Positions 1-64,000 of a stretch of DNA of 64,000 bases are shown piece by piece (within the stretch, counting starts at the first letter, position 1; the number at the start of each line of letters is the position of its first letter). The notes below the pieces were generated by a model. The model did no database searches, had not been told where the DNA came from, and saw only the letters and a program-made list of their open reading frames with translations. Position numbers and translations under genes: made by a program. The DNA lies in the IMG/VR virus record IMGVR_UViG_3300043821_000026, positions 74,503 to 138,502 of that record. One strand, given 5' to 3'. The stretch is from a virus (taxonomy: Duplodnaviria; Caudoviricetes).

Positions 1-668
1 GATGATTTTGGTAAATTAAAATCTTTTTCTATACCAGATATAAAGTATCCATTATTCTTTAAATCAATCAATTTATTTATTCCACCAATATTTTCGATAT
101 ATTCATTTGTAAATGTTATTTTTGGATGTTGATAGTAATTTGAGTAAAAAATAAAAGCTTCTTCTTCTGTGTCAAATCCTTTTACTATATCCATTTTTTT
201 ATATTGCTCTATTCTTACTTCATATTTACAATCTTCATTTAATATAATAGAGTCTTTAACATTATTAAATGTGTGTTTTTTTATATATATATTATCTGAT
301 AAATAAACATTTTTTAATCTAAAATCTTTATAGTTATTATTTAAATAATGAACATATTTATCAGAACCATTTTTATATAATAAAGATAAATATGTTGGTT
401 TACAATTAATATTAGTTATTAATCTTTTTCTATAAATATTCCATAAATTATTTTCAACAATATCTTTGACACCATTGCAATATTTGAATACAACATGAGC
501 TTTATCTCGTGGTTTTGGTTTATCATAAGTATAAAACTTACATACATCACAATGTTTACATTCATTAAATTTATTAATATAATTATTATATTCCTTTATA
601 ATATCTTTTGCATCTTTTCCATGATTAAATGTAACAAAATCTACAAAAGGTATCTTTGCATCTTCCAT
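1..668 (-). CDS. Hypothetical protein, partial (runs off the window start); CxxCxxC near the N-terminus and a possible AP2-like segment (GFDTEEEA)
   Basis: GAGGTG RBS then ATG at 668; open frame MEDAKIPFVDFVTFNHGKDAK... continues to base 1; absent from the ORF track because it has no stop in the window. Confidence 0.7.
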   Translation of the reverse strand, partial: MEDAKIPFVDFVTFNHGKDAKDIIKEYNNYINKFNECKHCDVCKFYTYDKPKPRDKAHVVFKYCNGVKDIVENNLWNIYRKRLITNINCKPTYLSLLYKNGSDKYVHYLNNNYKDFRLKNVYLSDNIYIKKHTFNNVKDSIILNEDCKYEVRIEQYKKMDIVKGFDTEEEAFIFYSNYYQHPKITFTNEYIENIGGINKLIDLKNNGYFISGIEKDFNLPKS

Positions 669-681
669 TATAACACCTCTT

Positions 682-717
682 AAAAAAAATAATCTAAGAG
701 GTCGTTCCTCTTAGATT
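682..717 (-). terminator. Hairpin plus U-tract terminator
   Basis: AATCTAAGAGG-AACGA-CCTCTTAGATT followed by ATTTTTTT on the minus strand. Confidence 0.7.
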
Positions 718-942
718 TAATTCAAATATGAACAATTGTCTAATCTATTTTGGATGAACACTATTTGAATTTAACAAGCAAGTATTAGGTTAATAACTCC
801 TAATAATATATTCTAGAAATATATATACTTACAGGGAGCCTTTCGCTATCGATTTACATTGACTAGAAGACGATATTTAAACCTTTGTCTACACGGTACT
901 GACTCAATAGATTTTTATAGTGAAATCTGTCACTCGTCAATA
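685..942 (-). ncRNA. Candidate stand-alone structured ncRNA (about 255 nt)
   Basis: Own BRE-TATA at 958-976, own terminator at 682-717, no convincing ORF, several stems (TGAC/GTCA, AGATTT/AAATCT, TATTAGG/CCTAATA, TTCAAATA/TATTTGAA). Confidence 0.5.
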
Positions 943-957
943 TAATATTATACAACA

Positions 958-976
958 TAGTATATAAAATTTTCCA
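958..976 (-). promoter_or_regulatory. Archaeal BRE-TATA promoter
   Basis: GGAAAATTTTATATACTA on the minus strand; the same TTTATATACTA core recurs at 1752, 16048, 27880 and 57720. Confidence 0.65.
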
Positions 977-977
977 T

Positions 978-1017
978 AAAAAAAGACCCCAACTTGAATA
1001 CATGAAGAAGTTGGGGT
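978..1017 (-). terminator. Terminator of the tRNA operon
   Basis: ACCCCAACTT...AAGTTGGGGT stem followed by CTTTTTTT. Confidence 0.7.
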
Positions 1018-1046
1018 AATCGCACACAAATTTAAATCAATGAAAA

Positions 1047-1120
1047 TCCCCCCTGCCGGACTCGAACCAGCAACATTTCGGTCTACAGCCGAATGCTCTA
1101 CCAAATTGAGCTAAGAAGGG
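1047..1120 (-). tRNA. tRNA-Tyr(GUA), archaeal type
   Basis: Cloverleaf CCCTTCT...TTCGG-CT-GTA-GA-CCGAA...GGTTCGAGTCC...GGGGGGA; C1-G72 pair and short variable loop. Confidence 0.95.
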
Positions 1121-1123
1121 TTA

Positions 1124-1211
1124 CGCCAGTAACAGGATTTGAACCTGCGATATCGCAATGGATAACAAGATTTCAAGTCTTGCGTCTTTGGCCGAACTAG
1201 ACTATACTGGC
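1124..1211 (-). tRNA. tRNA-Ser(UGA)
   Basis: CAAGA-CT-TGA-AA-TCTTG anticodon arm, long variable arm, G73. Confidence 0.93.
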
Positions 1212-1238
1212 CTATATTTGTCAGTCTATAAATGACAA

Positions 1239-1322
1239 CGCTGATAGCAGGATTCGAACCTGCGAGGTTCTATTGAACCATCAGGGTAGCAACCTGACGC
1301 CTTACCGCTAGACTATACCAGC
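1239..1322 (-). tRNA. tRNA-Ser(GCU)
   Basis: TCAGG-TT-GCT-AC-CCTGA anticodon arm, long variable arm, G73. Confidence 0.93.
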
Positions 1323-1325
1323 AAA

Positions 1326-1397
1326 TAGCTCCATCAGGAGTCGAACCTGAATCTACAGGGCCAAAGCCTATAATGATTGCCATTACACCATAGAGCT
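1326..1397 (-). tRNA. tRNA-Gln(UUG), archaeal type
   Basis: AGCTCTA...ATAGG-CT-TTG-GC-CCTGT...GGTTCGACTCC; A1-U72 pair. Confidence 0.93.
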
Positions 1398-1401
1398 ATA
1401 A

Positions 1402-1550
1402 TTAAGGGTTTTTAATAGGTGGACCCTCATAACCACCTTCTCTTTTAGGTGTGAATTTTTACGAACACCATCAAGATTTTACTCTTGAAATATGCAGATT
1501 TATCATTGACCACTAGTAAGTCTAAAATCTGTGGGGTATTCTCACCAGCT
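1402..1550 (-). ncRNA. Candidate structured ncRNA inside the tRNA operon
   Basis: Four consecutive hairpins (CAGATTT/AAATCTG, TCAAGA/TCTTGA, GGTGT/ACACC, AGGTGG/CCACCT); the last loop (AGGGT) can pair with downstream ACCCT. Confidence 0.5.
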
Positions 1551-1555
1551 TAAAC

Positions 1556-1591
1556 TATCTTTCAATTGGATTTGAACCAATATCTCCCCTA
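1556..1591 (-). pseudogene. tRNA 3' half remnant (T arm plus acceptor strand)
   Basis: AGGGG-AGAT-ATTGG-TTCAAAT-CCAAT-TGAAAGA; no matching 5' half found. Confidence 0.6.
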
Positions 1592-1592
1592 A

Positions 1593-1666
1593 AGGCATTA
1601 GAGGGAATTGAACCCCCAACCTTAGCTTTACAGGAGCCACGCTCTGCCTAGTTGAGCTATAATGCC
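1593..1666 (-). tRNA. tRNA-Thr(UGU), atypical (C33)
   Basis: GGCATTA...TGGCT-CC-TGT-AA-AGCTA...GGGGG-TTCAATT-CCCTC-TAATGCC-T. Confidence 0.8.
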
Positions 1667-1750
1667 ATCAGGATATATTAAATATCCTGACTCATATTAA
1701 AATTGTAGTCACCCCTATCATGAGGAGGTGTATATTTTATTATAATTTAT

Positions 1751-1770
1751 GTAGTATATAAACTTTTCGG
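1751..1770 (-). promoter_or_regulatory. BRE-TATA promoter of the tRNA operon
   Basis: CCGAAAAGTTTATATACTAC. Confidence 0.75.
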
Positions 1771-1771
1771 T

Positions 1772-4711
1772 TTAATCATTATGATTGACTCTATCTTTAA
1801 GCTCTTGTTTTTTACCTGCATTCCATTTTTGTGTTACAGTAAAATATCCTGTAATTCTACTCATACTATAAACATTTTCAGAGCCACAATAAATACAAGA
1901 GTCATTATCACCATTTGCTTGTTTACCACATTCTTTGCATACTGTGAAAGCAGAAGTATATGCCCAAAATTGTATATTTTGTTTTTTAATTTTCTTAGTT
2001 AAACTCATAAGAGATTGTGGGTCCATATAAGCCTCACCTAAGAAACAATTAAGGATACAACCTGCTGGTTCATATTTATGATAAGTATTAGCGTTTTTAA
2101 TATGTTCAATAATACTTCCTTGAGAATCTACAGGTAAGTGATTACTATTTGTATAATAATATCCACCTTCAACTCCTTTACATAATATATCAGGATATAT
2201 TTTTTTATCAATTTCTGCAAAACGATGAGAACATGATTCAGCAGGAGAACCTAAACAAGCAAATCTTAATCCATATTTAGCTTTTTGTTTTTTAGAATAT
2301 TCATTCATAAATTCTAAAATTTCTTCTCCATATTTATTACCTTCAGGAGTATCTAAATCATATCCTGTAAGCATTTTAACAGCTTCATATAATCCACAAG
2401 TACCAAATGTAAATGAAAAGTTACTAATATCATATAATGGTTTACCAGTATATTTATCTTCTTGTAATAAAAACCCTAAATATCCTTCTGTATTAGCTCT
2501 ATCTTCAAAGTTTTGTTTTCTATCCAACATAGACATTGTCCCAATATTCATAAAATGTTCAAGATATTGTTTAAATTCATCCATATTATTACTGATATAA
2601 GCCATTCTTGGAAGATTAAAAGTTATGTAAGCAAAGTTTCCTACATTAAGAGTATCTATTTCCCAATTACCAGTCCAATTAGTTCCGTTAGCAGTTCTAC
2701 AATTTTCACTATGTATACCACCTAATCCACAAACATAATTATGATTATTTTCTATTGTTAAATCATATACATTATCATCATTATTTACAACTTCAATATC
2801 TTTAATAATAGTATTATTTTTTGGAGAATAATTAATACCGAATGTAACTCTATAATTTGGTTTCCAATTATTTGTTTTACCTTTTCTATTATCAATATAA
2901 AGAGTGTTTTGTCTTCCTATATATGATAAAGCATATAATACATCGGTTACTAAATTTTTATCAGAACAAGACCAAACATAGTTATTAGATTGTTTATGAG
3001 CATCTAACATTAAACCTTTAATAATATTAGCTATTTTATTTTTATCAGACCAACATTGAGGAAATGTTTTCTCCCCGTTTTTAGTATATAGTTGTACTAA
3101 TTTATCTCTTATATTTAATTCTCTAATATTAATAGAGTAAGTACCATTATTTTGTTTAGTAATATCATATTTATAACCTAATTTATCGCATAAATTAGTA
3201 ATATATTCTTTTTTCCAATTTAATTTTATATGAAATTCTATAGCATTACTATTTCGCAAAGCTCGTTCATTACTTCGTATATAACCATCAGCTAAAAAAG
3301 CACCTATAAATTCATATTCTAAATCATCAACTGGGATAAATGGTTCGTCAATATAGTTATATAATTCCATACCTACTTTTAAATTTTCAGATTTAATAAT
3401 ACCATCTTTAGTTGGTAATTTATGATTATCGGTTACTTTAAAAATATATCCATTATTACAAGTAATCTTAAATACCTTTTCAGAAACTGGTTTTTTAATA
3501 ATATTAATAACTTTATTCCATTCCTTTGTACCATCTTTATTATATGTCATTACATTATCATTTAATTGTAACTCTTGAGGATATTTAAAACCTTTATCTG
3601 TCATAACAGGGGTATCAGAAGTTAATGCCCCCATTACAGTTGTTGCTGTACCGTTTTGAGGAAGGTCTTGATTTATAAAATATGGAGTAGGGAATTTAGC
3701 TATTAATTCATGAATATTTAATAATAATTCATCATATTCTTCACCCATAAATTCATCACGAAGATTAAATAAAGTATTTGGGAAAATATGACATTTACCC
3801 TTAGCGTCACCTTCATATAAGACTTCTATAAAAGCGTCTATAATCATACGAGCTTCTTTTTTATAGTCATTATATACACCAACTTCACGACCACCGGGAC
3901 CATATGCTGTTAAATCTCGCATAAATGGTGGAACATCTAATTCTAACCCAACAGATGAAAATACTACTTGACCTTTTGATATTAAAGACATATTACAATT
4001 AAAAATAAAATTTTGAATACATTGTTTTACTTCTTCATATGTTAATCCTTCTGCAAATGGCGCTAAGAATATATTAAAGTATGGATACCCTTGACCTCCA
4101 CTAAGAACCGTAGAGCCAGCCATAAAAGCTTGTAAGAGATGATTGAGAAGTACATTTAAGCTTTTAGCTGGTGAAGCACAAGAACAGTTTATACCTTGAC
4201 CATCAATTTTTAAACCATTTTTAATGAAAAATCTGATATCATAGCTAATACAGTTTGCAGGACGAATATTATATGCTTCCATATCATGTATATGAATATA
4301 TCCATCTGTATATGCTTTGCTACATTCTTCGGGCATAGTTAATAGTGCATATTCTTTTAATACAGCATCTGATGCGTATTTAACCACTTGTTCAGGACCA
4401 AAATTAATATTAGCATTATCTTTATTACCACTATCGATTAAATTTTCTAAAGCAGATACGGATAATCCCAATTTTCTACTTTGTTTTTCTGTATCAAATA
4501 ACCCATCTTTAGTTAAATGATAATTAATCATATCTCTTATTTGTGCTGTGGAGATTTGATTAATTCCATCAATATTATTAACTTTTCTAGCTATTCTATT
4601 CTTAATATTTTCTGCTTTTTCTTCATCTAAATCAGTTTCATATAATATATGTTCTTTTATTATTTTTGGTTGAAATTTAGATATATCACCTGTACTATTT
4701 ACGACATCCAT
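1772..4711 (-). CDS. nrdD: Anaerobic (class III) ribonucleoside-triphosphate reductase with N-terminal ATP cone, intein-containing
   Basis: IHIHD, NC, MG|CR catalytic Cys, PAES, CxxC...CxxC and RITGY glycyl-radical motif; start taken as the ATG at 4711. Confidence 0.95.
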   Translation of the reverse strand: MDVVNSTGDISKFQPKIIKEHILYETDLDEEKAENIKNRIARKVNNIDGINQISTAQIRDMINYHLTKDGLFDTEKQSRKLGLSVSALENLIDSGNKDNANINFGPEQVVKYASDAVLKEYALLTMPEECSKAYTDGYIHIHDMEAYNIRPANCISYDIRFFIKNGLKIDGQGINCSCASPAKSLNVLLNHLLQAFMAGSTVLSGGQGYPYFNIFLAPFAEGLTYEEVKQCIQNFIFNCNMSLISKGQVVFSSVGLELDVPPFMRDLTAYGPGGREVGVYNDYKKEARMIIDAFIEVLYEGDAKGKCHIFPNTLFNLRDEFMGEEYDELLLNIHELIAKFPTPYFINQDLPQNGTATTVMGALTSDTPVMTDKGFKYPQELQLNDNVMTYNKDGTKEWNKVINIIKKPVSEKVFKITCNNGYIFKVTDNHKLPTKDGIIKSENLKVGMELYNYIDEPFIPVDDLEYEFIGAFLADGYIRSNERALRNSNAIEFHIKLNWKKEYITNLCDKLGYKYDITKQNNGTYSINIRELNIRDKLVQLYTKNGEKTFPQCWSDKNKIANIIKGLMLDAHKQSNNYVWSCSDKNLVTDVLYALSYIGRQNTLYIDNRKGKTNNWKPNYRVTFGINYSPKNNTIIKDIEVVNNDDNVYDLTIENNHNYVCGLGGIHSENCRTANGTNWTGNWEIDTLNVGNFAYITFNLPRMAYISNNMDEFKQYLEHFMNIGTMSMLDRKQNFEDRANTEGYLGFLLQEDKYTGKPLYDISNFSFTFGTCGLYEAVKMLTGYDLDTPEGNKYGEEILEFMNEYSKKQKAKYGLRFACLGSPAESCSHRFAEIDKKIYPDILCKGVEGGYYYTNSNHLPVDSQGSIIEHIKNANTYHKYEPAGCILNCFLGEAYMDPQSLMSLTKKIKKQNIQFWAYTSAFTVCKECGKQANGDNDSCIYCGSENVYSMSRITGYFTVTQKWNAGKKQELKDRVNHND
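2702..3628 (-). mobile_element. Intein (309 aa) in NrdD with degenerate LAGLIDADG domain; N-terminal Ala
   Basis: MG|ALTSDTPV ... VTDNH (block B) ... FIGAFLADGYI ... VYDLTIENNHNY (block F) ... IHSEN|CRT. Confidence 0.9.
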
Positions 4712-5088
4712 ATAATCATCTCTTAATTTGTTTAATTTTAAAAAAAATTTTAATAAAATAAGTTTAATTTTATATTTTATTTTCAATTATAATGTATATT
4801 TTTTAAAGTATATAAAGATTTTTATTTTTTTCTTTGTTTTTGCAAATCTTTATCAACTTGACTTGCAGTTCTCTTTCTGCAACTATCAAAGTATCTACAA
4901 TCCCAGTCACACTTCATTAATGAAATATCTTTATCTCTTTTTTTACAATAACATTTATTCTTTATTAGCTTCTTGATTGTTGTCTTTTTCATCTTGCTCT
5001 TTCTCCAATTCACAATCTTCCATATTAATAATTTTTCTTAATTTATTACAGTAAACTTTTCCTTGTTTCGCTAACTCTATTAAATCCA

Positions 5089-5715
5089 TTATATAGCCTC
5101 ATTTAATCTTATTTTTATAAGATAATTATTAATATCTTCATAATAATTATCAGATATATTGTTAACTTTATCATTTGATAATTGAAATTTTATATCAAGC
5201 AACTTTTTATTTAAAGCAAAATATTCATCTATCGAATTTACACTTTTTGGTTTAAATTCTTTATCATATAAAAAACAATAATCTTCCATTATTTTATTAT
5301 ATTCATCTATATCGTAATTTTTAGAATCAATGATAGAATCAATTCTATTAATTAATTCATCATTAAAATAAAACATTGGTACTGTATCATTTAAAATAGA
5401 AAGAATATCTAATCGTTTTTGATTATATTTTGTTTTAACATCTGTATCATGTGATAGTAGTTTGTAAAATGATATATCTCCTTTATTATATATATTTCTT
5501 AATACAATGCCTATTTCAAAAAAATTAAATATAACATTACTATTTATTTGACTATTTAAAGTAGGTGATGGTTCATGTGTAACATCTAAAAAATTTTTTG
5601 TATTATCTATATATACACCAGTAATATAATCATCAATCTGATAAATATTAAAAAAATAACGTTTCTGTTCAGAAAAATGATTAACAATAGAATCTAAAAT
5701 AGCAGGAGAAATCAT
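5089..5715 (-). CDS. Hypothetical protein
   Basis: 208-aa ORF translationally coupled to the upstream gene. Confidence 0.7.
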   Translation of the reverse strand: MISPAILDSIVNHFSEQKRYFFNIYQIDDYITGVYIDNTKNFLDVTHEPSPTLNSQINSNVIFNFFEIGIVLRNIYNKGDISFYKLLSHDTDVKTKYNQKRLDILSILNDTVPMFYFNDELINRIDSIIDSKNYDIDEYNKIMEDYCFLYDKEFKPKSVNSIDEYFALNKKLLDIKFQLSNDKVNNISDNYYEDINNYLIKIRLNEAI

Positions 5716-6209
5716 TAAATCTCTCCTTTATGTTTATCATCTTGATAATCACCATCATATTTTATATCACAATTATTTAAATCAAAGCTCATCATTTGAG
5801 CAAATCTTTCATTCATTTCGATACAAAAATTATTTTGACTATGATTTATCATCATAAAAGTTAATGTACCATTGTATCCAGCATCACCAACGCAAGTACG
5901 AACATCTACCCCACATCTTAATAATGTACTACGAGGGAAATATAATTGTACTTGGTCTTTTGGAATATTCATTGGTTCTGATACTTCTGCAATATATACT
6001 ATGTCAGGATATAAAGTATATATTCCATTTTTAGTATTAACGGGTTTATATATTGGTAAGTTTTTATGTCCATTATAAATACCTGTAGGACATCCATCAT
6101 TATCTTCAATAATATATAATTGTCCTAATCTTAAATCTACACCATTTGGTTGTAAAGTTTCACTATCTGTTTCGTAATTATCTTTTAAATATAAATTTCC
6201 ATTAATCAT
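5715..6209 (-). CDS. dut: dUTPase / dCTP deaminase family protein
   Basis: QPNGVDLRL, PRSTLLRCG, DAGYNG, ERFAQM, YDGDYQ motifs; GGTGA RBS before the ATG at 6209. Confidence 0.88.
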   Translation of the reverse strand: MINGNLYLKDNYETDSETLQPNGVDLRLGQLYIIEDNDGCPTGIYNGHKNLPIYKPVNTKNGIYTLYPDIVYIAEVSEPMNIPKDQVQLYFPRSTLLRCGVDVRTCVGDAGYNGTLTFMMINHSQNNFCIEMNERFAQMMSFDLNNCDIKYDGDYQDDKHKGEI

Positions 6210-6876
6210 ATTGTTCACCATTTTCTATTTTATAAAATTCTGTATATAAAAATCTTGCAAATTTAACTGCTATCTTTCTTTGTGTCATATATTTAATATG
6301 TTTCATTGTATAATTCGAATGTTTAAATAAATATTTATCAAAATATTCGTTATACATTTGTTTATATTCAGGGTTGTATTTAATTAACTTTTTAACAACT
6401 TTTAATATAACTTTATTTAATCTATCATTATATTGAATTTTTGAAGTATCCTGTTTAGGATTACCAATTATTTCACCATATTGTTTATTTTTTTTAGTAA
6501 TTTTTTGATATGAATTTCCCATTTTATTGACTGGAGATAATCCACAATAATATATGAATGAATTTTTATTCTTAAATCTATTAATATCTTTAATTAAAAC
6601 AATTAACTCACCTGCATCATAAATAGATATTCCGTCTATATGTTCTAAGCAATCATAGTATTCTGGAATAAATGATATTGTTTGTTTAATTTTTTTATAT
6701 AATAAATCTAATGGAGCGTCTAACGAATTAATACTAATATTAATTAAAGAATTTCTTGCATCATTTGTTAAACCTATAAAATTATTAATTCTAGATTTAT
6801 TTGATTTTTTAGCTTCAAATAATGTTTTATTAGTATTGATTAAGATATTTAATACTTGTAATTGTGCATCATCCAT
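6202..6876 (-). CDS. IS110/Nop-domain protein lacking the RuvC domain (TasA-like)
   Basis: LEHIDGISIYDAGELI..DINRF....F..YCGLSP, YNDRL and H.....RK....F...LY match the IS110 C-terminal/Nop fold; only a coiled coil precedes it. Confidence 0.75.
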   Translation of the reverse strand: MDDAQLQVLNILINTNKTLFEAKKSNKSRINNFIGLTNDARNSLINISINSLDAPLDLLYKKIKQTISFIPEYYDCLEHIDGISIYDAGELIVLIKDINRFKNKNSFIYYCGLSPVNKMGNSYQKITKKNKQYGEIIGNPKQDTSKIQYNDRLNKVILKVVKKLIKYNPEYKQMYNEYFDKYLFKHSNYTMKHIKYMTQRKIAVKFARFLYTEFYKIENGEQYD

Positions 6877-7517
6877 TATCTCACCTTATTAATTCCATTA
6901 ACAGTTTTTTGTCCTATACCTTTTATATTAAGTAGTTCTTCATCTGTTGCTTGTAATACACCTAATGGTGTTTTAAATTCTTTTAGTAATAATTTAGCTG
7001 TTTTTTTACCAACATAATCAATACCTAAAAGAACTTGAATTTTCGAACTAGCGTCTTTCTTTTGAACAATAGGAGGTTCAATTGGTTCAGTATTTTTATT
7101 AACAGTATTAATTATACTTTCAATTAACAATGGCATTGATTTTTTTGTTTCACATTGTAATACTGGAACTTTATATCTAACAGATAAAGAAGCTATATTA
7201 CTATAGTATTGTTTTCTAGTAAAATTTTGATATTTATAATTAATATCGTCTAATTTGCCATAAATAATAATATAACAAAAATCATATTTTTCTTTCATCC
7301 TTAATGCTTGGTCTTGAATGTGTCTACTATTAAAGCTAGACACGAAATCACTTACACTTTTAAGTTCAATCATAATATTAGATAAATCTTGTCTTTTAAT
7401 TAAAACATCACCATCTTCATTATGAGATACGGAGCAAATGCCTGAAAAGTATTCATCAATTATTTTTATTGTACTTGAATCTTCTCTATCATCTATTAAA
7501 ATTTTTAAATCATTCAT
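6876..7517 (-). CDS. ERCC4/XPF (Hef-like) nuclease with HhH motifs
   Basis: IDDRE, GDVLI, IELKSVSDFVSS, C-terminal GIDYVGKK and IKGIGQKT. Confidence 0.9.
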   Translation of the reverse strand: MNDLKILIDDREDSSTIKIIDEYFSGICSVSHNEDGDVLIKRQDLSNIMIELKSVSDFVSSFNSRHIQDQALRMKEKYDFCYIIIYGKLDDINYKYQNFTRKQYYSNIASLSVRYKVPVLQCETKKSMPLLIESIINTVNKNTEPIEPPIVQKKDASSKIQVLLGIDYVGKKTAKLLLKEFKTPLGVLQATDEELLNIKGIGQKTVNGINKVR

Positions 7518-8116
7518 TTATAATCATCTTCCGTTATACGATACCAATCATACTTATCATTAACGTATAAGGAATGATAAGCTGTGGCTTCTATAGCTTT
7601 TTTTATTCTATTACTTGGTTTATTTCTTTTAGTAGAATATAATGAACCAAGAGCTAATTCTTTACCGACTCCTATAGCTACATAATCTCCATCAGGTTCA
7701 AATAAACCAAGATTATCTTCAATCTCAAATATATCACCATTATATACTATTAAAAAATTACTATTAGTTTTAATTTGAGTACCATTCATATCTACTAGTC
7801 CTGATAGTTCTAATTCAGTTTTTAAACAATATAGGAAAGAATTAATTAAATATGTTCTAAAATCTGTTCCTTGTATATAATCAGGAGCTTTATAAGAATA
7901 TCTAATAAAATTGAAAATTGAAAATATACCTGAAAAACCGATAATTAAATGTCTTGTATCAATCTTATTTCCATTTTCATCTACCATATTAAATGGTTTA
8001 GAACAAATTTTAGGATTTTTTGATATTTCTATATTATTTCCTGAACTGATTGCACTATCACTACCAATATATACATCACCTGTTTTTTTATATTTAATTG
8101 CTACAATTACTGTCAT
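7514..8116 (-). CDS. Ntn-hydrolase protease (HslV/proteasome beta-like)
   Basis: N-terminal M-T-V-I-V-A, GSDS, PKI, AIGVG..LALGSL. Confidence 0.8.
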   Translation of the reverse strand: MTVIVAIKYKKTGDVYIGSDSAISSGNNIEISKNPKICSKPFNMVDENGNKIDTRHLIIGFSGIFSIFNFIRYSYKAPDYIQGTDFRTYLINSFLYCLKTELELSGLVDMNGTQIKTNSNFLIVYNGDIFEIEDNLGLFEPDGDYVAIGVGKELALGSLYSTKRNKPSNRIKKAIEATAYHSLYVNDKYDWYRITEDDYK

Positions 8117-8124
8117 ATTTTACC

Positions 8125-9066
8125 TCATATATATAAATAATTTCCATTACAACTTTCATCACATAATCCTTCTAATTTTAATCTTGCACAACTTGGGAAT
8201 AAAACATCAGTTCTATCATATAAATATTCTATTTGATGTTCTGAATTAACACAATGATTAAATTTATTTTCACTAAGAAATCCTTTCATGATATTATGAA
8301 TATCTTCTATTGAGTATCCCATATCCCTCAAGTATGTTATTATATAACCTCTTTCTTGATAGCCAAGATTAGGTTCTAACATCATTTTTGATACACAAGG
8401 TATATAAGCATTACTAAATATGATTTTATTATTTTTATTGATAGGTTGATGTATATTATCAGCTTCAGTATCATATTTTTGTAAATCAAGTTTGTTTAAA
8501 TATAATGTAGGGTGAATATTTCGAGGACTTGTTGCTAAACTTTTAATTTCCTGCAAGGTAAGTTTGATTATTTCATCACTAAATAATGGTATACAATACC
8601 TTCCTGTTTTTAAATTAATTGTATTAGGACAACGACGCACTCTCATTAAGTCACCAATTACAGAATTATCACTTAAAGTATTTGTTTTATGATGAAGTTC
8701 TGTTACGAAGTTTTTAATAGCTTTTTTAGGATTTTTCAATGAAACAGATGTATCAACATCTATTAATATATGAAATCCTCTACCTGAATATAATACATTA
8801 TGTGCTATATTATTATCTCTTAAATATTTAACAACAATTTGGCAATTATTATATGCCACTATATCATCATTATTTATTGGGTCAAAATCTAAAAATACAT
8901 ATTTTACAATTGCATTATACGCTTTTGGGTCTTCGTTAAAATTATAAACTGAAATATATAAATCTTTCCAACCATTATTGTTGTTAATTATAGTATCCCA
9001 TTTTGTGTCATCAATTGGTAATGTAATTCTAACGTTTGGTTTTAGAAATATCTGACCAACTATCAC
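8125..9066 (-). CDS. Archaeo-eukaryotic primase, PriS catalytic domain fused to a PriL-like Fe-S C-terminal domain
   Basis: FLDFD, SGRGFH, RVRRCPNTIN; C-terminal PC...PSCARLKLEGLC...C. Confidence 0.88.
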   Translation of the reverse strand: MIVGQIFLKPNVRITLPIDDTKWDTIINNNNGWKDLYISVYNFNEDPKAYNAIVKYVFLDFDPINNDDIVAYNNCQIVVKYLRDNNIAHNVLYSGRGFHILIDVDTSVSLKNPKKAIKNFVTELHHKTNTLSDNSVIGDLMRVRRCPNTINLKTGRYCIPLFSDEIIKLTLQEIKSLATSPRNIHPTLYLNKLDLQKYDTEADNIHQPINKNNKIIFSNAYIPCVSKMMLEPNLGYQERGYIITYLRDMGYSIEDIHNIMKGFLSENKFNHCVNSEHQIEYLYDRTDVLFPSCARLKLEGLCDESCNGNYLYI

Positions 9067-9484
9067 TTACATCACCGACATATAGTTCTAATCTTCTATC
9101 TAAAACTTCATATATTAATCGTCTAATATAATCACATTCTGGTGATAGATATATTCCTCTACCATTCATAATATCAATATATGGCCAATCACGACATTCT
9201 CGCCATCTATCTTTCCATATATCACATACATATAATTTATAATTATCTTCATCATGTTGTAAATGTTCACATTCCATACTTGAACAGCAATTACCACATC
9301 TAATACAGTAATCTTTTGATTGTATATAATCATAGGTAAATTCAATCGGTGTAGTAACTATAGCTTCTTCAATTATATCTGCTAAAATATCAGTATCTAA
9401 ATCTGGAAATTTATTATGATAATAGTCTAATAATTCTTTTAATAATTTAAGATAGTTAGCAAATTTAGAAATTTTTTCTTCCAT
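9029..9484 (-). CDS. YkgJ/CxxCxxCC family Cys-cluster protein
   Basis: CIRCGNCC...CEHL...CDIWKDRWRECRDWP. Confidence 0.8.
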   Translation of the reverse strand: MEEKISKFANYLKLLKELLDYYHNKFPDLDTDILADIIEEAIVTTPIEFTYDYIQSKDYCIRCGNCCSSMECEHLQHDEDNYKLYVCDIWKDRWRECRDWPYIDIMNGRGIYLSPECDYIRRLIYEVLDRRLELYVGDVSDSWSDISKTKR

Positions 9485-10203
9485 TAGAAACCACCTTCAA
9501 TACTACATCTAGGTTTATATGGACAATATTTACATAAAAATTGTCTATTGGGTTGAAAATTATTTTCTTTAATTTTATTATTAATAAAATCTAATAATTT
9601 TAAACTTGCATTTATATCCTCTTGAGTTAATAAAGTACCTTTGTTAATTTCCCCTCTAACTTTTGCAAACCTAAAATTATTATCTCTTGTAAAAAATATA
9701 CCAACATATGAAACTGGTAACTCAAATTCGTCTTCTAATAAAACAACATAATATGAAAGTTCTAATAAATATTTTTTAACTCCACCTGTTTTACCAGTTT
9801 TATAATCTACTACCACTAGCTCCCCATCTTTAATTAATACTAAATCTGCTAAACCTGATAGGTTATATTTTAAATTATGAATATAATATTCTGCTGTATA
9901 TATTCTAAAACCTTCAGCAAAACAATCATATATAAAATCTGCAAAATGTGAAAGATGATTTTTAAATTCACTTGCTCTATCATATTGCATTAAAGCATTA
10001 TTTATATCATCGATTGACATATTTTCTATCTCTTTATTAGAATATTGTTTAACAAATAATTCAAATATTTTATGTATAGCAAGTCCTATATCTAATGCAG
10101 AGCCTTTTTCAGGACTTGGTTGTGGTAAGTTATCTATATTTTCATATTTAAATCGTCTAGGACATTGTAAATATGTATTAACCTTACTTTTTGATAATTT
10201 CAT
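9484..10203 (-). CDS. Cas4-like/RecB-family PD-(D/E)XK exonuclease
   Basis: LSKS...CPRRF, G..IH, GLADLV, VVDYKTG, C-terminal CKYCPYKPRC. Confidence 0.88.
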   Translation of the reverse strand: MKLSKSKVNTYLQCPRRFKYENIDNLPQPSPEKGSALDIGLAIHKIFELFVKQYSNKEIENMSIDDINNALMQYDRASEFKNHLSHFADFIYDCFAEGFRIYTAEYYIHNLKYNLSGLADLVLIKDGELVVVDYKTGKTGGVKKYLLELSYYVVLLEDEFELPVSYVGIFFTRDNNFRFAKVRGEINKGTLLTQEDINASLKLLDFINNKIKENNFQPNRQFLCKYCPYKPRCSIEGGF

Positions 10204-12646
10204 GTATATCACCATTTAATTTATCATTCTTCTTAACATTGGCGAACGGTTTTTTTGAGAACTTAAATTCAATATAATCAGACGCTACAATATCTTTTTC
10301 TATGTTATTATAAGCATTTGAACAACTCATAATAACAATATTTTTACCATCGTACCCATCAATTCTTAAACAGTCGTTTCCTTTTTTACTTTTAAAGTAT
10401 GTAATTTTTTTTACAACTGCATATTTTGCTTGATGTTCGTTTAAGCTTTTAATTATTGTTATATATGAATTACTAATATATTGGTACTCATTTATAAACA
10501 TTTCTTTATCCATTTCTAAATTAATAAAAAAATGTGCATAAAATTTACCCTTCCATGTATGGCATTTAACAATATATGGGTCACCAACTTTAAGGTTATC
10601 AATATATCGATTTAATACATTTTGATTTACACTAATAGATATATTATTACCTTTATCTTGAATATGGATAATACTGTATCCTTTTTTGTTATCTATATCT
10701 ATACATATTCCTTTAATATATACTTCATCAACATCAATGTTGGGATTGATATCATCAGTATTTGTTATATATCTATCATATTCGGTTTCATATTTATTAA
10801 TCAACTCTTCATGAGGGCTAAATTTTAATACTGCATATTCATATTTTAGCCTATCTTTATCAGACCAATCTTCATCAACTTTATCTTGATTAAATGTGTT
10901 ATATATTTCATTTCTGTTCCCAAATCTATCAAATGCACCTGCATATATTAGATTATTAACTACAGATTTATTAACTTTTCTTGGTCGTCTTTTTTGTAAA
11001 AATAAATCAAATGAAAAATAAGGCTGATGTAGTAAAATTTCTTCAATAGCTTTATCTCCAACTTTATCAATAGTTGATAGTCCCATATAAATATTTTTTC
11101 CCATAAATATAGTATCTCTTTGAGATATATTAATATCAGGATTATGTAAAACTAAATCCATATTTTTTATTTCAGATAATATTTTATTCTTTTTTTCATC
11201 ATCTTTTGTATGATTTAAACAAGCTACAGAAAATTCTGCTGGATAATATGTTTTTAAATACCCTGTATAATAACTTATTACTGCATAATTTTTAGCATGA
11301 GCTTTATTAAAACTATATGAACTAGATTTTTCAATCTTATCCCATATTAATTCTGCTGTTTCTTTAGATACGTTATTATTAAGACAACCATCAATAAACT
11401 TTGGTTTATATTCAGTAAAAATATAATCTAATTTCTTACCAATACCTTTTCTTATATTATCTGCATCAACATCAGTTAATCCTGCTAATACCATACATAT
11501 TTTCATTGCTTGTTCTTGATAAACAATTGCACCTTTTGTTTCTTTTAATATAGGCTCTAATCTTGGGTCATCATATTCAATTTCCTCTTCACCAAATTTT
11601 CGTGCAATATATCTATCTGCATCACCAGAATCCTGTGAACCGGGTCTTACTAAAGCTAAAGCCGCAATTAAATCATTAAAGCAATCTGGTTTCATCTTTT
11701 TAATATATGATGATGCTGATGGAGTTTCTAATTGAAATATATTTAATGGATTTTTTAGTATTGTATTATAAACTTTTTTATCTTCATATTCTGTTGGTAA
11801 TTTAAAGGTATCATTATTAATTAATTTAATTGTATCTTCAATAATAGATAATGTATTTAATCCTAATGTATCATTTTTTAAAAATTTTAAACTATCACAT
11901 CTATGACCATCATAGGATACACAATCTACACCATTAACTCTTACTGTTGATGAATAATTCTCTATTGAATCAGGGAATAATAATGTCCCACCTGCGTGAA
12001 TACCATATGCCTTTATTAATCCATTAATTTTTTTAAAATTTTGTTCAACTTTTGGATATTTATTAAAGAAATCCTGTACTTTTTTGATTTCGTATATATC
12101 ATCAACAGTCATATCATCAGTTATTAGAGATGTTATTTGATTTACTTCTTTAAATGGTACATTAAATACTCGTGATACATCTTTAATACTAGTTTTAATT
12201 GTGAATCTTATTAAATTTGGAATACTAAATGCACAATCTCTACCAAATTTATCTTTAATTAAATCTAATGCTTCTTGTCTTCTTGTTTTAGGAATATCTG
12301 TATCTATATCAGGCATTGAGTTTTTAATTCTAGTTTTATTTATAAAACGAGAAAACATTAATCCTTCTTTTAATGGGTCAGTAGAAACTATATTAAGACA
12401 ATAACATAATAAACTACCACCTGCTGAACCTCTACCGGGACCTAAAAACATTCCTTCAGATTTTAAAAGATTGCATATATAAGAAGTGTTTAAAAAAAAG
12501 TCAGATAGATTTGCATCAGTAATAATATCAAGTTCCATTCTTAATCTATCTTCGTATTCTTTACCTGATAAATGTCTTTTCTTAAAGCCTTTTAAAGCCA
12601 TTTTTCTTAAATAATCATCATTGTTTATATTAAATGTTTGTTGCAT
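10184..12646 (-). CDS. dnaE: Family C DNA polymerase (DnaE) catalytic subunit without PHP domain
   Basis: GPGRGSAGGSL, PDIDTD, HAGG, KNDTLGL, IFQLE, RPG, YQEQ, YSFNKAHA; the ATG overlaps the PHP gene stop (TAATG). Confidence 0.93.
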   Translation of the reverse strand: MQQTFNINNDDYLRKMALKGFKKRHLSGKEYEDRLRMELDIITDANLSDFFLNTSYICNLLKSEGMFLGPGRGSAGGSLLCYCLNIVSTDPLKEGLMFSRFINKTRIKNSMPDIDTDIPKTRRQEALDLIKDKFGRDCAFSIPNLIRFTIKTSIKDVSRVFNVPFKEVNQITSLITDDMTVDDIYEIKKVQDFFNKYPKVEQNFKKINGLIKAYGIHAGGTLLFPDSIENYSSTVRVNGVDCVSYDGHRCDSLKFLKNDTLGLNTLSIIEDTIKLINNDTFKLPTEYEDKKVYNTILKNPLNIFQLETPSASSYIKKMKPDCFNDLIAALALVRPGSQDSGDADRYIARKFGEEEIEYDDPRLEPILKETKGAIVYQEQAMKICMVLAGLTDVDADNIRKGIGKKLDYIFTEYKPKFIDGCLNNNVSKETAELIWDKIEKSSSYSFNKAHAKNYAVISYYTGYLKTYYPAEFSVACLNHTKDDEKKNKILSEIKNMDLVLHNPDINISQRDTIFMGKNIYMGLSTIDKVGDKAIEEILLHQPYFSFDLFLQKRRPRKVNKSVVNNLIYAGAFDRFGNRNEIYNTFNQDKVDEDWSDKDRLKYEYAVLKFSPHEELINKYETEYDRYITNTDDINPNIDVDEVYIKGICIDIDNKKGYSIIHIQDKGNNISISVNQNVLNRYIDNLKVGDPYIVKCHTWKGKFYAHFFINLEMDKEMFINEYQYISNSYITIIKSLNEHQAKYAVVKKITYFKSKKGNDCLRIDGYDGKNIVIMSCSNAYNNIEKDIVASDYIEFKFSKKPFANVKKNDKLNGDIHEIIKK

Positions 12647-13551
12647 TAGCACCACCAATCCTCATCAAATAAAGCATCTAATTCTTCGTATCGATTAAAT
12701 TCAGGTATACGAACTTGAGGTTCTTCTAATTGAGCATTACATTTATTTGTAATATCAATTGTATTTTTAAATGATTTCTTTAATATATCCTCATGTTCAA
12801 AGCCACTTTGTTCTGCCCATAATTTTATCCTATCAGGACTTCCTAAAGAATTAGATTCCATTGATTGATAAACATCTTCGATATTTTTATGATATCCAAT
12901 TGCTTCTATAATATTTCTAACATTAGCGTCTTCAGGATTTAAAAAATGTGAATCAGATGTTACTATTGTTGGAATACCTAATTCATCATTTAAAGTTACA
13001 ATACCTTCATTAATTTTTGCTTGAGCTTCAAATTTAGGGTGCATTTGTAATTCAAGATAATAATCTTCACCAAATTTTTCATAAAAATTTTCTGCAATTT
13101 TATATGCTTTTTGATAATCATCTTTCATTAATGCTTCTCCTATATCACCTAATGCACAAGCAGAAGTGATAACTAATCCATCAGGATTTTTCCATAATTC
13201 TTCATATGATAATATTGGTTTGTAATAAAAATTATCGTTAGCTATTTTATTTAATTTTCGAATATTATATAATCCTTGTTGATTTTTTGCTAATACTATT
13301 AAATGTCTTCTATCTTTTGTCTTCTCTCCAGTATATGTAGTTCTACAATAAAATTCACAACCAAATATAGGTTTTATATTTTTTTCTTTAAAAGCATCAT
13401 TAATATCATACCATGCACCAATAGACGCATGGTCTGTTATAGCACAAGCTTGTTGATTAAAATCACTTAATAATGAAGCTAAGTCATTTGGTTTAATTAT
13501 TGCGTCTAATATACTCCATGTTGAATGTAAATGTAAGTTTGTAAAATTCAT
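12646..13551 (-). CDS. Stand-alone DnaE PHP domain protein (probable proofreading nuclease)
   Basis: LHLHSTWSILD, ITDH, KPIFGCEFY, HLIVLAKN, SACALG, YLELQ, TSDSH. Confidence 0.93.
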   Translation of the reverse strand: MNFTNLHLHSTWSILDAIIKPNDLASLLSDFNQQACAITDHASIGAWYDINDAFKEKNIKPIFGCEFYCRTTYTGEKTKDRRHLIVLAKNQQGLYNIRKLNKIANDNFYYKPILSYEELWKNPDGLVITSACALGDIGEALMKDDYQKAYKIAENFYEKFGEDYYLELQMHPKFEAQAKINEGIVTLNDELGIPTIVTSDSHFLNPEDANVRNIIEAIGYHKNIEDVYQSMESNSLGSPDRIKLWAEQSGFEHEDILKKSFKNTIDITNKCNAQLEEPQVRIPEFNRYEELDALFDEDWWC

Positions 13552-13749
13552 TTATATACCTTTTAATTGTTTAACTGTAACACCAAATAGTACTGTCGGT
13601 TCAGGTATAATTATACTTATTATATTTTCGTATATATCTAAGCCAACTTCTATACCATAAGAATACCGACGCTCAACTATTGTAGTGTCTACGTTTTTTA
13701 TAAATCTTAATTCATCAAATTCTTCATTATATTCGATGTTCCAATTCAT
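13552..13749 (-). CDS. DUF2283-like small protein
   Basis: YNEEFDELRF...GIEVGLD...IISIIIP pattern. Confidence 0.5.
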   Translation of the reverse strand: MNWNIEYNEEFDELRFIKNVDTTIVERRYSYGIEVGLDIYENIISIIIPEPTVLFGVTVKQLKGI

Positions 13750-14639
13750 TCATCATCATTCTCACCATCATCTTCGTTGGGGATATTTGAAAAAAGTGAA
13801 TTAATTTTACCAGCGTCCCAAACATATTTATTAAGTTTGTTATTAACTGTAGCGAAAACCACTTTCTTTTTTATATTTAAAATATTTGAACGGTCTTTAT
13901 CCATCATTGCAATAAAGTTAATAACATGAGGATTTTTTTCATCTTGTTCTTTGGAATATATTAATCTATGAGAACAGGAACTATGTAGTCTTTGTTTAAC
14001 AGATGCAAATTTTTCATCATCAGGTTGTCTAATGAAATCATCATGTCCAATAAAGAAACAATCAATTGGTAATTGTAAAAATACTTCAGTACATTCACGG
14101 AAATTTTTAGCTCTAATTTTCCAGAATTGAGTATTTGCACCTGAATCAGGAGCTATATTTTTTTCTTCTCTCATTAAATTTTCACATGATTCAAGTAAAA
14201 AACTAATTCCATCAATGATAATAGCTCTAATTTTCATTCCTTCATCTGATAGTTCAGATATAGCTTGTGCGGCAGACCTAAGATTATCTACAAGACCTTG
14301 ATGGTCAATAACTGATACACCTTTTGCATTAACCATTGTTGCATATGGGTTGTAATGTTTTATCATATCTTTTTGATATGAATCAAAATTAAATTCTTTA
14401 ATAATTTCTAATGCACTATTATCAATATCAATAACAATGATTTTTTCATCTTCGCTCATATCTTGTAATAACATTGATATAACACTACCAGTTTTGCCTG
14501 TAGAATCTGCTCCTAAACATAATACATTTTTAGGAGTTTTAGGATTCATTACTACATTACTTTGTTCAAATATTTCTTTAATTTCATCTTTCAATGTTTT
14601 TCTTGGTTTTCTTGTTGCTTCTGCTTTCTCTTTAAACAT
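13746..14639 (-). CDS. P-loop ATPase (AAA_24/Sak4-like recombination protein)
   Basis: Walker A GADSTGKT, IVIDID, Walker B IIIDG, FFIGH. Confidence 0.75.
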   Translation of the reverse strand: MFKEKAEATRKPRKTLKDEIKEIFEQSNVVMNPKTPKNVLCLGADSTGKTGSVISMLLQDMSEDEKIIVIDIDNSALEIIKEFNFDSYQKDMIKHYNPYATMVNAKGVSVIDHQGLVDNLRSAAQAISELSDEGMKIRAIIIDGISFLLESCENLMREEKNIAPDSGANTQFWKIRAKNFRECTEVFLQLPIDCFFIGHDDFIRQPDDEKFASVKQRLHSSCSHRLIYSKEQDEKNPHVINFIAMMDKDRSNILNIKKKVVFATVNNKLNKYVWDAGKINSLFSNIPNEDDGENDDE

Positions 14640-14981
14640 TATCATTCACCTCATTACGAACTTTTTGTAATCGTTCGTATATAAAACCTCTTAATTGTGG
14701 AGTTTGTATATATTTTAAATCATCTTCAAGCATTTCTATTTCTTTTAAATTATTATTCTTGTTGCTCATTATTTTCACCTTCTTTTTTAGGTGGGTTTAA
14801 AAACATTAATCGTTCAAACATATCATTTTGATACTTCCACAATAAATTTTCTGCATATGCATATACCATAGGATGTTTGATATTTTGCATATCAATTCTT
14901 AAAATTTGTATTTTAGAGCGAAGACTTCTTGTCATATTACTCATTATGACAAGAGGGTCTTCAAATTCGCTATCTCCCATT

Positions 14982-15974
14982 CTAACCAACTGGATTAACA
15001 AATGGTAATATACCTAATAAATTACAGCCAACTTCTCCATCGGATTTAACATAAACTGATAAAATAGCAATTACATCAGCTTCTTCTGAAAATATTGGTA
15101 ATGTTTTACGAACTTCAGGACTAATCCAACAGTTAAAATCACTCATATCATTATCTGCTAATCTAATAAATGTTGATTTATTTGGGTCATTACTATTACC
15201 TTTTTCTAATACAGAGCCTTGCATAATAACACAATTATTTCTTGGTAAATCTCTTTGCTCTGCAAATTCAATTAATTCATCATAATTTTCAACAAACCAT
15301 TCTTTAGGTAATACACTAGATAATTCATCATATACTTCATTCATAGCAGTAAAAGTTAATGGCATTTCGTTATTATCTAATACTGTATAATTATTTAATA
15401 AAAACATATTGGATTTAAACATCTTATCTTCGTTACCATCTTTTTTACATAACTCAATAGGTTGGAATAATGGAACATTAGTATCTACATTAAAAGGAGC
15501 TAAAAATATACTATGAGGTTCTAATTCATCATTTTTATTCATGAATACACCATAATATTTACCTTTAGCAGTTTCTTCAGGTATAATACCATCATTAAAT
15601 GGGTCGCTTTCATCATAAAGATAATTACCTTCAGAATCTACATAACCTACATTTTGAGCTTCTTCTGTAGTATGGTTTTTAAGATATTCTGTAATTTCTT
15701 GTCTACGTCTAGCAGAAAAATCTTTATTTCTTTCACGTGCAAAAAGATATCCCTTAATACTGTCGCAATCTGATGTTTTTCTTTTTCTTAAAGAACCTAT
15801 AAATCTACGATATACTCTTCTTTCTTTTTCACTATCATCAATATTATCGTCTTTAATATCACTAAAAAGTGCTTGACATCTATTAACAAAGTCGTCTTCA
15901 TTTATATTATTATCTTCAGCAACTTTCATTGCTTGTGCTTTTAATTCATCGTTGCTAATAATTTTTATTGGCAT
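14982..15974 (-). CDS. Hypothetical replication protein, possibly an OB-fold ssDNA-binding protein
   Basis: 330 aa, acidic, first gene after a strong promoter in the replication operon; C-terminal beta pattern (FIRLAD...CW) is only suggestive. Confidence 0.4.
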   Translation of the reverse strand: MPIKIISNDELKAQAMKVAEDNNINEDDFVNRCQALFSDIKDDNIDDSEKERRVYRRFIGSLRKRKTSDCDSIKGYLFARERNKDFSARRRQEITEYLKNHTTEEAQNVGYVDSEGNYLYDESDPFNDGIIPEETAKGKYYGVFMNKNDELEPHSIFLAPFNVDTNVPLFQPIELCKKDGNEDKMFKSNMFLLNNYTVLDNNEMPLTFTAMNEVYDELSSVLPKEWFVENYDELIEFAEQRDLPRNNCVIMQGSVLEKGNSNDPNKSTFIRLADNDMSDFNCWISPEVRKTLPIFSEEADVIAILSVYVKSDGEVGCNLLGILPFVNPVG

Positions 15975-16047
15975 ATATTTCACCTCGATTTTTATACATG
16001 AAAAAATTTATATTAGAAATTTCTTCACATAATTAATATCTATCTGT

Positions 16048-16093
16048 TAGTATATAAAGGTATCGATTAAAATATTTTTTCTTTATATACTAC
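16048..16093. promoter_or_regulatory. Divergent BRE-TATA promoters
   Basis: TCGATACCTTTATATACTA on the minus strand (16048-16066) and CTTTATATACTAC on the plus strand (16081-16093). Confidence 0.7.
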
Positions 16094-16124
16094 ATAAAAT
16101 AACTATAGTTAATGGGGTGTTAAT

Positions 16125-16658
16125 ATAAAAAAAAGAGAATTAACTGAAGATGAAATTAACTTCATAAAAAGTAATTATTCATTTTATGGTAAAAACATCG
16201 CATCTAAAATAAAAAACTATAGTTTTAAGGATATTGAGAATGTGAAAAAGGAAATGAATGAAGAAGAAGAATATTTACTACCTAAAACAACATTTAATTC
16301 TGACTTAACAAATCCAAAACATGGTAGACAACGATTATTAGAAATATCTTTACAAGCATTAACTGAAGATGATAGACAACAAATATATCAAATTGCAAAA
16401 AATGTTCCAGAACCTAAAGATTTAATTGATAATGTTATCACTATACAACATTATAGATTAAATAAGGGATTAGAAAGAGAAGAGGAACTAGGAACATTAA
16501 CTGAAGAAACAGAAACTGCTATTCAAAATTTAGTTACAATGATAACTGCAAAAAAACAAATAGAAGATGGTTCTGATATTAATCTTAATGTACAAAATAC
16601 CTTTGATAATTTAATAGAAAAGGCTAAAAAAGAAGAGAATGAAATAAAATATGAATGA
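16125..16658 (+). CDS. Hypothetical helical protein (possible terminase small subunit); probable ATA start
   Basis: The frame is open 39 codons upstream of the tracked GTG, up to an ATA lying 5 nt after a GGGGTG RBS. Confidence 0.5.
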   Translation: MKKRELTEDEINFIKSNYSFYGKNIASKIKNYSFKDIENVKKEMNEEEEYLLPKTTFNSDLTNPKHGRQRLLEISLQALTEDDRQQIYQIAKNVPEPKDLIDNVITIQHYRLNKGLEREEELGTLTEETETAIQNLVTMITAKKQIEDGSDINLNVQNTFDNLIEKAKKEENEIKYE

Positions 16659-16667
16659 GGTAATAAA

Positions 16668-16925
16668 ATGGAAAAACAGAATTTTACAGAAAAAGAGATT
16701 GAAGAAATGAAAGATGAATTTGATAAATCTTTAAAAGAATTTCATGATAAAGCAGTTCCTGATATTATTAAAACATTAGGAACTTACCCACCAATTGTTG
16801 CATTATTTGGTATTGGCTCTATAGCTAATGCAATTATTAAACAACAATTTGAAAACGATGAAGACTTAAGAGAACAATTTATGATGTATATGTCTTCAAC
16901 AAATATTGATGAAGTTAATCAGTAA
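16668..16925 (+). CDS. Hypothetical protein
   Basis: GAGG RBS plus ATG, 85 aa. Confidence 0.7.
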   Translation: MEKQNFTEKEIEEMKDEFDKSLKEFHDKAVPDIIKTLGTYPPIVALFGIGSIANAIIKQQFENDEDLREQFMMYMSSTNIDEVNQ

Positions 16926-17170
16926 TCTTTAATACTTGATTAACTGTCTTAATTTTTTTTACCCAAAATTGAAAATCAGTATATATTTTTTTTCTTTTAA
17001 CAATAAAATGAGTATCCATATCTGTTATTAAATAACAAATATAGTCATCGTAAAAATAGATAATTTCTTTACTTTTTTTTAAATCAGATTCATTAATTTT
17101 TCTATTATAAATAATCATAACAACACCTTTTTTATATATGTAATTTACCTCGACTTTCCCCAATTATAAT

Positions 17171-17230
17171 GAAGCCACGAGCTTTCTTTTATATTGCAAA
17201 TACAATAGCGAGGTGTATTATCGTGGTTTC
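17171..17230. other. Intergenic branched hairpin
   Basis: GAAGCCACGA/TCGTGGTTTC outer stem enclosing AATACA/TGTATT. Confidence 0.4.
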
Positions 17231-17237
17231 AATTGAA

Positions 17238-17552
17238 TTACATTGAATTTATTTGTTCTGCTTTTTCTAATAATATTTTATTTAATGTTGTCTGAAAATT
17301 ATAATAATCAGATACAATTTTACTATCAAAATTTAAGAAAAATTGATTATCTGATATTTTTATTAAAATATCAAAATCTGTTAAAATTTCAGGCATAACA
17401 GTATAAAAATCTAAATCATTTTTATATAAATCTGAAATTTCTTTTCGAGATAATACATCATAACGATTATGATATTCACTATCAAGAAGAGTTAAAATAT
17501 CCTCTGGGTAGAGGGTATTTTTTTCTCTTGATTTTTTTAAAAAGGAAAATAT
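17238..17552 (-). CDS. Hypothetical protein missed by the ORF track; probable ATA start
   Basis: AAGGAG RBS, then open frame IFSFLKKSREKNTLYPEDIL...EQINSM* filling the gap between genes. Confidence 0.55.
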   Translation of the reverse strand: MFSFLKKSREKNTLYPEDILTLLDSEYHNRYDVLSRKEISDLYKNDLDFYTVMPEILTDFDILIKISDNQFFLNFDSKIVSDYYNFQTTLNKILLEKAEQINSM

Positions 17553-17566
17553 AAAAATACTCTCCT

Positions 17567-17806
17567 TTAAACCCCAATTTGGGTAGTTAATTCTTCAGTC
17601 TTTAATTGTTCAGCAACATCAATTCTTTTTTCTTCACTCAATTGTGTAGCAATATATCCAATAATTGCAACAATAGTTGGAGCAAAAACCTTTAATTCAG
17701 TAGGTAATAATGGTAATAGTTGGTCTACTGTCACATAGCTTAAAATAGTTGCTATGAAAGAAATGATATTGATTGTTCGACTTTTCCATTTATATGTTTC
17801 TGTCAT
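17567..17806 (-). CDS. Small two-TM membrane protein, holin-like
   Basis: Basic N-terminus (KWKSR), two hydrophobic helices, charged tail. Confidence 0.5.
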   Translation of the reverse strand: MTETYKWKSRTINIISFIATILSYVTVDQLLPLLPTELKVFAPTIVAIIGYIATQLSEEKRIDVAEQLKTEELTTQIGV

Positions 17807-17856
17807 GATTAATTACCTCTAAATTAAAACTATTTTTTTTGTAGTATATAACTATA

Positions 17857-18165
17857 TTAAATTTTTATTATTATCGGAAATGGTTGTATATTTCCTACTT
17901 GTACATAAAATATTACTTTATTACCATTATCTGTACAATCATATTGCGTATTAATAACACTAATATTACCTTGTACAGGAAAATTAAGTTGTTTTTGAAT
18001 ATGTGGACAAACTATTCTAATAATATTACCATCAGTTGTATATTCAATATTAGCACCATTACACATTTTAGCACATACTATATCGTCATCATTATGTTCT
18101 AAATTAATATGTAATTCATCTAAATAATCAACATATTCTACTTCTTTGATTGACAACTTTGACAA
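17857..18165 (-). CDS. DUF2283-like protein
   Basis: YVDYLDELHINL...GANIEYTTDGNIIRI. Confidence 0.45.
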   Translation of the reverse strand: MSKLSIKEVEYVDYLDELHINLEHNDDDIVCAKMCNGANIEYTTDGNIIRIVCPHIQKQLNFPVQGNISVINTQYDCTDNGNKVIFYVQVGNIQPFPIIIKI

Positions 18166-18719
18166 CCTCTTTGTTTAATCTTTGTTTCTATATTATATTT
18201 ATACTCTATATCTTCATTAAAACTACTTGCCTCTTCATACATAAGATTTAATACTCGATTTTTATCTTCATCACTAACTGATGGGTCAAATCCAATAATA
18301 TAAGTTATTTCATATGGTTCTTGATGGAAATATTTATGGGAAAATTCAGTTACAATATCACTATTAATAACCTGCACATTAAAAATTGCACTTGTAATTT
18401 CACTATATTTTGTAGCTAAATTAGCATAAAATTCAGTAGCTTCCTGTAAAGTACTAACTATAGATTCTATACTATTAACAACTGATTTATCATACCCATC
18501 ATAAAGATAATATTTAAATTTACCGTCCATTAAGTACATACATACAGATTGTACCCCTTGAGTAAATTCTATATCTTCAGGTTTTTTATTTCCGTCAAGC
18601 ATCATAAGTCTTACGCGAAAATTATTTTCATTTAATTCTTCAACTAATCTTTGAGTATATTGATAACATTTTTCACAACCAAATTTATGTAAAATATATA
18701 ATCTTATACTTCTATACAT
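18138..18719 (-). CDS. Thioredoxin/glutaredoxin-like CxxC protein
   Basis: LYILHKFGCEKC near the N-terminus. Confidence 0.45.
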   Translation of the reverse strand: MYRSIRLYILHKFGCEKCYQYTQRLVEELNENNFRVRLMMLDGNKKPEDIEFTQGVQSVCMYLMDGKFKYYLYDGYDKSVVNSIESIVSTLQEATEFYANLATKYSEITSAIFNVQVINSDIVTEFSHKYFHQEPYEITYIIGFDPSVSDEDKNRVLNLMYEEASSFNEDIEYKYNIETKIKQRGCQSCQSKK

Positions 18720-18982
18720 TCTTTAACCTCAAATTTATTAATAAAGTTTTTAGTACCTACAGTTTTGGGTAAGCATGATGAAAATCTATCTAATACGTAT
18801 TTATTTACATATACAGTACCCGGATTGATTAACCATATATATTCTTGATAAAAATCATTACAAAATTCATCAGTAATATTTGTAATATTAGTAAAATCAA
18901 AAGCTACAACAGAAACTTTATTAATACTATCAAAAATTTTACTAACATCTTTATTAATATATTTATCCATTATTAAAAGCAT
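18704..18982 (-). CDS. STAS-like (DUF4325-type) protein
   Basis: VVAFDFTNITNITDEF. Confidence 0.4.
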   Translation of the reverse strand: MLLIMDKYINKDVSKIFDSINKVSVVAFDFTNITNITDEFCNDFYQEYIWLINPGTVYVNKYVLDRFSSCLPKTVGTKNFINKFEVKECIEV

Positions 18983-19659
18983 TATATCAGCTCTCTACCT
19001 ATATGATATCCGATAATTGGAGGTATTGAATCTGCTATTTGCTGATAACTATCTTCAGTTAATTTATAACTAGCAGGAAATCCTTGTAATATACCTGCCT
19101 CTCGTGGTGTAAGTATTCTATCTTCAGTTGGGTGTATGATAATATCTTTTTTTGCGTTACTCATAATTGGAGCAAAGCTATAAGGTTTTAATCTACGATA
19201 AGCATTAAAGGTTTTATTTTGTAGATTATAATCAGGTATATCAATCCAACAACCACCAGCAGGAACTCTTTTTATTCTTTCGGATACTGATTTAGGCATA
19301 TCTATAATAATATGACCTTGTTTTGTAGCAGTAAATTGTTGATAAAAAGTTAATGGTTCATGATTAATAGCATCTAGACTATCTTTCACAATTGGAGATG
19401 GATATGAAAAATGATATAGGTCTACTATATTTGATTCCCATGCTAATACTCTATTTTGAGGTATTCCAAAATTTCTAATATTAAAAATTTTATCTCCTTT
19501 AGCATCATGTTTTATATATAAATAAGAATTTTCTGGAAAACCATTAGGTGGCACTTCGTGAAAAATCGACAAGTCTTCGTTTTTATCAACAATTTTATGT
19601 CCTGCTATTTCAAATCCTATTGATAATTGAGGTGTTAAACAATATTCTTTAATTTTCAT
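18982..19659 (-). CDS. Degenerate C5-cytosine methyltransferase homolog
   Basis: FGIPQNR, YRRL, IHPTEDRILTPREAGILQGFP, YQQIADSIPP are present; the FxGxG and PC catalytic motifs are eroded. Confidence 0.75.
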   Translation of the reverse strand: MKIKEYCLTPQLSIGFEIAGHKIVDKNEDLSIFHEVPPNGFPENSYLYIKHDAKGDKIFNIRNFGIPQNRVLAWESNIVDLYHFSYPSPIVKDSLDAINHEPLTFYQQFTATKQGHIIIDMPKSVSERIKRVPAGGCWIDIPDYNLQNKTFNAYRRLKPYSFAPIMSNAKKDIIIHPTEDRILTPREAGILQGFPASYKLTEDSYQQIADSIPPIIGYHIGRELI

Positions 19660-20053
19660 ATTGAACACCTTCATGAACTTGTAATGAATAAAAATAAAAT
19701 AATCTAAACCATTCATCCTCATAATCTAATCGAAAAAGTGATGGATAAGTCATCATTAAATATCCATAACCCCATTGATTATTAATTTCTGTATAATCTT
19801 TTGTCATAATTAATGGGTATGTGTGACGCTTATTACCATATTCAGAATCAATTACCCTAGTATCCAAAATTCTCATCTATTTCACCATATAAATTATCAA
19901 TATCACTATAATTAATAGTAATATCATCAATATCTACTTTAGTATCATGAAAATTGAAATGTGTTCTATCAATATCTTCAATAATCATATCATTAATATA
20001 TATAATATCATAATTATTCATTAAGTCTTTAATTTGTAATTCTCTTTCACATA

Positions 20054-20770
20054 TCATATTTTTACCTCATTCTTAATATATTTACGTGCTTCAGGAATAT
20101 CATTTTCATATATATGAATACTAGCACTAAGTGTTGTTATACTTCCAAAATCAATTAATTCGTTATATGATTTATCTTTGTTATAATTTCTCATAATAGA
20201 TTGAACCATATATTGGACTGCAAAAAGATTACTATAATATCCTAAAAACCCATCATGAGAACGCCATATACCTGTAGTATATAATTTATTATCTCTAATT
20301 TTACAATCAAGCATCATAAAGCATGGAATTTCGTCGCATTGAGTATCAATAAAAGGGTCATATGTGATAGCAACAGCTCTATTAGTATTACTATTTTTAT
20401 TTAATCTTTTTACAATTTCTTCAATTTGGTCTACTGCAAAATGACTTCTTAATCTATTACCATAAGTATATGTAAATCCATTATTCATTGGATTCATAAA
20501 TTCCGTAATATATTCTGCAACTAATGTTGGTTTAAATGGATAATCGTCATTATCATAAATATGAGATTGTAGGCCATTAAAAATTGCATGTGGTAATAAT
20601 CGTTTATAAGACTCGCTTCTATCTAAATTTAATGGATTTGTTAGTCTTGTAACTACATCTAAGCACTCAAGCCATTTACCTCCACGCTCATTATCATGCA
20701 TAACGCCATTATCCAATATATACTTAACCAATGTTTTATGAACGTTTTGTATAGTATCTCCTTCAATCAT
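20054..20770 (-). CDS. thyA: Thymidylate synthase, archaeal type
   Basis: FTYTYGNRL, TNRAVA, IPC, WRSHD, N, SIHIYE. Confidence 0.9.
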   Translation of the reverse strand: MIEGDTIQNVHKTLVKYILDNGVMHDNERGGKWLECLDVVTRLTNPLNLDRSESYKRLLPHAIFNGLQSHIYDNDDYPFKPTLVAEYITEFMNPMNNGFTYTYGNRLRSHFAVDQIEEIVKRLNKNSNTNRAVAITYDPFIDTQCDEIPCFMMLDCKIRDNKLYTTGIWRSHDGFLGYYSNLFAVQYMVQSIMRNYNKDKSYNELIDFGSITTLSASIHIYENDIPEARKYIKNEVKI

Positions 20771-21165
20771 TATTCATCTCCCTGTTTTATATAAATATCA
20801 ATACTATCAATATCGTTATATAAAACTTCCATATACATATTATTTAAATTTTTTGTTAAAATTTTAATTTTTAAATATTCATTACCTAATATACATTTTA
20901 CTATATCCCCTTTATTTATATAATAAAAAATATTGTTAATAGTGATATATTGAACATCTAAAAATGTATAACTATAATCCAACATCTTTGGTGATAATTC
21001 ACCACTTTTTTGCATTATACTTATATTATCAAGAAATTCAAATTTTTTAATAAAATTACTTTTTTCCATATTATCACATACATAGTTATCTCAACTACAA
21101 TATATAAATGTTACTATTTTTTATTACCGAAAACTTTATAAGTATTATCACTTGTATACTGTATT

Positions 21166-21657
21166 ATGAATGGAATCTATGCTTGGAAAAATATACAAAA
21201 CGGTAAAATGTATATTGGACAAACTAAGTATATTGTAGATAGACCTTATGACCATTTTAAATGTTCTACAAGTCATGGTCAAAAATTTGAGAACGCAATA
21301 AAAAAATATGGAAAAAAAAGTTTTAAATTAATAATTTTAGATAAAAATGTATCAAATTTAAACATTATGGAAAAGCATTATATAAGAGTATATAGCTCTT
21401 ATATTAATGGATATAATTCAACATTAGGAGGAAATGGTATATATCCTGATATTATTGAGTGTCCTCATAATATATTATGGAATTGTCGTTATACCCATAT
21501 AGTTAATAATACAAATTATAATAGAAAAAAAATGTTTAGATTATATTATGGTAATTATTATGTACCTATTGGATATTTTATAGACCCAATAACCACAGAT
21601 ATTATTGGAAAACTTATATCCAATTTTTGTGATTCCGATACCAATCAATATACTTGA
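21166..21657 (+). CDS. GIY-YIG endonuclease (homing-type)
   Basis: GIY...NGKMYIGQT, AIKKYG, GYNSTLGG; own promoter CCGAAAACTTTATAA; its stop codon lies in the adjacent mini-element. Confidence 0.88.
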   Translation: MNGIYAWKNIQNGKMYIGQTKYIVDRPYDHFKCSTSHGQKFENAIKKYGKKSFKLIILDKNVSNLNIMEKHYIRVYSSYINGYNSTLGGNGIYPDIIECPHNILWNCRYTHIVNNTNYNRKKMFRLYYGNYYVPIGYFIDPITTDIIGKLISNFCDSDTNQYT

Positions 21658-21757
21658 ACTACCACCACTTATAGAAGTGGTGGATTCCTAACTTCGAGCT
21701 GAAAGGCAATCCCCGTCGTCCCAACGGTTCAGAATGTTTATTGCTGCATAAAACTGA
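21654..21757 (-). mobile_element. IS200/IS605-derived mini-element (tnpB 3' tip plus right end, i.e. omega-RNA scaffold), copy 1
   Basis: Encodes AAINILNRWDDGDCL (TnpB C-terminus-like), then GAATCCACCACTT-CTAT-AAGTGGTGG-TAGTTCAA; 103/104 identical to 28246-28349. Confidence 0.82.
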
Positions 21758-22527
21758 AAATAAAATTATCAAAAAAAGTTCTATATTCATGTTAATACCA
21801 TATCATTATCCTTAAACAATTCTAAAATATACATATCATTGTACTCAAATACTCTAGAAGAGATGGATGAATTATATAACATATATTGTTTATATTTATC
21901 TCGATTAATATATACCCAATATACTTTATTATCTTCTAAAATATAATAATCTTTATCTTCTATCATTCCTTTTTTATTTAAGAATAATATAATACTATCT
22001 CTACGCATTTTCTGATAACCTCAAACAGTCATTTTTATATTCACTAATATAAAATACTTTTTCTACTTTATTATCGTTATATAAAATAAAAGAATCTATA
22101 TCGTATTCATCATAAATTCCATATACTACACCATTTTTATATAACACAAATGACCCACCATCTAAATCTAAATCATCAAATTCCATATCCTTTACTCGAT
22201 TAGTAATTACATCATTAGTATCAGGATAATATGTTCCAACTTTAAAATAATCAAAAGGTGTTTCATAAATATCTTTAAATAAATCCTTTAAACTCATATC
22301 TTAAACCTCATAAATTAATCCTACTTTTTGAAGTATTAGATGTATATGAATTATAATCTTTAGACTTAAATTCTTTCAATCTTGCATCTAATAATTCGAT
22401 TAATGTTTGAATTTTTGTATCAACTCTTCCTTTTTCTATATATTGTTCTAATGCTTGATTATATATATCTATACGAAATTTTTTAACTTCACTTTCTGTC
22501 ATTGTATCTATAATATCCGACATCATA

Positions 22528-22929
22528 TTATTCACCTTTAAAAGTTCCATGTTCTTTTTCGTGACAATCCCGACATAAAACAGTAACATTATTTATATTA
22601 TATTTTTCTTCAGGATAAATTTTTTTACTTTTTAAATGATGTATACTTAAATCATCTGTAGCACCACATTTTTGACAATGACATTTACCATTAACGTTAT
22701 ATTTTGCATAAACACTACTATTAAAACTTTTTGTAACAATTGTTCCAGTTGTACCTATATCCTGTTCAGAACAATATTTAAAAACATCACTCATTTTTGA
22801 TATTCGTACACCATATTTCTGTGATAAAATTTTAACTAACTCATGATAAAGATAATTATATCCTGTATCAGGATTATCTGAATTAACAACATTCCATAAT
22901 TTTTCCTTATTCATTATATAATACTCCAT
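22528..22929 (-). CDS. HNH endonuclease
   Basis: CQKCG...IHHL...NVTVLCRDCH..EH. Confidence 0.85.
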   Translation of the reverse strand: MEYYIMNKEKLWNVVNSDNPDTGYNYLYHELVKILSQKYGVRISKMSDVFKYCSEQDIGTTGTIVTKSFNSSVYAKYNVNGKCHCQKCGATDDLSIHHLKSKKIYPEEKYNINNVTVLCRDCHEKEHGTFKGE

Positions 22930-25014
22930 TATATCACTTATCTAAAATAATCATTTAAAATTTTTACAAATTCTTCTTCTGTATATAATTGTCCTTTACT
23001 AGTTAATAATTGTATTTTATCATATATTTCTTCATAAGTAGCATTTTTTAATCCTGACATTTTGTTTAAATCTTTTAATAATTTTTGTCTATATTCATTA
23101 TTAGGTATTTTAAATAATAATTTTCTATTATCATCTGTTAAAAATACTCCAGCTGATGTTTTTATACTTCCAAATCTCATTTTTTCTAACCTCTATCGTT
23201 TAATATATCTTTTACACTTCTACAAAATATTTTTGCAGTAGTTTTTTCTTTATACTTTCCATTAGGAAACATTAATACTCGATAAACCTTAAGAGCTAAA
23301 TCTTCAAGCTCTTGTTTATTTTTTGTCTTATATACTGTCCCATTTCTCCAATAATATCTATTCATTCCTCTAAAATAAAATGGATGTGGGATAAATATTT
23401 TATCATTCATCGCTTAACACCTCATAAATCTTATCTTTAATTCTTTCTGCTTGTTTTCTGTTGCACAAGAATTTAACGCCATCAGATTCGCCAATTTTAA
23501 AATAACATTGAAAATTATCGTTTGATTTATAATCTTTTGTTGGATTTAAATTTGTATTTAAATATCTACCCATTTTTATCCTCTTCTGAATAATATTCAC
23601 AATCTGTACATTTAGTTTTTTCTATAGAGCCATATATTTGACAATATATAGAATACATACCTTCATCACAACTTTTATCACAACTCATACAATCACCTTT
23701 TATATATGTATATATTTAAATATATAAGTATTTATATATAAGTATTTTTTAAAATATATAAGGACATTTATCATAAGTGTATGGAAATGGTTTTTTGTTA
23801 TCAACATAAGGATGAGAGCAATATCCTGTATCTCCTGATTTATTAATATGGAGATATGGACAACTCCAACAATAATTCATCCATTGACGGTCTTTTAATT
23901 TATGTTTACTTATATATTTCTTACCCACTTAATCATCTTCTATAAAATAATTACAACTTAATTCTCTACCTCTTATATAATCATCAAATTTATCACAACG
24001 CATCATTTTAATTCCTGCAACACTATAAAATTTATCATTTTTTTTATAATAAATTACCTGTGAATATTTACAATTCATACAAACATTATTAGGAAGTATT
24101 TGTCTACTACTAAACACTACTCCTTCTCCACAATAGTATATACAATCATTACAATTATCGCTTCCAACTTCATAATTACATTCATTTAATTCATCAGCTA
24201 ATTCTAAAATACATTTTGTCATAATATCACTAGAATAAATATCTATCTTCTATTTGATTATTTTTTATAAAAAAAATACGAAATTTCGGAAGTGTTACTT
24301 TATTATTTAAAGCATAAAATTTTAAACAATTATGTATTCTATCAACAATAACTTTATTACAATCCCAAGTATCTGCTAAAATAGATAATTCAATATCTGC
24401 CCCATCAGATACAAATTGTGCGTCAATAAATCTATTTTGTATATAAGGGTGTTCTATTAAAAATTTCTTTAATTCATTAATAATTTCTGTATATTTTTTT
24501 TCCATAAAATACCTCCTATAGGTATATGTAATATTACATATACCCAATAAATGAAACAATTAATCCAATAACAATAAAGACTGGCATTAAGACCATTGTC
24601 ATCTCTGTTATAGATTTAATTTGCTTATCTTGTGCAAGAATATTAGCAATATATAAAATTCCTCCAACTATAAATAACATAAAACAAAGCTCATACATCT
24701 ATTTCACCTCCTCTAAATATGGACAATCTATATTATGTAAGTCTGCATCACGAATAATACTAAAAGCATTAGCATTAAAGATAGAATTTTCATAAACACA
24801 TTGTTCTTCGTGAATCATTTTATTATTGATATTAAAAGTAACTAATCTAAAATTTTTACATTGTTCACAATAATTCCAACGCATTTAATCACCTAATATA
24901 TCATCATTACATAGCCACCACTTATAAGATGGTTTATGTTCAACTTTACTACAATATTCACATCCATCAGGATATTCGCTACATTTAATACAATAATCAT
25001 TTTTTTCCATATTA

Positions 25015-25551
25015 TCACAACACTTTTTTTATAATATCTTGATTATTAATAATTTCATTTACTCTAGAAACTGCATCATTAATATTTCCATTATTTTTAA
25101 CAACATAATCACAAGTTATATGTTTATATTCATCATAATCATCTCGATTAGCTCTATCTTCATCAATATCGATTAAGTTTCTTTGTATCTCTATACAAAG
25201 TAAATTTAAATAATATTTTTTACTATATTCTCTTAAATCATATATTCCTTTTTTATCAACAACATATAAGTTACACTTAGTATTATCAGGAAGGAATGAA
25301 TTGATTGTTGTACAATATCTATAATCACCATATTGTGTTTTTGCTACAACATTATCTCCATCATATATAATATCCATCTTTTTTTTTGTTAAAAATAAGT
25401 GTCCCACTTCTGTGTCATATCTTTTTGGTCTATCAGTATAACTATTAACTAAATGATATACTTCAGGATTTTGACTTACTAATATTTTTGCGATAGTAGT
25501 TTTACCTACACCTGATTTTCCTTGAATTGCAACAATATTCAGTTTATTCAC
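25015..25551 (-). CDS. gmk: Guanylate kinase-like protein
   Basis: GKSGVGKTT, SYTDRPKR, YGDYRY, YVVDKKG, DYVVKN. Confidence 0.85.
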   Translation of the reverse strand: MNKLNIVAIQGKSGVGKTTIAKILVSQNPEVYHLVNSYTDRPKRYDTEVGHLFLTKKKMDIIYDGDNVVAKTQYGDYRYCTTINSFLPDNTKCNLYVVDKKGIYDLREYSKKYYLNLLCIEIQRNLIDIDEDRANRDDYDEYKHITCDYVVKNNGNINDAVSRVNEIINNQDIIKKVL

Positions 25552-27220
25552 CTCTTAAATAATCTTTTATAGATATATCCATACCTATACCATCAATTCT
25601 TTCATATATTTCATCAATTTTTTGATTTAAATCTTTTATTTGTTTTATTAAAGATATATTATATGACTTTAAGATACAATATTCATTTAATAATGATTTA
25701 AATATTTTATTTCGTTTATCAGAATCTTCAGCATAATCAGTAAAAAATTCTATTTTATCAGAATGAATTTTAACATCAGATTCTATAAATCCATTATTAG
25801 CTCTTTTTACATATTCTTCTGCCTCTTTTTGTGCCAATTGTCTTGTAAAATAATAGCCTTCAGAATAATCAAAAGTTATAACATTGATATCTCTTTCACC
25901 ATTATAATCTTCACGAAATACAGTCCATTCGTGAAAATCTTTATTCTCTTCTGTATAAAAAGCTCCCATTATACCATCTCCTTTAAATACTCTTCAGCAT
26001 TTTCTTTAGTATTATAAGTACTAATTAAATAATAAACATCTTCATTACTTAAATTTTGTTGCAATATTTTACATAAATTTAAATCAGAATCGCTATTTAA
26101 TAGTTCGTATTCAGACAAATCATATTGAAATATTACTAAACTATTTTTACACAAATCTCCTTCAACTACACATATAATAGAGTTCTGCTCTAGTATTACC
26201 TTTATTCCTACAAATATATTATAAATATTCCATATATCTTTTCGTAAATTATAATTATCTAAAATACATAAATACTTAATAAAGAATTTATTATCAACAT
26301 TGTAAAATAGTAATTTTCTATCAGGTTGTCTTTCAAAACAACAACTATTTGTGTATTTTCTTTCATTAAATTTACTACACCAATAAGCATTTGTAGGTTG
26401 TTTATTACTACTAATAAGCTCCTCAAAATAATTACAACCAATACATGAGCGCACTTTTCCTCCATTTAGATAATATAATATATCATCCAATAACAAAGAA
26501 ATTTCTTTTTGGGTTAATAATGCTTTTGTATCTATATCAGATAATAATACTGTTTTATTTACAAAATCTATTTTACATTTTATCCTATCAGATATTTTAA
26601 AATTCATTTTCTACCTCTTTCAAATAATGCACACCATATTCTTGTTGTAATAGGAAAAATATCTTTATGGTCGTCGCAATATATATATTCCTTATTATAA
26701 TAATGTGAATGTTTACAATCTTCACAGGTATCTGTGTCTTTCATTTCTTCTTTTGGTGTTTTAAATCCTATCATATTAAATACCATTGATAAATAGCTAT
26801 CATACCACAAATAAAAATAAATGCAATAATAATATAAAAGATTAAAATCATTATATAGAAAAACATATCACTCATTTACATAACCTATTTTCTTTTCGAA
26901 TTTTGTATTTAACCTATCACATTCTTGTTTGATGATACTAAAAGCATCTAATTCGGAATAACAAGATTCAATATCATAATAAATAAGTATTGACTCTGTA
27001 TTATTATATAGTTCGTCACATAATGAAAATACACAATCTTTTCTATCATTTCGTATTTTAAAACGAGGCCATGTAGTAATTTGACCTATTTCACTTTCAT
27101 TTTCCTTTTCTAATTCTTTTTTCTTTTTATACTCTTCATCTTGTTTTTTCATAAAATCTTCTACATCAAAATCATGGTCTATTTCATCATAAGGATAGGG
27201 GAAGTTAATTTCATCCTGCC

Positions 27221-27697
27221 CTATTGCTCTGTTGCTTTTATCTCGTAATTCCATTCAAAATCCTCCATATTCATTTCTTTTAATATATCATCAATAATAC
27301 TCATTAATTGAGATTTATTTTCTGCTTCAATATCTAATACAGTAGATAATCGTACTGAATATTTACGTGTAGGTATTGGTGTATTGATAAAATCCCATAA
27401 AGTATCTGGATTAACGTTATTATTAATATCATATTTTTGATGATATTCTGTATGACATTTATGACATAATGTAATACCACTATCAATATTTAATCTATAC
27501 TCTTCAAAGTTTTCATATGGAAACATATGATGAGCTTCAGGCCTAGAAGTGGACCCACATTTTTGACAAGTGTGATTATCTCGTGCTATAACTGATTGTC
27601 TAAAAAAGGTCATATAATCACTATTTCTTAAAGTTCTTTTGTTATTTTTACATAACTGATTAAATTTTTTTACTTTTTTTGGAACAGCAGGGGACAT
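27221..27697 (-). CDS. HNH endonuclease
   Basis: RDNHTCQKCG...EAHH...GITLCHKCH..YH. Confidence 0.88.
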   Translation of the reverse strand: MSPAVPKKVKKFNQLCKNNKRTLRNSDYMTFFRQSVIARDNHTCQKCGSTSRPEAHHMFPYENFEEYRLNIDSGITLCHKCHTEYHQKYDINNNVNPDTLWDFINTPIPTRKYSVRLSTVLDIEAENKSQLMSIIDDILKEMNMEDFEWNYEIKATEQ

Positions 27698-27922
27698 TTA
27701 GTCATCCCCTGTTTCCTTATCTATTGTTTTGTTAAATTGTCTAACGGTATAAACAGAATATACTAATAATATCCATGTAATTATAGACAAAATAAATGTT
27801 CCAATTACTGCAACATCTGTTGCAAAATGTCCAATCATATTAATCACTCCTTTAATCTGTAATTAATTATTTGAAAAAAGTAGTATATAAAGGTTGTTAT
27901 TACTATTAATAAAAAAAGTATG

Positions 27923-27952
27923 AAAAAAAAGCCGTACCTATCGGCACGACTT
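27923..27952 (-). terminator. Hairpin plus U-tract terminator
   Basis: AAGTCGTGCC-GATA-GGTACGGCTT followed by a T run. Confidence 0.65.
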
Positions 27953-28041
27953 AAAGGTAGCGATTGAATGGTTAATGAGGTATAACCCTCTAATAACCTC
28001 ATGTTTTCATATATATTTTGAAGTATAAAAGAATGTATTTT

Positions 28042-28443
28042 TTAATATGTTTTAATTTTATGCAAAGTAGAGTTAATTAAATCAATGCTATCTTTTACAT
28101 CTTCATTTATATGAAAGCTATCATCGATTATATGAATAGTAAAATAGTCTTCAAAATTCCCATCAACATAGGAATTTTTTTCCCAAATGTTTCTGCACCT
28201 ATCATTGATTTTTTGTTTTAATTTTGAAGTTGGTTTTACATTTGTTTGAACTACCACCACTTATAGAAGTGGTGGATTCCTAACTTCGAGCTGAAAGGCA
28301 ATCCCCGTCGTCCCAACGGTTCAGAATGTTTATTGCTGCGTAAAACTGATAATTTCATCACTTGTTAAAATACCCCACATTGTAAAATGGTTTTTTTTAA
28401 TTGTTTGAATTATCAATCTATTTAAACTATCATTACTAATCAT
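28042..28443 (-). pseudogene. 99-aa hypothetical gene interrupted by mini-element copy 2
   Basis: GGAGTG RBS plus MISNDSLNRL...SDEII and TNVKPTSKL...KTY* are in the same frame; removing 28246-28347 (102 nt) restores one ORF. Confidence 0.7.
28246..28349 (-). mobile_element. IS200/IS605-derived mini-element (omega-RNA scaffold), copy 2
   Basis: Same 104-bp sequence as 21654-21757 with different flanks and no target-site duplication. Confidence 0.82.
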
Positions 28444-28567
28444 TCAATCACTCCTTATTTGTACTGAAAATTTGAAACAGTACTTATTTAAAGAGATATA
28501 TACACAAAACCGACAAGTGTAAAGAAATGAAACACCTGCCTAAATAATTGTATACATATCAATCTAT

Positions 28568-30571
28568 TTAAATGTTTTGGTTTTTATCAATATCTTGTAA
28601 ATCAGTTTTACCACAATAGATGCAAGGTTTACCTTTAATAGTTAATTCATCACAATTAGGGCAATATGCAAGATATTCTTCTTTAATGCTTTCATTAGGA
28701 AGAATGGATTTCCATATAGCTCTTTGTTTACCGTTAATATTTCTACGCATTCTATCAAAGTTTCGTTTATCACCAGTTAAGTCGAAAATAGAATCACGCC
28801 ATACTTTAGAGCGTTCACCTTTTACGTCTAATCCATCTTTAATAGATAATATATCAGTCAGTTCTCTAAATAAGTCTTTAGTTAGATAACTATCATTATC
28901 ATCTGTATTAATGAAATAATTGAAAACAATTTCATTTTCAGAATAAGCATGTTTTTTAAGTTTATCTAAAAGTTTTTTATCTGATAATTTTAACATTGGT
29001 ATTGTACAGTTATCTATCATTCTTCTATATGCTTGAATTGATTGATAAATTAACCATTCCATATATTCAGTATTTTCTAAAATTCTATTTTCAAAATTTA
29101 CATCTTCAAGCATTTCTTGAGTTGGTTTTTTTAAAAATTCTAATAATAATACTCTTCTTAAAAAAGATTTATCCATTGATTCAGGAGCTATTGGTTTATT
29201 TCCAACTGCTATTAATTTCGCAACATCAGAACTTGGTATAGTAACTTGTGGTTTATTTTTTTCTTCAACAGAAAGTGGTGAACCACTTGTATGTTCTTTA
29301 AAAAATGCAAAATTATCTACTTTATTACCATCAACCTCTTCTATTCTTGCAAGTGTTTTATTAATAATACTTGAATATTCGAATCTATTATTATTAAGTA
29401 TTTTTGGTAAAGATATAGTACAACAATTATGTTCACCTAATGCTTTAGATATAAAACGAAGCAACATACTTTTTCCTGCTCCACCAATACCAAATATAAA
29501 TAACATCCATTGATGTTTAGTGTGTCCCGGCTCTACAATTACATATCCAATGTATTCTAATAGTCCATTCATACCCTCTTCGCCTAGTTCATATTCTAAC
29601 CAACTTTTTAACTCCCCACCTTCAGCATTTGGATTATACTTATAAGGAATAGTTAGTTTAGTATATATTGGATTTGTTCCAGTTGAAGTAGTTTCATATG
29701 TAGTTGTATCTAATACCTGATTTTTAAAACCAACTTTACTATACAATGGAGTTTTTATTTCAGTTACGTAATTAGATAATGAATTTTCTAATGTTTTTCT
29801 TGTAGTTGTACATGGTAATTGAAGAACCTTATCATACATTTGCCCATCATCATCTTTAACTTTGATGATTTTTTCAGTATACATTCTTTTATTTAAAAAA
29901 TCAAGCCAATTAGTTTTAGCATTGATTATAAATTCTCCATATCCACCCATATAATTATTGATAAATAATCTATTTTTATTTGGGTCATAAAACATACCAA
30001 ATAAATCCATAAAATAATCTGCTATCTCTTTTGTCAATTGATTAACATTATTAATTTTAATAGTATTTTTAACTGACTCTCTTTCTAATTTTTTTTGCAA
30101 AGCTCTTTTTTGACTTTCATATAATCTTATTAAAATAACTTGGTCTTTATAGGTAAAGTTTTTATTATTAAAATTATCTTTATTTAAAATATCATCATTA
30201 GGATAGTATTGATAATACTTATCTCTTGTAGAATATATCTCTTCAGGAGTTATATCTAAATCTTCAGGAAGTTCAATCTCATTTTCCTTATCTAACTCAC
30301 TATTAATCATATTATCATAATACTGTCCCCATTCATCTTGAATTTCAACAGAATTAATAATATCTGATAACTTATTTCTATACATTTCAACTGCTATTTC
30401 ATGGTCTATTGGGTCTATATTACTCCAATATTCTGACCAAAATTCTTCTTCATCTAATTCTTGCCCAAATTGTTCGAATACATCTTTATTAAATAAATTT
30501 GATATACTATTATTTTTATAATTTTTAATAGAATATTCAGATGGTTCAGGCATAAAATTTATTATAGCCAT
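28568..30571 (-). CDS. Superfamily 3 (D5/P4-type) helicase with acidic N-terminus and C-terminal Zn ribbon
   Basis: FGIGGAGKS Walker A, RIEEV Walker B, AVGN motif C, FLRR; CPNC...CIYCG. Confidence 0.88.
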   Translation of the reverse strand: MAIINFMPEPSEYSIKNYKNNSISNLFNKDVFEQFGQELDEEEFWSEYWSNIDPIDHEIAVEMYRNKLSDIINSVEIQDEWGQYYDNMINSELDKENEIELPEDLDITPEEIYSTRDKYYQYYPNDDILNKDNFNNKNFTYKDQVILIRLYESQKRALQKKLERESVKNTIKINNVNQLTKEIADYFMDLFGMFYDPNKNRLFINNYMGGYGEFIINAKTNWLDFLNKRMYTEKIIKVKDDDGQMYDKVLQLPCTTTRKTLENSLSNYVTEIKTPLYSKVGFKNQVLDTTTYETTSTGTNPIYTKLTIPYKYNPNAEGGELKSWLEYELGEEGMNGLLEYIGYVIVEPGHTKHQWMLFIFGIGGAGKSMLLRFISKALGEHNCCTISLPKILNNNRFEYSSIINKTLARIEEVDGNKVDNFAFFKEHTSGSPLSVEEKNKPQVTIPSSDVAKLIAVGNKPIAPESMDKSFLRRVLLLEFLKKPTQEMLEDVNFENRILENTEYMEWLIYQSIQAYRRMIDNCTIPMLKLSDKKLLDKLKKHAYSENEIVFNYFINTDDNDSYLTKDLFRELTDILSIKDGLDVKGERSKVWRDSIFDLTGDKRNFDRMRRNINGKQRAIWKSILPNESIKEEYLAYCPNCDELTIKGKPCIYCGKTDLQDIDKNQNI

Positions 30572-32130
30572 ATTTTTTTACCTCCAGTTAATATTATGTC
30601 TTCCATTATATAAATAGTTTCATTTTTTTTAATCATCTTTAGATAAAATTATATCAATAAGATTACTTTTATCTTTAAATGCTTCAATAAAATGTATAAA
30701 TTCTTCCCCATCTTCTGGTGCTAACTTAAATAATTCTAAATTATTATTATTTTCTAAAGCTATAGCTATACTCTCTAAAGCATTACAAATTTGTATTTGC
30801 ATTTTTGTATTCGCATTAATTTGTTGAGCAATCATAACTAAATCTTCATGATATTTATCTGTATACTCACTAAAAATTTTAAATTCATCTGAATACATTA
30901 TATTCCTCCGTTTCAATTTTTTGTAAATTTTCTGTTAATTTTAATTTAACTGGTAAATGATTTTCTTTTATAATATTTCTTGCTTGTTTAATTAAATATA
31001 TAATCTTATCCTTATTTTCTTTAATATTTTTTCGACCATTAAATATATTTAACGCCTCTGTTATTTTATATAATTCTAACAAAGGGTCTACATTTTTTGC
31101 ATAATAAATACATTGAGAGAAATAAGGACAATCAATATTATCTTTTGAATTATTAATATCATCTAAAATCAAATGATATATTTCGTCCTCTTCAAATTTA
31201 CAAACAAGTATAGGTTCATGATATTCCATTTTACAACCAAGATTATTACATTCAAAACAATCTAAAAACTTCATTTTTTTCATTAATCCACCTCATAATA
31301 ATCGGGACATTCTTCTCCTCTTAAATCATGACACATACATTTAGGACAATGTTCATCATCATACTTATCATTGTACCCATAATATTTTTCTTCTATATCA
31401 CACATAAAAACAACAACTTCTGTATCAAATAACATTTTACGTTGAGTATAATAGTGTACACAATTTACGCAATACATTTTAATCACTTGTAGAATGTTCA
31501 ATAAATGTTTTTAATGGACAGATATCAATAATATCTACATTTCCATTTTCATTAATATCTGAATCATTAAAAACTGTTTCTGTTTTTGTACAAAAGAAAA
31601 AAGTTTGTGGATATTCTACTCTATGACAATATGGACATTCGTCACAATATCTAACTACTTGATATATTATTCTATTCATAATCACACCATAATGGTTTAC
31701 CATTTTTTAATTCTGTATTAAAATTAATACCTTTATTTTTTTTATTACATTTTTGTACGAATTGATATTTTCTAGAATTTATTTTAACCACACCATTTTC
31801 AAAATATGGACATTTTGAACAACCATGAAACTTTATTGTTATAATTGTTCCACAAACACCCATACCTGAAGATGTAAAGTCTTGAGGTCTTTCCATTTAA
31901 TCATCTTCGTTAATTGATTTTTTATACTCTTCCATTGTTATAAATTCATCCATCTTTAATTGTCCTTTATCATCAAAACAAGATTCTACTCTTGCTTTAG
32001 GACACCATTCAGGACAATCAGATTCTTTTAATTCAAATATCTCATCAAATAAAAGACAAAAATCTCTAACAGTACCTGATGCTAATACTAACTGGTCATA
32101 ATCTTCACAATTTACACATTTTCTAGTCAT

Positions 32131-32514
32131 TTAATCACCTTTATCATAATTTTGTTTTCTGTATAAGTCTGAAAAAGAGGGTAAGTTTGTTTTTAATATA
32201 GGATATCCTAATTTTGATATAAGTTCGTCAAGCTCGATTAATACATTAAAATCTGTTAGTATTTTATATTCATCAAAATTTTTTATTGGTAGATTAAATT
32301 TGACTTCTACTAAAATATCCCAATCTAATCTAAACGGTGCTTCCGTAGATTTAACAGTATATGTAACATATATATTAAATCTTGTATCTGAAATTTTTTT
32401 ACTCTTTATTTTAATATTAGTAGTAACATTAATTGTATTGTTATCTTTCATTAAGTATGAAAATTGTATAAAATTTATTCTTTCTGTTAATATTTCAAAA
32501 TCCATTATCTCCAC
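32131..32514 (-). CDS. Possible SecB-like protein
   Basis: Size, alternating beta pattern, PFRL..., C-terminal LPSF. Confidence 0.35.
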   Translation of the reverse strand: MEIMDFEILTERINFIQFSYLMKDNNTINVTTNIKIKSKKISDTRFNIYVTYTVKSTEAPFRLDWDILVEVKFNLPIKNFDEYKILTDFNVLIELDELISKLGYPILKTNLPSFSDLYRKQNYDKGD

Positions 32515-32542
32515 AATCCATTATTACTTTTTTTATTAAATT

Positions 32543-32923
32543 TTATATATTATTTATTAAAATTCTTAATTGTTCTAATATTTGTTGTAATGAATTATTA
32601 ATATTTATTAATTGTTGATTATCTCCTGTTGGTATAATATTAATATTATTAGTTGTTATATTGGGACTGGTTGGAGCTGATGCAAATTGTCCAGCAGATA
32701 AACCCATAATAGCAAGACATATAATTCCTAAAATACATATTATTACTAATATTGCAACTAAATATTTACCAACATTTGATTGCTTTTCATACTTATATAT
32801 ATTATTTTGTGGATAACCTCTAAGTACTCCTCCACAATTTTTACATACATATCTTCTACCAATAAGTTCATTTATTTCATTAATACACCCACAATAAGGA
32901 CACACTATATGTCTTTCTTCCAT
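32543..32923 (-). CDS. Zn-ribbon plus single-TM membrane protein
   Basis: CPYCG...CKNCG followed by a long hydrophobic helix. Confidence 0.65.
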   Translation of the reverse strand: MEERHIVCPYCGCINEINELIGRRYVCKNCGGVLRGYPQNNIYKYEKQSNVGKYLVAILVIICILGIICLAIMGLSAGQFASAPTSPNITTNNINIIPTGDNQQLININNSLQQILEQLRILINNI

Positions 32924-33815
32924 TATTCCACCTCATCAAATACTACATCTATAATTTTCTCAACACTATATATAATCTCTAAAGCATTATTATATATAAA
33001 TTCTTGGTCATAAGTTAATTTCTTTTTAGAAAGTATATTAATCTTATCTTCTAATGTGAAACCCATATTAATCGCCTCTTAGTGAACACCATTTTGGTTT
33101 TGGAGCTTTTTTTAAATCAAAATTAATTTTTCTATCTATTTTACAAATCTCTTTATCTGATTTACAACAAAAAGCATATATATCCCCGTCTATCAAACCA
33201 ATTGATAAATACTCACAATCATCACAAGCTTCGTAATCTATATCTAAGGGACATTGTGATGGAGGGCATAATTTATTACATAATTCACAATAACCCTCTG
33301 TATTATCTATTTCGATTAATGAGTCGCAACCAAAACATTTTTCACCAACACAGTCCTTATATGTATGTTTAACAATTTGTATTTCATCAAAATCGGATAA
33401 ATCGATTGCATCTTGACCCCATCTATTCATTATCCAATCAAGAATATCATACATATTTTTCCCATTCATTTGTCGATATGCTCCAATATCTTCACCTCTT
33501 TTAGAAACTGAAACTCCATAGGAATATTGTTTAATTTCTTTTATATAATCTTTACATTCAGATATTGATACATTATCATGTTCCTTTTGGCAACATAATT
33601 TTGGGTCATGAATATCGGAACTGTCCCATTTTGCGTATTTACATGAATAGCATTTTATATAAAACTTCATATAATACTTCCAAAATACTCATTTAACACT
33701 TAAATAATAGTATTACTATTATCATATTTAAATATTTTTATAATTTAAATCATATACTAAAAATATTTATTATTACATTACACTAAAATAATTGTGTGAT
33801 GTATTCTGTTTGTTA

Positions 33816-34970
33816 TTATTTTAGAATTTGTTGATTGTATTCTTTTTTTGAGTTAGTAGTTATATTGTTTTCTTCATCATTATCTAAAAATGTATATTTG
33901 GCTATTATTTCATTATTATTTTTATTTATTTCTGTTATTAATGATAATGTTAGTTCTTGTTCTTGTTTGGTTATTATAGGGAAATTATATTTATTTGATT
34001 GGTGTTTGAATGTTTTTTCTTTTTGTCTTTCCTTTACAAAGTTTATATGTTTTTTTAGTCTGTTTTTTGTATATTCATTTGAATCATTTTTTGTTTTTAA
34101 AATATCTTCTATAATAAATTCTTTAAAATTTTCATCAATTTCATAACCTATGGAGTTTCTTTGACTTGCAATTGCAGCAATTGTTGTTGTTCCTGTTCCT
34201 AAGAATGGGTCTAATACGGTGTCTCCTTTAACGGAGTACATGTTGATTAATCGGTATGCTAATTCGAAAGGATATGCACCGTTTCTATCTCTTAATTTGT
34301 CATTTTTTAATTTTTGGGAGGTTCCTTTAACATCTTCCCAAATATCTGAGAACCATTTGTTTCTTTCTTCCCAGAAAAAAGCACTTTCATGGCGATTATT
34401 TTTTTCTTCTTCGTTTTTAAATAGTCGGTTTCCTGTTTTTCTGAATATTAATATGTATTCATGTTCAAGGGTTACATATGCATTTGGAGGTAACATTCCT
34501 GAACCCATGAATTTGTTGGGTTTGTTGCTTTGTTTTCTCCATAGAATGCAGGGTAAAACTTGGTAATTCATTTTTTCAAAGTAATTTAAAATTTTTGAAT
34601 GGTTTGAGTATAGTTGAAAAATTTTTCCTATTTTTCGTGTTGCATCGCCTATGTTAATACAGACTATTCCGTTAGGTTTTAATACTCTATCTATTTCATC
34701 CCATACTTTATTTAATTCTTTGTGCATTAAATTATATGCTTTTATTCTATCTTCATTTTTAAGAGCTTTACCTATTTCATTATTTAATTGGGTGAATGTT
34801 TCATCCCACATTTCAATCATGGGGTATGGGGGAGAAGTAACTATTAAATTCACGGATTCATTAGTTACATCAATCATATTCTGAGAGTTTCCTATATTAA
34901 TTAAGTGTTTAGTGTTCATGATATTTTTTTCCTTATAATACATTTGTTTTACTTTTTCTTCGGTATTCAT
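33816..34970 (-). CDS. Beta-class amino-DNA methyltransferase (probably m4C), orphan
   Basis: VTSPPY precedes VLDPFLGTGTT and GYEID. Confidence 0.92.
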   Translation of the reverse strand: MNTEEKVKQMYYKEKNIMNTKHLINIGNSQNMIDVTNESVNLIVTSPPYPMIEMWDETFTQLNNEIGKALKNEDRIKAYNLMHKELNKVWDEIDRVLKPNGIVCINIGDATRKIGKIFQLYSNHSKILNYFEKMNYQVLPCILWRKQSNKPNKFMGSGMLPPNAYVTLEHEYILIFRKTGNRLFKNEEEKNNRHESAFFWEERNKWFSDIWEDVKGTSQKLKNDKLRDRNGAYPFELAYRLINMYSVKGDTVLDPFLGTGTTTIAAIASQRNSIGYEIDENFKEFIIEDILKTKNDSNEYTKNRLKKHINFVKERQKEKTFKHQSNKYNFPIITKQEQELTLSLITEINKNNNEIIAKYTFLDNDEENNITTNSKKEYNQQILK

Positions 34971-35980
34971 AATATCATCTCTCTTGTGTAATTTTTAATA
35001 ATATATCCATATATGCTACTGCTTTTGTTTGTTCTCTAACATCTTTTTCATTTTTCAATTCAGTTATTTTATCTTCATAATATCGCTTTAATGATTGTAA
35101 ACTAATATGGTTCATCCAACACATATAACAATTGTTATCGCTATCTAAACTATCTTCCAATGGACACCATAATGGAAATCCTGATACATAATCTTGTGTA
35201 GCAACTGAAACTCCTTTACTATCTAAATCTGCATTTACAGGAATGTGCATTGTTAAAGCACATCTTATAGGATTAGCAGATTCTTTATATAATCTATGGT
35301 ATGGACAACCCTTACAACTATCAAATTCTATATCTATTTTCTTATACATTTTTTCACTCTATCTTAAAGTTTTATAATCACAATGTGCTTTAAATGGTGG
35401 TAGTTCATCATTTTGAATACCTATAGCTTTACATTTTTGATTATATCTTAATCCAACTACATCAATTGTTTCTTTAAAATATTTACAATTTTCACATAAT
35501 AATAATGGTATTTCTAATATAGCTTTTAAAATTTCTTCTATCTGATTAACTCTTTCTAATTCAAGATATTTTTGCATTTTAAATGATGCTAATAAAATCT
35601 TACCATCACGATTTGTTGATAATTTATTAATCTTTTTTTCTGTATTATTAAGTGTATTGATGGTATAGTTTTTGCACTCAATACTACTTATTAACATTTT
35701 AAAGACCTCATTTTCATCTATCATTATAGCACCTTATCTAAATATTCCATAACTTCCTTATCATTCACTAATGTGCAGGTAAATGGTATACCATCACTTA
35801 CTCCAGTTTGTAAAAAATTATCATAAAAATCTTCAAGCTTATCTTTATCGTCTTTACATCTTCTTATATCATAATAATAACTTCCCTCTTTACAGAAAAA
35901 TAATATAGGTGTATTACCATCATTATAACATCTATAATATGGACATTCCATGCAGGAATTAATTACAATTTTTTTATATA

Positions 35981-36475
35981 TCATTCACATTTCTCCTTTA
36001 TTTTCTTATATAAGTCCTCTCTATAGTCACAATCAATTCTATCTTTATTAATAATTCTATTTATATTAGTACCAACACTACAATATAGATTATTATTTGG
36101 CACTATTCTATGTATATATGCAAAACGATTATAAGTACCCATGCTACAATATAGATTATTATTATCATAGAAATAAGTAGAATAAGGACATTTTTTACAA
36201 TTTGGGAATTTGTGATAAAAATAATCTCCCCAAACAATAAACAACATCATGCTTATATCTGTAGATTTACGAATTTCTATAATTCTTTTCTTAGAATGAC
36301 ATTTTTGGGCAATATATTCTTGAGTAAAAGCTCTTCCCATAAAATCAATATTTTTAAAATCTAAGACAACTTCATCATCTTCTGCTGAATTTATTTTATC
36401 TCTAAATAAATTTTTAGCAGATGAATTCATTCCTAAATTAGAACTAATTTCATTAACTAATGATATGTATAACAT
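35981..36475 (-). CDS. STAS-like DUF4325 domain fused to the four-Cys domain
   Basis: VVLDFKNIDFMGRAFTQEY, then CKKCPY; internal repeat NNNLYCS.GT twice. Confidence 0.7.
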   Translation of the reverse strand: MLYISLVNEISSNLGMNSSAKNLFRDKINSAEDDEVVLDFKNIDFMGRAFTQEYIAQKCHSKKRIIEIRKSTDISMMLFIVWGDYFYHKFPNCKKCPYSTYFYDNNNLYCSMGTYNRFAYIHRIVPNNNLYCSVGTNINRIINKDRIDCDYREDLYKKIKEKCE

Positions 36476-36751
36476 TATAACCTCCCTACTGGTTTATGTA
36501 GATGAATATTTAAGTATATATATGGATATTTGATATAATTATCTGAAAAAAATTGAATTTTATTCCATAATTCATTAAATTCTAAATCAGTTTCAAGTCC
36601 TCTATATTGATAATTATGTAAAGTGATTGTTAAAGTAGGATAATATCCTTTTTTACATTCACTATCAATAAACCAATCATTATACTCGAAAGCTAAATTA
36701 TCCATTAATGTATAAGCCATATTCATATAGACATCTACATAACTCATAGTA

Positions 36752-37623
36752 TCATAATAGTTTTTTTAATAATTGAGTATTTTGCTCCATAATAACTGTA
36801 TTTTGTTGCATAAGAATATCATTTCGCTTTTTCTCTTGCATTAAATCTTCTCGCATAGCATTATATGATTCTTTCATTTCATTATGTTTACGAGCTACAT
36901 TATCTGCATCTGTCGCAAAACTATCTGCTAACTTTTCCCATTCTTTTTCCCAATATTTAGCGTGTTTTAATTGGTCTTCAATTGAAGAATGAGTAGTTAT
37001 TTGTATATTTTCAGGTGGTATATTGCATTCTTTATCAATACAATCACAAGTTTGTTCATCCCTTATATTTCGTAACTGTACGAACATTTCATCAAGTTTA
37101 TCTTGAGGTATTTCTTCCATAAAAATTTTATTTGTATCATTAACATTAATCATATTATTAGTTCTTTCGTTAAGGTTAATCATATGTGCAGGTTCGCCAT
37201 CATAACAATTACATTGCTTTTTATTATTTAATATATCGTTAATAAACTTACTTGCAGGACTTTCTTTCATAAATTGTGGATATTTTTCTTCTTTCATTTT
37301 TTCACCATCATAATATTTACATTCATCAACTGTTCCACATAGGAAACTATCTATTTCATCGGTTACATCTCCATAGCCAACATAATCAGGATAACTACAT
37401 ATTTCATTCCTTTCCTGTTTCTTGATATTTGCAACCATTACAGTTATTATTACATTCAAAATCTTGTAGTGGACATGAATTAATATATTTATTTGTTAAA
37501 TAAGGAATTTTTTCATCTGTTATGCTACAGACACCCTCACCACCGATTACACTATCTCCCTTCATCGTAGTAATAATCACATTCACTACAGTAATGTATA
37601 ATTTTACATTCTTTTTTTACCAT
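36752..37623 (-). pseudogene. Four-Cys repeat plus coiled-coil protein broken by two apparent +1 frameshifts
   Basis: The Cys motifs continue across frame changes near 37560 and 37410. Confidence 0.55.
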
Positions 37624-39011
37624 TTTAACCCCATAATACACAGCTAATATAATCTTTTTTACCCTTACTAGTACATTTTAATATCTTTTCTTGTGCCATA
37701 TCTTCACACCATTCTAAATATTCATCTAAATCTGCACCTGAACCTCGAAATGCGTCAATATCTAAATGAATTAATTCATCAAATGTATAAAATAATATGT
37801 GTTTTTCTATAAAGTCTTCCAAATCATTAGAACTATTTTCATATTCACCAAATACTTCTAAAATTTTTTTTGCATCTCTTTCATTTACATCTAATTTATT
37901 CATGGTGTACTCAACACCATTCATTGTTCCTACTTTTAAATTCACCATATTTTCACCTCATATTGTATATAAAAATATCATTATATTTATAACTAATGAT
38001 ATAAATAATGCAGATACTAAGTAAGTATAAACTTTATCATATTTTTTAAATGGACAATTTTCATTTAATGAATGATAATCATATAATACTGCTTCTAGTT
38101 CAGTACATATAAAAGTTCTCTCATTATGGTTCTTTGATTTACAATTTGGACATTCATCACATTTATATATATTAACTTTAACCATCATTTTCCCCCAACT
38201 TATTACCAACTAAACCTAACTCTTTTCTAACACACATTTTAACAAATTCTGTTTGATTGACATTATCTTTTTTAATTCTTTCTTTAAGTTTTTGATATTC
38301 TTCATCATTAACAAAACAGGTTAATGGATTTGTTGGTCTATGTTTTGAGCAATACATTGATAAACCATTTCCTTTATAAATTTTACAACCACATACTATA
38401 CATTCATTTATCATTTCATCACCTTCATTAATATTATCTAAAGGACAGAAATTTGGAAAACTATTTCTATCCTTAATCTTTTTTTGATTTAAATCACATA
38501 CATATTGATTTCCATCATATAAAACCTCATACATACAGTCAATACAACCATGTTCTATTATTTCAGTCATTATCTTCATCTATTACACTCTCCAAAGGGC
38601 ATGAGTCAGGAAAATCTTTATTATTATATGCTATTTCTTCATAAACAAATTTTCCCGTTTTCATACACTCTCCACAATTTCCATCATACCAAAGACAATA
38701 GAAACATTTTTCAATCAATTCATCAACAAAAAATCGTCGCATTTATATACTACCTCTTTTGCCTAATCTTTATACATTACTGAAAAATATAAAATATTAT
38801 CTATGGGAATAATATATTTCTTTTGATATTTAATATCGGAATATTCGTTCGGCTTCTTTGAAATCATTATATTATCTACATCAAAAAGACCAACATCATC
38901 TTCAAGTTCAATTTTAATTGCTCTATTATCAATGCAGAAAATAGTGATACTATCTGCAACTTCAGTTTTTCTAAAATATTGAATATCTTTTAAATTAATC
39001 ATTTAATCACC

Positions 39012-39503
39012 TCATATTGCTATTGGATAAATTGGTAAAGGACACCATTCAGGTACTTCATTATATGGATTTTCAATATGAGAAGTTTCCTTTGTTGCTA
39101 TACAATCCATATAATTAGAATGTTCGTTTAAAAAACAACATTGACTACAATGAGATACTGGCATCATTCTTTTTGGTTTATCAAAATCTACTCCTTCTTT
39201 TTTTAATGCTTCAATTAATACATATCGTACTAATTCTGTTTTTTTTAATTTTACCCCATTATATTTTTGAATATTATCTAAAATAATCCATCTATAATAT
39301 GGGACTCTAAGTGTATATTGGGTTCGACCTCTTAAATACTGCATTTTAGGAGTATCTGTGATATAGTTTTCTTTAATATAATTAAAGATTATTTTATTAA
39401 GATAACTATGTTTTGTCATTCCTTCTTCTTCTGCCTTCTTTTCAATAACTTTCATCTCTTGATTAGAAAGCATTACACCGATAGTTATATATCTTCTTTG
39501 CAT
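39012..39503 (-). CDS. Ribbon-helix-helix-like regulator fused to the four-Cys domain
   Basis: ITIGVMLS..E...IEKKAEEEGMTKHSYL; C-terminal CSQC...C...PEWCPL. Confidence 0.65.
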   Translation of the reverse strand: MQRRYITIGVMLSNQEMKVIEKKAEEEGMTKHSYLNKIIFNYIKENYITDTPKMQYLRGRTQYTLRVPYYRWIILDNIQKYNGVKLKKTELVRYVLIEALKKEGVDFDKPKRMMPVSHCSQCCFLNEHSNYMDCIATKETSHIENPYNEVPEWCPLPIYPIAI

Positions 39504-40029
39504 AAAATCACCTCTATATATACTATTCTTTTAATACTATATAAATGTATTGATTATTCTTTTATCCATATTTCGTCTTGCAACATTAAAATAAAACCAT
39601 TCATAACATGAAATTCTTTATAGCTGTATCCATGTTCCTCCATATAATTTAATGCTAATTTTCCTTCTTTAAAGAATGGATATAATCTATCACTTTCACC
39701 AATCTCTAACCCATCGAAAATTTTTTTTCGCACTCTCTAATATTTTACTAAATACTTCAGGATTTTGAAGTTTATCTTCACTAATCATTTCATCACCTCG
39801 TCATAATTTATCATGATTAATCATGATAGTAGGCATACACAGTCCTTATACCCTACCCACCCCCTCTACTTTATTTTATATTTTATATTCTACCATAATG
39901 TTATATTAACTATGTCTTTTTTTATATAAAATAATTGAATATATAGTATATAGAGTATTATATAATCTTTATTTAGATAGAAAAACAACTAAATTATAAA
40001 GATTGATATATTACTATTATAGAATATAT

Positions 40030-40262
40030 TTTTTTGTTTTTTAAGGAAGCTCATAGGTTTTCGTTTTGTGCCTTTCGAGTTTTTTTTGGACTTTTTATGC
40101 CTGTTACTGCCTTTTTTGGGGCTTTTTTGTGTCTTCCATTTTTTCACTTTGTGTCTATTTTTTCGATATTTTTGTGGGACACTCAATTTTTTTGTGAAAT
40201 TTCTTAAAATTTTTTTTCAAGGCACACTTTTTTTTTAGATTTTGTGACTTTTTGTGCCTTTC
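40030..40262. repeat. T-tract array with repeated TTTGTG
   Basis: About seven TTTGTG units separated by T runs, with extreme strand skew. Confidence 0.6.
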
Positions 40263-40625
40263 TTATGTCTTTTAATTCTCCTGTCCTTAATATCCAAAAT
40301 ATTTTCCTTATTTTCCCCTTTAGTATATTACTGTATTGATTATTTAAAAGAAAGAAGCAAAGAAAAAGAAGTCTTGTTGGATAATGAAGTCAAGGTTTTT
40401 CCTCTTATTTTAGGTAAGCCTAAAAATTTTTTTTGATATTATTTTTATAGTACTTTTTTTAGGTGTTCATGTGGTGTGCATGAAGTTGGTCACCCTATAA
40501 TTCTTAAAGGTAGGTACGATAATTTTAATACTTTATGGCAGAAGTGGTCATTTAATCGTACCTCCCTATAAGCATATTATGGTGTTCATTTCTTATCTTT
40601 TTTATGAACACCTTGCTCTATATGA

Positions 40626-40646
40626 AAATGGGACAATGTCCCATTT
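40626..40646. promoter_or_regulatory. Perfect inverted repeat AAATGGGACA-A-TGTCCCATTT (putative protein-binding site)
   Basis: 10-bp arms; the half-site TGGGACA clusters at 40.2-42.1 kb and 58.0-59.0 kb. Confidence 0.6.
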
Positions 40647-42115
40647 CGCTTATTCCTTTAAGTCTTCATTTATTTTTAAAAGCATATCTTTTCTTTTTTG
40701 TAGAAGATTTATTGCACCATTGATATAGATATTATATGCTTTCTTATCTTCATCATTAGCATAAAAATCATATAATTGACATAAGCTTTCTTTTCTGTAT
40801 AATTCTGATAATGTTTTGTTAAGCTCTTTTATTTCTTTATCAATATATGGAGTCCAACCCTCCATATCACCATCCATAAAACTTAATCTATCTCTTCCCT
40901 CATATGGGTCATATGCAGGAGTATTAAATTCATAACTATTAACTACCATTTGATTTAATTCTTTAAAATTCATATTTTCACCTCTATATTTAATAACTTG
41001 CATAAATGATATAAATCTTATCATATAATATATTTTCTGTCTGCCAACCAATGCAGATATAAAGATATTTCCAAAGCTCTAAAAGGTCGTCAGGATTTGA
41101 CATATCTTTAAGATAATTTTGTTCCTGTGCCACTTTTTCGTATTTCTTCATGAGCTTTTCCATATCTTCAACTGAATATATCTTTACATATTTATCAAAG
41201 AACTCATTAATATCATCTGTGTAGGAGCTATAGTTCAATCCATATAGGATTTTCGCCATATCCTTATCTTCGAGCATATATTTATTTTGTAATTTATTTA
41301 TTTCTCTAAGTGTTTCTTTTTGGACATTGTCGGACAGGACACAGTTTGGGTGGATTTGCCACTTATCAATCATATCTTCAATCTCATTGATATTTCTATC
41401 AACTAATTTATTTTTTAGTCCAAATACTCTTTTTTTACATTCTATAAAATCACCAAACATAGCATTATCATATTCTTGATTAAAATATGGACAATCACGA
41501 CAACTATGTACTGTGATAATCTTCTCTACTTTCATTATCTTTCACCTCTTTTTGGACACCATTTTTGCTCTCGGTATACATTTTCTATTTCTTTATCATT
41601 TTCTGCACAAATACATTCAAATGGTAAGTATTTAGGTACATCAATATTTGCTTCATCATCATTCAAACTGGGACAGTCGATACATTTCATTATCTTCACC
41701 TACATTAATTTTTGTTGTTCATTTAAGTACTCAGATATACTATCTTTTACTTCTATTTGGCAAAATTTTGCTTGTACATTTGGTAATCGGCTTTCTGTGA
41801 TATTATCTGCAATTTCTTCACATACTTCAATTGCTTTCTTACCACTCTTTTCTTTAATATTAAGCTTAATGATAGCTTCATATTCTCCCATATTATCACT
41901 TCTTTATTTTGTTGTAAAACTTTTCGATATCTTCTAATGCACATAAGTATCCGAATGCTCTATCGTATTCATCAACTTCTCTATCTCCGTATAAGGGCGC
42001 TAACTTCTCTACCTTTTTATTAAATTCCTTTTGCTTATCTTTAAGATAATCTATTAGTTCTTTATCACTATCTACCATGTTATCACCTAAAAAGTGGGAC
42101 ACTTTTTTGCCGTTA

Positions 42116-42520
42116 TTAATACATTGGATTATCAATATCCCATTCTAAATCTTCATCTTCTGTTTCTTTTTCTATTTTCTGATATTTATCAGAGCTTAAT
42201 ACCTTTTGGAGGAATGCAATGATTTCGATATCTTCAAAGTTATTAATTTCGCAACTTTGATACATATAACTATGACAGGTTCTGATTTTTTGTCCTTCAG
42301 ATACTGTCATCGGAGTATAACAATTGTTATATCCTGCATTTATCCAATCATATCCTATATCGCCATATCGTGCAATTAAACTTGCAAGATTGATAGCTAA
42401 TAATTCTGCAAACATTTCATTATCGGATATTTTATTATCCTTATAATGATTTTCTCTTAATACATCTACTACTATACTAATTCCTTTATTTCCTGTTAAC
42501 CAAGCACTCATATTATTCAT
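42116..42520 (-). CDS. Conserved phage-type hypothetical protein
   Basis: MSAW...N..SL.ARY...Y.YQSCE pattern. Confidence 0.55.
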   Translation of the reverse strand: MNNMSAWLTGNKGISIVVDVLRENHYKDNKISDNEMFAELLAINLASLIARYGDIGYDWINAGYNNCYTPMTVSEGQKIRTCHSYMYQSCEINNFEDIEIIAFLQKVLSSDKYQKIEKETEDEDLEWDIDNPMY

Positions 42521-45500
42521 CTCCTATTTCTGCATTAATTTTAGATACATCTTATCTTTCACTTTATGAAAGGCTTCTTTATTATTATTTGCTTCATTTT
42601 TGTTATTAATTTTACTATATATTTAGTTATCTTAATCATCCTTTAAAAATATATCATTTGAGTTCTCAAAAAATATTATAACCGTTTCACACTTAACCAT
42701 TGTAACATCTACGAAATAATCGATATTATCACCTATTTGTTCACACATTAATTCTAAGATTAATTCTTGACTAAGACCAATATCGATATGTTCTATATCA
42801 ATCGCTTCATGCACATCTCTTTCAAAATTTTTTTCAATTTCCTGCATTTTTGGTAATAATTCATCCATAGTCATTATTTTAACATTATTTTTTTCCCAAT
42901 CTGAAAACTTTTTAAATCCCTCTCTATTATGCTTAAAAGCATCACTTAATATTGCAATTGCTTCATCACTTAATAAATAATGTGCTTGTAATTCATTTAA
43001 GGATGATTCATTTATATCTGCATATAATAAATCACACATTAAATGTGTTTCGTGTGACCGAAGCATTTCCTTAATTTCTTTATATTTATCAATATCATCT
43101 ATTTTGGATGCTAAAAAGCAATTTCTTTCGCATTTAAGAATTGTATTATATTCCTCATCTATTTTCTTAAAATAAGGACATTCCATACAACTATGGATAT
43201 ATATATGATTTAACTCCATTTTATCACCTAATTTCTATATGTTCTAAGATGTTGTATTACATTCATCTTAATTTGCTTTTTATATGATATTAATTCTTTA
43301 TCGATAAAATAATCAATTATATCTTCCTCTCTTTTATATAAAGCTCTATCAATTTCATCTTCAGTTAATTTTCCAACTATTACATCTGTATCAATATTAT
43401 ATCCTACAATCATATAATCACCTTTATTCTGTGATACAATTTAAACAATGATTAAAATTTCCTTCATCTTGATAGAAAATAAATATGGGTTCATATTTTG
43501 TATTTTCTGTTACTAAATATATGTAATTAGTCCCTAAATCATCTACTATTGATTGTAAAACTATTTGTAAATCAGATGGTTCATCTTTACTAAGGTTTAT
43601 AGATAAATTTTCTGCAATATTATCAAATTTATGATAAAATTCTTTAATATCTAATATCATTAATTTATTATCTACCCATTCATTAAATGTTTGATATTCG
43701 GTATTATTTCTATACGCACAACTTATTACCTTTCTATCAAATTCGTTTATATTATTATCGTTCATAAATTCCATCATATCGTATTCATCTACACCTGAAT
43801 ATTCTAATAAACACTTATCATATATTTCATAATTATATACAATATTTTCTATTTTTTCAATTTCACTATTACTTGTTACACCCTCTTGAATATTAAATGA
43901 ACCTTTTTGACATTGGATAAAACTATTACCATCAATAGCACCCATTTTTAAATAAGGACATTCTAGACAACTTTTTATATATATTTCATTTTGTATCAAT
44001 TAATCATCTCCTATATAGTATATTGACTCAATACTATTATATTTAACCTTTAATTCAACATCATCAGTTGTAATAATGAAATAATGATGTTTAAAAACAA
44101 TTCCGAAATCTTTTCTATCTGCTTCAAAAAAACCATCATAAAAGTTTATTTGAATATTGCAGTCTTCATGTGCATTTTCGCACAAATTCATTAATCTATC
44201 TTTGTTTGTTTCAAATACTTTTTCGTTATCTTCAATTTTCATTTTTATCATCTCTTTCTTTAAAATATGGACACTTTGGATAAAATGTTGTTTCCATATT
44301 CTCATAATAATCTACTGCTTCATTAATCACTTGAGATTGATGTTTTATCAAGTGAGCTTTAGCCCCTTGTTTGTATTCTTTCTTTGTGTTCGCAATTAGG
44401 AATGAGATAAATTTGTCATTATCTGAAGGATTTTCCTTTTCATTTAATTGCTTTTGCAATCGATTTAATTTATACATAACATACCAAGTACCAAAATTAT
44501 CGAAGCTTCCTTTCACATAATTAATCGGTGCATTGAAAAATGTTTTTATCTGTTGTTTCATATACATTCACCACTCATAATATATTCTTGAGGAACAATT
44601 TTTAAAGTTTGTTTATTTATGACTATAATATCTTCACAATCTAAGTTCTTTTTTAATTGCTTTAAGAAAGTTAAAGATAGTATAACTTCTGTATGATATA
44701 AGTCTACTATAATTTCATCATTTCCATTTACATAGCAATTAAAGTCTACCAATGTAAGGTTTTCATCTGAATAGATACTTGTATATGTTTCATATACAGT
44801 ACTATTTATAAAACCTGTAAGACTTTCTATACTTTGTAGCATTTTCTTTTTTTGTATCTGCATATTATGATATTCTAAATTGGTTAGATTATTAGTCATT
44901 TTTATCACCTATTAAGTTATTTAAATCTTTTAGTTTATTTGAAACTCCCTCTAATTCTTCAAGTATATCTGATTTAGTTGTTGGAATGATAAATCCAGTT
45001 ATCATTATCCAACTAAATATATACACACCATCTTCAGTCTTAACTTAGGATAATAAAAGGCTTATTTTTATCCATCATTTCAAATGTTTCTTTTAAATCT
45101 TCATAAAACTCACTATTAGCTAACATTTATTCCACCTCTATTTCATAAATACTTATAATTTCATCAATCATACATTCTGCAATAAATTCAATATCATTAT
45201 TTATAGATGTTTCATCGTATAAATCTTTACTATCAAAGAATAATGATAATTCATTTTGGCATAACAAAGCATTTTGTGATATTAATGCTTTATTCATAGC
45301 TATATCATTATATTCATCACTATTAGCTATATTATTAATTCTATCACTTATTACTTTTAAGAGATAACAATTTTCCCATGTACCACCATATCCTACATTT
45401 AATGCAGTATTTTTATTATCAATACTAAAATCCATTCCATTTTTATATTCTATTATTGTAATCATTTTATTCACCATCTATGAATATTCTAATTTCTTTT

Positions 45501-48500
45501 AAATTTATTAAACTAATTTCTGCAACAACATCATTTTGGTCTCTAAAAACAACATAATTTTCTGAGAAGTGTTTTCTTCTTAAGTAGATATTGTCGCAAT
45601 TTAATTCAACACCATTTGCAACAATAAGAGTATTATGAGGAAATACAAGATAGTATTCCTCATCAATAAAGAAATGATTAACTGTTGGGCAGTTTAATAT
45701 AATTCTTTCATTTAATTCTTTTATGTTTTTAATTTTATTTGTAGTAAGTAATATACTCATTGTTTCACATCCCTATCTATATATTTTAATGCAAACTTAC
45801 TAGCTTCTTCTTGGTCTTTAAAACCTGATATATTAAAGGAATATGATTTAAATATCATTTGTACGACTCCTTTTCGTTTTGAATTTACACTAATAGGAAT
45901 ATCCTTATAACTTGGATTATATTGTTCTGATAATTTACCATCCTCATTTTCATTTATTTGTCTTCCAATGGAATAATTATATACTAAACCATGTAATAGC
46001 TTATGTTCTTCCATTTGAATAAAGTTCTGAGTCACTTCGCCCTCAATAAATAATGGAATGCTTGGGTCATTATTGTTTTTATAATATAAAGTTAATTTAG
46101 TCATATTATTCCTCCTGCATTCGTATTTTCATTTGTTTAGTATTAAAAATATCATCTGTATCTTCATCTGCAAAACTACAGTTTAATGTTTTGCCAATTT
46201 CATCATTATTTAATTCAAATGCCATTATAATACCTCCAATAATTCATTTTCTAAATCTTCTAAATAACTTTTTAACACAATATATTCATCAGGATATAAC
46301 TTAACTGCTTCATTTTGTGCATTAAGGAATGGAAATATATTATATTCTTTTTTAATGGTATCAAAAAACTTTACGATATCTGAGATATCATATAAGTCAG
46401 GATTGATTTCATCATAAATTTTAATTTTATAATTAAAATCATGTACTTTTATAAAAACTTCTTTTACATTACTTCTGTTTATGTTACTATCTTCAATTAT
46501 CATTTAATTCAACTCCATTATATTATTTCAAATGTTATTTCTTGTTCTTTGTTTAATAAATCTTTAATATCATTTAACTGTGTTATTTCCTTTTCTGTAA
46601 AAAATTGTGTTGGTTTTGCATCTTTAATCCAATCATTTTCAATAAATATTTCTCCTCCTGTATAATCTTCATTTGTATTATCGCATCCATTTTGTGCTAA
46701 TAAATCAATTACATTAAGTCCTACAATTCCATATTCTTTAATCATATCTTTATCTTTAATTACTAAATGTTCCATAAAATCACCTTTTAATATATATTAA
46801 GTCATGATTAGATATTAATTATCCAATCATGATGTATATTTTAACACCTTTGCTATTTTTAGTTATAATAAAATCTATTCCCTCATCATTTAAGAAAGGC
46901 TTCAAGTTATCTGCTTGAAGCTTTCCCATGCACCATTCATGCATTTCACAATGTTTAATAATTGTATCCATTTTATCTTCAGTTTTAATGTTAACTGTTT
47001 GATTAAACCATTCTTTAAAATTAAGATATCTTCTGTAAGAATTTCTGTAATAAGTGGATAAGGTTATAGTATCCTTATCACTTAGTAAATATTGTTTTTG
47101 AACATCTTTTAATGTATTATACTTTTCATATACATGAAAAGTACCCAATAAGCATTCAGTATAACTTTTTGCTTTAGAATTAAATCCTTGTTTAAGATAA
47201 GGACAATCTCCACAACAATGTACTATAATATTAACAGTTTCTATTAATAACACCTACTCCAATCTTTTAATATATCCTTTAATTTCACTTTCATCTAATC
47301 CACGATTAAAAACAAAAGGTCTAATTTCATTTTTTTTCATTTCGAATGTAAATTCAATAATATTTATTTGTGTAAAAATTTCATCAATATTATGAAATTT
47401 ATCATAATATTGTAATATATTGATTAATAACCCATCATGGAATAGATAGAAATTAATATCACCATTATATTCAACGGCTTTAAATACAATATCTTGTTCA
47501 TTTTTATTATCATAATGAATACCATATGTTTGTATTTCATAATTAAGCCAATAATCTTCAACATCTAAGAGTTTGGCAATATCTAATAGTGTATCGTAGT
47601 TATTTAATAGAATATTATCAATATTAAAGTATTTTTTTACATCTTTTTTAATTTGTTTTAAATCATTATCTTCTTCTCCTAATCTTAATATTTCTATTTT
47701 ATATTGAGATGGTGGAAGCATTACATATTCAGGTAATCTTTCACCACTTATATCTCCAGTACATACGTTTAATTCGCATATACCGTTATTAAAGTCATTT
47801 TTCATAGAAAAAGCAATATCACAAACTTTATCTAAGTTTTTTGATAGTTCTGCTAATGTATTATATAATCCTATGTATCCAAACATATTTTATCACCTAA
47901 TATATTCTTTTAATATTTACTACATCATATACAGTTGGGTTAAAAGACTCAAATAAAGACATATAAGCAAATAAGCTTAAAAAATCTGTATAAGTACCTA
48001 CAAAATCAGTAAACCATTTTGGTAATATATCTGAATGTAAATTGTATTCCTGCAATTGGTTAGTGCTATCGTAGAAACTTAATGTTTCTGTTTCCCAATC
48101 TATATTAATAACTATTGTTTCTAATGTATTTCTATTTATTATTTCAAATTCTTCTATTGGTTCTTTATCTATTGTTTTAGTTTTCATTTTATCACCTATT
48201 CTAATTCGTGTTCTACATAGGATACAATATCTGTACCTAATTCTGACATAACGGCGTACCATTCAGGAGTATTTAACAATCGTTCTAATTTTGTATGTTC
48301 AAAGTGATGAATAAAATATTCTGAAACTTCTATTGGGTCATCTAACCAATCATTAGAGAAGTAATATTCATAATTACCATTTCCATCTCCGTTAAATTCC
48401 CAATCAAGTATTTTTAAACATAATTCATAAATGAAACAATAATCTTTTGTTAATCCTTTTTCTAATATTTTGGATATTAATATTGGATTACTATATATTT

Positions 48501-48774
48501 TCATAAAACTATCTTCAATTTCAGAGTTAATATTTTTAATATCAACATCATTGAGGGTTGCATAATAAACTCCCATTACTCCTTGTATTTCATCTTTAGG
48601 TTCATGTAAGGTTATTATATCGTTTTTAACACTTAATAATTCATCAACTAAATCTTTTCTGAAATTATTTCTCCAATTAAACATAATTGAATTTAAATGT
48701 GTACTGTTGATAATGATTTCATCATTAATTACATCATTTATTTCAAATTCTTCAAATATCATAATATCACTCCT

Positions 48775-49257
48775 TTAATAAAATAATTCAAGGTTGTGCA
48801 TAATTCCATCGAAAATTATATCATTAGCATTTTGCATTTTACTAATTTCCATATTATATATTTCTATATATTTATTACCATCTATTTTAAATACGTAGAA
48901 AGTCATATTTTTTTCATTAATGATATATAACCATTCAATATCACAATGTACGGAATTATCAATACCATATCCTAAAAAGTCATTTAATTCTTTAATATCT
49001 TTCCTATTGGTATCCATAATGTAACTTAAAAACCATGCACTTAAATATCTAACACTAAAAATTCTATTTTTTGCTCCTTCGGTTTCAAAAAACTCTTTAA
49101 TAAGTTTTCCAACTACTGTTGGGTATCCATCACTATGTTTATAAATGTTACAATATGTTTGTTTGCATAATGTTTTTACATTTAATCCAATTCTTTTATT
49201 TCTTACTCCTTGTTCGTTAATATCTCTTGTCCATAATATTTGACTTCTAGTACTCAT
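48775..49257 (-). CDS. Conserved phage-type hypothetical protein
   Basis: MSTRS...IY.H.DGYP...DIEWLY pattern. Confidence 0.6.
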   Translation of the reverse strand: MSTRSQILWTRDINEQGVRNKRIGLNVKTLCKQTYCNIYKHSDGYPTVVGKLIKEFFETEGAKNRIFSVRYLSAWFLSYIMDTNRKDIKELNDFLGYGIDNSVHCDIEWLYIINEKNMTFYVFKIDGNKYIEIYNMEISKMQNANDIIFDGIMHNLELFY

Positions 49258-49555
49258 ATTTACACCTCTATTTTTAATATACAATATCCATTCCAACTTT
49301 CATTAATTAAGAAAGAAATTACTTCAGTATCTTCTACACTCCATTCATTATTTGATATATCCAATAAACTATCATGACTTATAAAGATATTACCCCCACC
49401 ATCAGAGTCTATTTGAGGACTGCCATATTTAAATAGTTGTATTCCTAATTTTTCAGATGTAATAATATCTTCATGTCTAATATAGATTGTTAGTTTTGTA
49501 TAGTCATCAAATACTTCATTGTTATGTATGGTTACTAGTTTAAAATTCATTTTAT

Positions 49556-49855
49556 TTACTCCAATATTTTATTTACTTCAGATAATAAGGCTTGGGTTAT
49601 TATATATTTTTTAGGTATCTTAGTTTCTGAAGCTATTTTATTTAATTTTGTTTTAGTTTCTGCACTTAAATAAAATCCTATTCGATTTATTCCAACATTT
49701 CTAGTATTATAAATACTTAATTTGTTATTAAAAACATCTTCAAGACCTTTAGTTAATATTTGACTTTGATTTAAGTTTGTTACTTCAATTGCTCTTATTA
49801 GTTTATACATTTGTTCTGTACTTAATTCTGTATCTACTATCATTTTATCCTCCAT
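49556..49855 (-). CDS. Tandem ribbon-helix-helix DNA-binding protein
   Basis: IGFYLSAETKTKLNKIASETKIPKKYIITQAL. Confidence 0.65.
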   Translation of the reverse strand: MEDKMIVDTELSTEQMYKLIRAIEVTNLNQSQILTKGLEDVFNNKLSIYNTRNVGINRIGFYLSAETKTKLNKIASETKIPKKYIITQALLSEVNKILE

Positions 49856-50528
49856 TTAATTAAACAATATAATTCCGAATACAATATATATTAATACTAT
49901 AGTTCCTACTTCAAATAACATTTTCCCACCTCCTCCGTTTCTGTATAAATAAATTTATCATTTTTTAAATATAATAAATATTTATAATTTTGTTTTTGTA
50001 ATTTTTTTTTAATTAATTTTTTATCACCTTCATTAATAATAATGTTATTATATACTTCTATTGACTTAATAATGTTATTGGAATTAATAATACGGCTTCG
50101 TAACTCCACCACGACTATATATTTCAATACCGATACCTGCATATCCACAGATATTACAACATATATCTCTTATATCTCCGTTATCTTCTCTAACTACTCT
50201 TATATTACTCATTCCACAATTAGGACAATATCCATCTTCTTCTTCAAATCTAACCATTTAAATCACCTAAATTTCGAAAATAACAAATTCATCTTCATTA
50301 TCAGGATAAAGACTTGCTTTATTTTCTTCTTTTTTTATTTTATTAATATCATTAAATCCTTCTGCTACAATATTAAAAATATAGCTAATTAAATCTTCTA
50401 TTATCATATTTCACCTATAAAATCATATTCCTAAATAATCTATTTTATATATTTTAGGAATATTATATTTTTTATTAATTTTTTCATTTTTTTCTATTTC
50501 ATCTAAACATAAAAAAATATCTTCATTA

Positions 50529-50957
50529 TTATATTTGAGTTGTTTTAATACCTTTTGTTTGTTCTTCATAATTAAATTCTCCATATTTAATATATTTATT
50601 ATAATATTTGCCTAAGCTTTCTGCATTAACCCATTCAACTGCTTGTTTTACGTTAATAGAATATATATAAAAGTCATTCTTATGGTTTTGGAATGATATT
50701 TTAATTCCAGTTGTGCCATCTTTATATACTAATTGCATACTATGTATCGCAGAGCTTCTGTATTTAGGAAATTTTATACCTTTAATAAGTAACTTAACAT
50801 CAATACGGAATAGTTGCTTTTTTTTAAGATTGTTTTGTGTATTAATTCTTTTTTTTCTTTCTATAAGTTCTTTTTGTTGATAGGAAGCTATTGAAATAGC
50901 TCCCTTATTTATATTTTTATCTATACTGTTTTGTTCTAATTTTTCATATATACTCAT
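50529..50957 (-). CDS. KTSC domain protein
   Basis: SSAI......Y...Y.Y...AESLGKYYNKYIK. Confidence 0.75.
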   Translation of the reverse strand: MSIYEKLEQNSIDKNINKGAISIASYQQKELIERKKRINTQNNLKKKQLFRIDVKLLIKGIKFPKYRSSAIHSMQLVYKDGTTGIKISFQNHKNDFYIYSINVKQAVEWVNAESLGKYYNKYIKYGEFNYEEQTKGIKTTQI

Positions 50958-51561
50958 TTTAATCACCTATAAATCGTTAAAAACTACGTAGTCATTACCA
51001 TCATTAATTGTACGGTCTATAGCTTTATTTAAATTATCAATAATTTCTTTTGATAATATTTCTTCTTCTTCTACGATAAATTCTAATAAGTCATCAATTT
51101 CTATTTCAAAAAATCCTACACCATCAGAATTTGTAAAGTCATTTGCATAATCTAATAATGCAGAAAATACTTCAAAATCACTCCATGTATTAAATACACA
51201 AAAATTTAAATCAGTATCATAAATTATATGTCCATCAGAATACTGTACTGATGTATAATATGCTCTTACACTCATAAACTCACTCCAACCAAAAATAAAT
51301 ATCTTTATCTGTAATAGATGGGAAGATAATACATATAAATCTATCTTGCCATTTTTCTATACTTTCTTCAATAGACTCACAATCAAATCTTTGAAGGTCA
51401 TTTTTTGTATAAACACTTATGCAGTTTTCTAGGAAGTAAATTAAACTACAATTATACTCTAATTCGAAATATGTATCTACTAATTCTTTAAAATCTAATT
51501 CAGATACAATATCCTGTATTTCTTTTATCTTTGACATAATATCTCCTTTTTTTTAATTAAT

Positions 51562-51628
51562 GAAGCTAATAGCTTCTTAAACTCCTATCGCAATAGAAGT
51601 TTAAGAAGAGATTATAAATACTCTTCTT
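51562..51628 (-). repeat. Three-hairpin intergenic element, divergent copy
   Basis: AAGAAGAG/CTCTTCTT, CTTCTTAAACTTCTAT/ATAGGAGTTTAAGAAG, GAAGCT/AGCTTC. Confidence 0.7.
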
Positions 51629-51707
51629 CGTTATTTAAATAACTTAATTCCTCTTCTAACCAAATAATATCCTCTTCGCATAATATTTCTTCTTCTAACC
51701 ATTCCAT
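51612..51707 (-). CDS. 31-aa extremely acidic peptide
   Basis: GGAG RBS; MEWLEEEILCEEDIIWLEEELSYLNNEEEYL*. Confidence 0.6.
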   Translation of the reverse strand: MEWLEEEILCEEDIIWLEEELSYLNNEEEYL

Positions 51708-52465
51708 ATAAATTACTCCTCTTTTTGATTATCTAAATATTCTTTTTCTTCTTTATCATAAAGGAATGTTAAAAACTCCTTATATGATTGATTATTATAT
51801 AATTTTTCAAACTCTTTTTTAGTTATTAAATAAATACCATCATTATGAATATTATTTAAATAAATTTTTTGTAAATAATCTTTTGATGGTGTTATTGGAT
51901 TATTGCATGGCTCTAATATTATCATTTTAGGTATAGGTTCATCTACATTTGTTTTAAACGTATAATCATTACCGTTTATTTCAAACCCATCTTTATTTAG
52001 AAATATAACTGAATATTTATCATTATTTTTATCTCTATTTATTATCACTCCACATATTTTAGATTTATCAATATATTTGATTTTTTGTGTAATTTCTTCA
52101 GTCCATATATAATCATAGCATAAACTAACTTCTATTTCATGCTCAAACATAAAAATAGAAGCAAATTCATCTTTATTTACTCTTGTAGAATGGACAGAGA
52201 ACTCAAAATCATATATATCTTCTTCTAACTCTCTTAATAAATTTTCTTCGAAATTATTGTAATTATAAAAAGTCATTTTTAATCCTCAATTATATAATCT
52301 TCTAAAAAAGATTTTAAATCATTAACAGAAACATCACAGATGTTTATATTATCTTCAATGTACATAGATTGGAATATAAGATTAATAAGCTTTTCATATT
52401 CTTCACAATCAATTAAATCTATCATATACTGATAATGATTTCTTAAAAATACCTCATTACCATAT

Positions 52466-52804
52466 TCATTGCCCATATTTAAAATTAATTTCACCACTAT
52501 CTATTAGTTCTCTAATTGTTGTTTTAGGGAAAAATCTATCTCTTTCAATTCCTAAACCAAGTGCATTAGTCATATTTTCTAATTCAGAAAGCATAACTGT
52601 ACCAGTTTCCCATACAAGGATATAAGCATATCCGAATAACATATAATCATTGCCAACTTTTTCTGCTCCAATAATATACCATGTACCTGCTCCACATGGG
52701 TCAAAATATTTAACAATTACTTCAGAGTCATCTATAGTGTCTTTATTGCCGTATAAATTTGTATTATCGAATTTCTTTTGAATTTCTTTTGTTAAAAGTT
52801 TCAT
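52466..52804 (-). CDS. DUF2958 family protein
   Basis: VKYFDPCGAGTWYI...LFG....E.G.V.LSEL...IERD. Confidence 0.8.
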   Translation of the reverse strand: MKLLTKEIQKKFDNTNLYGNKDTIDDSEVIVKYFDPCGAGTWYIIGAEKVGNDYMLFGYAYILVWETGTVMLSELENMTNALGLGIERDRFFPKTTIRELIDSGEINFKYGQ

Positions 52805-52823
52805 TGTATAATCTCCTTATTTT

Positions 52824-52878
52824 CAAGCTTAAGAGCTTGTACAACTCCGAAGAGTTGTACAAGACCATAAGGTCTTGT
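52824..52878 (-). repeat. Three-hairpin intergenic element (CAAG/CTTG core, UUCG loop)
   Basis: ACAAGACC-TTAT-GGTCTTGT-ACAACTC-TTCG-GAGTTGT-ACAAGCTCTT-AAGCTTG. Confidence 0.85.
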
Positions 52879-53199
52879 TTAAGCTATTTCTATTCTATCA
52901 ATTATTTCTAATGGATAAACTCCTTTAGTTTCATAGAAATTTGGATAACCAATGTCAATATCTTCTCTAAGGTCGGAAATAGTGATAATTCCATCATTAT
53001 CAATACTGATATTAGATGTTAATCCAAGCATAGCCACTTTATCTGTATTTTTAAAAAATACGTTACAATCTTCACTATGAGAATAAACTAAAGTATGTTC
53101 ATTCTCAATAGTAAGTTTTACTTCTTCTCTACTTTCAGGTATACAAATTAAACCGATTGTATTAATTAAATTTTCACTTGTGTACATATTTAATCTCCT

Positions 53200-53257
53200 T
53201 AAGCTCATAATGAGCTTATACAACTCCTAAGAGTTGTATAAGACCATTTGGTCTTAT
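53200..53257 (-). repeat. Three-hairpin intergenic element (TAAG/CTTA core)
   Basis: ATAAGACC-AAAT-GGTCTTAT-ACAACTC-TTAG-GAGTTGT-ATAAGCTCA-TTA-TGAGCTTA. Confidence 0.85.
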
Positions 53258-53713
53258 AAATTAGTAATTCCTAATTCATCTGCCTCATTTAATAAATATG
53301 AGTCAGTAATTACTTCAAATAAATAATCATTTATTCTGTTTCTAGCTTCTTTAATACTCATTTCGCCAAATAAATTGACTTCAAAGGTATATAAACCATT
53401 ACTTTTACCTAAACAACAAACATCACTCATTGCACCATCTACATAATGGTCAGAGAGTTTACCATCAAGTTTAGTAACCATATCTTCACCACCTAAAAAG
53501 CTATTAATTTTACTTAAAGCTTCTTCAGGTACTTTAAATACCCAGTCATATAACTCATCTTCTTCCCTGTGTATAGGAGGAATGGAAAAGCTTTGGATTG
53601 ATTTAAGTGGAACTCTTATGGTTCTGCTACTTAAAGTAATTCCATTTCGACTGACTGTTTCGCCTTTGTTAAGTTTGTGGTCTTCGTAGTTCATAATTAA
53701 TTCTCCATTGATT

Positions 53714-53780
53714 AAAACTGCATAGCAGTCTTATTATAGCTTCTTTTAGTCAAAGCTATAATAACACTACTATTAGTTTA
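53714..53780 (-). repeat. Three-hairpin intergenic element, divergent copy
   Basis: TTATTATAGCTT/AAGCTATAATAA overlapping AAGACTGC/GCAGTTTT ahead of the GGAG RBS. Confidence 0.55.
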
Positions 53781-53781
53781 A

Positions 53782-53995
53782 ATATTGTGATGTCTTTCCT
53801 GCCGTTAAGGGCATGACCATCTCCCACGCAGATACCGAAGTACCCTATGAGAGTTGCATAGGTAAGCAAGGACTGTAAAAACAGTTTGCCGTTTAATAAG
53901 ACAATTATGCTCCAATTTGTTAATTTGGAGTGAGTTATCTCTTCCAACTCATTCTTAAGGTGTTTCAACCAGTATAGGAGTTACCTCCCTACAAT
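53782..53995 (-). ncRNA. Highly structured leader or ncRNA
   Basis: GC-richer; stems TGAGTT/AACTCA, CTCCAA/TTGGAG, AAACGG/CTGTTT, CCTATG/CATAGG, GGTAC-TTCG-GTATC, TGCC/GGCA, GATG/CATC. Confidence 0.6.
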
Positions 53996-54232
53996 ATACA
54001 TATTTGTTCAAACCACTATATAAAGGTATCGATAACCTTCAAGTGGTTTAACATATGAATTGTGGGGACTTGCCTCCTACAATATACATATTTGTTTCAC
54101 CCCATATATAAAGGTATCGATACCAAATTAATGATAACAAATATTTTTTTCTTAAGGTGTTTCAACCATCTTTGGGAGTTGCCCCCCTCCGATATATACA
54201 TATTTGTTGCACCCCCTATATAAAGGTGTCGG
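53953..54232 (-). promoter_or_regulatory. Three tandem promoter units (BRE-TATA plus conserved initial transcribed region)
   Basis: CGAYACCTTTATATA-N8/9-AACAAATATGTATAT three times, each followed by a GNRA-capped hairpin. Confidence 0.8.
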
Positions 54233-54703
54233 TGCAATATCATATGCTTAATAATATATAATTTTTTTTGAAATTTTATAAAAATTCCTATTACCACTAT
54301 CATAATGGTAGTAGTAATAGCAACTTTTATTAATTTTTTTCATTAAATTTTATTAATTTTTTATCAAAATTTTTATTCTCTATATAGAATATTTTTATAT
54401 TATATTTTCTATTCTATCTTTAGGAATATTATAATAAAATTTTTCTATATATATAATATAATATCTCTAATAAGTATTAATATCTCTATTATTAACTCCT
54501 ATATAGATAATTTATATATATCTCTTATTATATACTCTTATATACAAATTACTCTTACTATACATCTCTATATAGTATATTATTTATTTAAATTTGCTTT
54601 TATTTTTTTAAAGAAATTTAGTGGCTCTATTACATAAATAGCTACCTCTATGGCTTTCTTTAGCTAATTAAACAGCAAATTGGCTTCTAATTTCATAATT
54701 ACC

Positions 54704-54935
54704 CTCTTAAAGGGAATATTAATTAAACCCTCTTAAAGGTGCATTTAAGTCAGACTCTCTTAAAGGACTGAATTAATTAACAACTCTCTTAAAGGACTGA
54801 ATTTCATCAACGCCCTCTTTAGGGGGCTTTTTGATAAAAATTGTATTTATTTCCTGCCCTCTTAAAGGAAGATTATTTTCGATAAAAAAATAATCTTAAA
54901 AAAAATTGTATTTTAAAACTGCCCTCTTAAAGAGC
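54704..54935. repeat. Seven CTCTTAAAGG-like repeats next to a very AT-rich tract (candidate origin/iterons)
   Basis: Starts at 54704, 54730, 54757, 54786, 54815, 54859, 54924; AT-rich tract at 54240-54620. Confidence 0.7.
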
Positions 54936-55030
54936 ATTTTCACTATTATTTTATGATTAAAAATAATAGAGCCAAATAGAAGTTTTAACCCTCTATTTGG
55001 CTCTATCATTCATAATTGTCCTCTAAACGT

Positions 55031-55064
55031 AAAATAGCCATTCAGGAAAAATCCTGAACGGCTT
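55031..55064 (-). terminator. Hairpin terminator
   Basis: AGCCGTTCAGGA-TTTT-TCCTGAATGGCT-ATTTT; a second 15-bp stem lies at 54966-55006. Confidence 0.65.
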
Positions 55065-55519
55065 TAAAACTCTACTCTTCTGCGAAAACAATCTCTTGGA
55101 GGTTGTTTCCGTAAATGCCAGTTTCTAAGAAGCTAACATTTAAATCAGGAACTTGTAGTTCCTCTAATTCTCTTGCAATTTGTTTTGCAAGATTTGTATC
55201 GTCTTCAATTTTACGATACATTTTTTCAATATTTTTTTGAGAGCATAATTTTTTATCTCTCAATTGTTTTTGTCTTTGGCTTCTGGTTAATCTAACCACA
55301 GATTGAAGCTTATTTGGTTTTTTAGGTTTGCTAAGCTCTGCAATCTTTTCGAGCTTCTTTGTGTTGCGTTTAACTCTGTTATTAGCCAATTTGCATTGGT
55401 GTTTAAGAGATTTAACACGATTATCATATCGTTCAACACAATTGAACCATTTTACACCTCCGTAAACTTTTTCTTGTGGTATTAATATACTAACCATCTA
55501 ATCACTCCTTTTTTTATTT

Positions 55520-55580
55520 GAAGCTTTTTAAGAGCTTCTATAACCCCATTAGGGGTTATAGAAGACCTTATTGGTCTTCT
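55520..55580 (-). repeat. Three-hairpin intergenic element (GAAG/CTTC core)
   Basis: AGAAGACC-AATAA-GGTCTTCT-ATAACCCC-TAAT-GGGGTTAT-AGAAGCTCTT-AAAAAGCTTC. Confidence 0.85.
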
Positions 55581-55874
55581 TTTGCTTCTCTTAAGAACTT
55601 ATCTCTTGTTCTTGCAAGATACCCTAGACAATCTTCATCTAGTAATAATAGATGAGTTATCATATTGTCCATAAAATGCTTATGGGAGCAGTAAAAGCCT
55701 CCATTGGACATAACCCAGTATATTGCTCCGTTTTGGAGCAATATAAAGGCTTCTAGAAGTCCTCTATGGTTTTTACCCTTTTTAAATGTTATTATTTCAT
55801 TAATAACATCATCAATTTCTTCTCCTGCTTCCTGATAGTCTATTTTTGTTATTTTATTCATTTTTTTTACTCCT

Positions 55875-55936
55875 CAAGCTCTTATAGAGCTTGTACAACC
55901 CCATTAGGGGTTGTACAAGACCTATTTGGTCTTGTA
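55875..55936 (-). repeat. Three-hairpin intergenic element (CAAG/CTTG core)
   Basis: TACAAGACC-AAATA-GGTCTTGT-ACAACCCC-TAAT-GGGGTTGT-ACAAGCTCT-ATA-AGAGCTTG. Confidence 0.85.
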
Positions 55937-56054
55937 GTAGCTTCTAAGAGCATTATTTAGCTCTTTTTCACTACATATTAAGTCTTGTTTATCATCTCCT
56001 TTCAAAAAAGAAAGAAAAAGATAAAATAAATTATATACTTTCATAAAATCACTT

Positions 56055-56951
56055 CTATGATAAAAGTTCATATGTGGTTTTATTATGTTTTACGGAACAT
56101 AATAAACAATCTACGCCACATACGACATTTTTTTCACTTTTATAGCTACAAGGACACACTAATGCACCTTTCGGAGCTTTTGAGATGTCTTTTATAGCTA
56201 AAAATCTATTAGTACCTCTTATTTCTACTTTATCAGTAGAAATATTGATAACTAAATACTCACATAATTCCCAAGAGAGCTTTAAATCAGTTCTATGGGT
56301 GTATATGTAAGTATTTATGCCTAATACTTGCAATAATCCAAAAGCGACGCTTTCTGCAAAGCTAATGTCGCTTATACCTCGTACATCTCCGTCTACGCAG
56401 AAACGGAATAAGCTACAAGAGTATTTACTCTTATTACTCATTCCATTGACATACCAAACGAACATAAAGGCGTTTAATATGTCAATCTTTAAGCCCTGTC
56501 TTGTATGACAGTTTTCACCTTTATGACGGGTGTTTTCTGCCTTACAAGAATAGCAGTGGTCTGCGATTTCACAAAGACCAAGTTTCTTGGAGCTACAACG
56601 AGTACTGGACTCAAAATTAGTCCAATACACGGTATTAGCCAATTTTAGATTACCTTTTTTTATGAAGTCTTCTAATAAAAAGTGTTTCATAAAGCTATAT
56701 AATCTAGATTTGCGAACTTTTACGGAAACACCGTCATAATAGCCGAGTATTTCCATAATGACTAGACTTCGTGGTTCTAGCCACTCAACAGGGACATCTC
56801 CTGCCCCTGTTTTGATAAATTCTACTTGTTCATGATTTATAAAATCATGAACAAATATGTTTTTTTTATTTTTTGGAACAATCTTACGATATATCCCAAG
56901 CTCAAAACTTTGTTTTTCCAAAGTTTCTATGTTATATTTGCCCTTAGGCAA
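56055..56951 (-). CDS. Phage Gp88-like Cys-rich protein
   Basis: C......C.....CY..KAE, FRFCVDGD, YIYT, NIS, VCP...C..C..C. Confidence 0.65.
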   Translation of the reverse strand: MPKGKYNIETLEKQSFELGIYRKIVPKNKKNIFVHDFINHEQVEFIKTGAGDVPVEWLEPRSLVIMEILGYYDGVSVKVRKSRLYSFMKHFLLEDFIKKGNLKLANTVYWTNFESSTRCSSKKLGLCEIADHCYSCKAENTRHKGENCHTRQGLKIDILNAFMFVWYVNGMSNKSKYSCSLFRFCVDGDVRGISDISFAESVAFGLLQVLGINTYIYTHRTDLKLSWELCEYLVINISTDKVEIRGTNRFLAIKDISKAPKGALVCPCSYKSEKNVVCGVDCLLCSVKHNKTTYELLS

Positions 56952-56975
56952 AATATCACTTCCTTTTTTTTATTT

Positions 56976-57034
56976 GAAGCTTTTTAAGAGCTTCTACAAC
57001 CCCAAAGGGTTGTAGAAGACCTTATTGGTCTTCT
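56976..57034 (-). repeat. Three-hairpin intergenic element (GAAG/CTTC core)
   Basis: AGAAGACC-AATAA-GGTCTTCT-ACAACCC-TTTG-GGGTTGT-AGAAGCTCTT-AAAAAGCTTC. Confidence 0.85.
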
Positions 57035-57306
57035 ATTTCAATAAGGAAGTCATAAACTTCCTTAATGCTTACTTGCTTAATCACATAATTATCAACAATT
57101 TCGCAATTGTTGTTAATACGGTCAAAAAAGGTCATATCATGTGTTAAAACCATAAATTTTAACACTTTGATATTATTTTGTATAAAAGTGTAATTTGCCT
57201 CATTATTACATAAATTAAGGCAAAATACCCAAGTACTCCAATTGGAGTACCCATTATAGTCTTGGAAATCAACGGGATTTCCATAAATATTTTCATTTCT
57301 TAGCAT
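57022..57306 (-). CDS. Conserved phage-type hypothetical protein
   Basis: YNGYSNWSTW...L...N.E pattern. Confidence 0.6.
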   Translation of the reverse strand: MLRNENIYGNPVDFQDYNGYSNWSTWVFCLNLCNNEANYTFIQNNIKVLKFMVLTHDMTFFDRINNNCEIVDNYVIKQVSIKEVYDFLIEIEDQ

Positions 57307-57316
57307 TTAAATCACC

Positions 57317-57363
57317 AGAGCCTTTTAAAGGCTCGTACAACTCATTCAAGTTGTACCAGACTT
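57317..57363 (-). repeat. Partial copy of the intergenic element (hairpins B and C)
   Basis: GTCTGGTACAACT-TGAATG-AGTTGTAC-GAGCCTTTAAAAGGCTC directly before GGTGAT. Confidence 0.65.
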
Positions 57364-57719
57364 TAAAAATAAAAAAGAAAAAAAGAAAATAAAATTAATT
57401 TTTGTAATCCTTAACCATTTTATTACCTCCTTTTCGGCTTATCTATTCAAAATCATGCTTGGAAGCTAATTCTGCTATTTCTAGCAGATATTCAACTTCC
57501 TCCATAGGTTTAATAACTCCTAATCCTTTAAGGATTAGTCTGCACTCTTTTGAAGTGCGATATGCACTCCATAATGCGTCTATTTTAGTTTTACCTGCTC
57601 CCACTATGTTATCCACATAGTAAGTACCATTGATTTGATTATATGTTATTTCAACCATTTTATTACCTCTGATTTTTTTTTATACAAGCTTAAACTTGTA
57701 CAATATAGTATTTGTTTTA

Positions 57720-57739
57720 ATAGTATATAAAGGTATCGA
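57720..57739 (-). promoter_or_regulatory. Strong BRE-TATA promoter heading the leftward early-type operon
   Basis: TCGATACCTTTATATACTA-N5-AACAAATA, the same consensus as the 54.0-54.2 kb units. Confidence 0.75.
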
Positions 57740-58173
57740 TTATATAAAGTGTATATATGGGCTTTATATAGGCTATATATGGCTATATAGTACTGTATGT
57801 ATGTATATACTACTATATATGTGTTATATTATGTATACTATTATATATGTATGTTATATTGAATATTAATTAATATTATGTAATAAAACAACAAATAAAG
57901 AATAAATATGCAATTAATAGCAAAATAAAGCACATAAATAGTTTATTTTTAAAAAAAAAGCCAAAAAAAATCGCCCCCCCCCGAAAATAAGCACGTAGCA
58001 TCGAGTTTGCGATGGTCGTCATGGGGTTATCTCATGATTTCGTCGATTTTCAAAGTGTCCCATTATTTACGGCGAAAACTAATTCGTACATTAGCGAATA
58101 AGTTGTCCCACTTTTAGTGTCCCAGTTTGAAAAATAAATAAAAAAATTGTATGTACATTATGTACATACAAAA

Positions 58174-58488
58174 TTAATAATATCTTAGAGCATGAAAATT
58201 AGTTTTTTCCAAATATCCTAGCTCTTTTAAACAAAAAATGACTGTTTGTTCGGATATTTGAAGTTTTGTGCTGATAAAATCAATATCATTACCCTCTTGG
58301 AATAAATGATTTACTTGGTCTACCAGTAATTTATGTTTTTTTGTATTTTGCGTCACATTAGGTCTTTCAATCTTATATTGTCGCAAAATTCGAGATAAAG
58401 TCGATTTGGGTGTCCCAGTTTCCATTTCAATCTCCCTTAAACTCATTTCTTCGTCCACATATAGACGTTTAAGTTCATCAATTCGCAA
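58174..58488 (-). CDS. Double helix-turn-helix protein
   Basis: LYVDEEMSLREIEMETGTPKSTLSRILRQYKI; GGTGA RBS plus TTG. Confidence 0.8.
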   Translation of the reverse strand: MRIDELKRLYVDEEMSLREIEMETGTPKSTLSRILRQYKIERPNVTQNTKKHKLLVDQVNHLFQEGNDIDFISTKLQISEQTVIFCLKELGYLEKTNFHALRYY

Positions 58489-58516
58489 ATTATCACCTAT
58501 ATAAATACATTAGCTT

Positions 58517-59557
58517 TTAAACTGTCCCATTAATTAGTTTGTAAATAGTCAAAATATCTTCCCTTGAGAATACACAACTTTCTTTATCACAGCCGCCAAC
58601 TGGGACACTATCTCTAATTCGGAACCAATTATATCCTTTTCCAGTAGTTTTTATCCCAGTTGAGCCAGATTTTCCTTTATCTGGTCCGTAAATTGTGAAA
58701 TTCATAGCTTTTGCTGCAAAAATACTATCAGGTCCCCACATAAACCAAGCTGACCGAACAAATGTTTCACCCAATGGTCTAACCATTAAATTTTCACCTA
58801 ATTCCGTCATTGCCTGTCCCAGTTCTTTGTAATTTGAGCAAATTAGGTAAGGTTGTTCCTTTCCACCTCTCCAAAAAAAGTTTTTTCGTTGATTTAATGC
58901 TTCTGTATAGACAGGAAAGTTGCCCAAACAGACGATATCAACCACTTCATTATCTTCATTTACCACAAAAATACCGAAATCCTTGATTGAAATCTTTAAT
59001 TCAGCCGGCCAATGGGACACTAAAACAGGGAAATCCATACCTGAAATTCGGTTACTAGGTGCTGGAATTACGATATTTTCGTCTTTATCTGGTAAAATTC
59101 GGAAAAAATCACTCTTTTTTGTGAAAATTTGCTCAAAAATAGAGAAAATAGCGTCAGGTTGAAGCTTTAAGCAATCAATTGCACTTACATAATCAAATTT
59201 TAATTTTTTATTATAAGATAGTTGAAAAATCAAGTCTTCAGGTGTAATTTCGCAAAAATTGCCATTTTCTTCCCATTGGTCTATTAAAAATGAGTAATTT
59301 TCAGGAATTTTGCGCTCTAAATAGCATTTTTTGCAAGAAGATTGCATACTGATATCATCAGAAATAGTAAAATCGTCATAAATATCGCCCAATCCAACCA
59401 TTAATAAACAAGCATAAAAATCTGTTACATTGGTTAAATTACCTTTTCCATTTAAAAATTTATTAATTGTTGCTCGAAACATTTTTAAAGTAAAATGACC
59501 TTCGTAAATTGTTGGATTTAAGTCTAAATTACTACCTGTTACAAATTTTTGAAGCAT
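58517..59557 (-). CDS. Hypothetical protein, possibly a degenerate ATP-dependent DNA ligase homolog
   Basis: VDIVCLGNFPVYTEALNQRKNF and LMVRP....F.RSAW resemble ligase motifs IIIa, IV and V; no KxDG. Confidence 0.4.
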   Translation of the reverse strand: MLQKFVTGSNLDLNPTIYEGHFTLKMFRATINKFLNGKGNLTNVTDFYACLLMVGLGDIYDDFTISDDISMQSSCKKCYLERKIPENYSFLIDQWEENGNFCEITPEDLIFQLSYNKKLKFDYVSAIDCLKLQPDAIFSIFEQIFTKKSDFFRILPDKDENIVIPAPSNRISGMDFPVLVSHWPAELKISIKDFGIFVVNEDNEVVDIVCLGNFPVYTEALNQRKNFFWRGGKEQPYLICSNYKELGQAMTELGENLMVRPLGETFVRSAWFMWGPDSIFAAKAMNFTIYGPDKGKSGSTGIKTTGKGYNWFRIRDSVPVGGCDKESCVFSREDILTIYKLINGTV

Positions 59558-59869
59558 TTAATCACTTAATTCTTGTCTTTGAGTTAGTTTATCTTTAAAA
59601 TCATCGCAATTTTTACTATCTATATACATTTGATATAAAGCTTCTTCAATAATATCTTGAACATCATCAAACTCGTATCTTGGTCCCATACCTGCTGAAT
59701 CCATCCAATCATACATATAATCATATCCAAAAACTTCGCTTATGATGACATCTTTATCACCATTTGAAGCTTCATCGCCTCTTTTAAAGTCTTCATAAAT
59801 AGTTTCAGCCCATGAATCATCAATTACTTGAATACATTCCTGCGCAAAAACTTGTTCGTTATCATTCAA
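59558..59869 (-). CDS. Acidic small protein, paralogue of 59880-60185
   Basis: Shared DYMYDWMDSAG(M/L)GP.YE. Confidence 0.75.
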   Translation of the reverse strand: MNDNEQVFAQECIQVIDDSWAETIYEDFKRGDEASNGDKDVIISEVFGYDYMYDWMDSAGMGPRYEFDDVQDIIEEALYQMYIDSKNCDDFKDKLTQRQELSD

Positions 59870-59879
59870 ACTATCACCT

Positions 59880-60185
59880 TTATAAATTTATATAAAATTC
59901 ATCTTTATTTTTACTGTTTCTATAAGCCTTAACTATACTATTATGAACTTCAGTCCCAACAAGTTCATATTGTGGACCCAATCCAGCTGAATCCATCCAG
60001 TCATACATATAGTCAACCTCACCAAGTAAATCTGATAAGTAATCATCATAATCTTCTGGTTTATAAAAACTATCTTTTTTCATTTCTGCATCTTTGGTTT
60101 CGAAATCGTCCCAAATAGCAAATGCCCATCGCTTATCTATTGCACCTAAACAGTAAGCCATAAATTCTTTTTCGTAATCTTCCAT
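59880..60185 (-). CDS. Acidic small protein, paralogue of 59558-59869
   Basis: Shared DYMYDWMDSAG(M/L)GP.YE. Confidence 0.75.
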   Translation of the reverse strand: MEDYEKEFMAYCLGAIDKRWAFAIWDDFETKDAEMKKDSFYKPEDYDDYLSDLLGEVDYMYDWMDSAGLGPQYELVGTEVHNSIVKAYRNSKNKDEFYINL

Positions 60186-60208
60186 TATTACACCTCGACA
60201 AAAATTTT

Positions 60209-60272
60209 TAGGTGTGCCTAAATTTCAACATTTGTTGACATCTTTCGATGGTAGCACCTTTAGACACACCTA
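60209..60272 (-). other. Multibranch RNA structure in a 5' UTR
   Basis: TAGGTGTGTCTAAA/TTTAGGCACACCTA closing stem with CATC-GAAA-GATG and TCAACA/TGTTGA arms. Confidence 0.55.
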
Positions 60273-60431
60273 CTTATTATTTAACAGGTTTAAAATATAG
60301 TGTGCCAAAAGTGACACACATATTAATATTGCATATCATCACTTATAAATGTTATTATTTTATTAAAAAATTCACAACTATAAATAATACTTATTACATA
60401 AATAGTAATATTTAATTCTGGAGTATTTATT

Positions 60432-61964
60432 TTGGTTAGTGAAAGAGATTCTGTAGATTTTTTAAGAAAGTGTTTTAAGGACCCAGTATATTTTGCCGAA
60501 CATATGTTGTTCAATGAAGAAGGAAAATTATATCAGCTAGAAGACCATCAAAAATTGATGCTTCGAGATGAAGATGCTATGAAAGTTTTTTTTCTCGGTC
60601 GTCGTATGGGTAAATCTTTAACTGTTGCTATGTATTCTATTTGGAAATGCTTTTTTAATTCATATTATAAAATTTATATATTATCACCAACTCAACAACA
60701 ATCAAGAGATTTGGCAGATACTGTATCTGATATGATATCTAGGTCATCTTTGGTTTTAGATTTATTAAAAACTGACAATGTTTTTACTAAAGAATTTACA
60801 AATAAGTCTAAAATTGATTTTAGAACAGCTGGTGGTAAAGAAAATACTTCAAGTGTTATTGGTTCTGGTGTAAATTTACTTATTATTGATGAAGCTCAAG
60901 ATGTATCAGACCAACTTTTTGGTAAAATTTTACCAATTGTTCGTGGACAACATGGTCGTTCTGAATTAATTTTAGCAGGAACACCTAGAAGTAAACGAGG
61001 ATTTTTCTTTGAATCTATTTATAACTCAAATAAAATTTATCAAGATGATGAATTAATCGAAAATGATGGTAATGGATTGTTTACGGTATTTAAAAAACCA
61101 ACTGCTTTTATGAATGATGATGACCAAATTACTAAATCTGGAACACCACGTATTACTATAGAAGAATTAAGACAGGATTTAGCTATTATTGATGTTTTAG
61201 AATTTAGACAAGAATATTGTTTAGAATTTTTAGATGATTTAAGTGTTGTATATAGTGATGATTTAATACAAGAAGCTAAACTACTTGATGATGTTGATGG
61301 ATTTTATAGTACTAAGTTATGCGTAGGTGGAATTGATATCGGTAGACAAAGAAATAATTCTGTTTTAATTATTGCCGAAGTTACTCCTCAAAATACTTTA
61401 CAAACAAAATATTATAAAACATTTCCACTAGGAACTAAATATCAAATAATAGCAGATTATTTAATTAAAATATTACCTAAAAAATTTCCGAATTTTCGAA
61501 GATTAATATTTGACGCAACAGGAGTCGGTGTCGCGTTTTCAGAATTAATAGAAGGAAGAACTCCTTATGAATTAGAAGAATTTAAATTTTCTAAAGAAAG
61601 TAAAAAATCATTAGTAGAAGCGTCTGTGCTAGCATTAGAAGAAGGAAATAATGTATTTATTCATAATAAAAAACTTATTAAAGAAATGCAAGGATATAAA
61701 AGAGAAAAAACAGAAAGTGGAAATATTGTTTATCTTAAAACAGTATCAGATGATTTTGTAGACGCTTTTAACTTATGTAATTATAATTTAAATTTTCCAT
61801 TAAATTTTAAAAGAAAACCTTTTGTAATGGATACAGGTTTTAAAATAGGTAGACCTCAAATTAACGGTGATAGTTTATGGCATCCAATAGGAACCAAACA
61901 ACAGAAAAGAAAAGTAGTGAACAGCTCAAAAAGAATACGAACATCCCAAAGAAGACGTATGTAG
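60432..61964 (+). CDS. terL: Terminase large subunit
   Basis: HQ motif, GRRMGKS Walker A, LIIDEA Walker B, AGTP, FRQEY, GIDIG, DATGVG, DDFVDA. Confidence 0.95.
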   Translation: MVSERDSVDFLRKCFKDPVYFAEHMLFNEEGKLYQLEDHQKLMLRDEDAMKVFFLGRRMGKSLTVAMYSIWKCFFNSYYKIYILSPTQQQSRDLADTVSDMISRSSLVLDLLKTDNVFTKEFTNKSKIDFRTAGGKENTSSVIGSGVNLLIIDEAQDVSDQLFGKILPIVRGQHGRSELILAGTPRSKRGFFFESIYNSNKIYQDDELIENDGNGLFTVFKKPTAFMNDDDQITKSGTPRITIEELRQDLAIIDVLEFRQEYCLEFLDDLSVVYSDDLIQEAKLLDDVDGFYSTKLCVGGIDIGRQRNNSVLIIAEVTPQNTLQTKYYKTFPLGTKYQIIADYLIKILPKKFPNFRRLIFDATGVGVAFSELIEGRTPYELEEFKFSKESKKSLVEASVLALEEGNNVFIHNKKLIKEMQGYKREKTESGNIVYLKTVSDDFVDAFNLCNYNLNFPLNFKRKPFVMDTGFKIGRPQINGDSLWHPIGTKQQKRKVVNSSKRIRTSQRRRM

Positions 61965-63274
61965 CAAAATTTGCTAAAGATGTTCAAAGATTGACTCAAG
62001 AAAATTATGACCAAAGTTTTGTATCATATAATGATATATATGGTTCAGAAGACCTTGATTATGATTTAATTGATGGATTATATGAAAGTACAATATTAAA
62101 TAGATTATTAAATAAAATAGCGGCAAACTGTGTCCCAGATATGTATAGTGTACAGATTTTTGATACAGATGGTAATCGTATGGATGATTTAGAGCTATTA
62201 TGTTCACAATATCATGCAAATTTTAGACGCAGTCAGTTAAAAGAAATATTTTTATATATGTTGTTATATGGAACCGTATTTACTTATATTGGAGAAAAAG
62301 AAGAAGATAGACCAGTTAATATCTTTAATATACATCCACAATATATTAAACCAGTAGTTAAAGACGGTACTATTCAATCTTGGACTTATAACGCTGGAAA
62401 AGAAGATGTAGATATCCCAGCAGAAGATATCTTATGTTTTGCTTATGATAGAAAATTAGATACTGTATATGGGCGTTCATTATTAGGCAGTTTAGTTCAA
62501 ACATTACATTTATTATTAAATACTGAATTAAATGTTGCAGAAATTGTTGATAAGTTTGCTATACCCATTATTCATTGGTTAGTCGAATCAGAAGAGGACC
62601 AAGAATTATCAGACCAAGAACTAAATGATATTGTTCAGTCTATTCAAAATCAATATGAATACTCTAATGATGTATTAACCGATGCTAGAATAACTACAGA
62701 CGTTATTGGGTCTGCTGATGGTCAATATAACTTACCAGAAATATTACAAGAATTAAAAGAGTCATTAGGTATATTAAGTGTTCCATTCCAACTTATTGGT
62801 GGTAAGGCTGATAATTTATCCGCTATTAAAGTTCAAGTTGCTCAATATTTATCTGATTTACAAAATTATCAATTAATTGTATCAGATGCTTTAATTGAAC
62901 AATTTTATAAACCGTTTTTAGAAAGTCAAGGTAAAGTACTTGGAGATGATTATCTTAATATTTATCTTGTATTTCCTGTATTAAGTGCCGAAGCAAATTC
63001 AGATGCTGCTTCATGGATATTTCCGGCAATTAAATATGGTTTAATATCTAGAGATGAAGCTAGAGCGCAATTAGGATTTAGAGGTAAATCATTAAGTGTT
63101 GATGATATAGAATTTGTTGACTCATCTTTAAGAGATGTTGTTGAAAGTAATATTAATAAAAATAATGCCACTACCTCACCAGATGCAAAAAGTAATGATA
63201 ATGTTCCTGTAAATAAATCTGGAAAAGGAGATACAAAAGATAAACAAAGTCAGAAAAAACAAGGGGGTTCATAA
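61877..63274 (+). CDS. Portal protein
   Basis: Follows TerL; LLYG, IHP, YGRSLL, VP..LIG, ISRDEARAQLGF. Confidence 0.88.
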   Translation: MASNRNQTTEKKSSEQLKKNTNIPKKTYVAKFAKDVQRLTQENYDQSFVSYNDIYGSEDLDYDLIDGLYESTILNRLLNKIAANCVPDMYSVQIFDTDGNRMDDLELLCSQYHANFRRSQLKEIFLYMLLYGTVFTYIGEKEEDRPVNIFNIHPQYIKPVVKDGTIQSWTYNAGKEDVDIPAEDILCFAYDRKLDTVYGRSLLGSLVQTLHLLLNTELNVAEIVDKFAIPIIHWLVESEEDQELSDQELNDIVQSIQNQYEYSNDVLTDARITTDVIGSADGQYNLPEILQELKESLGILSVPFQLIGGKADNLSAIKVQVAQYLSDLQNYQLIVSDALIEQFYKPFLESQGKVLGDDYLNIYLVFPVLSAEANSDAASWIFPAIKYGLISRDEARAQLGFRGKSLSVDDIEFVDSSLRDVVESNINKNNATTSPDAKSNDNVPVNKSGKGDTKDKQSQKKQGGS

Positions 63275-63409
63275 TGGAAGAAGTAATTACTAATGGGGAA
63301 GTATTTTTATATATATGTGAAGATTGTGGCGAACAGTTATTAACAAACATTGAATTAAATAAATGTTCAAAATGTGGTAGTAAAAATATAACAAAACATA
63401 ATCATAACA
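63274..63409 (+). CDS. Small Zn-ribbon protein
   Basis: YICEDCGEQF...KCSKCGSKNI. Confidence 0.6.
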
Positions 63410-63415
63410 CATGGG

Positions 63416-63661
63416 ATGCTTTACTTGAATAATAAAAAATCAATTAATTCATATAAAAAACTATATAATGTTGCAGAAGAAATATTAGATGATAAAGGAC
63501 AAGCTACGAGTAATGAAATCGCTAATGTTATTATTGATAAATATAAAACGAATAATTTAAACGTAAATGGTCGTAGTATTACTTATCACTTAAAACAAAG
63601 AGGATATCCAAAAACACGTAAATATAGATGCGGAGGATATACCTTTTATAAAAAACCATAA
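63416..63661 (+). CDS. Small winged-helix-like protein
   Basis: ATSNEIANVI...GRSITYHLK. Confidence 0.5.
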   Translation: MLYLNNKKSINSYKKLYNVAEEILDDKGQATSNEIANVIIDKYKTNNLNVNGRSITYHLKQRGYPKTRKYRCGGYTFYKKP

Positions 63662-63751
63662 TTTTATTTTTTTCTATTTTTTTAAAAAAATTCATTTCTT
63701 TATATACCCTAAAATTCTTATCTATTTTTATATCATTGTGAAGGTGACATA

Positions 63752-64000
63752 ATGGAAGAAAATGAATTTAAAATAAATAACACTTTTTCTGTCAATGACG
63801 ATGATAGCGAACCTATGCTTAGTGGATTGGCTATTCATGAAGGAAGATATAGAAAAATCTTTGAAATAGAACCATCTCAAATAAGCAAATGTTCTAAATC
63901 AATTACAAAAGCTAAACTAATGAAGGACCATAGTCATTCAGTTGATGATATTATTGGATTAGTTAAAACTGGTAAAACTATAACTGACCCTGAAACTGAT
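63752..64000 (+). CDS. Prohead (capsid maturation) protease, partial
   Basis: GGTGA RBS; LSGLAIHEG...LMKDH....DIIG; located after the portal gene. Confidence 0.7.
   Translation, partial: MEENEFKINNTFSVNDDDSEPMLSGLAIHEGRYRKIFEIEPSQISKCSKSITKAKLMKDHSHSVDDIIGLVKTGKTITDPETD

Follow-up and report, generated by a model that had tools for sequence, protein, structure and literature searches.

A divergent, nuclease-free TasA-type protein conserved beside an XPF-like nuclease gene in PhiF1-like methanogen viruses

The viral gene at 6202-6876 on the minus strand encodes a divergent nuclease-free TasA-type protein, which is closest to the Tas proteins of the TIGR-Tas systems. The gene is a conserved resident viral gene and not a remnant of an IS110 element. 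It lies behind an XPF-like nuclease gene in a replication block, and this order after ERCC4/XPF holds across six lineages, the most distant of which is about 25% identical. The cultured methanogen virus PhiF1 is one of these lineages.

The genome is a single IMG/VR record of 138,502 bp, which is about 95% complete, has a GC content of 27% and contains one Tas-like gene. The window, i.e. the whole stretch of 64,000 nucleotides that was analysed, is the 3' half of this record. The sequencing runs that carry the virus are wastewater and bioreactor-sludge metagenomes; two of them are labelled RNA-Seq and were flagged as probably DNA. The features of the window needed for the analysis are given below, with the source of each assignment in brackets.

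1772-4786, minus strand: anaerobic ribonucleotide reductase NrdD with an intein, at the downstream end of the conserved block (ORF analysis)
5715-6221, minus strand: dCTP deaminase/dUTPase-like gene (Pfam)
6202-6876, minus strand: TasA-like gene, nuclease-less coiled coil and Nop-type C-terminal domain (ORF, Pfam, NCBIfam, AF2 and fold comparison)
6427-6531, minus strand: beta "wedge" insertion of lower pLDDT, residues 116-150 (AF2, subfamily alignment)
6574-6588, minus strand: D97-I-N-R100-F101 motif (subfamily alignment, TaTasR profile alignment)
6676-6870, minus strand: antiparallel helical hairpin, residues 3-67 (AF2, VIA alignment to TaTasR 108-303)
6876-7517, minus strand: ERCC4 and HhH2 (XPF/Hef-like) nuclease gene (PF02732 E 2.7e-13, HHH_2; Hef and Xpf NCBIfam models)
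7514-14645, minus strand: rest of the co-oriented replication block (family scans)

The genes at 7514-14645 encode an HslV-like peptidase, an AEP primase-like protein, a 151-aa ORF, a PD-(D/E)XK Cas4-like nuclease, DnaE (catalytic), a PHP-domain protein, and a 299-aa ORF (13746-14645). This part of the block is syntenic with four related contigs (L002, L003, L005, and L015) and with PhiF1. The XPF gene is directly upstream of the Tas-like gene, and the two overlap at a TAATG, in which the stop codon of the former and the ATG of the latter have 1 base in common. The 3' end of the Tas-like gene overlaps the dCTP deaminase/dUTPase-like gene by 20 nt. The overlap with both neighbours, described previously from the sequence alone, was thus confirmed. 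The XPF catalytic signature (D9-x-R11-E12, G36-D37, and E51-x-K53-x3-D57) is invariant among four orthologs. The R of "ERK" in the ERCC4 signature (GDXnERKX3D) is L in this genome and R in L005. The flanks of the Tas-like gene are gene-dense, and no array adjoins it. The nearest "gap" (4787-5088) was considered as a guide locus and rejected, as it holds a Cys-rich ORF of 63 aa that is conserved, with a TATA box/promoter behind it.

The ORF at 6202-6876 starts with ATG and encodes a protein of 224 aa. Pfam analysis identified PF02371 (Transposase_20) alone (E 9.4e-9, residues 75-128), with no PF01548 DEDD domain or other nuclease domain. The AF2 model, built with 53 relatives as input, has a pLDDT of 91.9 and a pTM of 0.85. 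The chain begins at the coiled coil, consisting of a helical hairpin (H3-32/H38-67) followed by a helical C-terminal domain. The hairpin, residues 3-67, is the coiled-coil dimerisation element of Tas and Nop5. There is also a small beta insertion at residues 116-137, with lower pLDDT. The sequence-only reading had proposed a coiled coil with the IS110 C-terminal/Nop fold and no RuvC DEDD domain. The AF2 model, Pfam and fold comparison agree on the fold, and the lack of a PF01548 match and of any chain before the coiled coil bears out the absence of the nuclease domain. The segment GLSPVNKMGN, proposed to replace the IS110 catalytic loop, was located at residues 112-121; no Ser is conserved at this place across the subfamily, in agreement with that proposal. 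The last helix is H191-219. The C-terminal Y/H tigRNA-processing loop (about 27 residues) is absent, because the chain ends five residues after this helix. According to the available text of Xu et al. 2026 (10.64898/2026.09.09.750476), dual-repeat Tas proteins carry the Y/H loop and the stem-loop clades are without it, a feature that these clades share with the present protein.

Several residues are invariant across the subfamily, including the PhiF1 protein ORF53, and are common to TaTasR: D97, R100, F101, Y110, P115, Y171, Y175, and F206. In the profile alignment H193 and R200-K201 are near-invariant and also common to TaTasR. The D, R, and F of the D97-I-N-R100-F101 motif align with the TaTasR sequence DIDRF. 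The available text of Xu et al. 2026 assigns the box-D uracil contact in TaTasR to R198. By SEQRES index, the Arg of the DxxRF motif appears to correspond to this residue, an assignment that is tentative. The wedge varies strongly within the subfamily: it is Cys-free here and Cys-rich (CxxC...CxC) in the relatives P0013 and P0034, and PhiF1 ORF53 has lost it.

The family placement was analysed with profiles and structures. The best NCBIfam match is NF052498 (TIGR_Tas_endo; E 2.6e-13, 50.5 bits), in which residues 61-212 align with positions 58-212 of the 215-position profile. The NCBIfam IS110 model gave a weaker match, 25.8 bits over a shorter stretch. The score of 50.5 bits falls below the curated NF052498 cutoff of 100 bits, and the model also gives sub-cutoff matches in control genomes, presumably on IS110 transposases. 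Such a match is therefore non-discriminating alone, and the placement was checked by a HMMER search, by a profile comparison with PDB sequences, and by fold comparison. The exhaustive HMMER search used a profile of three close homologs as query and 1.84 billion representatives as target, and found just 68 relatives, all of 385 aa or less. All 53 of the relatives scanned matched NF052498, and only three contained a DEDD domain. Their scores are graded, from 50.5 bits for this protein through 68-89 bits to 124-159 bits for the true members. A subfamily profile of eight members, none of them above the NF052498 cutoff, matched TaTasR (PDB 9MTY) with E 1.9e-20 along the entire C-terminal domain as well as the coiled coil; the same profile matched IS621 with E 0.026 and partial coverage.

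Fold comparison gave the same order. The top Foldseek match is 9MTY, the TasR RNP (PMC12045711). In the VIA alignment, 194 residues of the protein superimpose on TaTasR 108-303 (Z 20.3, rmsd 2.4 Å), and the RuvC domain is skipped. The Z scores were 17.9 for TasH, 15.6-15.9 for IS621 and ISCro4, and about 8 for Nop5 and Prp31. The Nop5 chains scored 6.6-8.1, within the range of common helical matches, and the fibrillarin-binding N-terminal domain is absent from the AF2 model of the Tas-like protein. The alignment to IS621 is confined to IS621 residues 124-314. The comparison with Tas, IS110, and Nop5 that the earlier reading had proposed as a check therefore places TasR closest, IS621 and ISCro4 next, and Nop5 last. 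In the ESM Atlas, the nearest clusters consist of solo-Transposase_20 proteins from viruses, with a length of about 225 aa. This placement corrects the database label "transposase" of these genes.

The conservation of the gene was analysed in the related viruses. Besides the present genome, the Tas-like gene was identified in five lineages, with the following identities and positions.

L002 (IMG/VR contig): 86% identity, directly after XPF with a TAATG overlap
L003 (IMG/VR contig): 69% identity, directly after XPF with a TAATG overlap
L015 (IMG/VR contig): 36% identity, directly after XPF with a TAATG overlap
L005 (contig binned with a Methanobacteriaceae MAG): 29% identity, after XPF and a small HTH ORF
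PhiF1 ORF53 (cultured virus): about 25% identity, separated from the preceding XPF gene by a small unannotated HTH ORF

PhiF1 ORF53 (QGH71209.1) is annotated as a "transposase 20 superfamily-like protein", and matches NF052498 with 38.5 bits. The gap next to it in PhiF1 (53108-53323) is the small HTH ORF. Other genes of the block diverge comparably to the Tas-like gene, with 35-42% identity for DnaE, the Cas4-like nuclease, and the AEP primase in L005 and L015. The order of further neighbours is less constant. The HslV-like gene is upstream of XPF in this genome and downstream of ORF53 in PhiF1, where the dCTP deaminase gene sits elsewhere. Among 201 Methanobacteriaceae genomes, the subfamily was confined to the MAG with the viral contig. 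The cluster members sit on contigs of up to 157 kb.

The whole gene is under purifying selection, with dN/dS of 0.09-0.2 against two relatives, and the DxxRF core (residues 84-115) has dN/dS of 0.01-0.06. Constraint is weakest at residues 34-83, a patch that varies between strains and has segment dN/dS of 0.14-0.53. Diversifying selection on this patch was considered and rejected: with omega of 0.14-0.53 and saturated dS, the patch is relaxed and not positively selected. Against L002, dS is 0.89 in the Tas-like gene and 0.13-0.28 in the flanking genes, and the strain allele in run X6 is unalignable over 6627-6764. These two observations indicate that alleles of the gene have been swapped between strains.

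The claim that this is a resident viral gene rather than an IS remnant is supported by its single copy, its dN/dS and its synteny in six lineages. Loss of the gene from related viruses had been named as a result that would speak against the claim, and the gene is retained in L002, L003, L005, L015, and PhiF1. A decayed, functionless fragment of an IS110 transposase is suggested by the Pfam name Transposase_20 and by the "transposase" label of relatives in the databases. This explanation is refuted, and has hardly any probability left, by the lack of a DEDD domain, the intact frame under purifying selection, the single copy, the synteny, and a profile comparison that favours Tas by 18 orders of magnitude. 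The IS110/IS621 bridge-RNA recombinases (PDB 8WT6) are homologous in the coiled coil and C-terminal domain (Z about 15.6) and share the PF02371 core. However, this protein is without the DEDD/RuvC domain and the conserved catalytic Ser, and its gene is single-copy and non-mobile, with no upstream non-coding region for a bridge RNA.

A guide RNA was searched for by several methods. The array scanner looks for k-mers that recur at a near-constant period, and was validated on the arrays of ATSV (Acidianus tailed spindle virus; 22 units) and YNP1 (7 units). The ATSV array, of 915 nt with a 38-nt unit, follows ORF B343; its half-units differ in their boxes and have unequal gaps. In the 138.5-kb genome, the scanner found no dual-repeat TIGR array, only chains at the level of shuffled sequence; in PhiF1 it found just identical iterons GTATTACTGAGG without spacers, the iteron DNA being at 3621-3748. 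No TIGR array was found in the related loci L002, L003, L005, and L015. The absence of a dual-repeat array is solid for the two near-complete genomes, because the scanner recovers the ATSV and YNP1 arrays. The earlier observation of no adjacent guide array was thus upheld by the genome-wide scan that it had called for.

Stem-loop tigRNA units were searched for with a scanner of our own that follows the rules published for TIGRFinder, namely two copies of box C-N9-box D within a stem. One unit was found in the genome, which is the chance level; this scanner is without a positive control and could miss a single non-canonical unit. The unit, at 455-486 on the minus strand, was rejected as a chance match, since it lies within a coding ORF and in L003 its boxes are mutated and its "spacers" stay conserved. 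A motif-agnostic stem-loop scan gave 2,240 units, where shuffled sequence gave 1,840-1,972; no box pair was enriched, and the scan is powerless at 27% GC. Archaeal box C/D sRNA genes gave 0 strict matches in this genome and PhiF1, and the single loose match is a ribosome-binding site and start codon. Rfam identified five tRNAs and no other family at E<=1. Comparison of the intergenic regions found no non-coding sequence common to this genome and PhiF1. The repeats at 51.4-58.2 kb, including those in the region of 53.7-55.1 kb, were also rejected as guides, as they are three-hairpin linkers, TATA-box repeats, and CYCTCTTAAAGG motifs, with no two variable 9-nt blocks between conserved boxes. Those at 53.95-54.24 kb are read as probable tandem archaeal TATA promoters. 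Three regions (685-942, 1402-1550, and 53.8-54.2 kb) had been named as candidate guides; the scans of the whole genome detected no box C/D signature with two spacers in any of them, and nothing tested here supports them as guides. Stretches free of ORFs lie at 669-1046 and 53.7-54.0 kb.

The best reading of these results, which we rate as somewhat short of probable, is that the TasA-type protein is an RNA-loaded, non-cutting nucleic-acid binder for viral replication and repair, with a guide from outside any array. The protein would dimerise through its coiled-coil hairpin, as in TasR and Nop5. The Nop-type C-terminal domain may have kept RNA binding, because the subfamily-invariant residues (DxxRF, Y110, Y171/Y175, H193, R200-K201, and F206) are common to TaTasR. 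It would then bind a small box-C/D-like RNA and use it to occupy a nucleic-acid target without cutting. The guide might be a single or non-canonical viral RNA, or a host RNA, and not the product of a TIGR array. Since the Y/H loop is absent, a guide, if there is one, would belong to the stem-loop (snoRNA-like) kind and would be matured by other factors. The purpose of such an activity would lie in the replication and repair of the virus itself rather than in a mobile accessory role. An RNA-loaded, non-cutting binder is preferred because, according to the available text of Xu et al. 2026, other TasA proteins bind DNA under the guidance of RNA and repress transcription. Four observations count against this reading. 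Every class of guide RNA tested came back empty in this genome and in PhiF1; the wedge is highly variable and is missing from PhiF1 ORF53; the NF052498 score is below the cutoff; and the deep, stable synteny in the replication block differs from the usual accessory, mobile context of TIGR-Tas. The RNA-guided action put forward by the sequence-only reading was supported by nothing that could be tested here.

The main rival is a guide-free alternative, in which the Tas scaffold was kept as a dimeric DNA-binding or DNA-bending replication-repair factor that uses no RNA and acts, for example, on the iterons of an origin or on branched intermediates that the neighbouring XPF handles. The wedge separates the DNA strands in TasR. 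Because it is highly variable in this subfamily and is deleted in PhiF1 ORF53, where it is evidently dispensable, we argue that the conserved function is something other than canonical dual-strand invasion. The lack of any guide of the tested classes in two near-complete genomes, the variation of the wedge, and the behaviour of the gene as a core member of the replication block over identities of about 25-37% support the guide-free alternative. The PhiF1 iterons are identical and spacer-less, and TasR bends DNA by about 180 degrees (PMC12045711), which are also in its favour. However, the residues common to the RNA-binding C-terminal domain of TaTasR remain invariant, and the stem-loop and single-unit searches are low-powered at 27% GC. 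Moreover, we know of no Tas or Nop-domain protein that acts without RNA. On balance, guide-free repurposing is plausible, yet on the unlikely side. A third possibility is that the protein and the XPF nuclease form an unfused nuclease-Tas pair, a translationally coupled complex in which XPF supplies the nuclease in trans, in contrast to the cis RuvC or HNH of TasR and TasH. XPF is directly upstream in four of the six lineages, with the TAATG overlap in all four, and the HslV-like and dCTP deaminase genes relocate around the XPF/Tas-like pair. The ERCC4 catalytic residues are invariant, and nuclease domains have been fused to the Tas core repeatedly (PMC12045711). But the whole block is syntenic, and adjacency is therefore weak evidence for a link to XPF; in the other two lineages the small HTH ORF is inserted between the genes. 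No ERCC4-Tas fusion was present among the 68 relatives, and in the 53 that were scanned the only extra N-terminal domain is DEDD (three proteins). Longer fused proteins were sought separately and none turned up, a negative of little weight. Co-folding of the Tas-like protein with XPF scored 0.00, which gave no verdict and weighs neither way. The pair is judged decidedly unlikely, and for the earlier suggestion that the protein recruits XPF the conserved adjacency and translational coupling were the sole point in favour.

A viral mimic of Nop5 was also weighed, which would bind host box C/D sRNAs or RNPs, either as guides or in competition with the host Nop5. The archaeal host has box C/D sRNPs, a virus-encoded guide was not found, and the protein combines a coiled coil and a Nop-type domain without the fibrillarin-binding N-terminal domain. 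The structure, however, resembles Tas (Z 20) far more than Nop5 (Z about 8), Nop5 requires K-turns bound by L7Ae, and the mimic is pure inference; we regard it as very unlikely. In a further and more novel reading, a TasA-like protein fixed in the replication/repair block of PhiF1-like methanogen viruses could act with the co-translated XPF, either as a two-gene RNA-guided nuclease with non-array guides (host box C/D sRNAs or viral transcripts), or as the first guide-free Tas scaffold. This reading is considered unlikely. The RNA-loaded, non-cutting binder remains the preferred reading.

In comparison with the known systems, the protein resembles TasA (Faure et al. 2025, PMC12045711; Xu et al. 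2026, 10.64898/2026.09.09.750476) in being a viral, nuclease-less protein of about 220 aa with a coiled coil and a Nop-type C-terminal domain. It differs from TasA in its sub-cutoff score (50.5 against 100 bits) and in having no TIGR array in the genome or in PhiF1. Its gene is also fixed beside XPF in a replication block, in contrast to the mobile accessory loci usual for TIGR-Tas, and its wedge is variable or deleted in the subfamily. TaTasR (9MTY) is the best match among solved structures, and the DxxRF, Y..Y, and H..NRA.RK..F motifs are found in both proteins. TaTasR has an N-terminal RuvC domain, a C-terminal extension, and a dual-repeat array, none of which is found here, and its wedge is shorter than that of this protein. 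The available text of Xu et al. 2026 describes an array-less Tas branch of densely packed viral genomes, which likewise has no detected array and lies in gene-dense viral genomes without intergenic room. That branch, as far as this text describes it, consists of compact TasR without a coiled coil, whereas the present protein has a coiled coil and no RuvC domain. PhiF1 ORF53 is the syntenic ortholog beside an ERCC4 nuclease in the same block, with the invariant core in common, although it is about 25% identical over the aligned part, is wedge-less, and is separated from XPF by the HTH ORF.

The literature describes TasA as the commonest Tas form. The available text of Xu et al. 2026 reports 6,685 arrays at 20,096 tas loci, which leaves about two thirds without a detected array. 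The absence of an adjacent array is therefore less unusual than the earlier reading implied, and a TasA that lacks a neighbouring array is by itself no novelty. The novelty lies in a sub-cutoff Tas branch, labelled "transposase", that is fixed beside XPF in PhiF1-like methanogen viruses, has a dispensable wedge, and is array-less in two near-complete genomes. The available portion of the supplementary text of the Science TIGR-Tas paper contains no PhiF1 or methanogen entries, and no published link between TIGR-Tas and ERCC4 was found in the literature.

In summary, sequence, structural, and conservation analyses place a nuclease-free TasA-type protein in the replication block of these viruses. 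The founding papers call the natural role of TIGR-Tas, and of the nuclease-free TasA especially, unknown. Most TIGR-Tas loci are metagenomic, with no host to work in. Because this lineage includes the cultured pair of PhiF1 and Methanothermobacter thermautotrophicus, the RNA cargo of the protein and its role in replication are directly testable. The Tas-like protein looks like a core gene here and not like an accessory gene of defence or competition, and it adds to the family a case of a Tas protein that resembles a core rather than an accessory gene.

The Tas-like gene (window 6202-6876) and its counterpart in the related IMG/VR contig L002 (7806-8471) differ with a dS of 0.89; the flanking genes have values of 0.13-0.28, and the two genomes are near-identical apart from this gene. 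In run X6, a sequencing run holding a strain of the virus, the co-occurring strain allele of the gene was unalignable across 6627-6764. These comparisons suggest that the Tas-like gene is swapped between strains through recombination.

Two apparent intergenic gaps contain small ORFs, and the NrdD gene next to the first gap carries an intein.

1772-4786, minus strand: anaerobic ribonucleotide reductase NrdD, 1004 aa, intein-bearing
4822-5013, minus strand: Cys-rich ORF, 63 aa, between orf208 and NrdD
L008 7109-7324 (MK994522 53108-53323): unannotated HTH-like protein of Methanobacterium virus PhiF1, about 70 aa, between ORF54 and ORF53

The Cys-rich ORF occupies the apparent orf208/NrdD gap and is conserved in the related contig L003 with codon-like variation; a Pfam search returned no match for it. 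A TTTATATA box comes after this ORF. The HTH-like protein, encoded in the annotated ORF54/ORF53 gap, has a homolog in L005 (5752-6000), a contig binned with a Methanobacteriaceae MAG, and weak homology to window 58174-58488. The NrdD intein spans residues 408-686 (PF14890) and comes with a weak LAGLIDADG match. Compared with the window NrdD, the ortholog in L003 and ORF51 of PhiF1 are far smaller (670 and 596 aa, respectively), and their size is consistent with absence of the intein.

Several repeat families were also identified.

53988-54234 and 57695-57741: 47-nt repeat, four copies, reading TTTATATA on the minus strand
54700-54930: CYCTCTTAAAGG mini-hairpin motif, at least 7 copies, 25-65 nt between copies
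L009 3621-3748, 4842-4926 and 5470-5543: PhiF1 GTATTAC-type iterons
L011 4831-5745 (KU645528 9232-10146): array of Acidianus tailed spindle virus (ATSV), annotated as repeat_region 3' of ORF B343

TTTATATA is the archaeal TATA consensus. Three of the four 47-nt copies are in tandem (spacings 88 and 112 nt). They lie upstream of a leader (53700-53990, about 290 nt) that is richer in GC and has no ORF of at least 80 aa, and are possibly stacked early promoters for a non-coding RNA. The mini-hairpin cluster, adjoined by a very AT-rich tract (54240-54620), could be a regulatory site set or an origin. The PhiF1 iterons, perfectly identical copies spaced by 16/21 nt, lie in roughly 3 kb of mostly non-coding DNA and likely mark a replication origin. 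The ATSV repeat_region, with 22 units of TGCACAYRAGCAA-N9-TCAATAA-N9 at a period of 38 nt, resembles a TIGR array whose boxes have diverged; it escapes simple scanners that assume the same box and a fixed step.

The runs containing this virus (run search with window 5000-9000), which come from about 12 studies, are metagenomes of wastewater and bioreactor sludge; they point not to the rumen or gut but to anaerobic digesters.

Follow-up and report, generated by a model that had tools for sequence, protein, structure and literature searches.

Two short repeats in a methanogen virus look like stuck relics of a transposon rather than a new guide-only mobile element. From sequence comparison we put at about two in three (0.66) the probability that both descend from an active IS200/IS605 (tnpA-tnpB) family, found in Methanobrevibacter and its viruses, as remnants that have lost the left end and with it their mobility. 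Within the window (the whole 64,000-nt stretch analysed, part of the 138.5-kb virus G000), positions 21654-21757 and 28246-28349 are identical at 103 of 104 positions, as the first-pass annotation had reported, the sole difference lying at 21748/28340. That annotation gave the element a size of 102-104 nt; the element DNA proper is 94 nt per copy, matching the 3' end of a parent element in the same virus (G000:50167-50260) at 94 of 94 positions, which bears out its assignment to an IS200/IS605 element, as the 3' end of tnpB together with the right end. The 10 nt immediately 5', TCAGTTTTAC, are target flank of site 2, because they precede a canonical left end in the sister virus L046; the parent has different bases at the corresponding place. 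The parent match and the L046 flank together rule out a 102-nt unit. The features at the two sites are as follows.

21166..21657, plus strand: GIY-YIG endonuclease gene (Pfam PF01541), adjoining copy 1
21638..21653, minus strand: guide position of copy 1, lying antisense across the 3' end of the GIY-YIG gene
21654..21747, minus strand: copy 1, a 94-nt right-end remnant identical to copy 2 and parent
21654..21727, minus strand: predicted omegaRNA scaffold of copy 1, identical in sequence to that of copy 2
21748..21757, minus strand: left junction of copy 1, matching the site-2 flank at 9/10 positions versus 7/10 of the same positions for the ancestral local allele
28042..28443, minus strand: small hypothetical gene interrupted by copy 2, its 3' part 87% identical to P0170
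28230..28245, minus strand: guide position of copy 2, where the 3' part of the interrupted small gene begins; TTTAC would be the TAM in a precise empty allele
28246..28339, minus strand: copy 2, a right-end remnant with the last 19 tnpB codons and the right end, its left end apparently deleted flush with the TTTAC target
28246..28319, minus strand: predicted omegaRNA scaffold of copy 2 (stem 1 with pseudoknot loop, stems 2/3, right-end hairpin, 3' GUUCA)
28340..28349, minus strand: site-2 target flank TCAGTTTTAC, viral DNA rather than element, ending in the target motif TTTAC

On the minus strand both repeats encode AAINILNRWDDGDCLSARS and a stop codon, then a right end of the form GAAT-hairpin-TTCAA, confirming the earlier description; this subterminal hairpin comes with its GAAT guide and TCAA cleavage site. 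Neither mini-element contains a protein-coding gene. No left-end hairpin, tnpA or tnpB lies beside either copy, and the left-end motif is absent at both copies and anywhere in G000. The absence of tnpA and tnpB first noted thus holds for the neighbourhood of the copies but not for the virus: the parental insertion sequence, with TnpA and TnpB available in trans, lies outside the window at G000:48646-50260. Its proteins match PF01797, PF07282, PF01385, NF033573 and NF040570, and the RuvC D/E/D residues of TnpB are present in motifs (GFDLN, IVIEN, DRDIN) that align with ISDra2 TnpB. The parent resembles IS200/IS605 elements (TnpA NF033573, RNA-guided TnpB NF040570, IS608/ISDra2-type right end) in its tnpA, tnpB and right-end hairpin, and in having a target motif 5' of the insertion with no duplication, as judged from empty sites in L049 and L047. 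It differs in lacking a left end, the loss running exactly up to TTTAT, while the copies retain the last 94 nt only. A full IS in the relative L047 is 99.7% identical to the G000 parent.

Across 20 left-end junctions of the family, TTTAT precedes the element in 14, TTTAC in two and another NTTAT in four. From this tally we read the family target motif as TTTAT, with TTTAC tolerated; the L049 empty site confirms the TTTAT type. The TTWTC motif first predicted from the flanks TTATC and TTTTC is ruled out by the junctions and the L049 site, and the left end itself begins with the C after the motif. Copy 2 sits 3' of TTTAC and copy 1 3' of TTTAT, though copy 1 replaces 54 nt.

The history of site 2 is clearest in L046, a sister virus 99.9% identical to G000 (5 substitutions in 16.7 kb). 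Directly after TCAGTTTTAC it carries a complete PATE of 143 nt, a mini-element with both ends in which a TGCA microhomology marks the fusion of left end and tnpB tail. Elsewhere at this site, right ends are joined to two other TTAY sites, and the region is therefore marked by local recombination and deletion. Copy 2 is most simply read, from these sequences, as an L046-type PATE minus its left end. Assembly may have merged different strains into the L046 tandem, although its flank-to-left-end junction is not derivable from the G000 sequence. No sequence was seen that joins a site-2 PATE to the right flank of G000, as the intermediate would. Exact removal of 102 nt does restore a 99-aa frame, as first noted, but this is not diagnostic, because removals of 99 and 105 nt also give frames, of 100 and 98 aa; removing the true 94 nt causes a frameshift and a 37-aa product. 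We found no precise empty allele of site 2. The nearest relative there, L041, was rejected as an exact one, since 9 nt there correspond to 8 in G000 and its 5' part diverges.

Site 1 has a different architecture. Here 102 nt of G000 (21653-21754) stand in place of 54 nt of L046; the 54 nt are present in four relatives, L044-L047, which share a different ancestral allele and all lack copy 1. In the flank of copy 1, two substitutions agree with site 2. Copy 1 is thus no clean insertion; the exchange of 54 nt and the bases brought along from the site-2 flank point to a recombinational copy, its left junction being likely a microhomology crossover. A simple local tandem duplication was rejected as the origin of the copies. 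The end of copy 1 provides the TGA stop (21655-21657) of the GIY-YIG gene, whose protein differs from that of the empty allele in its last residue alone (QYT versus QYK; P0171 versus P0292). An assembly artefact was rejected, as the C-terminal QYT created by copy 1 also occurs in the database proteins P0291 and P0293.

These observations suggest a series of three events. A 143-nt PATE, of the kind seen in L046, would have inserted 3' of TTTAC at site 2; its left end would then have been deleted flush with the target, giving copy 2; and very recently the remnant, together with a few site-2 flank bases, would have recombined through short homology into site 1, replacing 54 nt between two convergent genes at a place also struck by the full IS of L047. 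In the Geobacillus system a scrambled left end abolishes excision (10.1101/2023.03.14.532601), and we read the copies as unable to jump because the left end required for excision is gone. The proposal that a minimal element is mobilised in trans as a unit is therefore not supported, given both the loss of the left end and the replacement at copy 1. Two features sit awkwardly with relics: both copies match the end of the parent at 100% identity, with the full scaffold kept and no visible decay, and each lies 3' of TTTAY, the position expected of a TnpA insertion. The lack of decay may only reflect recency.

Two published systems come close to these elements. The PATE-like, omegaRNA-encoding minimal IS200/IS605 elements of Geobacillus stearothermophilus (Meers et al., 10.1101/2023.03.14.532601) are likewise protein-less with an omegaRNA-coding right end, and need TnpA and TnpB in trans; the L046 precursor of 143 nt and an element in L015 belong to this kind. 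A PATE has both ends, as the L046 precursor does and the two copies do not; with the left end wholly missing, the copies are not expected TnpA substrates. In Halanaerobium hydrogeniformans (PMC7290912), full, truncated and ends-only IS200/IS605 copies coexist and recombine with one another as they decay, much as here, although our case involves an archaeal virus and truncation flush to the target motif.

The expected guide scaffold appears to be intact. All 25 proposed pairs fall in the last 74 nt, and in a 12-sequence alignment 96% of cells are paired, with 6 pairs changed on both sides; the omegaRNA scaffold is thus predicted to be complete in both copies, in agreement with the earlier view that the tnpB 3' end plus right end carry all of it. 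The pseudoknot positions pair in 100% of cases yet hardly vary, which leaves this part of the fold weakly supported. The scaffold architecture was drawn by analogy with the ISDra2 omegaRNA/reRNA (PMC10097598), and as there we predict a pairing of the stem 1 loop with 3' GUUCA (a pseudoknot), a central stem, a right-end hairpin and overlap with the tnpB tail, in contrast to which the present scaffold, modelled from sequence, is ~74 nt rather than 116 nt; no equivalent of the ISDra2 triple helix was identified in it. A single-sequence fold of the element was not significant (z -1.4), and Rfam returned no matches except tRNAs. A sigma-70 promoter scan, a model ill-suited to an archaeal virus, stayed at shuffle level. 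Upstream of copy 2 the only TATA-like boxes are plausibly those of the interrupted gene, and copy 1 showed none on its upstream side. Both copies are oriented with the surrounding minus-strand genes, and read-through RNA from them could be loaded by the virus's own TnpB. At most, copy 2 might passively promote homing of itself into an empty allele bearing TTTAC.

The guide positions of the two copies carry the differing sequences first quoted, and the suggestion was that such guides cut empty alleles. At copy 1 all four empty alleles read GTCAC, not TTTAT/TTTAC, before the guide-like stretch, with position 1 mismatched, so they lack the TAM; for copy 2 no homologous target was found, a negative that does not by itself argue against one. 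It is improbable, though conceivable, that copy 2, not excisable like the left-end-less parent, survives by homing, its omegaRNA steering the viral TnpB to empty alleles of co-infecting relatives and break repair spreading it, with copy 1 a by-product. Such cut-and-copy homing is established for IS200/IS605 (10.1101/2023.03.14.532601), the predicted scaffold and RuvC motifs are in place, the TAM is kept exactly at the left junction of copy 2, and the parent has a perfect TAM-plus-guide empty allele in L049. Against this, L041 differs from copy 2 in TAM and seed, L046 has the region deleted, and TTTAC, a minority target, may be a poor TAM. Equally improbable is a general version: TnpA mis-excision that uses the left end and a TCAA-like site inside the element (TTAA) would remove the left end at the TAM, and the right-end elements, never jumping again, would still make omegaRNA for their own empty allele, as homing-only selfish elements down to 94 nt that spread between co-infecting methanogen viruses via borrowed TnpB. 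The breakpoints fit exactly in the G000 parent and L097, and within one base in copy 2. That the virus uses domesticated guides against host or competitor DNA is very improbable and already largely refuted. Two different guide-position sequences and an intact viral TnpB would suit it, but the guides are merely local flanks with no dedicated promoter seen; TAM-plus-guide matches in 103 Methanobrevibacter genomes, each containing a mismatch, number 1 versus 1 and 3 versus 1 in the control and are therefore at or near control level; and two IMG/VR matches (L098, L099) lie in non-homologous contigs and were treated as chance. Copy 1 is moreover absent from the 99.9%-identical strain, where site 2 is rearranged.

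The remaining alternatives concern how the copies arose. We consider it quite improbable that the 94-nt unit is a right-end-only mini-transposon, in which TnpA would cut a target-like motif 5' with a left-end guide supplied in trans and insert the unit 3' of TTTAY, making a new omegaRNA each time. The copies share a 5' breakpoint, the parent has TTAAT just before it, TTTAY precedes both (background 0.8% of positions), the virus has an intact tnpA, and TnpA recognises cleavage sites by DNA-guide pairing, not contiguity (PMC3201880). Yet G000 has no left end to supply the guide, excision fails with a scrambled one, copy 1 is a replacement with site-2 bases, and there are two copies only, with none further in IMG/VR or JGI exact scans. 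Copy 1 might instead be the independent ruin of a full IS at site 1, later converted with the site-2 remnant as template. The L047 IS lies inside the 54-nt stretch that G000 lost, but an extra 9-nt right-side loss is required and the nearest strain, L046, is empty there; this unlikely course is a variant of the relic explanation with the same function.

As relics the copies are of little import, since omegaRNA-bearing minis and truncated IS200/IS605 copies are already known. The locus nonetheless gives a strain series in a methanogen virus (empty, full IS, PATE, left-end-less remnant) and a compact natural predicted scaffold of ~74 nt with a predicted TTTAT TAM. It allows asking whether a left-end-less transposon persists as a pure TnpB homing element, which, if true, would show a way for a transposon to turn into a homing endonuclease or a stand-alone guide.

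Exact scans of the IMG/VR, GTDB and JGI collections returned no further copies of the element, nor did phage GenBank, and three marker proteins found no close virus relatives in IMG/VR. Multi-copy matches in host genome G081 proved to be contig ends of collapsed repeats, not minis. A degenerate scan recovered two diverged relatives, and the L015 element is similar to the L046 PATE. Host genomes, too, contain remnants without a left end (L057, L066, L070, L097). Left ends have repeatedly been lost flush with the target motif, in the parent as well, and such loss may leave homing-only elements.

The two stretches lie in the final 64 kb of the 138.5-kb virus record G000 and are near-identical, as first reported, with a mismatch at 1 of 104 positions; on the minus strand each holds the quoted TnpB tail followed by a GAAT-hairpin-TTCAA right end. 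When the repeat was searched by BLAST through the entire virus, a third copy appeared at G000:50162-50260; it forms the 3′ terminus of a tnpA-tnpB element (the parent). The cognate TnpA and TnpB that the first-pass annotation had hoped to find in trans are both encoded in this same virus:

G000:48646-50260, parent IS200/IS605 element
G000:48678-49082, tnpA of the parent
G000:49087-50226, tnpB of the parent
window:21654-21747, minus strand, copy 1 (site 1)
window:28246-28339, minus strand, copy 2 (site 2)

Parent TnpA has the HIH motif and GYF tyrosine, and TnpB, aligned with ISDra2 TnpB, the full set of three RuvC acidic motifs. Over the final 94 nt the parent and both copies are identical; in the 10 nt preceding this unit the copies differ from the parent.

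In relatives from Methanobrevibacter genomes and viruses the left end is a C, 12-13 nt, then GAATAC-hairpin-GATGAATT. It is preceded by TTTAT at 14 of 20 distinct junctions, TTTAC at 2 and other NTTAT at 4, and empty alleles (L049 for the parent; L044-L046 against the full IS in L047) place the cut 3′ of TTAT, without duplication. The TTATC motif proposed earlier consists of TTAT and the C with which the left end opens, and at the two copies the TTATC and TTTTC that were noted sit upstream of the true junctions by several bases. Elsewhere, another methanogen virus carries a classical left-end plus right-end mini-element of a related family member (L015:2131-2360, minus strand), at a site where L016 has a different right end; a tnpB element between tRNA-like sequences has lost half of its left-end hairpin (L017:6146-6250), its right-end tip TAGTTCAA repeated twice more downstream with short unique sequences between; and in another virus a related IS is broken off inside tnpA, with neither left end nor TAM at the junction (L004:2843-4175).

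The structure of copy 2 emerges from the sister virus L046, which differs from G000 by 5 substitutions in 16.7 kb. There site 2 holds, in order, the remnant as in G000, a diverged left-flank repeat, and a complete 143-nt PATE whose left end meets the tnpB tail in a TGCA microhomology, where the remnant begins. Because this PATE starts directly after TCAGTTTTAC, TCAGTTTTAC is target DNA and the remnant is 94 nt, not the 104- or 102-nt unit first described; most simply, copy 2 would be the PATE minus its left end. G000 contains no left-end sequence, so misassembled G000-like reads cannot account for the L046 flank-left-end junction, although alleles from two strains may have been combined in the tandem. 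The two L046 right ends abut positions that in G000 follow TTTAC and GTTAT, which argues that site 2 is a hotspot for insertion and adjacent deletion. This tandem (L046:16769-17060, with a 44-46-nt flank repeat) places two right ends one after the other, each with its own guide-position sequence, in the manner of a small array. Removal of 102 nt does yield the reported 99-aa frame, but any in-frame removal gives such a frame (100, 99 or 98 aa after taking out 99, 102 or 105 nt); taking out the true 94 nt gives a frameshift and a 37-aa product, and exact removal thus does not restore the gene. The sole homologue (L041) has one base more at site 2, and the comparisons yielded no exact empty allele of that site.

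At site 1, 54 nt of an ancestral allele common to L044, L045, L046 and L047 are replaced in G000 by 102 nt, and two G000 positions left of copy 1 depart from that allele and agree with the site-2 flank. Rather than a TnpA insertion, copy 1 is best read as a recent copy of the site-2 remnant made by short-homology recombination. Alternatively, a former full insertion at site 1 may have been converted: within the stretch replaced in G000, L047 carries a full IS that is 99.7% identical to the parent and retains its left end. In a GIY-YIG gene, copy 1 alters no more than the last residue, and it provides the stop codon. In L012 (6232-6313 and 9449-9479) a right-end hairpin has become a perfect 38-nt palindrome beside a 31-nt duplicate of the left flank of the full IS that lies 3.2 kb away, a further instance in which flanking sequence was copied along with element DNA.

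From these comparisons we conclude that both copies are genuine right-end remnants, devoid of a left end, of a known type of element, and apparently PATE-derived. They are not PATEs themselves, since a PATE has two ends and the G000 copies only the right one. PATEs encode omegaRNAs used in trans (Meers et al., 10.1101/2023.03.14.532601), so the concept is already known. In the same study scrambling the left end abolished excision, which argues against mobility of both copies; with copy 1 read as a recombination copy, a mobile mini-element is unlikely.

In line with the first-pass annotation, the tnpB 3′ end plus right end is predicted to hold the omegaRNA scaffold. In a five-helix structure modelled on the ISDra2 omegaRNA architecture (PMC10097598) and tested on an alignment of 12 family ends, 96% of the cells are paired and both partners vary in six pairs. 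Five of these six fall in the right-end hairpin, for whose conservation TnpA binding would suffice; pseudoknot pairs are always paired and hardly variable. Because all pairs lie within the last 74 nt, the scaffold of both copies is predicted to be intact, and read-through transcription is plausible given that both are co-oriented with nearly all neighbouring genes. Guided cutting of empty alleles is not supported for copy 1: in each of the four empty site-1 alleles GTCAC precedes the guide-like stretch, which is mismatched at position 1. Searching the guides against host and other viruses, as had been proposed, gave only near-control or non-homologous TAM-plus-guide matches across the virus, 103 host genomes and IMG/VR.

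The parent (G000:48646-50260; L001, L048, L049) also lacks a left end. In it and in host remnant L097, TTTAT is kept exactly and sequence resumes right after an internal TTAA of the intact element. Right-end-only remnants occur in Methanobrevibacter genomes (L057, L066, L069/L070, L076, L097); L070, similar to the parent and L097, is likewise flush with TTTAT, and L057 and L066 are not TAM-flush. Since TTTAY occupies 0.8% of positions, the pattern is unlikely to be chance, although the sample has few members and was not chosen blind. Alternative TEM-like boundaries are open to TnpA (Meers et al., 10.1101/2023.03.14.532601), which suggests a route to left-end-less copies; copies 1 and 2 fit this route inexactly, their breakpoint falling one base beyond the tnpB TTAA. 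The parent's guide alone has a perfect TAM-flanked target, the empty allele in L049, and the parent may for this reason be excision-dead yet homing-competent. A homing-only state after TAM-flush left-end loss, which we consider improbable, is what remains of interest in the remnants.

A pseudomurein-binding repeat protein encoded by the virus, together with the Methanobrevibacter relatives of its TnpB, suggests a Methanobacteriales host. A bacterial-type DNA polymerase III alpha is encoded with PHP and catalytic parts as separate genes (L046:1-2386; G000 about 85.7-88 kb), in what is probably an archaeal virus. A structural-region ORF of 504 aa (G000:46239-47753) has an exact internal duplication of ~135 aa, either a real expansion or an assembly artefact. 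The window also carries a minus-strand cluster of five tRNA genes (1047-1666) and, in non-coding DNA (55521-57032 and 53988-54234), two sets of three repeats, one of dispersed 58-nt palindromes and one of 47-nt direct repeats, a possible origin or regulatory region.

Follow-up and report, generated by a model that had tools for sequence, protein, structure and literature searches.

A three-hairpin palindrome fills early-operon junctions of a probable methanogen virus and coincides with gene gain and loss between strains

In phage T7, RNase III sites lie between the early genes, and hairpins stabilise the RNA ends after cleavage. REP/BIME sequences are extragenic palindromes that occur within operons and genome-wide; REPs can stabilise the upstream mRNA, and come with a conserved tetranucleotide and a cognate RAYT transposase. 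In cluster K mycobacteriophages, the start-associated sequences are short linear motifs tied to translation starts. Promoter-early stem-loops (PeSLs) have been described in RB49/phi1, PST and nt-1 (PMC2839356, PMC4122927). Where phi1 has one PeSL, RB49 has two with an ORFan between them, and recombination in T4 needs less than 50 bp of identity (PMC2839356). In selective RNA processing and stabilisation, intercistronic stem-loops set the stability of transcripts (PMC4423207), and in a methanogen the processing sites cluster directly upstream of ribosome-binding sites, with ~44% of the intergenic ones within RNA duplexes (PMC5499594).

The locus described here lies in a 64-kb window, the whole stretch of DNA analysed (64,000 nucleotides), of a 138.5-kb genome. 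The carrier is a tailed virus, and its host probably a pseudomurein-walled methanogen (Methanobacteriales or Methanopyrales). All coordinates are those of the window, and the element copies are read on the minus strand, which is the mRNA strand. The genes within 51-58 kb are all on the minus strand, with the following organization:

55072..57658, minus strand: early operon 1, genes g1-g6, ended by a hairpin and U-run at ~55030-55065
51280..53694, minus strand: first genes (g7-g13) of early operon 2, whose element-free junctions overlap or span no more than 5 nt
57724..57733, minus strand: CCTTTATATA box, archaeal-type TATA promoter motif of operon 1
57680..57703, minus strand: leader hairpin UUGUACAAGU-UUAA-GCUUGUAUAA, putative 5' end of the first early transcript

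Nine of the eleven early proteins belong to no Pfam or PHROG family, and g3 and g6 have no close relatives beyond the strain cluster. A copy of an element of 55-60 nt fills each of the six operon junctions that measure 60-74 nt, and the element-free junctions overlap or extend over at most about 10 nt.

In mRNA sense, the canonical element reads xAAGACC-loop-GGTCTTx' (hairpin A), TAYAACNC-loop-GNGTTRTA (hairpin B) and xAAGCT-loop-AGCTTx' (hairpin C), where the core letter x (G, C or U) changes together at all four positions. Scored with a covariance model built from the five canonical copies, the minus strand at ~51.5-57.4 kb holds these five, one divergent and one truncated copy:

56976..57033, minus strand: canonical copy, junction of g2 (94 aa) and g3 (298 aa); x=G; 100.5 bits; loop of hairpin A holds the g2 stop codon TAA
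55875..55934, minus strand: canonical copy, junction of g4 (49 aa) and g5 (97 aa); x=C; 89.9 bits; stop codon TAG in the hairpin A loop, hairpin C abutting the ribosome-binding site
55520..55579, minus strand: canonical copy, junction of g5 and g6 (141 aa); x=G; 92.2 bits
53200..53256, minus strand: canonical copy, junction of g7 (146 aa) and g8 (102 aa); x=U, so that xAA is the g7 stop codon TAA; 87.6 bits
52824..52877, minus strand: canonical copy, junction of g8 and g9 (112 aa, DUF2958); x=C; 82.5 bits; g8 stop codon ending 1 nt 5' of hairpin A; B loop cUUCGg, as reported earlier
51563..51627, minus strand: divergent copy, junction of g12 (31 aa) and g13 (85 aa); 36.9 bits, E 2e-6; stop codon inside the hairpin A loop
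57318..57356, minus strand: truncated copy upstream of g2, hairpins B and C only; 24.5 bits, E 1.6e-3; a long U-rich tract (57360-57400) in the place of hairpin A

The preliminary description had counted eight copies, of which seven stand, the one at 57317 being weak and limited to hairpins B and C. The supposed copy at 53714 drops out: the segment 53696..53770 (minus strand), ahead of g7, consists of two unrelated hairpins (12.3 bits, E ~1). The divergent copy, previously placed at 51562, was left out of model building and was recovered independently. It does keep the three-hairpin layout, but not the "largely different sequence" once ascribed to it, since both the GAAG/CTTC core and a hairpin C close to the canonical form are retained, which marks it as a diverged homologue.

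The element occupies the space between stop codon and ribosome-binding site, in agreement with the earlier reading: the stop codon is within or adjacent to hairpin A, at a position that varies (before the hairpin, in its arm or in its loop), and the ribosome-binding site follows 0-12 nt downstream of hairpin C. Two unrelated proteins, g2 and g5, indeed share the end EDQ*, and their stop codons fall within the loop of hairpin A. A gap of 0-12 nt leaves no room for a TATA box and the ~25 nt to a start site. The CCTTTATATA box has six matches against 0.8 expected, all on the minus strand and none within an element; it is found also at 54017, 54105 and 54217, ahead of operon 2. On the mRNA strand no U-tract follows the stem-loops of the element; intrinsic termination in archaea relies on oligo-U. 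The leader hairpin, which resembles the right half of the element (hairpin C), has an A-run and then a ribosome-binding site downstream; transcription start at this hairpin is placed from the sequence rather than mapped. As to the proposal that the first transcript begins with the right half only, a similar hairpin does follow the CCTTTATATA box, but its match to the model lacks significance (E 1.2).

Three abutting hairpins are the minimum-energy fold in each canonical copy, with folding z-scores of -6 to -9 against dinucleotide shuffles. The whole element, concordant x included, is one larger palindrome built from three smaller palindromes. Because the four x positions change together, as had been noticed, the three-hairpin fold and the alternative, in which an extended stem B is closed by pairing of segments 1 and 4, are both 100% paired. 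Across 18 distinct variants from 48 instances, the 21 pairs are kept in every case (378/378 pair cells). The expected covariation was found in part: pairing is fully kept, but only four of the 21 pairs covary and 17 are invariant. Among strains, at least six changes fall in loops, and the stems show a single change, compensated, from C:G to U:A; stem B of the 55520 copy reads UAUAAC/GUUAUA here and in one further strain (L059), and UACAAC/GUUGUA in the others. This comparison of variants shows that the stems are under selection for pairing. The loops differ in length (4-5 nt in hairpin A, 3-7 nt in hairpin C) and their sequences are not conserved. A three-hairpin RNA model leaves the common outer xAAG/CUUx' and the common x of hairpins A and C, present in all six copies, unexplained.

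The two strands fold with equal quality. Model scores are 82-100 bits in sense against 37-55 bits in antisense, and all copies have one orientation. The G-U wobbles are mixed, pointing to the sense strand in two divergent copies and to the antisense strand in hairpin C of the copies at 55520 and 56976. Given the equal folding of the strands and the mixed wobble evidence, the structure could act in DNA rather than RNA.

On balance we lean towards reading the element as a standard intercistronic linker of the two early operons, which serves as a recombination point and in mRNA insulation or stabilisation. In the polycistronic early mRNA, it would form its three abutting hairpins in the stretch from a stop codon to the following ribosome-binding site, and might thereby insulate and stabilise each cistron. 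The upstream cistron would have its 3' end blocked by hairpins A and B, and hairpin C would give the downstream cistron a 5' structure comparable to the hairpin that opens the primary transcript. Transcription through the elements, the RNA ends and the effect on stability are all deduced from sequence features, and a passive part in mRNA stability or insulation is plausible.

A more active role was suggested at first, namely an mRNA processing and refolding switch in which an endonuclease cuts stem B and the halves refold into a protective 3' hairpin A and a 5' hairpin C, releasing monocistronic RNAs in the manner of the T7 RNase III sites. The a-a'-a-a' core, which allows both folds at full pairing, is consistent with such a switch, as are the common x of hairpins A and C (six of six copies), demanded only by the alternative pairings, the leader hairpin that mimics hairpin C, and the duplex location of ~44% of methanogen intergenic processing sites (PMC5499594). 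However, the alternative is computed to be less stable than the three-hairpin state by 5-7 kcal/mol, so that switching is not expected at equilibrium; the loops are not conserved and folding is without strand asymmetry. The extended stem B has only 12-13 bp, short for RNase III, whose typical substrate is longer, and the bulge-helix-bulge motif of the archaeal splicing endonuclease is present in no fold examined. Moreover, an RNase III domain (PF14622) is absent from the virus and from all four archaeal control genomes, a set that does not include the host genome, and is found in eight bacterial ones. We regard a switch of this kind as unlikely.

The position of the stop codon in or next to hairpin A, together with the ribosome-binding site that abuts hairpin C in two copies, could also point to translation coupling, in which termination within hairpin A makes the hairpins gate the next ribosome-binding site. 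But the predicted folds leave the ribosome-binding site unpaired in every case, and the stop codon shifts between copies as described. In addition, the 3' arm of hairpin A would be hidden under a ribosome that terminates there, and so could not extend stem B. Similarly, an operator for a dimeric regulator fits poorly with loops of variable length and with compensatory changes, which are unlike sequence-specific dimer binding. We give these two devices, taken together, hardly any credence.

Strain variants of ~92-99% identity were compared, including two structural variants that are metagenome contigs. One of them (L022, JGI 3300045591) carries an extra 53-aa ORF at the g5/g6 junction, flanked by one full copy to its left and one to its right; this ORF also ends EDQ*, so that three unrelated proteins have that end. 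Strains with a single copy at g5/g6 have either the left or the right C-loop allele, with the same right flank. In the other (L048, ENA, two samples), g2 is joined straight to g6 via one hybrid copy, composed of the A loop of the g2/g3 copy and the C loop of the g5/g6 copy, and the following block is absent:

55580..56975, minus strand: g3, g4, g5 and the internal copy at 55875

Furthermore, the g5/g6 junction is mosaic, all four combinations of two B-stem and two C-loop alleles being found among strains, and the crossover intervals differ between events, mapping to different segments of the element. A deletion inside g10-g11 in two strains (L026 and L034) has no element at its bounds. The breakpoints of gene gain and loss that had been anticipated are thus seen in the L022 insertion and the L048 deletion, and the alternative of a recombination site for gene cassettes gains from cassette gain, loss and mosaic alleles at the copies. 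As judged from these assembled sequences, the copies are the sites of cassette deletion, insertion and mosaicism between close strains, even if the L022 and L048 arrangements might conceivably be contig mis-joins across the ~40-nt identical core.

With neither an integrase nor a resolvase found, homologous recombination between copies is the simplest mechanism. Among the viral gene products are an AAA_24 ATPase, a PD-(D/E)XK nuclease and an ERCC4/XPF nuclease. A structure-specific site, either a cruciform or four-way junction or an attC-like folded single strand, might instead be cut by a dedicated enzyme such as the viral ERCC4/XPF nuclease to give targeted exchange. The palindromy of the whole element with its concordant x, the like folding of both strands, the cassette gain and loss at the copies and the two encoded nucleases agree with such a site. 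Nevertheless, no tyrosine or serine recombinase was found in the virus; for the tyrosine family, PF00589 has no match in the virus record, estimated 95% complete, and matches all 14 control genomes. The integron core GTTRRRY is also absent, the element reading GTTGTAG, GTTGTAC or GTTATAG, and the crossovers fall in varying intervals, so that the attC-like mechanism raised earlier is not supported. In addition, the 36-51 nt of identity may suffice for ordinary homologous recombination (T4: less than 50 bp, PMC2839356). We therefore consider a dedicated structure-specific site very improbable. A broader version, a two-state four-way junction that is a dedicated cassette-exchange site and also punctuates the early mRNA, strikes us as improbable too; here the concordant x and the palindromy would permit cruciform extrusion or RNA refolding, followed by a cut by a structure-specific nuclease. 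If true, an archaeal virus would shuffle genes in an integron-like manner but with no integrase. Under the preferred reading as a linker, recombination between the repeats may be a by-product rather than a function.

The palindromic architecture would fit as well a selfish miniature element (MITE-, REP- or PATE-like), functionless for the virus, whose hairpins are recognised by a single-stranded DNA transposase. The copies overlap ORF ends and supply the last codons and stop of the three EDQ* proteins, and the viral genome includes an IS200/IS605 element encoding TnpA (Y1) and TnpB. Yet the hairpin CCACCAC...GTGGTGG, which is repeated beside this IS200/IS605 element and at two other sites, bears no relation to the three-hairpin element; a weak model match at 28214-28289 (22.5 bits, E 0.0045) overlaps one such hairpin. 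The copies all sit within 6 kb, share one orientation and in every case run from stop codon to ribosome-binding site, with no conserved flanking tetranucleotide or target duplication visible, and their stems are under purifying selection in the population. No further copy was found in the rest of the genome, nor elsewhere in two relatives, IMG/VR, JGI metagenomes or 185,579 prokaryote genomes. Abutting perfect triple hairpins number five in this genome, all in this region, and zero in the two relatives (49 and 155 kb); the element is missing from a relative whose terminase is 77% identical and whose promoters are of the same type. Rfam at gathering thresholds gave only five tRNAs in the window, and the element matches no family; within 51-58.2 kb nothing exceeded 33 bits against thresholds of 59-100. 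A selfish origin is distinctly unlikely.

Compared to the known systems, the cluster K start-associated sequences are linear, whereas the element is a hairpin triplet. The hairpins match no cognate Y1 element, as those derived from IS200/IS605 or REP-like sequences would, and are not dispersed in either orientation. The T7 RNase III sites share with the element the character of structured intercistronic pieces of a polycistronic early transcript, but a T7 site is one long hairpin with an internal loop, in contrast to three short perfect hairpins, in a virus that like the archaeal control genomes shows no RNase III domain. Stem-loops at cistron boundaries (PMC4423207) and processing just upstream of ribosome-binding sites (PMC5499594) also resemble the present layout; those stem-loops differ from gene to gene and form no repeated family, and their sites were mapped experimentally, whereas the element is known from sequence. 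Like the element, attC sites are palindromes, though imperfect, that bound promoterless cassettes, and in both systems either strand folds equally well; the hairpins of the element are perfect, without extrahelical bases or GTTRRRY, and its crossovers are unfixed, with no integrase found. The PeSLs (PMC2839356, PMC4122927) likewise contain a stem-loop, and in both systems relatives differ by two copies around an ORFan versus one copy, with crossovers at various internal points. The element accompanies ORFans in a variable early region, and its copies bound indels in which two copies stand against one (L022, L048), but it has no early promoter inside the repeat. A PeSL brings a sigma-70 promoter together with a terminator hairpin, so that the genes form separate transcription units, whereas the element lies within operons and has neither promoter box nor U-tract. 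It further differs in its three hairpins within a larger palindrome and its archaeal host, and has no sequence similarity to PeSLs. By analogy, the element matches a PeSL-like gene-exchange repeat without a promoter, in an archaeal virus.

The virus record spans 138.5 kb with a GC content of 27% and an estimated completeness of 95%, and the window is its final 64 kb. The virus encodes a terminase, a portal, a DnaE-type polymerase and an intein-bearing NrdD. It also carries a PF09373 pseudomurein-binding repeat that exceeds the Pfam cut-off, and the archaeal-type box CCTTTATATA occurs six times, exclusively on the minus strand, against 0.8 expected. Together, the repeat and the box make a methanogen with a pseudomurein wall (Methanobacteriales or Methanopyrales) the most likely host. 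As every gene at 50-58 kb of the window lies on the minus strand, the element, a repeated linker between early genes, is described here in the mRNA sense.

Each canonical copy of the element consists of three abutting hairpins, A, B and C, in which x and x' denote the outer letter of hairpins A and C and its pairing partner. The members and their hairpins are as follows, with the scores of a covariance model trained on the five canonical copies.

52824-52877, minus strand: canonical copy, three abutting hairpins
53200-53256, minus strand: canonical copy, three abutting hairpins
55520-55579, minus strand: canonical copy, three abutting hairpins
55875-55934, minus strand: canonical copy, three abutting hairpins
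56976-57033, minus strand: canonical copy, three abutting hairpins
51562: diverged member, matched independently at 36.9 bits, E 2e-6
57317: truncated copy, hairpins B and C only, 24.5 bits, E 1.6e-3
53714: non-member, 12 bits, E about 1
Leader hairpin at the transcript start: not significant, 12 bits, E 1.2
Hairpin A, canonical copies, mRNA sense: xAAGACC-loop-GGTCTTx'
Hairpin B, canonical copies, mRNA sense: TAYAACNC-loop-GNGTTRTA
Hairpin C, canonical copies, mRNA sense: xAAGCT-loop-AGCTTx'

RNAfold predicts the three abutting hairpins in all five canonical copies. Measured against dinucleotide shuffles, the copies have folding z-scores between -9 and -6. When the 138.5 kb were searched for triplets of perfect, abutting hairpins, exactly these five sites were recovered; two relatives (49 and 155 kb) contained none. 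The preliminary description had counted eight copies, which we revise to six full copies plus a truncated one, the eighth site being a non-member; its assignment of the copy at 51562 is confirmed despite the divergence of that sequence.

The placement of the element is tightly tied to the translation signals. Four copies have the upstream stop codon within the hairpin A loop, one has it in the 5' arm of that hairpin (where x = U gives UAA) and another 1 nt ahead of the hairpin; the ribosome-binding site follows 0-12 nt downstream of hairpin C, so that the arrangement proposed earlier, with the stop codon in or against A and the ribosome-binding site after C, holds in the full copies. All copies have a fixed orientation. 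A copy occupies each of the six 60-74-nt junctions in the two operons, and the remaining junctions overlap or are only a few bases long. At its inferred 5' end, the primary transcript also carries a hairpin C-like hairpin, behind which come the same A-run and ribosome-binding site; this hairpin was previously taken as half an element, and the resemblance to hairpin C stands, but not at a significant covariance score. Overall, the element is a conserved structured linker that runs from stop codon to ribosome-binding site.

Several other features were observed around these genes. A tiny ORF after g1 (window 57360-57442, minus strand) encodes 7 residues here and 20 in strain L021, owing to a 39-nt indel between AAGGATTAYAAAA direct repeats; between this ORF and g2, a long U-rich tract has the look of an archaeal terminator or attenuator. 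The C-terminal 200 residues of g3 (window 56055-56951) belong to a widespread family of proteins that are mostly ~200 residues long (201 matches, E up to 0.001). Members of this family match Pfam GP88 (PF17338, function unknown), to which the C-terminal part of g3 is distantly similar, and a search for relatives of the N-terminal 90 residues found none. The interval that separates the early operons contains some seven copies of CYCTCTTAAAGG, 28-60 nt apart, beside a very AT-rich stretch (window 54690-54935 and 54240-54600); these copies could form an iteron-type replication origin or an array of regulator-binding sites. Three tandem units at window 53950-54240 (minus strand) each comprise CCTTTATATA, a 17-19-nt spacer, an ATAT-rich start region and a hairpin; two units have ATATTGTA as their start region. 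The units run into a GC-rich structured RNA of ~210 nt (53782-53995) upstream of g7, for which Rfam has no match.

All 21 base pairs are formed in each of the five canonical copies, and in 18 distinct variants (48 instances in strain contigs) 378 of 378 pair cells are paired. The covariation claimed previously is thus upheld as complete pairing, but only four of the 21 pairs vary, two of them in B and the other two being the outermost pairs of A and of C (each G:C, C:G or U:A). Differences between strains comprise at least six loop changes and a single change in a stem, the compensated replacement of a C:G pair by U:A. Given that pairing is kept in all variants, and that both strands fold equally well with wobble pairs favouring neither, the structure is real and selected, and compatible with action in RNA or in DNA.

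Every one of the six copies has the same letter x in A as in C, in line with the reported co-change of the core letter at four positions. As a consequence, the extended stem B (12-13 bp) and the 1:4 closing stem are also 100% paired. RNAalifold prefers one long hairpin; in single sequences the three-hairpin state is better by 5-7 kcal/mol. An RNase III-like processing and refolding switch in stem B, the main reading of the preliminary description, would therefore be thermodynamically unfavoured; moreover, the stems are short, and an RNase III domain was found neither in the virus nor in archaeal control genomes, all of which weaken this reading. On the other hand, a simple RNA model does not explain the concordance of x between A and C and the palindromy of the whole element, so a role of the element as a DNA cruciform or in refolding stays a minority reading.

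We propose that the three hairpins keep the individual cistrons of the polycistronic early mRNA insulated and stable, as suggested by the fixed orientation, the tie to translation signals and the hairpin C-like 5' end of the transcript. Selective RNA processing and stabilisation, in which intercistronic stem-loops set transcript stability, is known (PMC4423207), and in a methanogen mRNA processing sites cluster directly upstream of ribosome-binding sites (PMC5499594). A terminator role is doubtful, as the mRNA strand lacks a U-tract after the hairpins. Two other roles were rejected: a tRNA-like cloverleaf would have the wrong arm sizes, and ARAGORN and Rfam place tRNAs only at 1.0-1.7 kb; and a guide or ribozyme acting in trans from the 210-nt leader RNA would pair with the element at duplex energies no better than those of shuffles (z -0.5 to -2.2).

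We further compared about 30 strain contigs of roughly 92-99% identity, retrieved from JGI, ENA and Logan assemblies by exact-protein look-up, one of them from a wastewater metagenome. Contig L022 has an additional 53-residue ORF between g5 and g6, flanked by a complete element on either side. Like g2 and g5, this ORF ends EDQ*; none of the other contigs contains it, and the genome holds no paralogue of it. Strains with a single element at this junction carry the C-loop of either the left (UUAAAAA) or the right (UUAGAUA) L022 copy, with an identical right flank. Conversely, L048, found in two samples, lacks g3, g4 and g5 (~1.4 kb) and joins g2 straight to g6 via one hybrid element, which combines the A loop of the g2|g3 copy with the C loop of the g5|g6 copy. 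At g5|g6, both B-stem alleles are found together with each of the two C-loop alleles, giving all four possible combinations, which points to recombination or gene conversion within the 60-nt element. The variants are metagenome contigs; the core over which the element copies are identical is ~40 nt long, so a mis-join across it is unlikely. Gene gain and loss with breakpoints in the element, put forward as a check, are thus borne out by L022 and L048, and these together with the g5|g6 mosaics support in effect the alternative of a recombination site for gene cassettes. The strain comparison shows the element as a site where cassettes have been gained, lost and made mosaic. The GC3 of individual cassettes gave no clear pattern of foreign origin. 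Recombination is not confined to the elements, as L026 and L034 lack ~480 nt inside g10-g11 (window 51735-52213), leaving a fused 95-residue ORF, with breakpoints in a short direct repeat outside any element.

Homologous recombination between copies is the simplest mechanism. A search of the virus found no tyrosine or serine recombinase; it encodes an ERCC4/XPF-type nuclease with helix-hairpin-helix motifs, a Cas4-like PD-(D/E)XK nuclease and an AAA_24 ATPase (window 6876-7517, 9484-10215 and 13746-14645), which together may constitute its own recombination toolkit. The virus also harbors a complete IS200/IS605 element with TnpA (Y1) and TnpB (G000 48708-50250). The hairpin CCACCACTT..AAGTGGTGG beside it (G000 50231-50252) recurs at window 21662-21683 and 28254-28275.

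The element is a recent, lineage-specific innovation. Neither the remainder of the genome nor three relatives identified via terminase (94, 77 and 37% identity) yielded further copies to the covariance model. The 77% relative has the same promoter type before small early genes, its intergenic gaps are plain, and three-hairpin elements are absent from its contig L007; beyond its early genes, a dense array of GTTCGTATACGAAC-type palindromes (L007:600-1480) is possibly an origin. Exact-pattern scans of IMG/VR (two patterns), JGI metagenome contigs and 185,579 prokaryote genomes gave only chance matches in unrelated GC-rich DNA. The region has no BLAST match among GenBank phages, the element matches no Rfam family, and homologues of g3 and g6, sought as a route to distant element-bearing viruses, led only to the strain cluster. 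Literature searches likewise turned up no archaeal virus for which a linker of this kind has been described.

The early genes of methanogen viruses are mostly ORFans, likely for host takeover or counter-defence, and little is known about their expression and reshuffling. By marking where cassettes meet in a methanogen virus associated with the gut or wastewater, the element provides a sequence-level handle on both, and as a compact RNA or DNA structure it is a candidate for a role in archaeal mRNA stability or processing. It is neither an integron attC site nor a REP-like or IS200/IS605-derived element. Among known systems, it comes closest to the promoter-early stem-loop (PeSL) cassette of T4-type phages, in which an ORFan of RB49 lies between two PeSLs where phi1 has a single PeSL, with crossovers inside the repeat (PMC2839356, PMC4122927). 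The principle of shuffling at linkers is already known and the present results are computational, so the advance is moderate; our results suggest that such modular shuffling at conserved intergenic linkers also occurs in an archaeal virus, with a promoterless, intra-operon architecture. The element resembles PeSL in location and indel pattern but differs in having no promoter, and a terminator role is doubtful; hence, it works like PeSL at the DNA level, yet is no PeSL.
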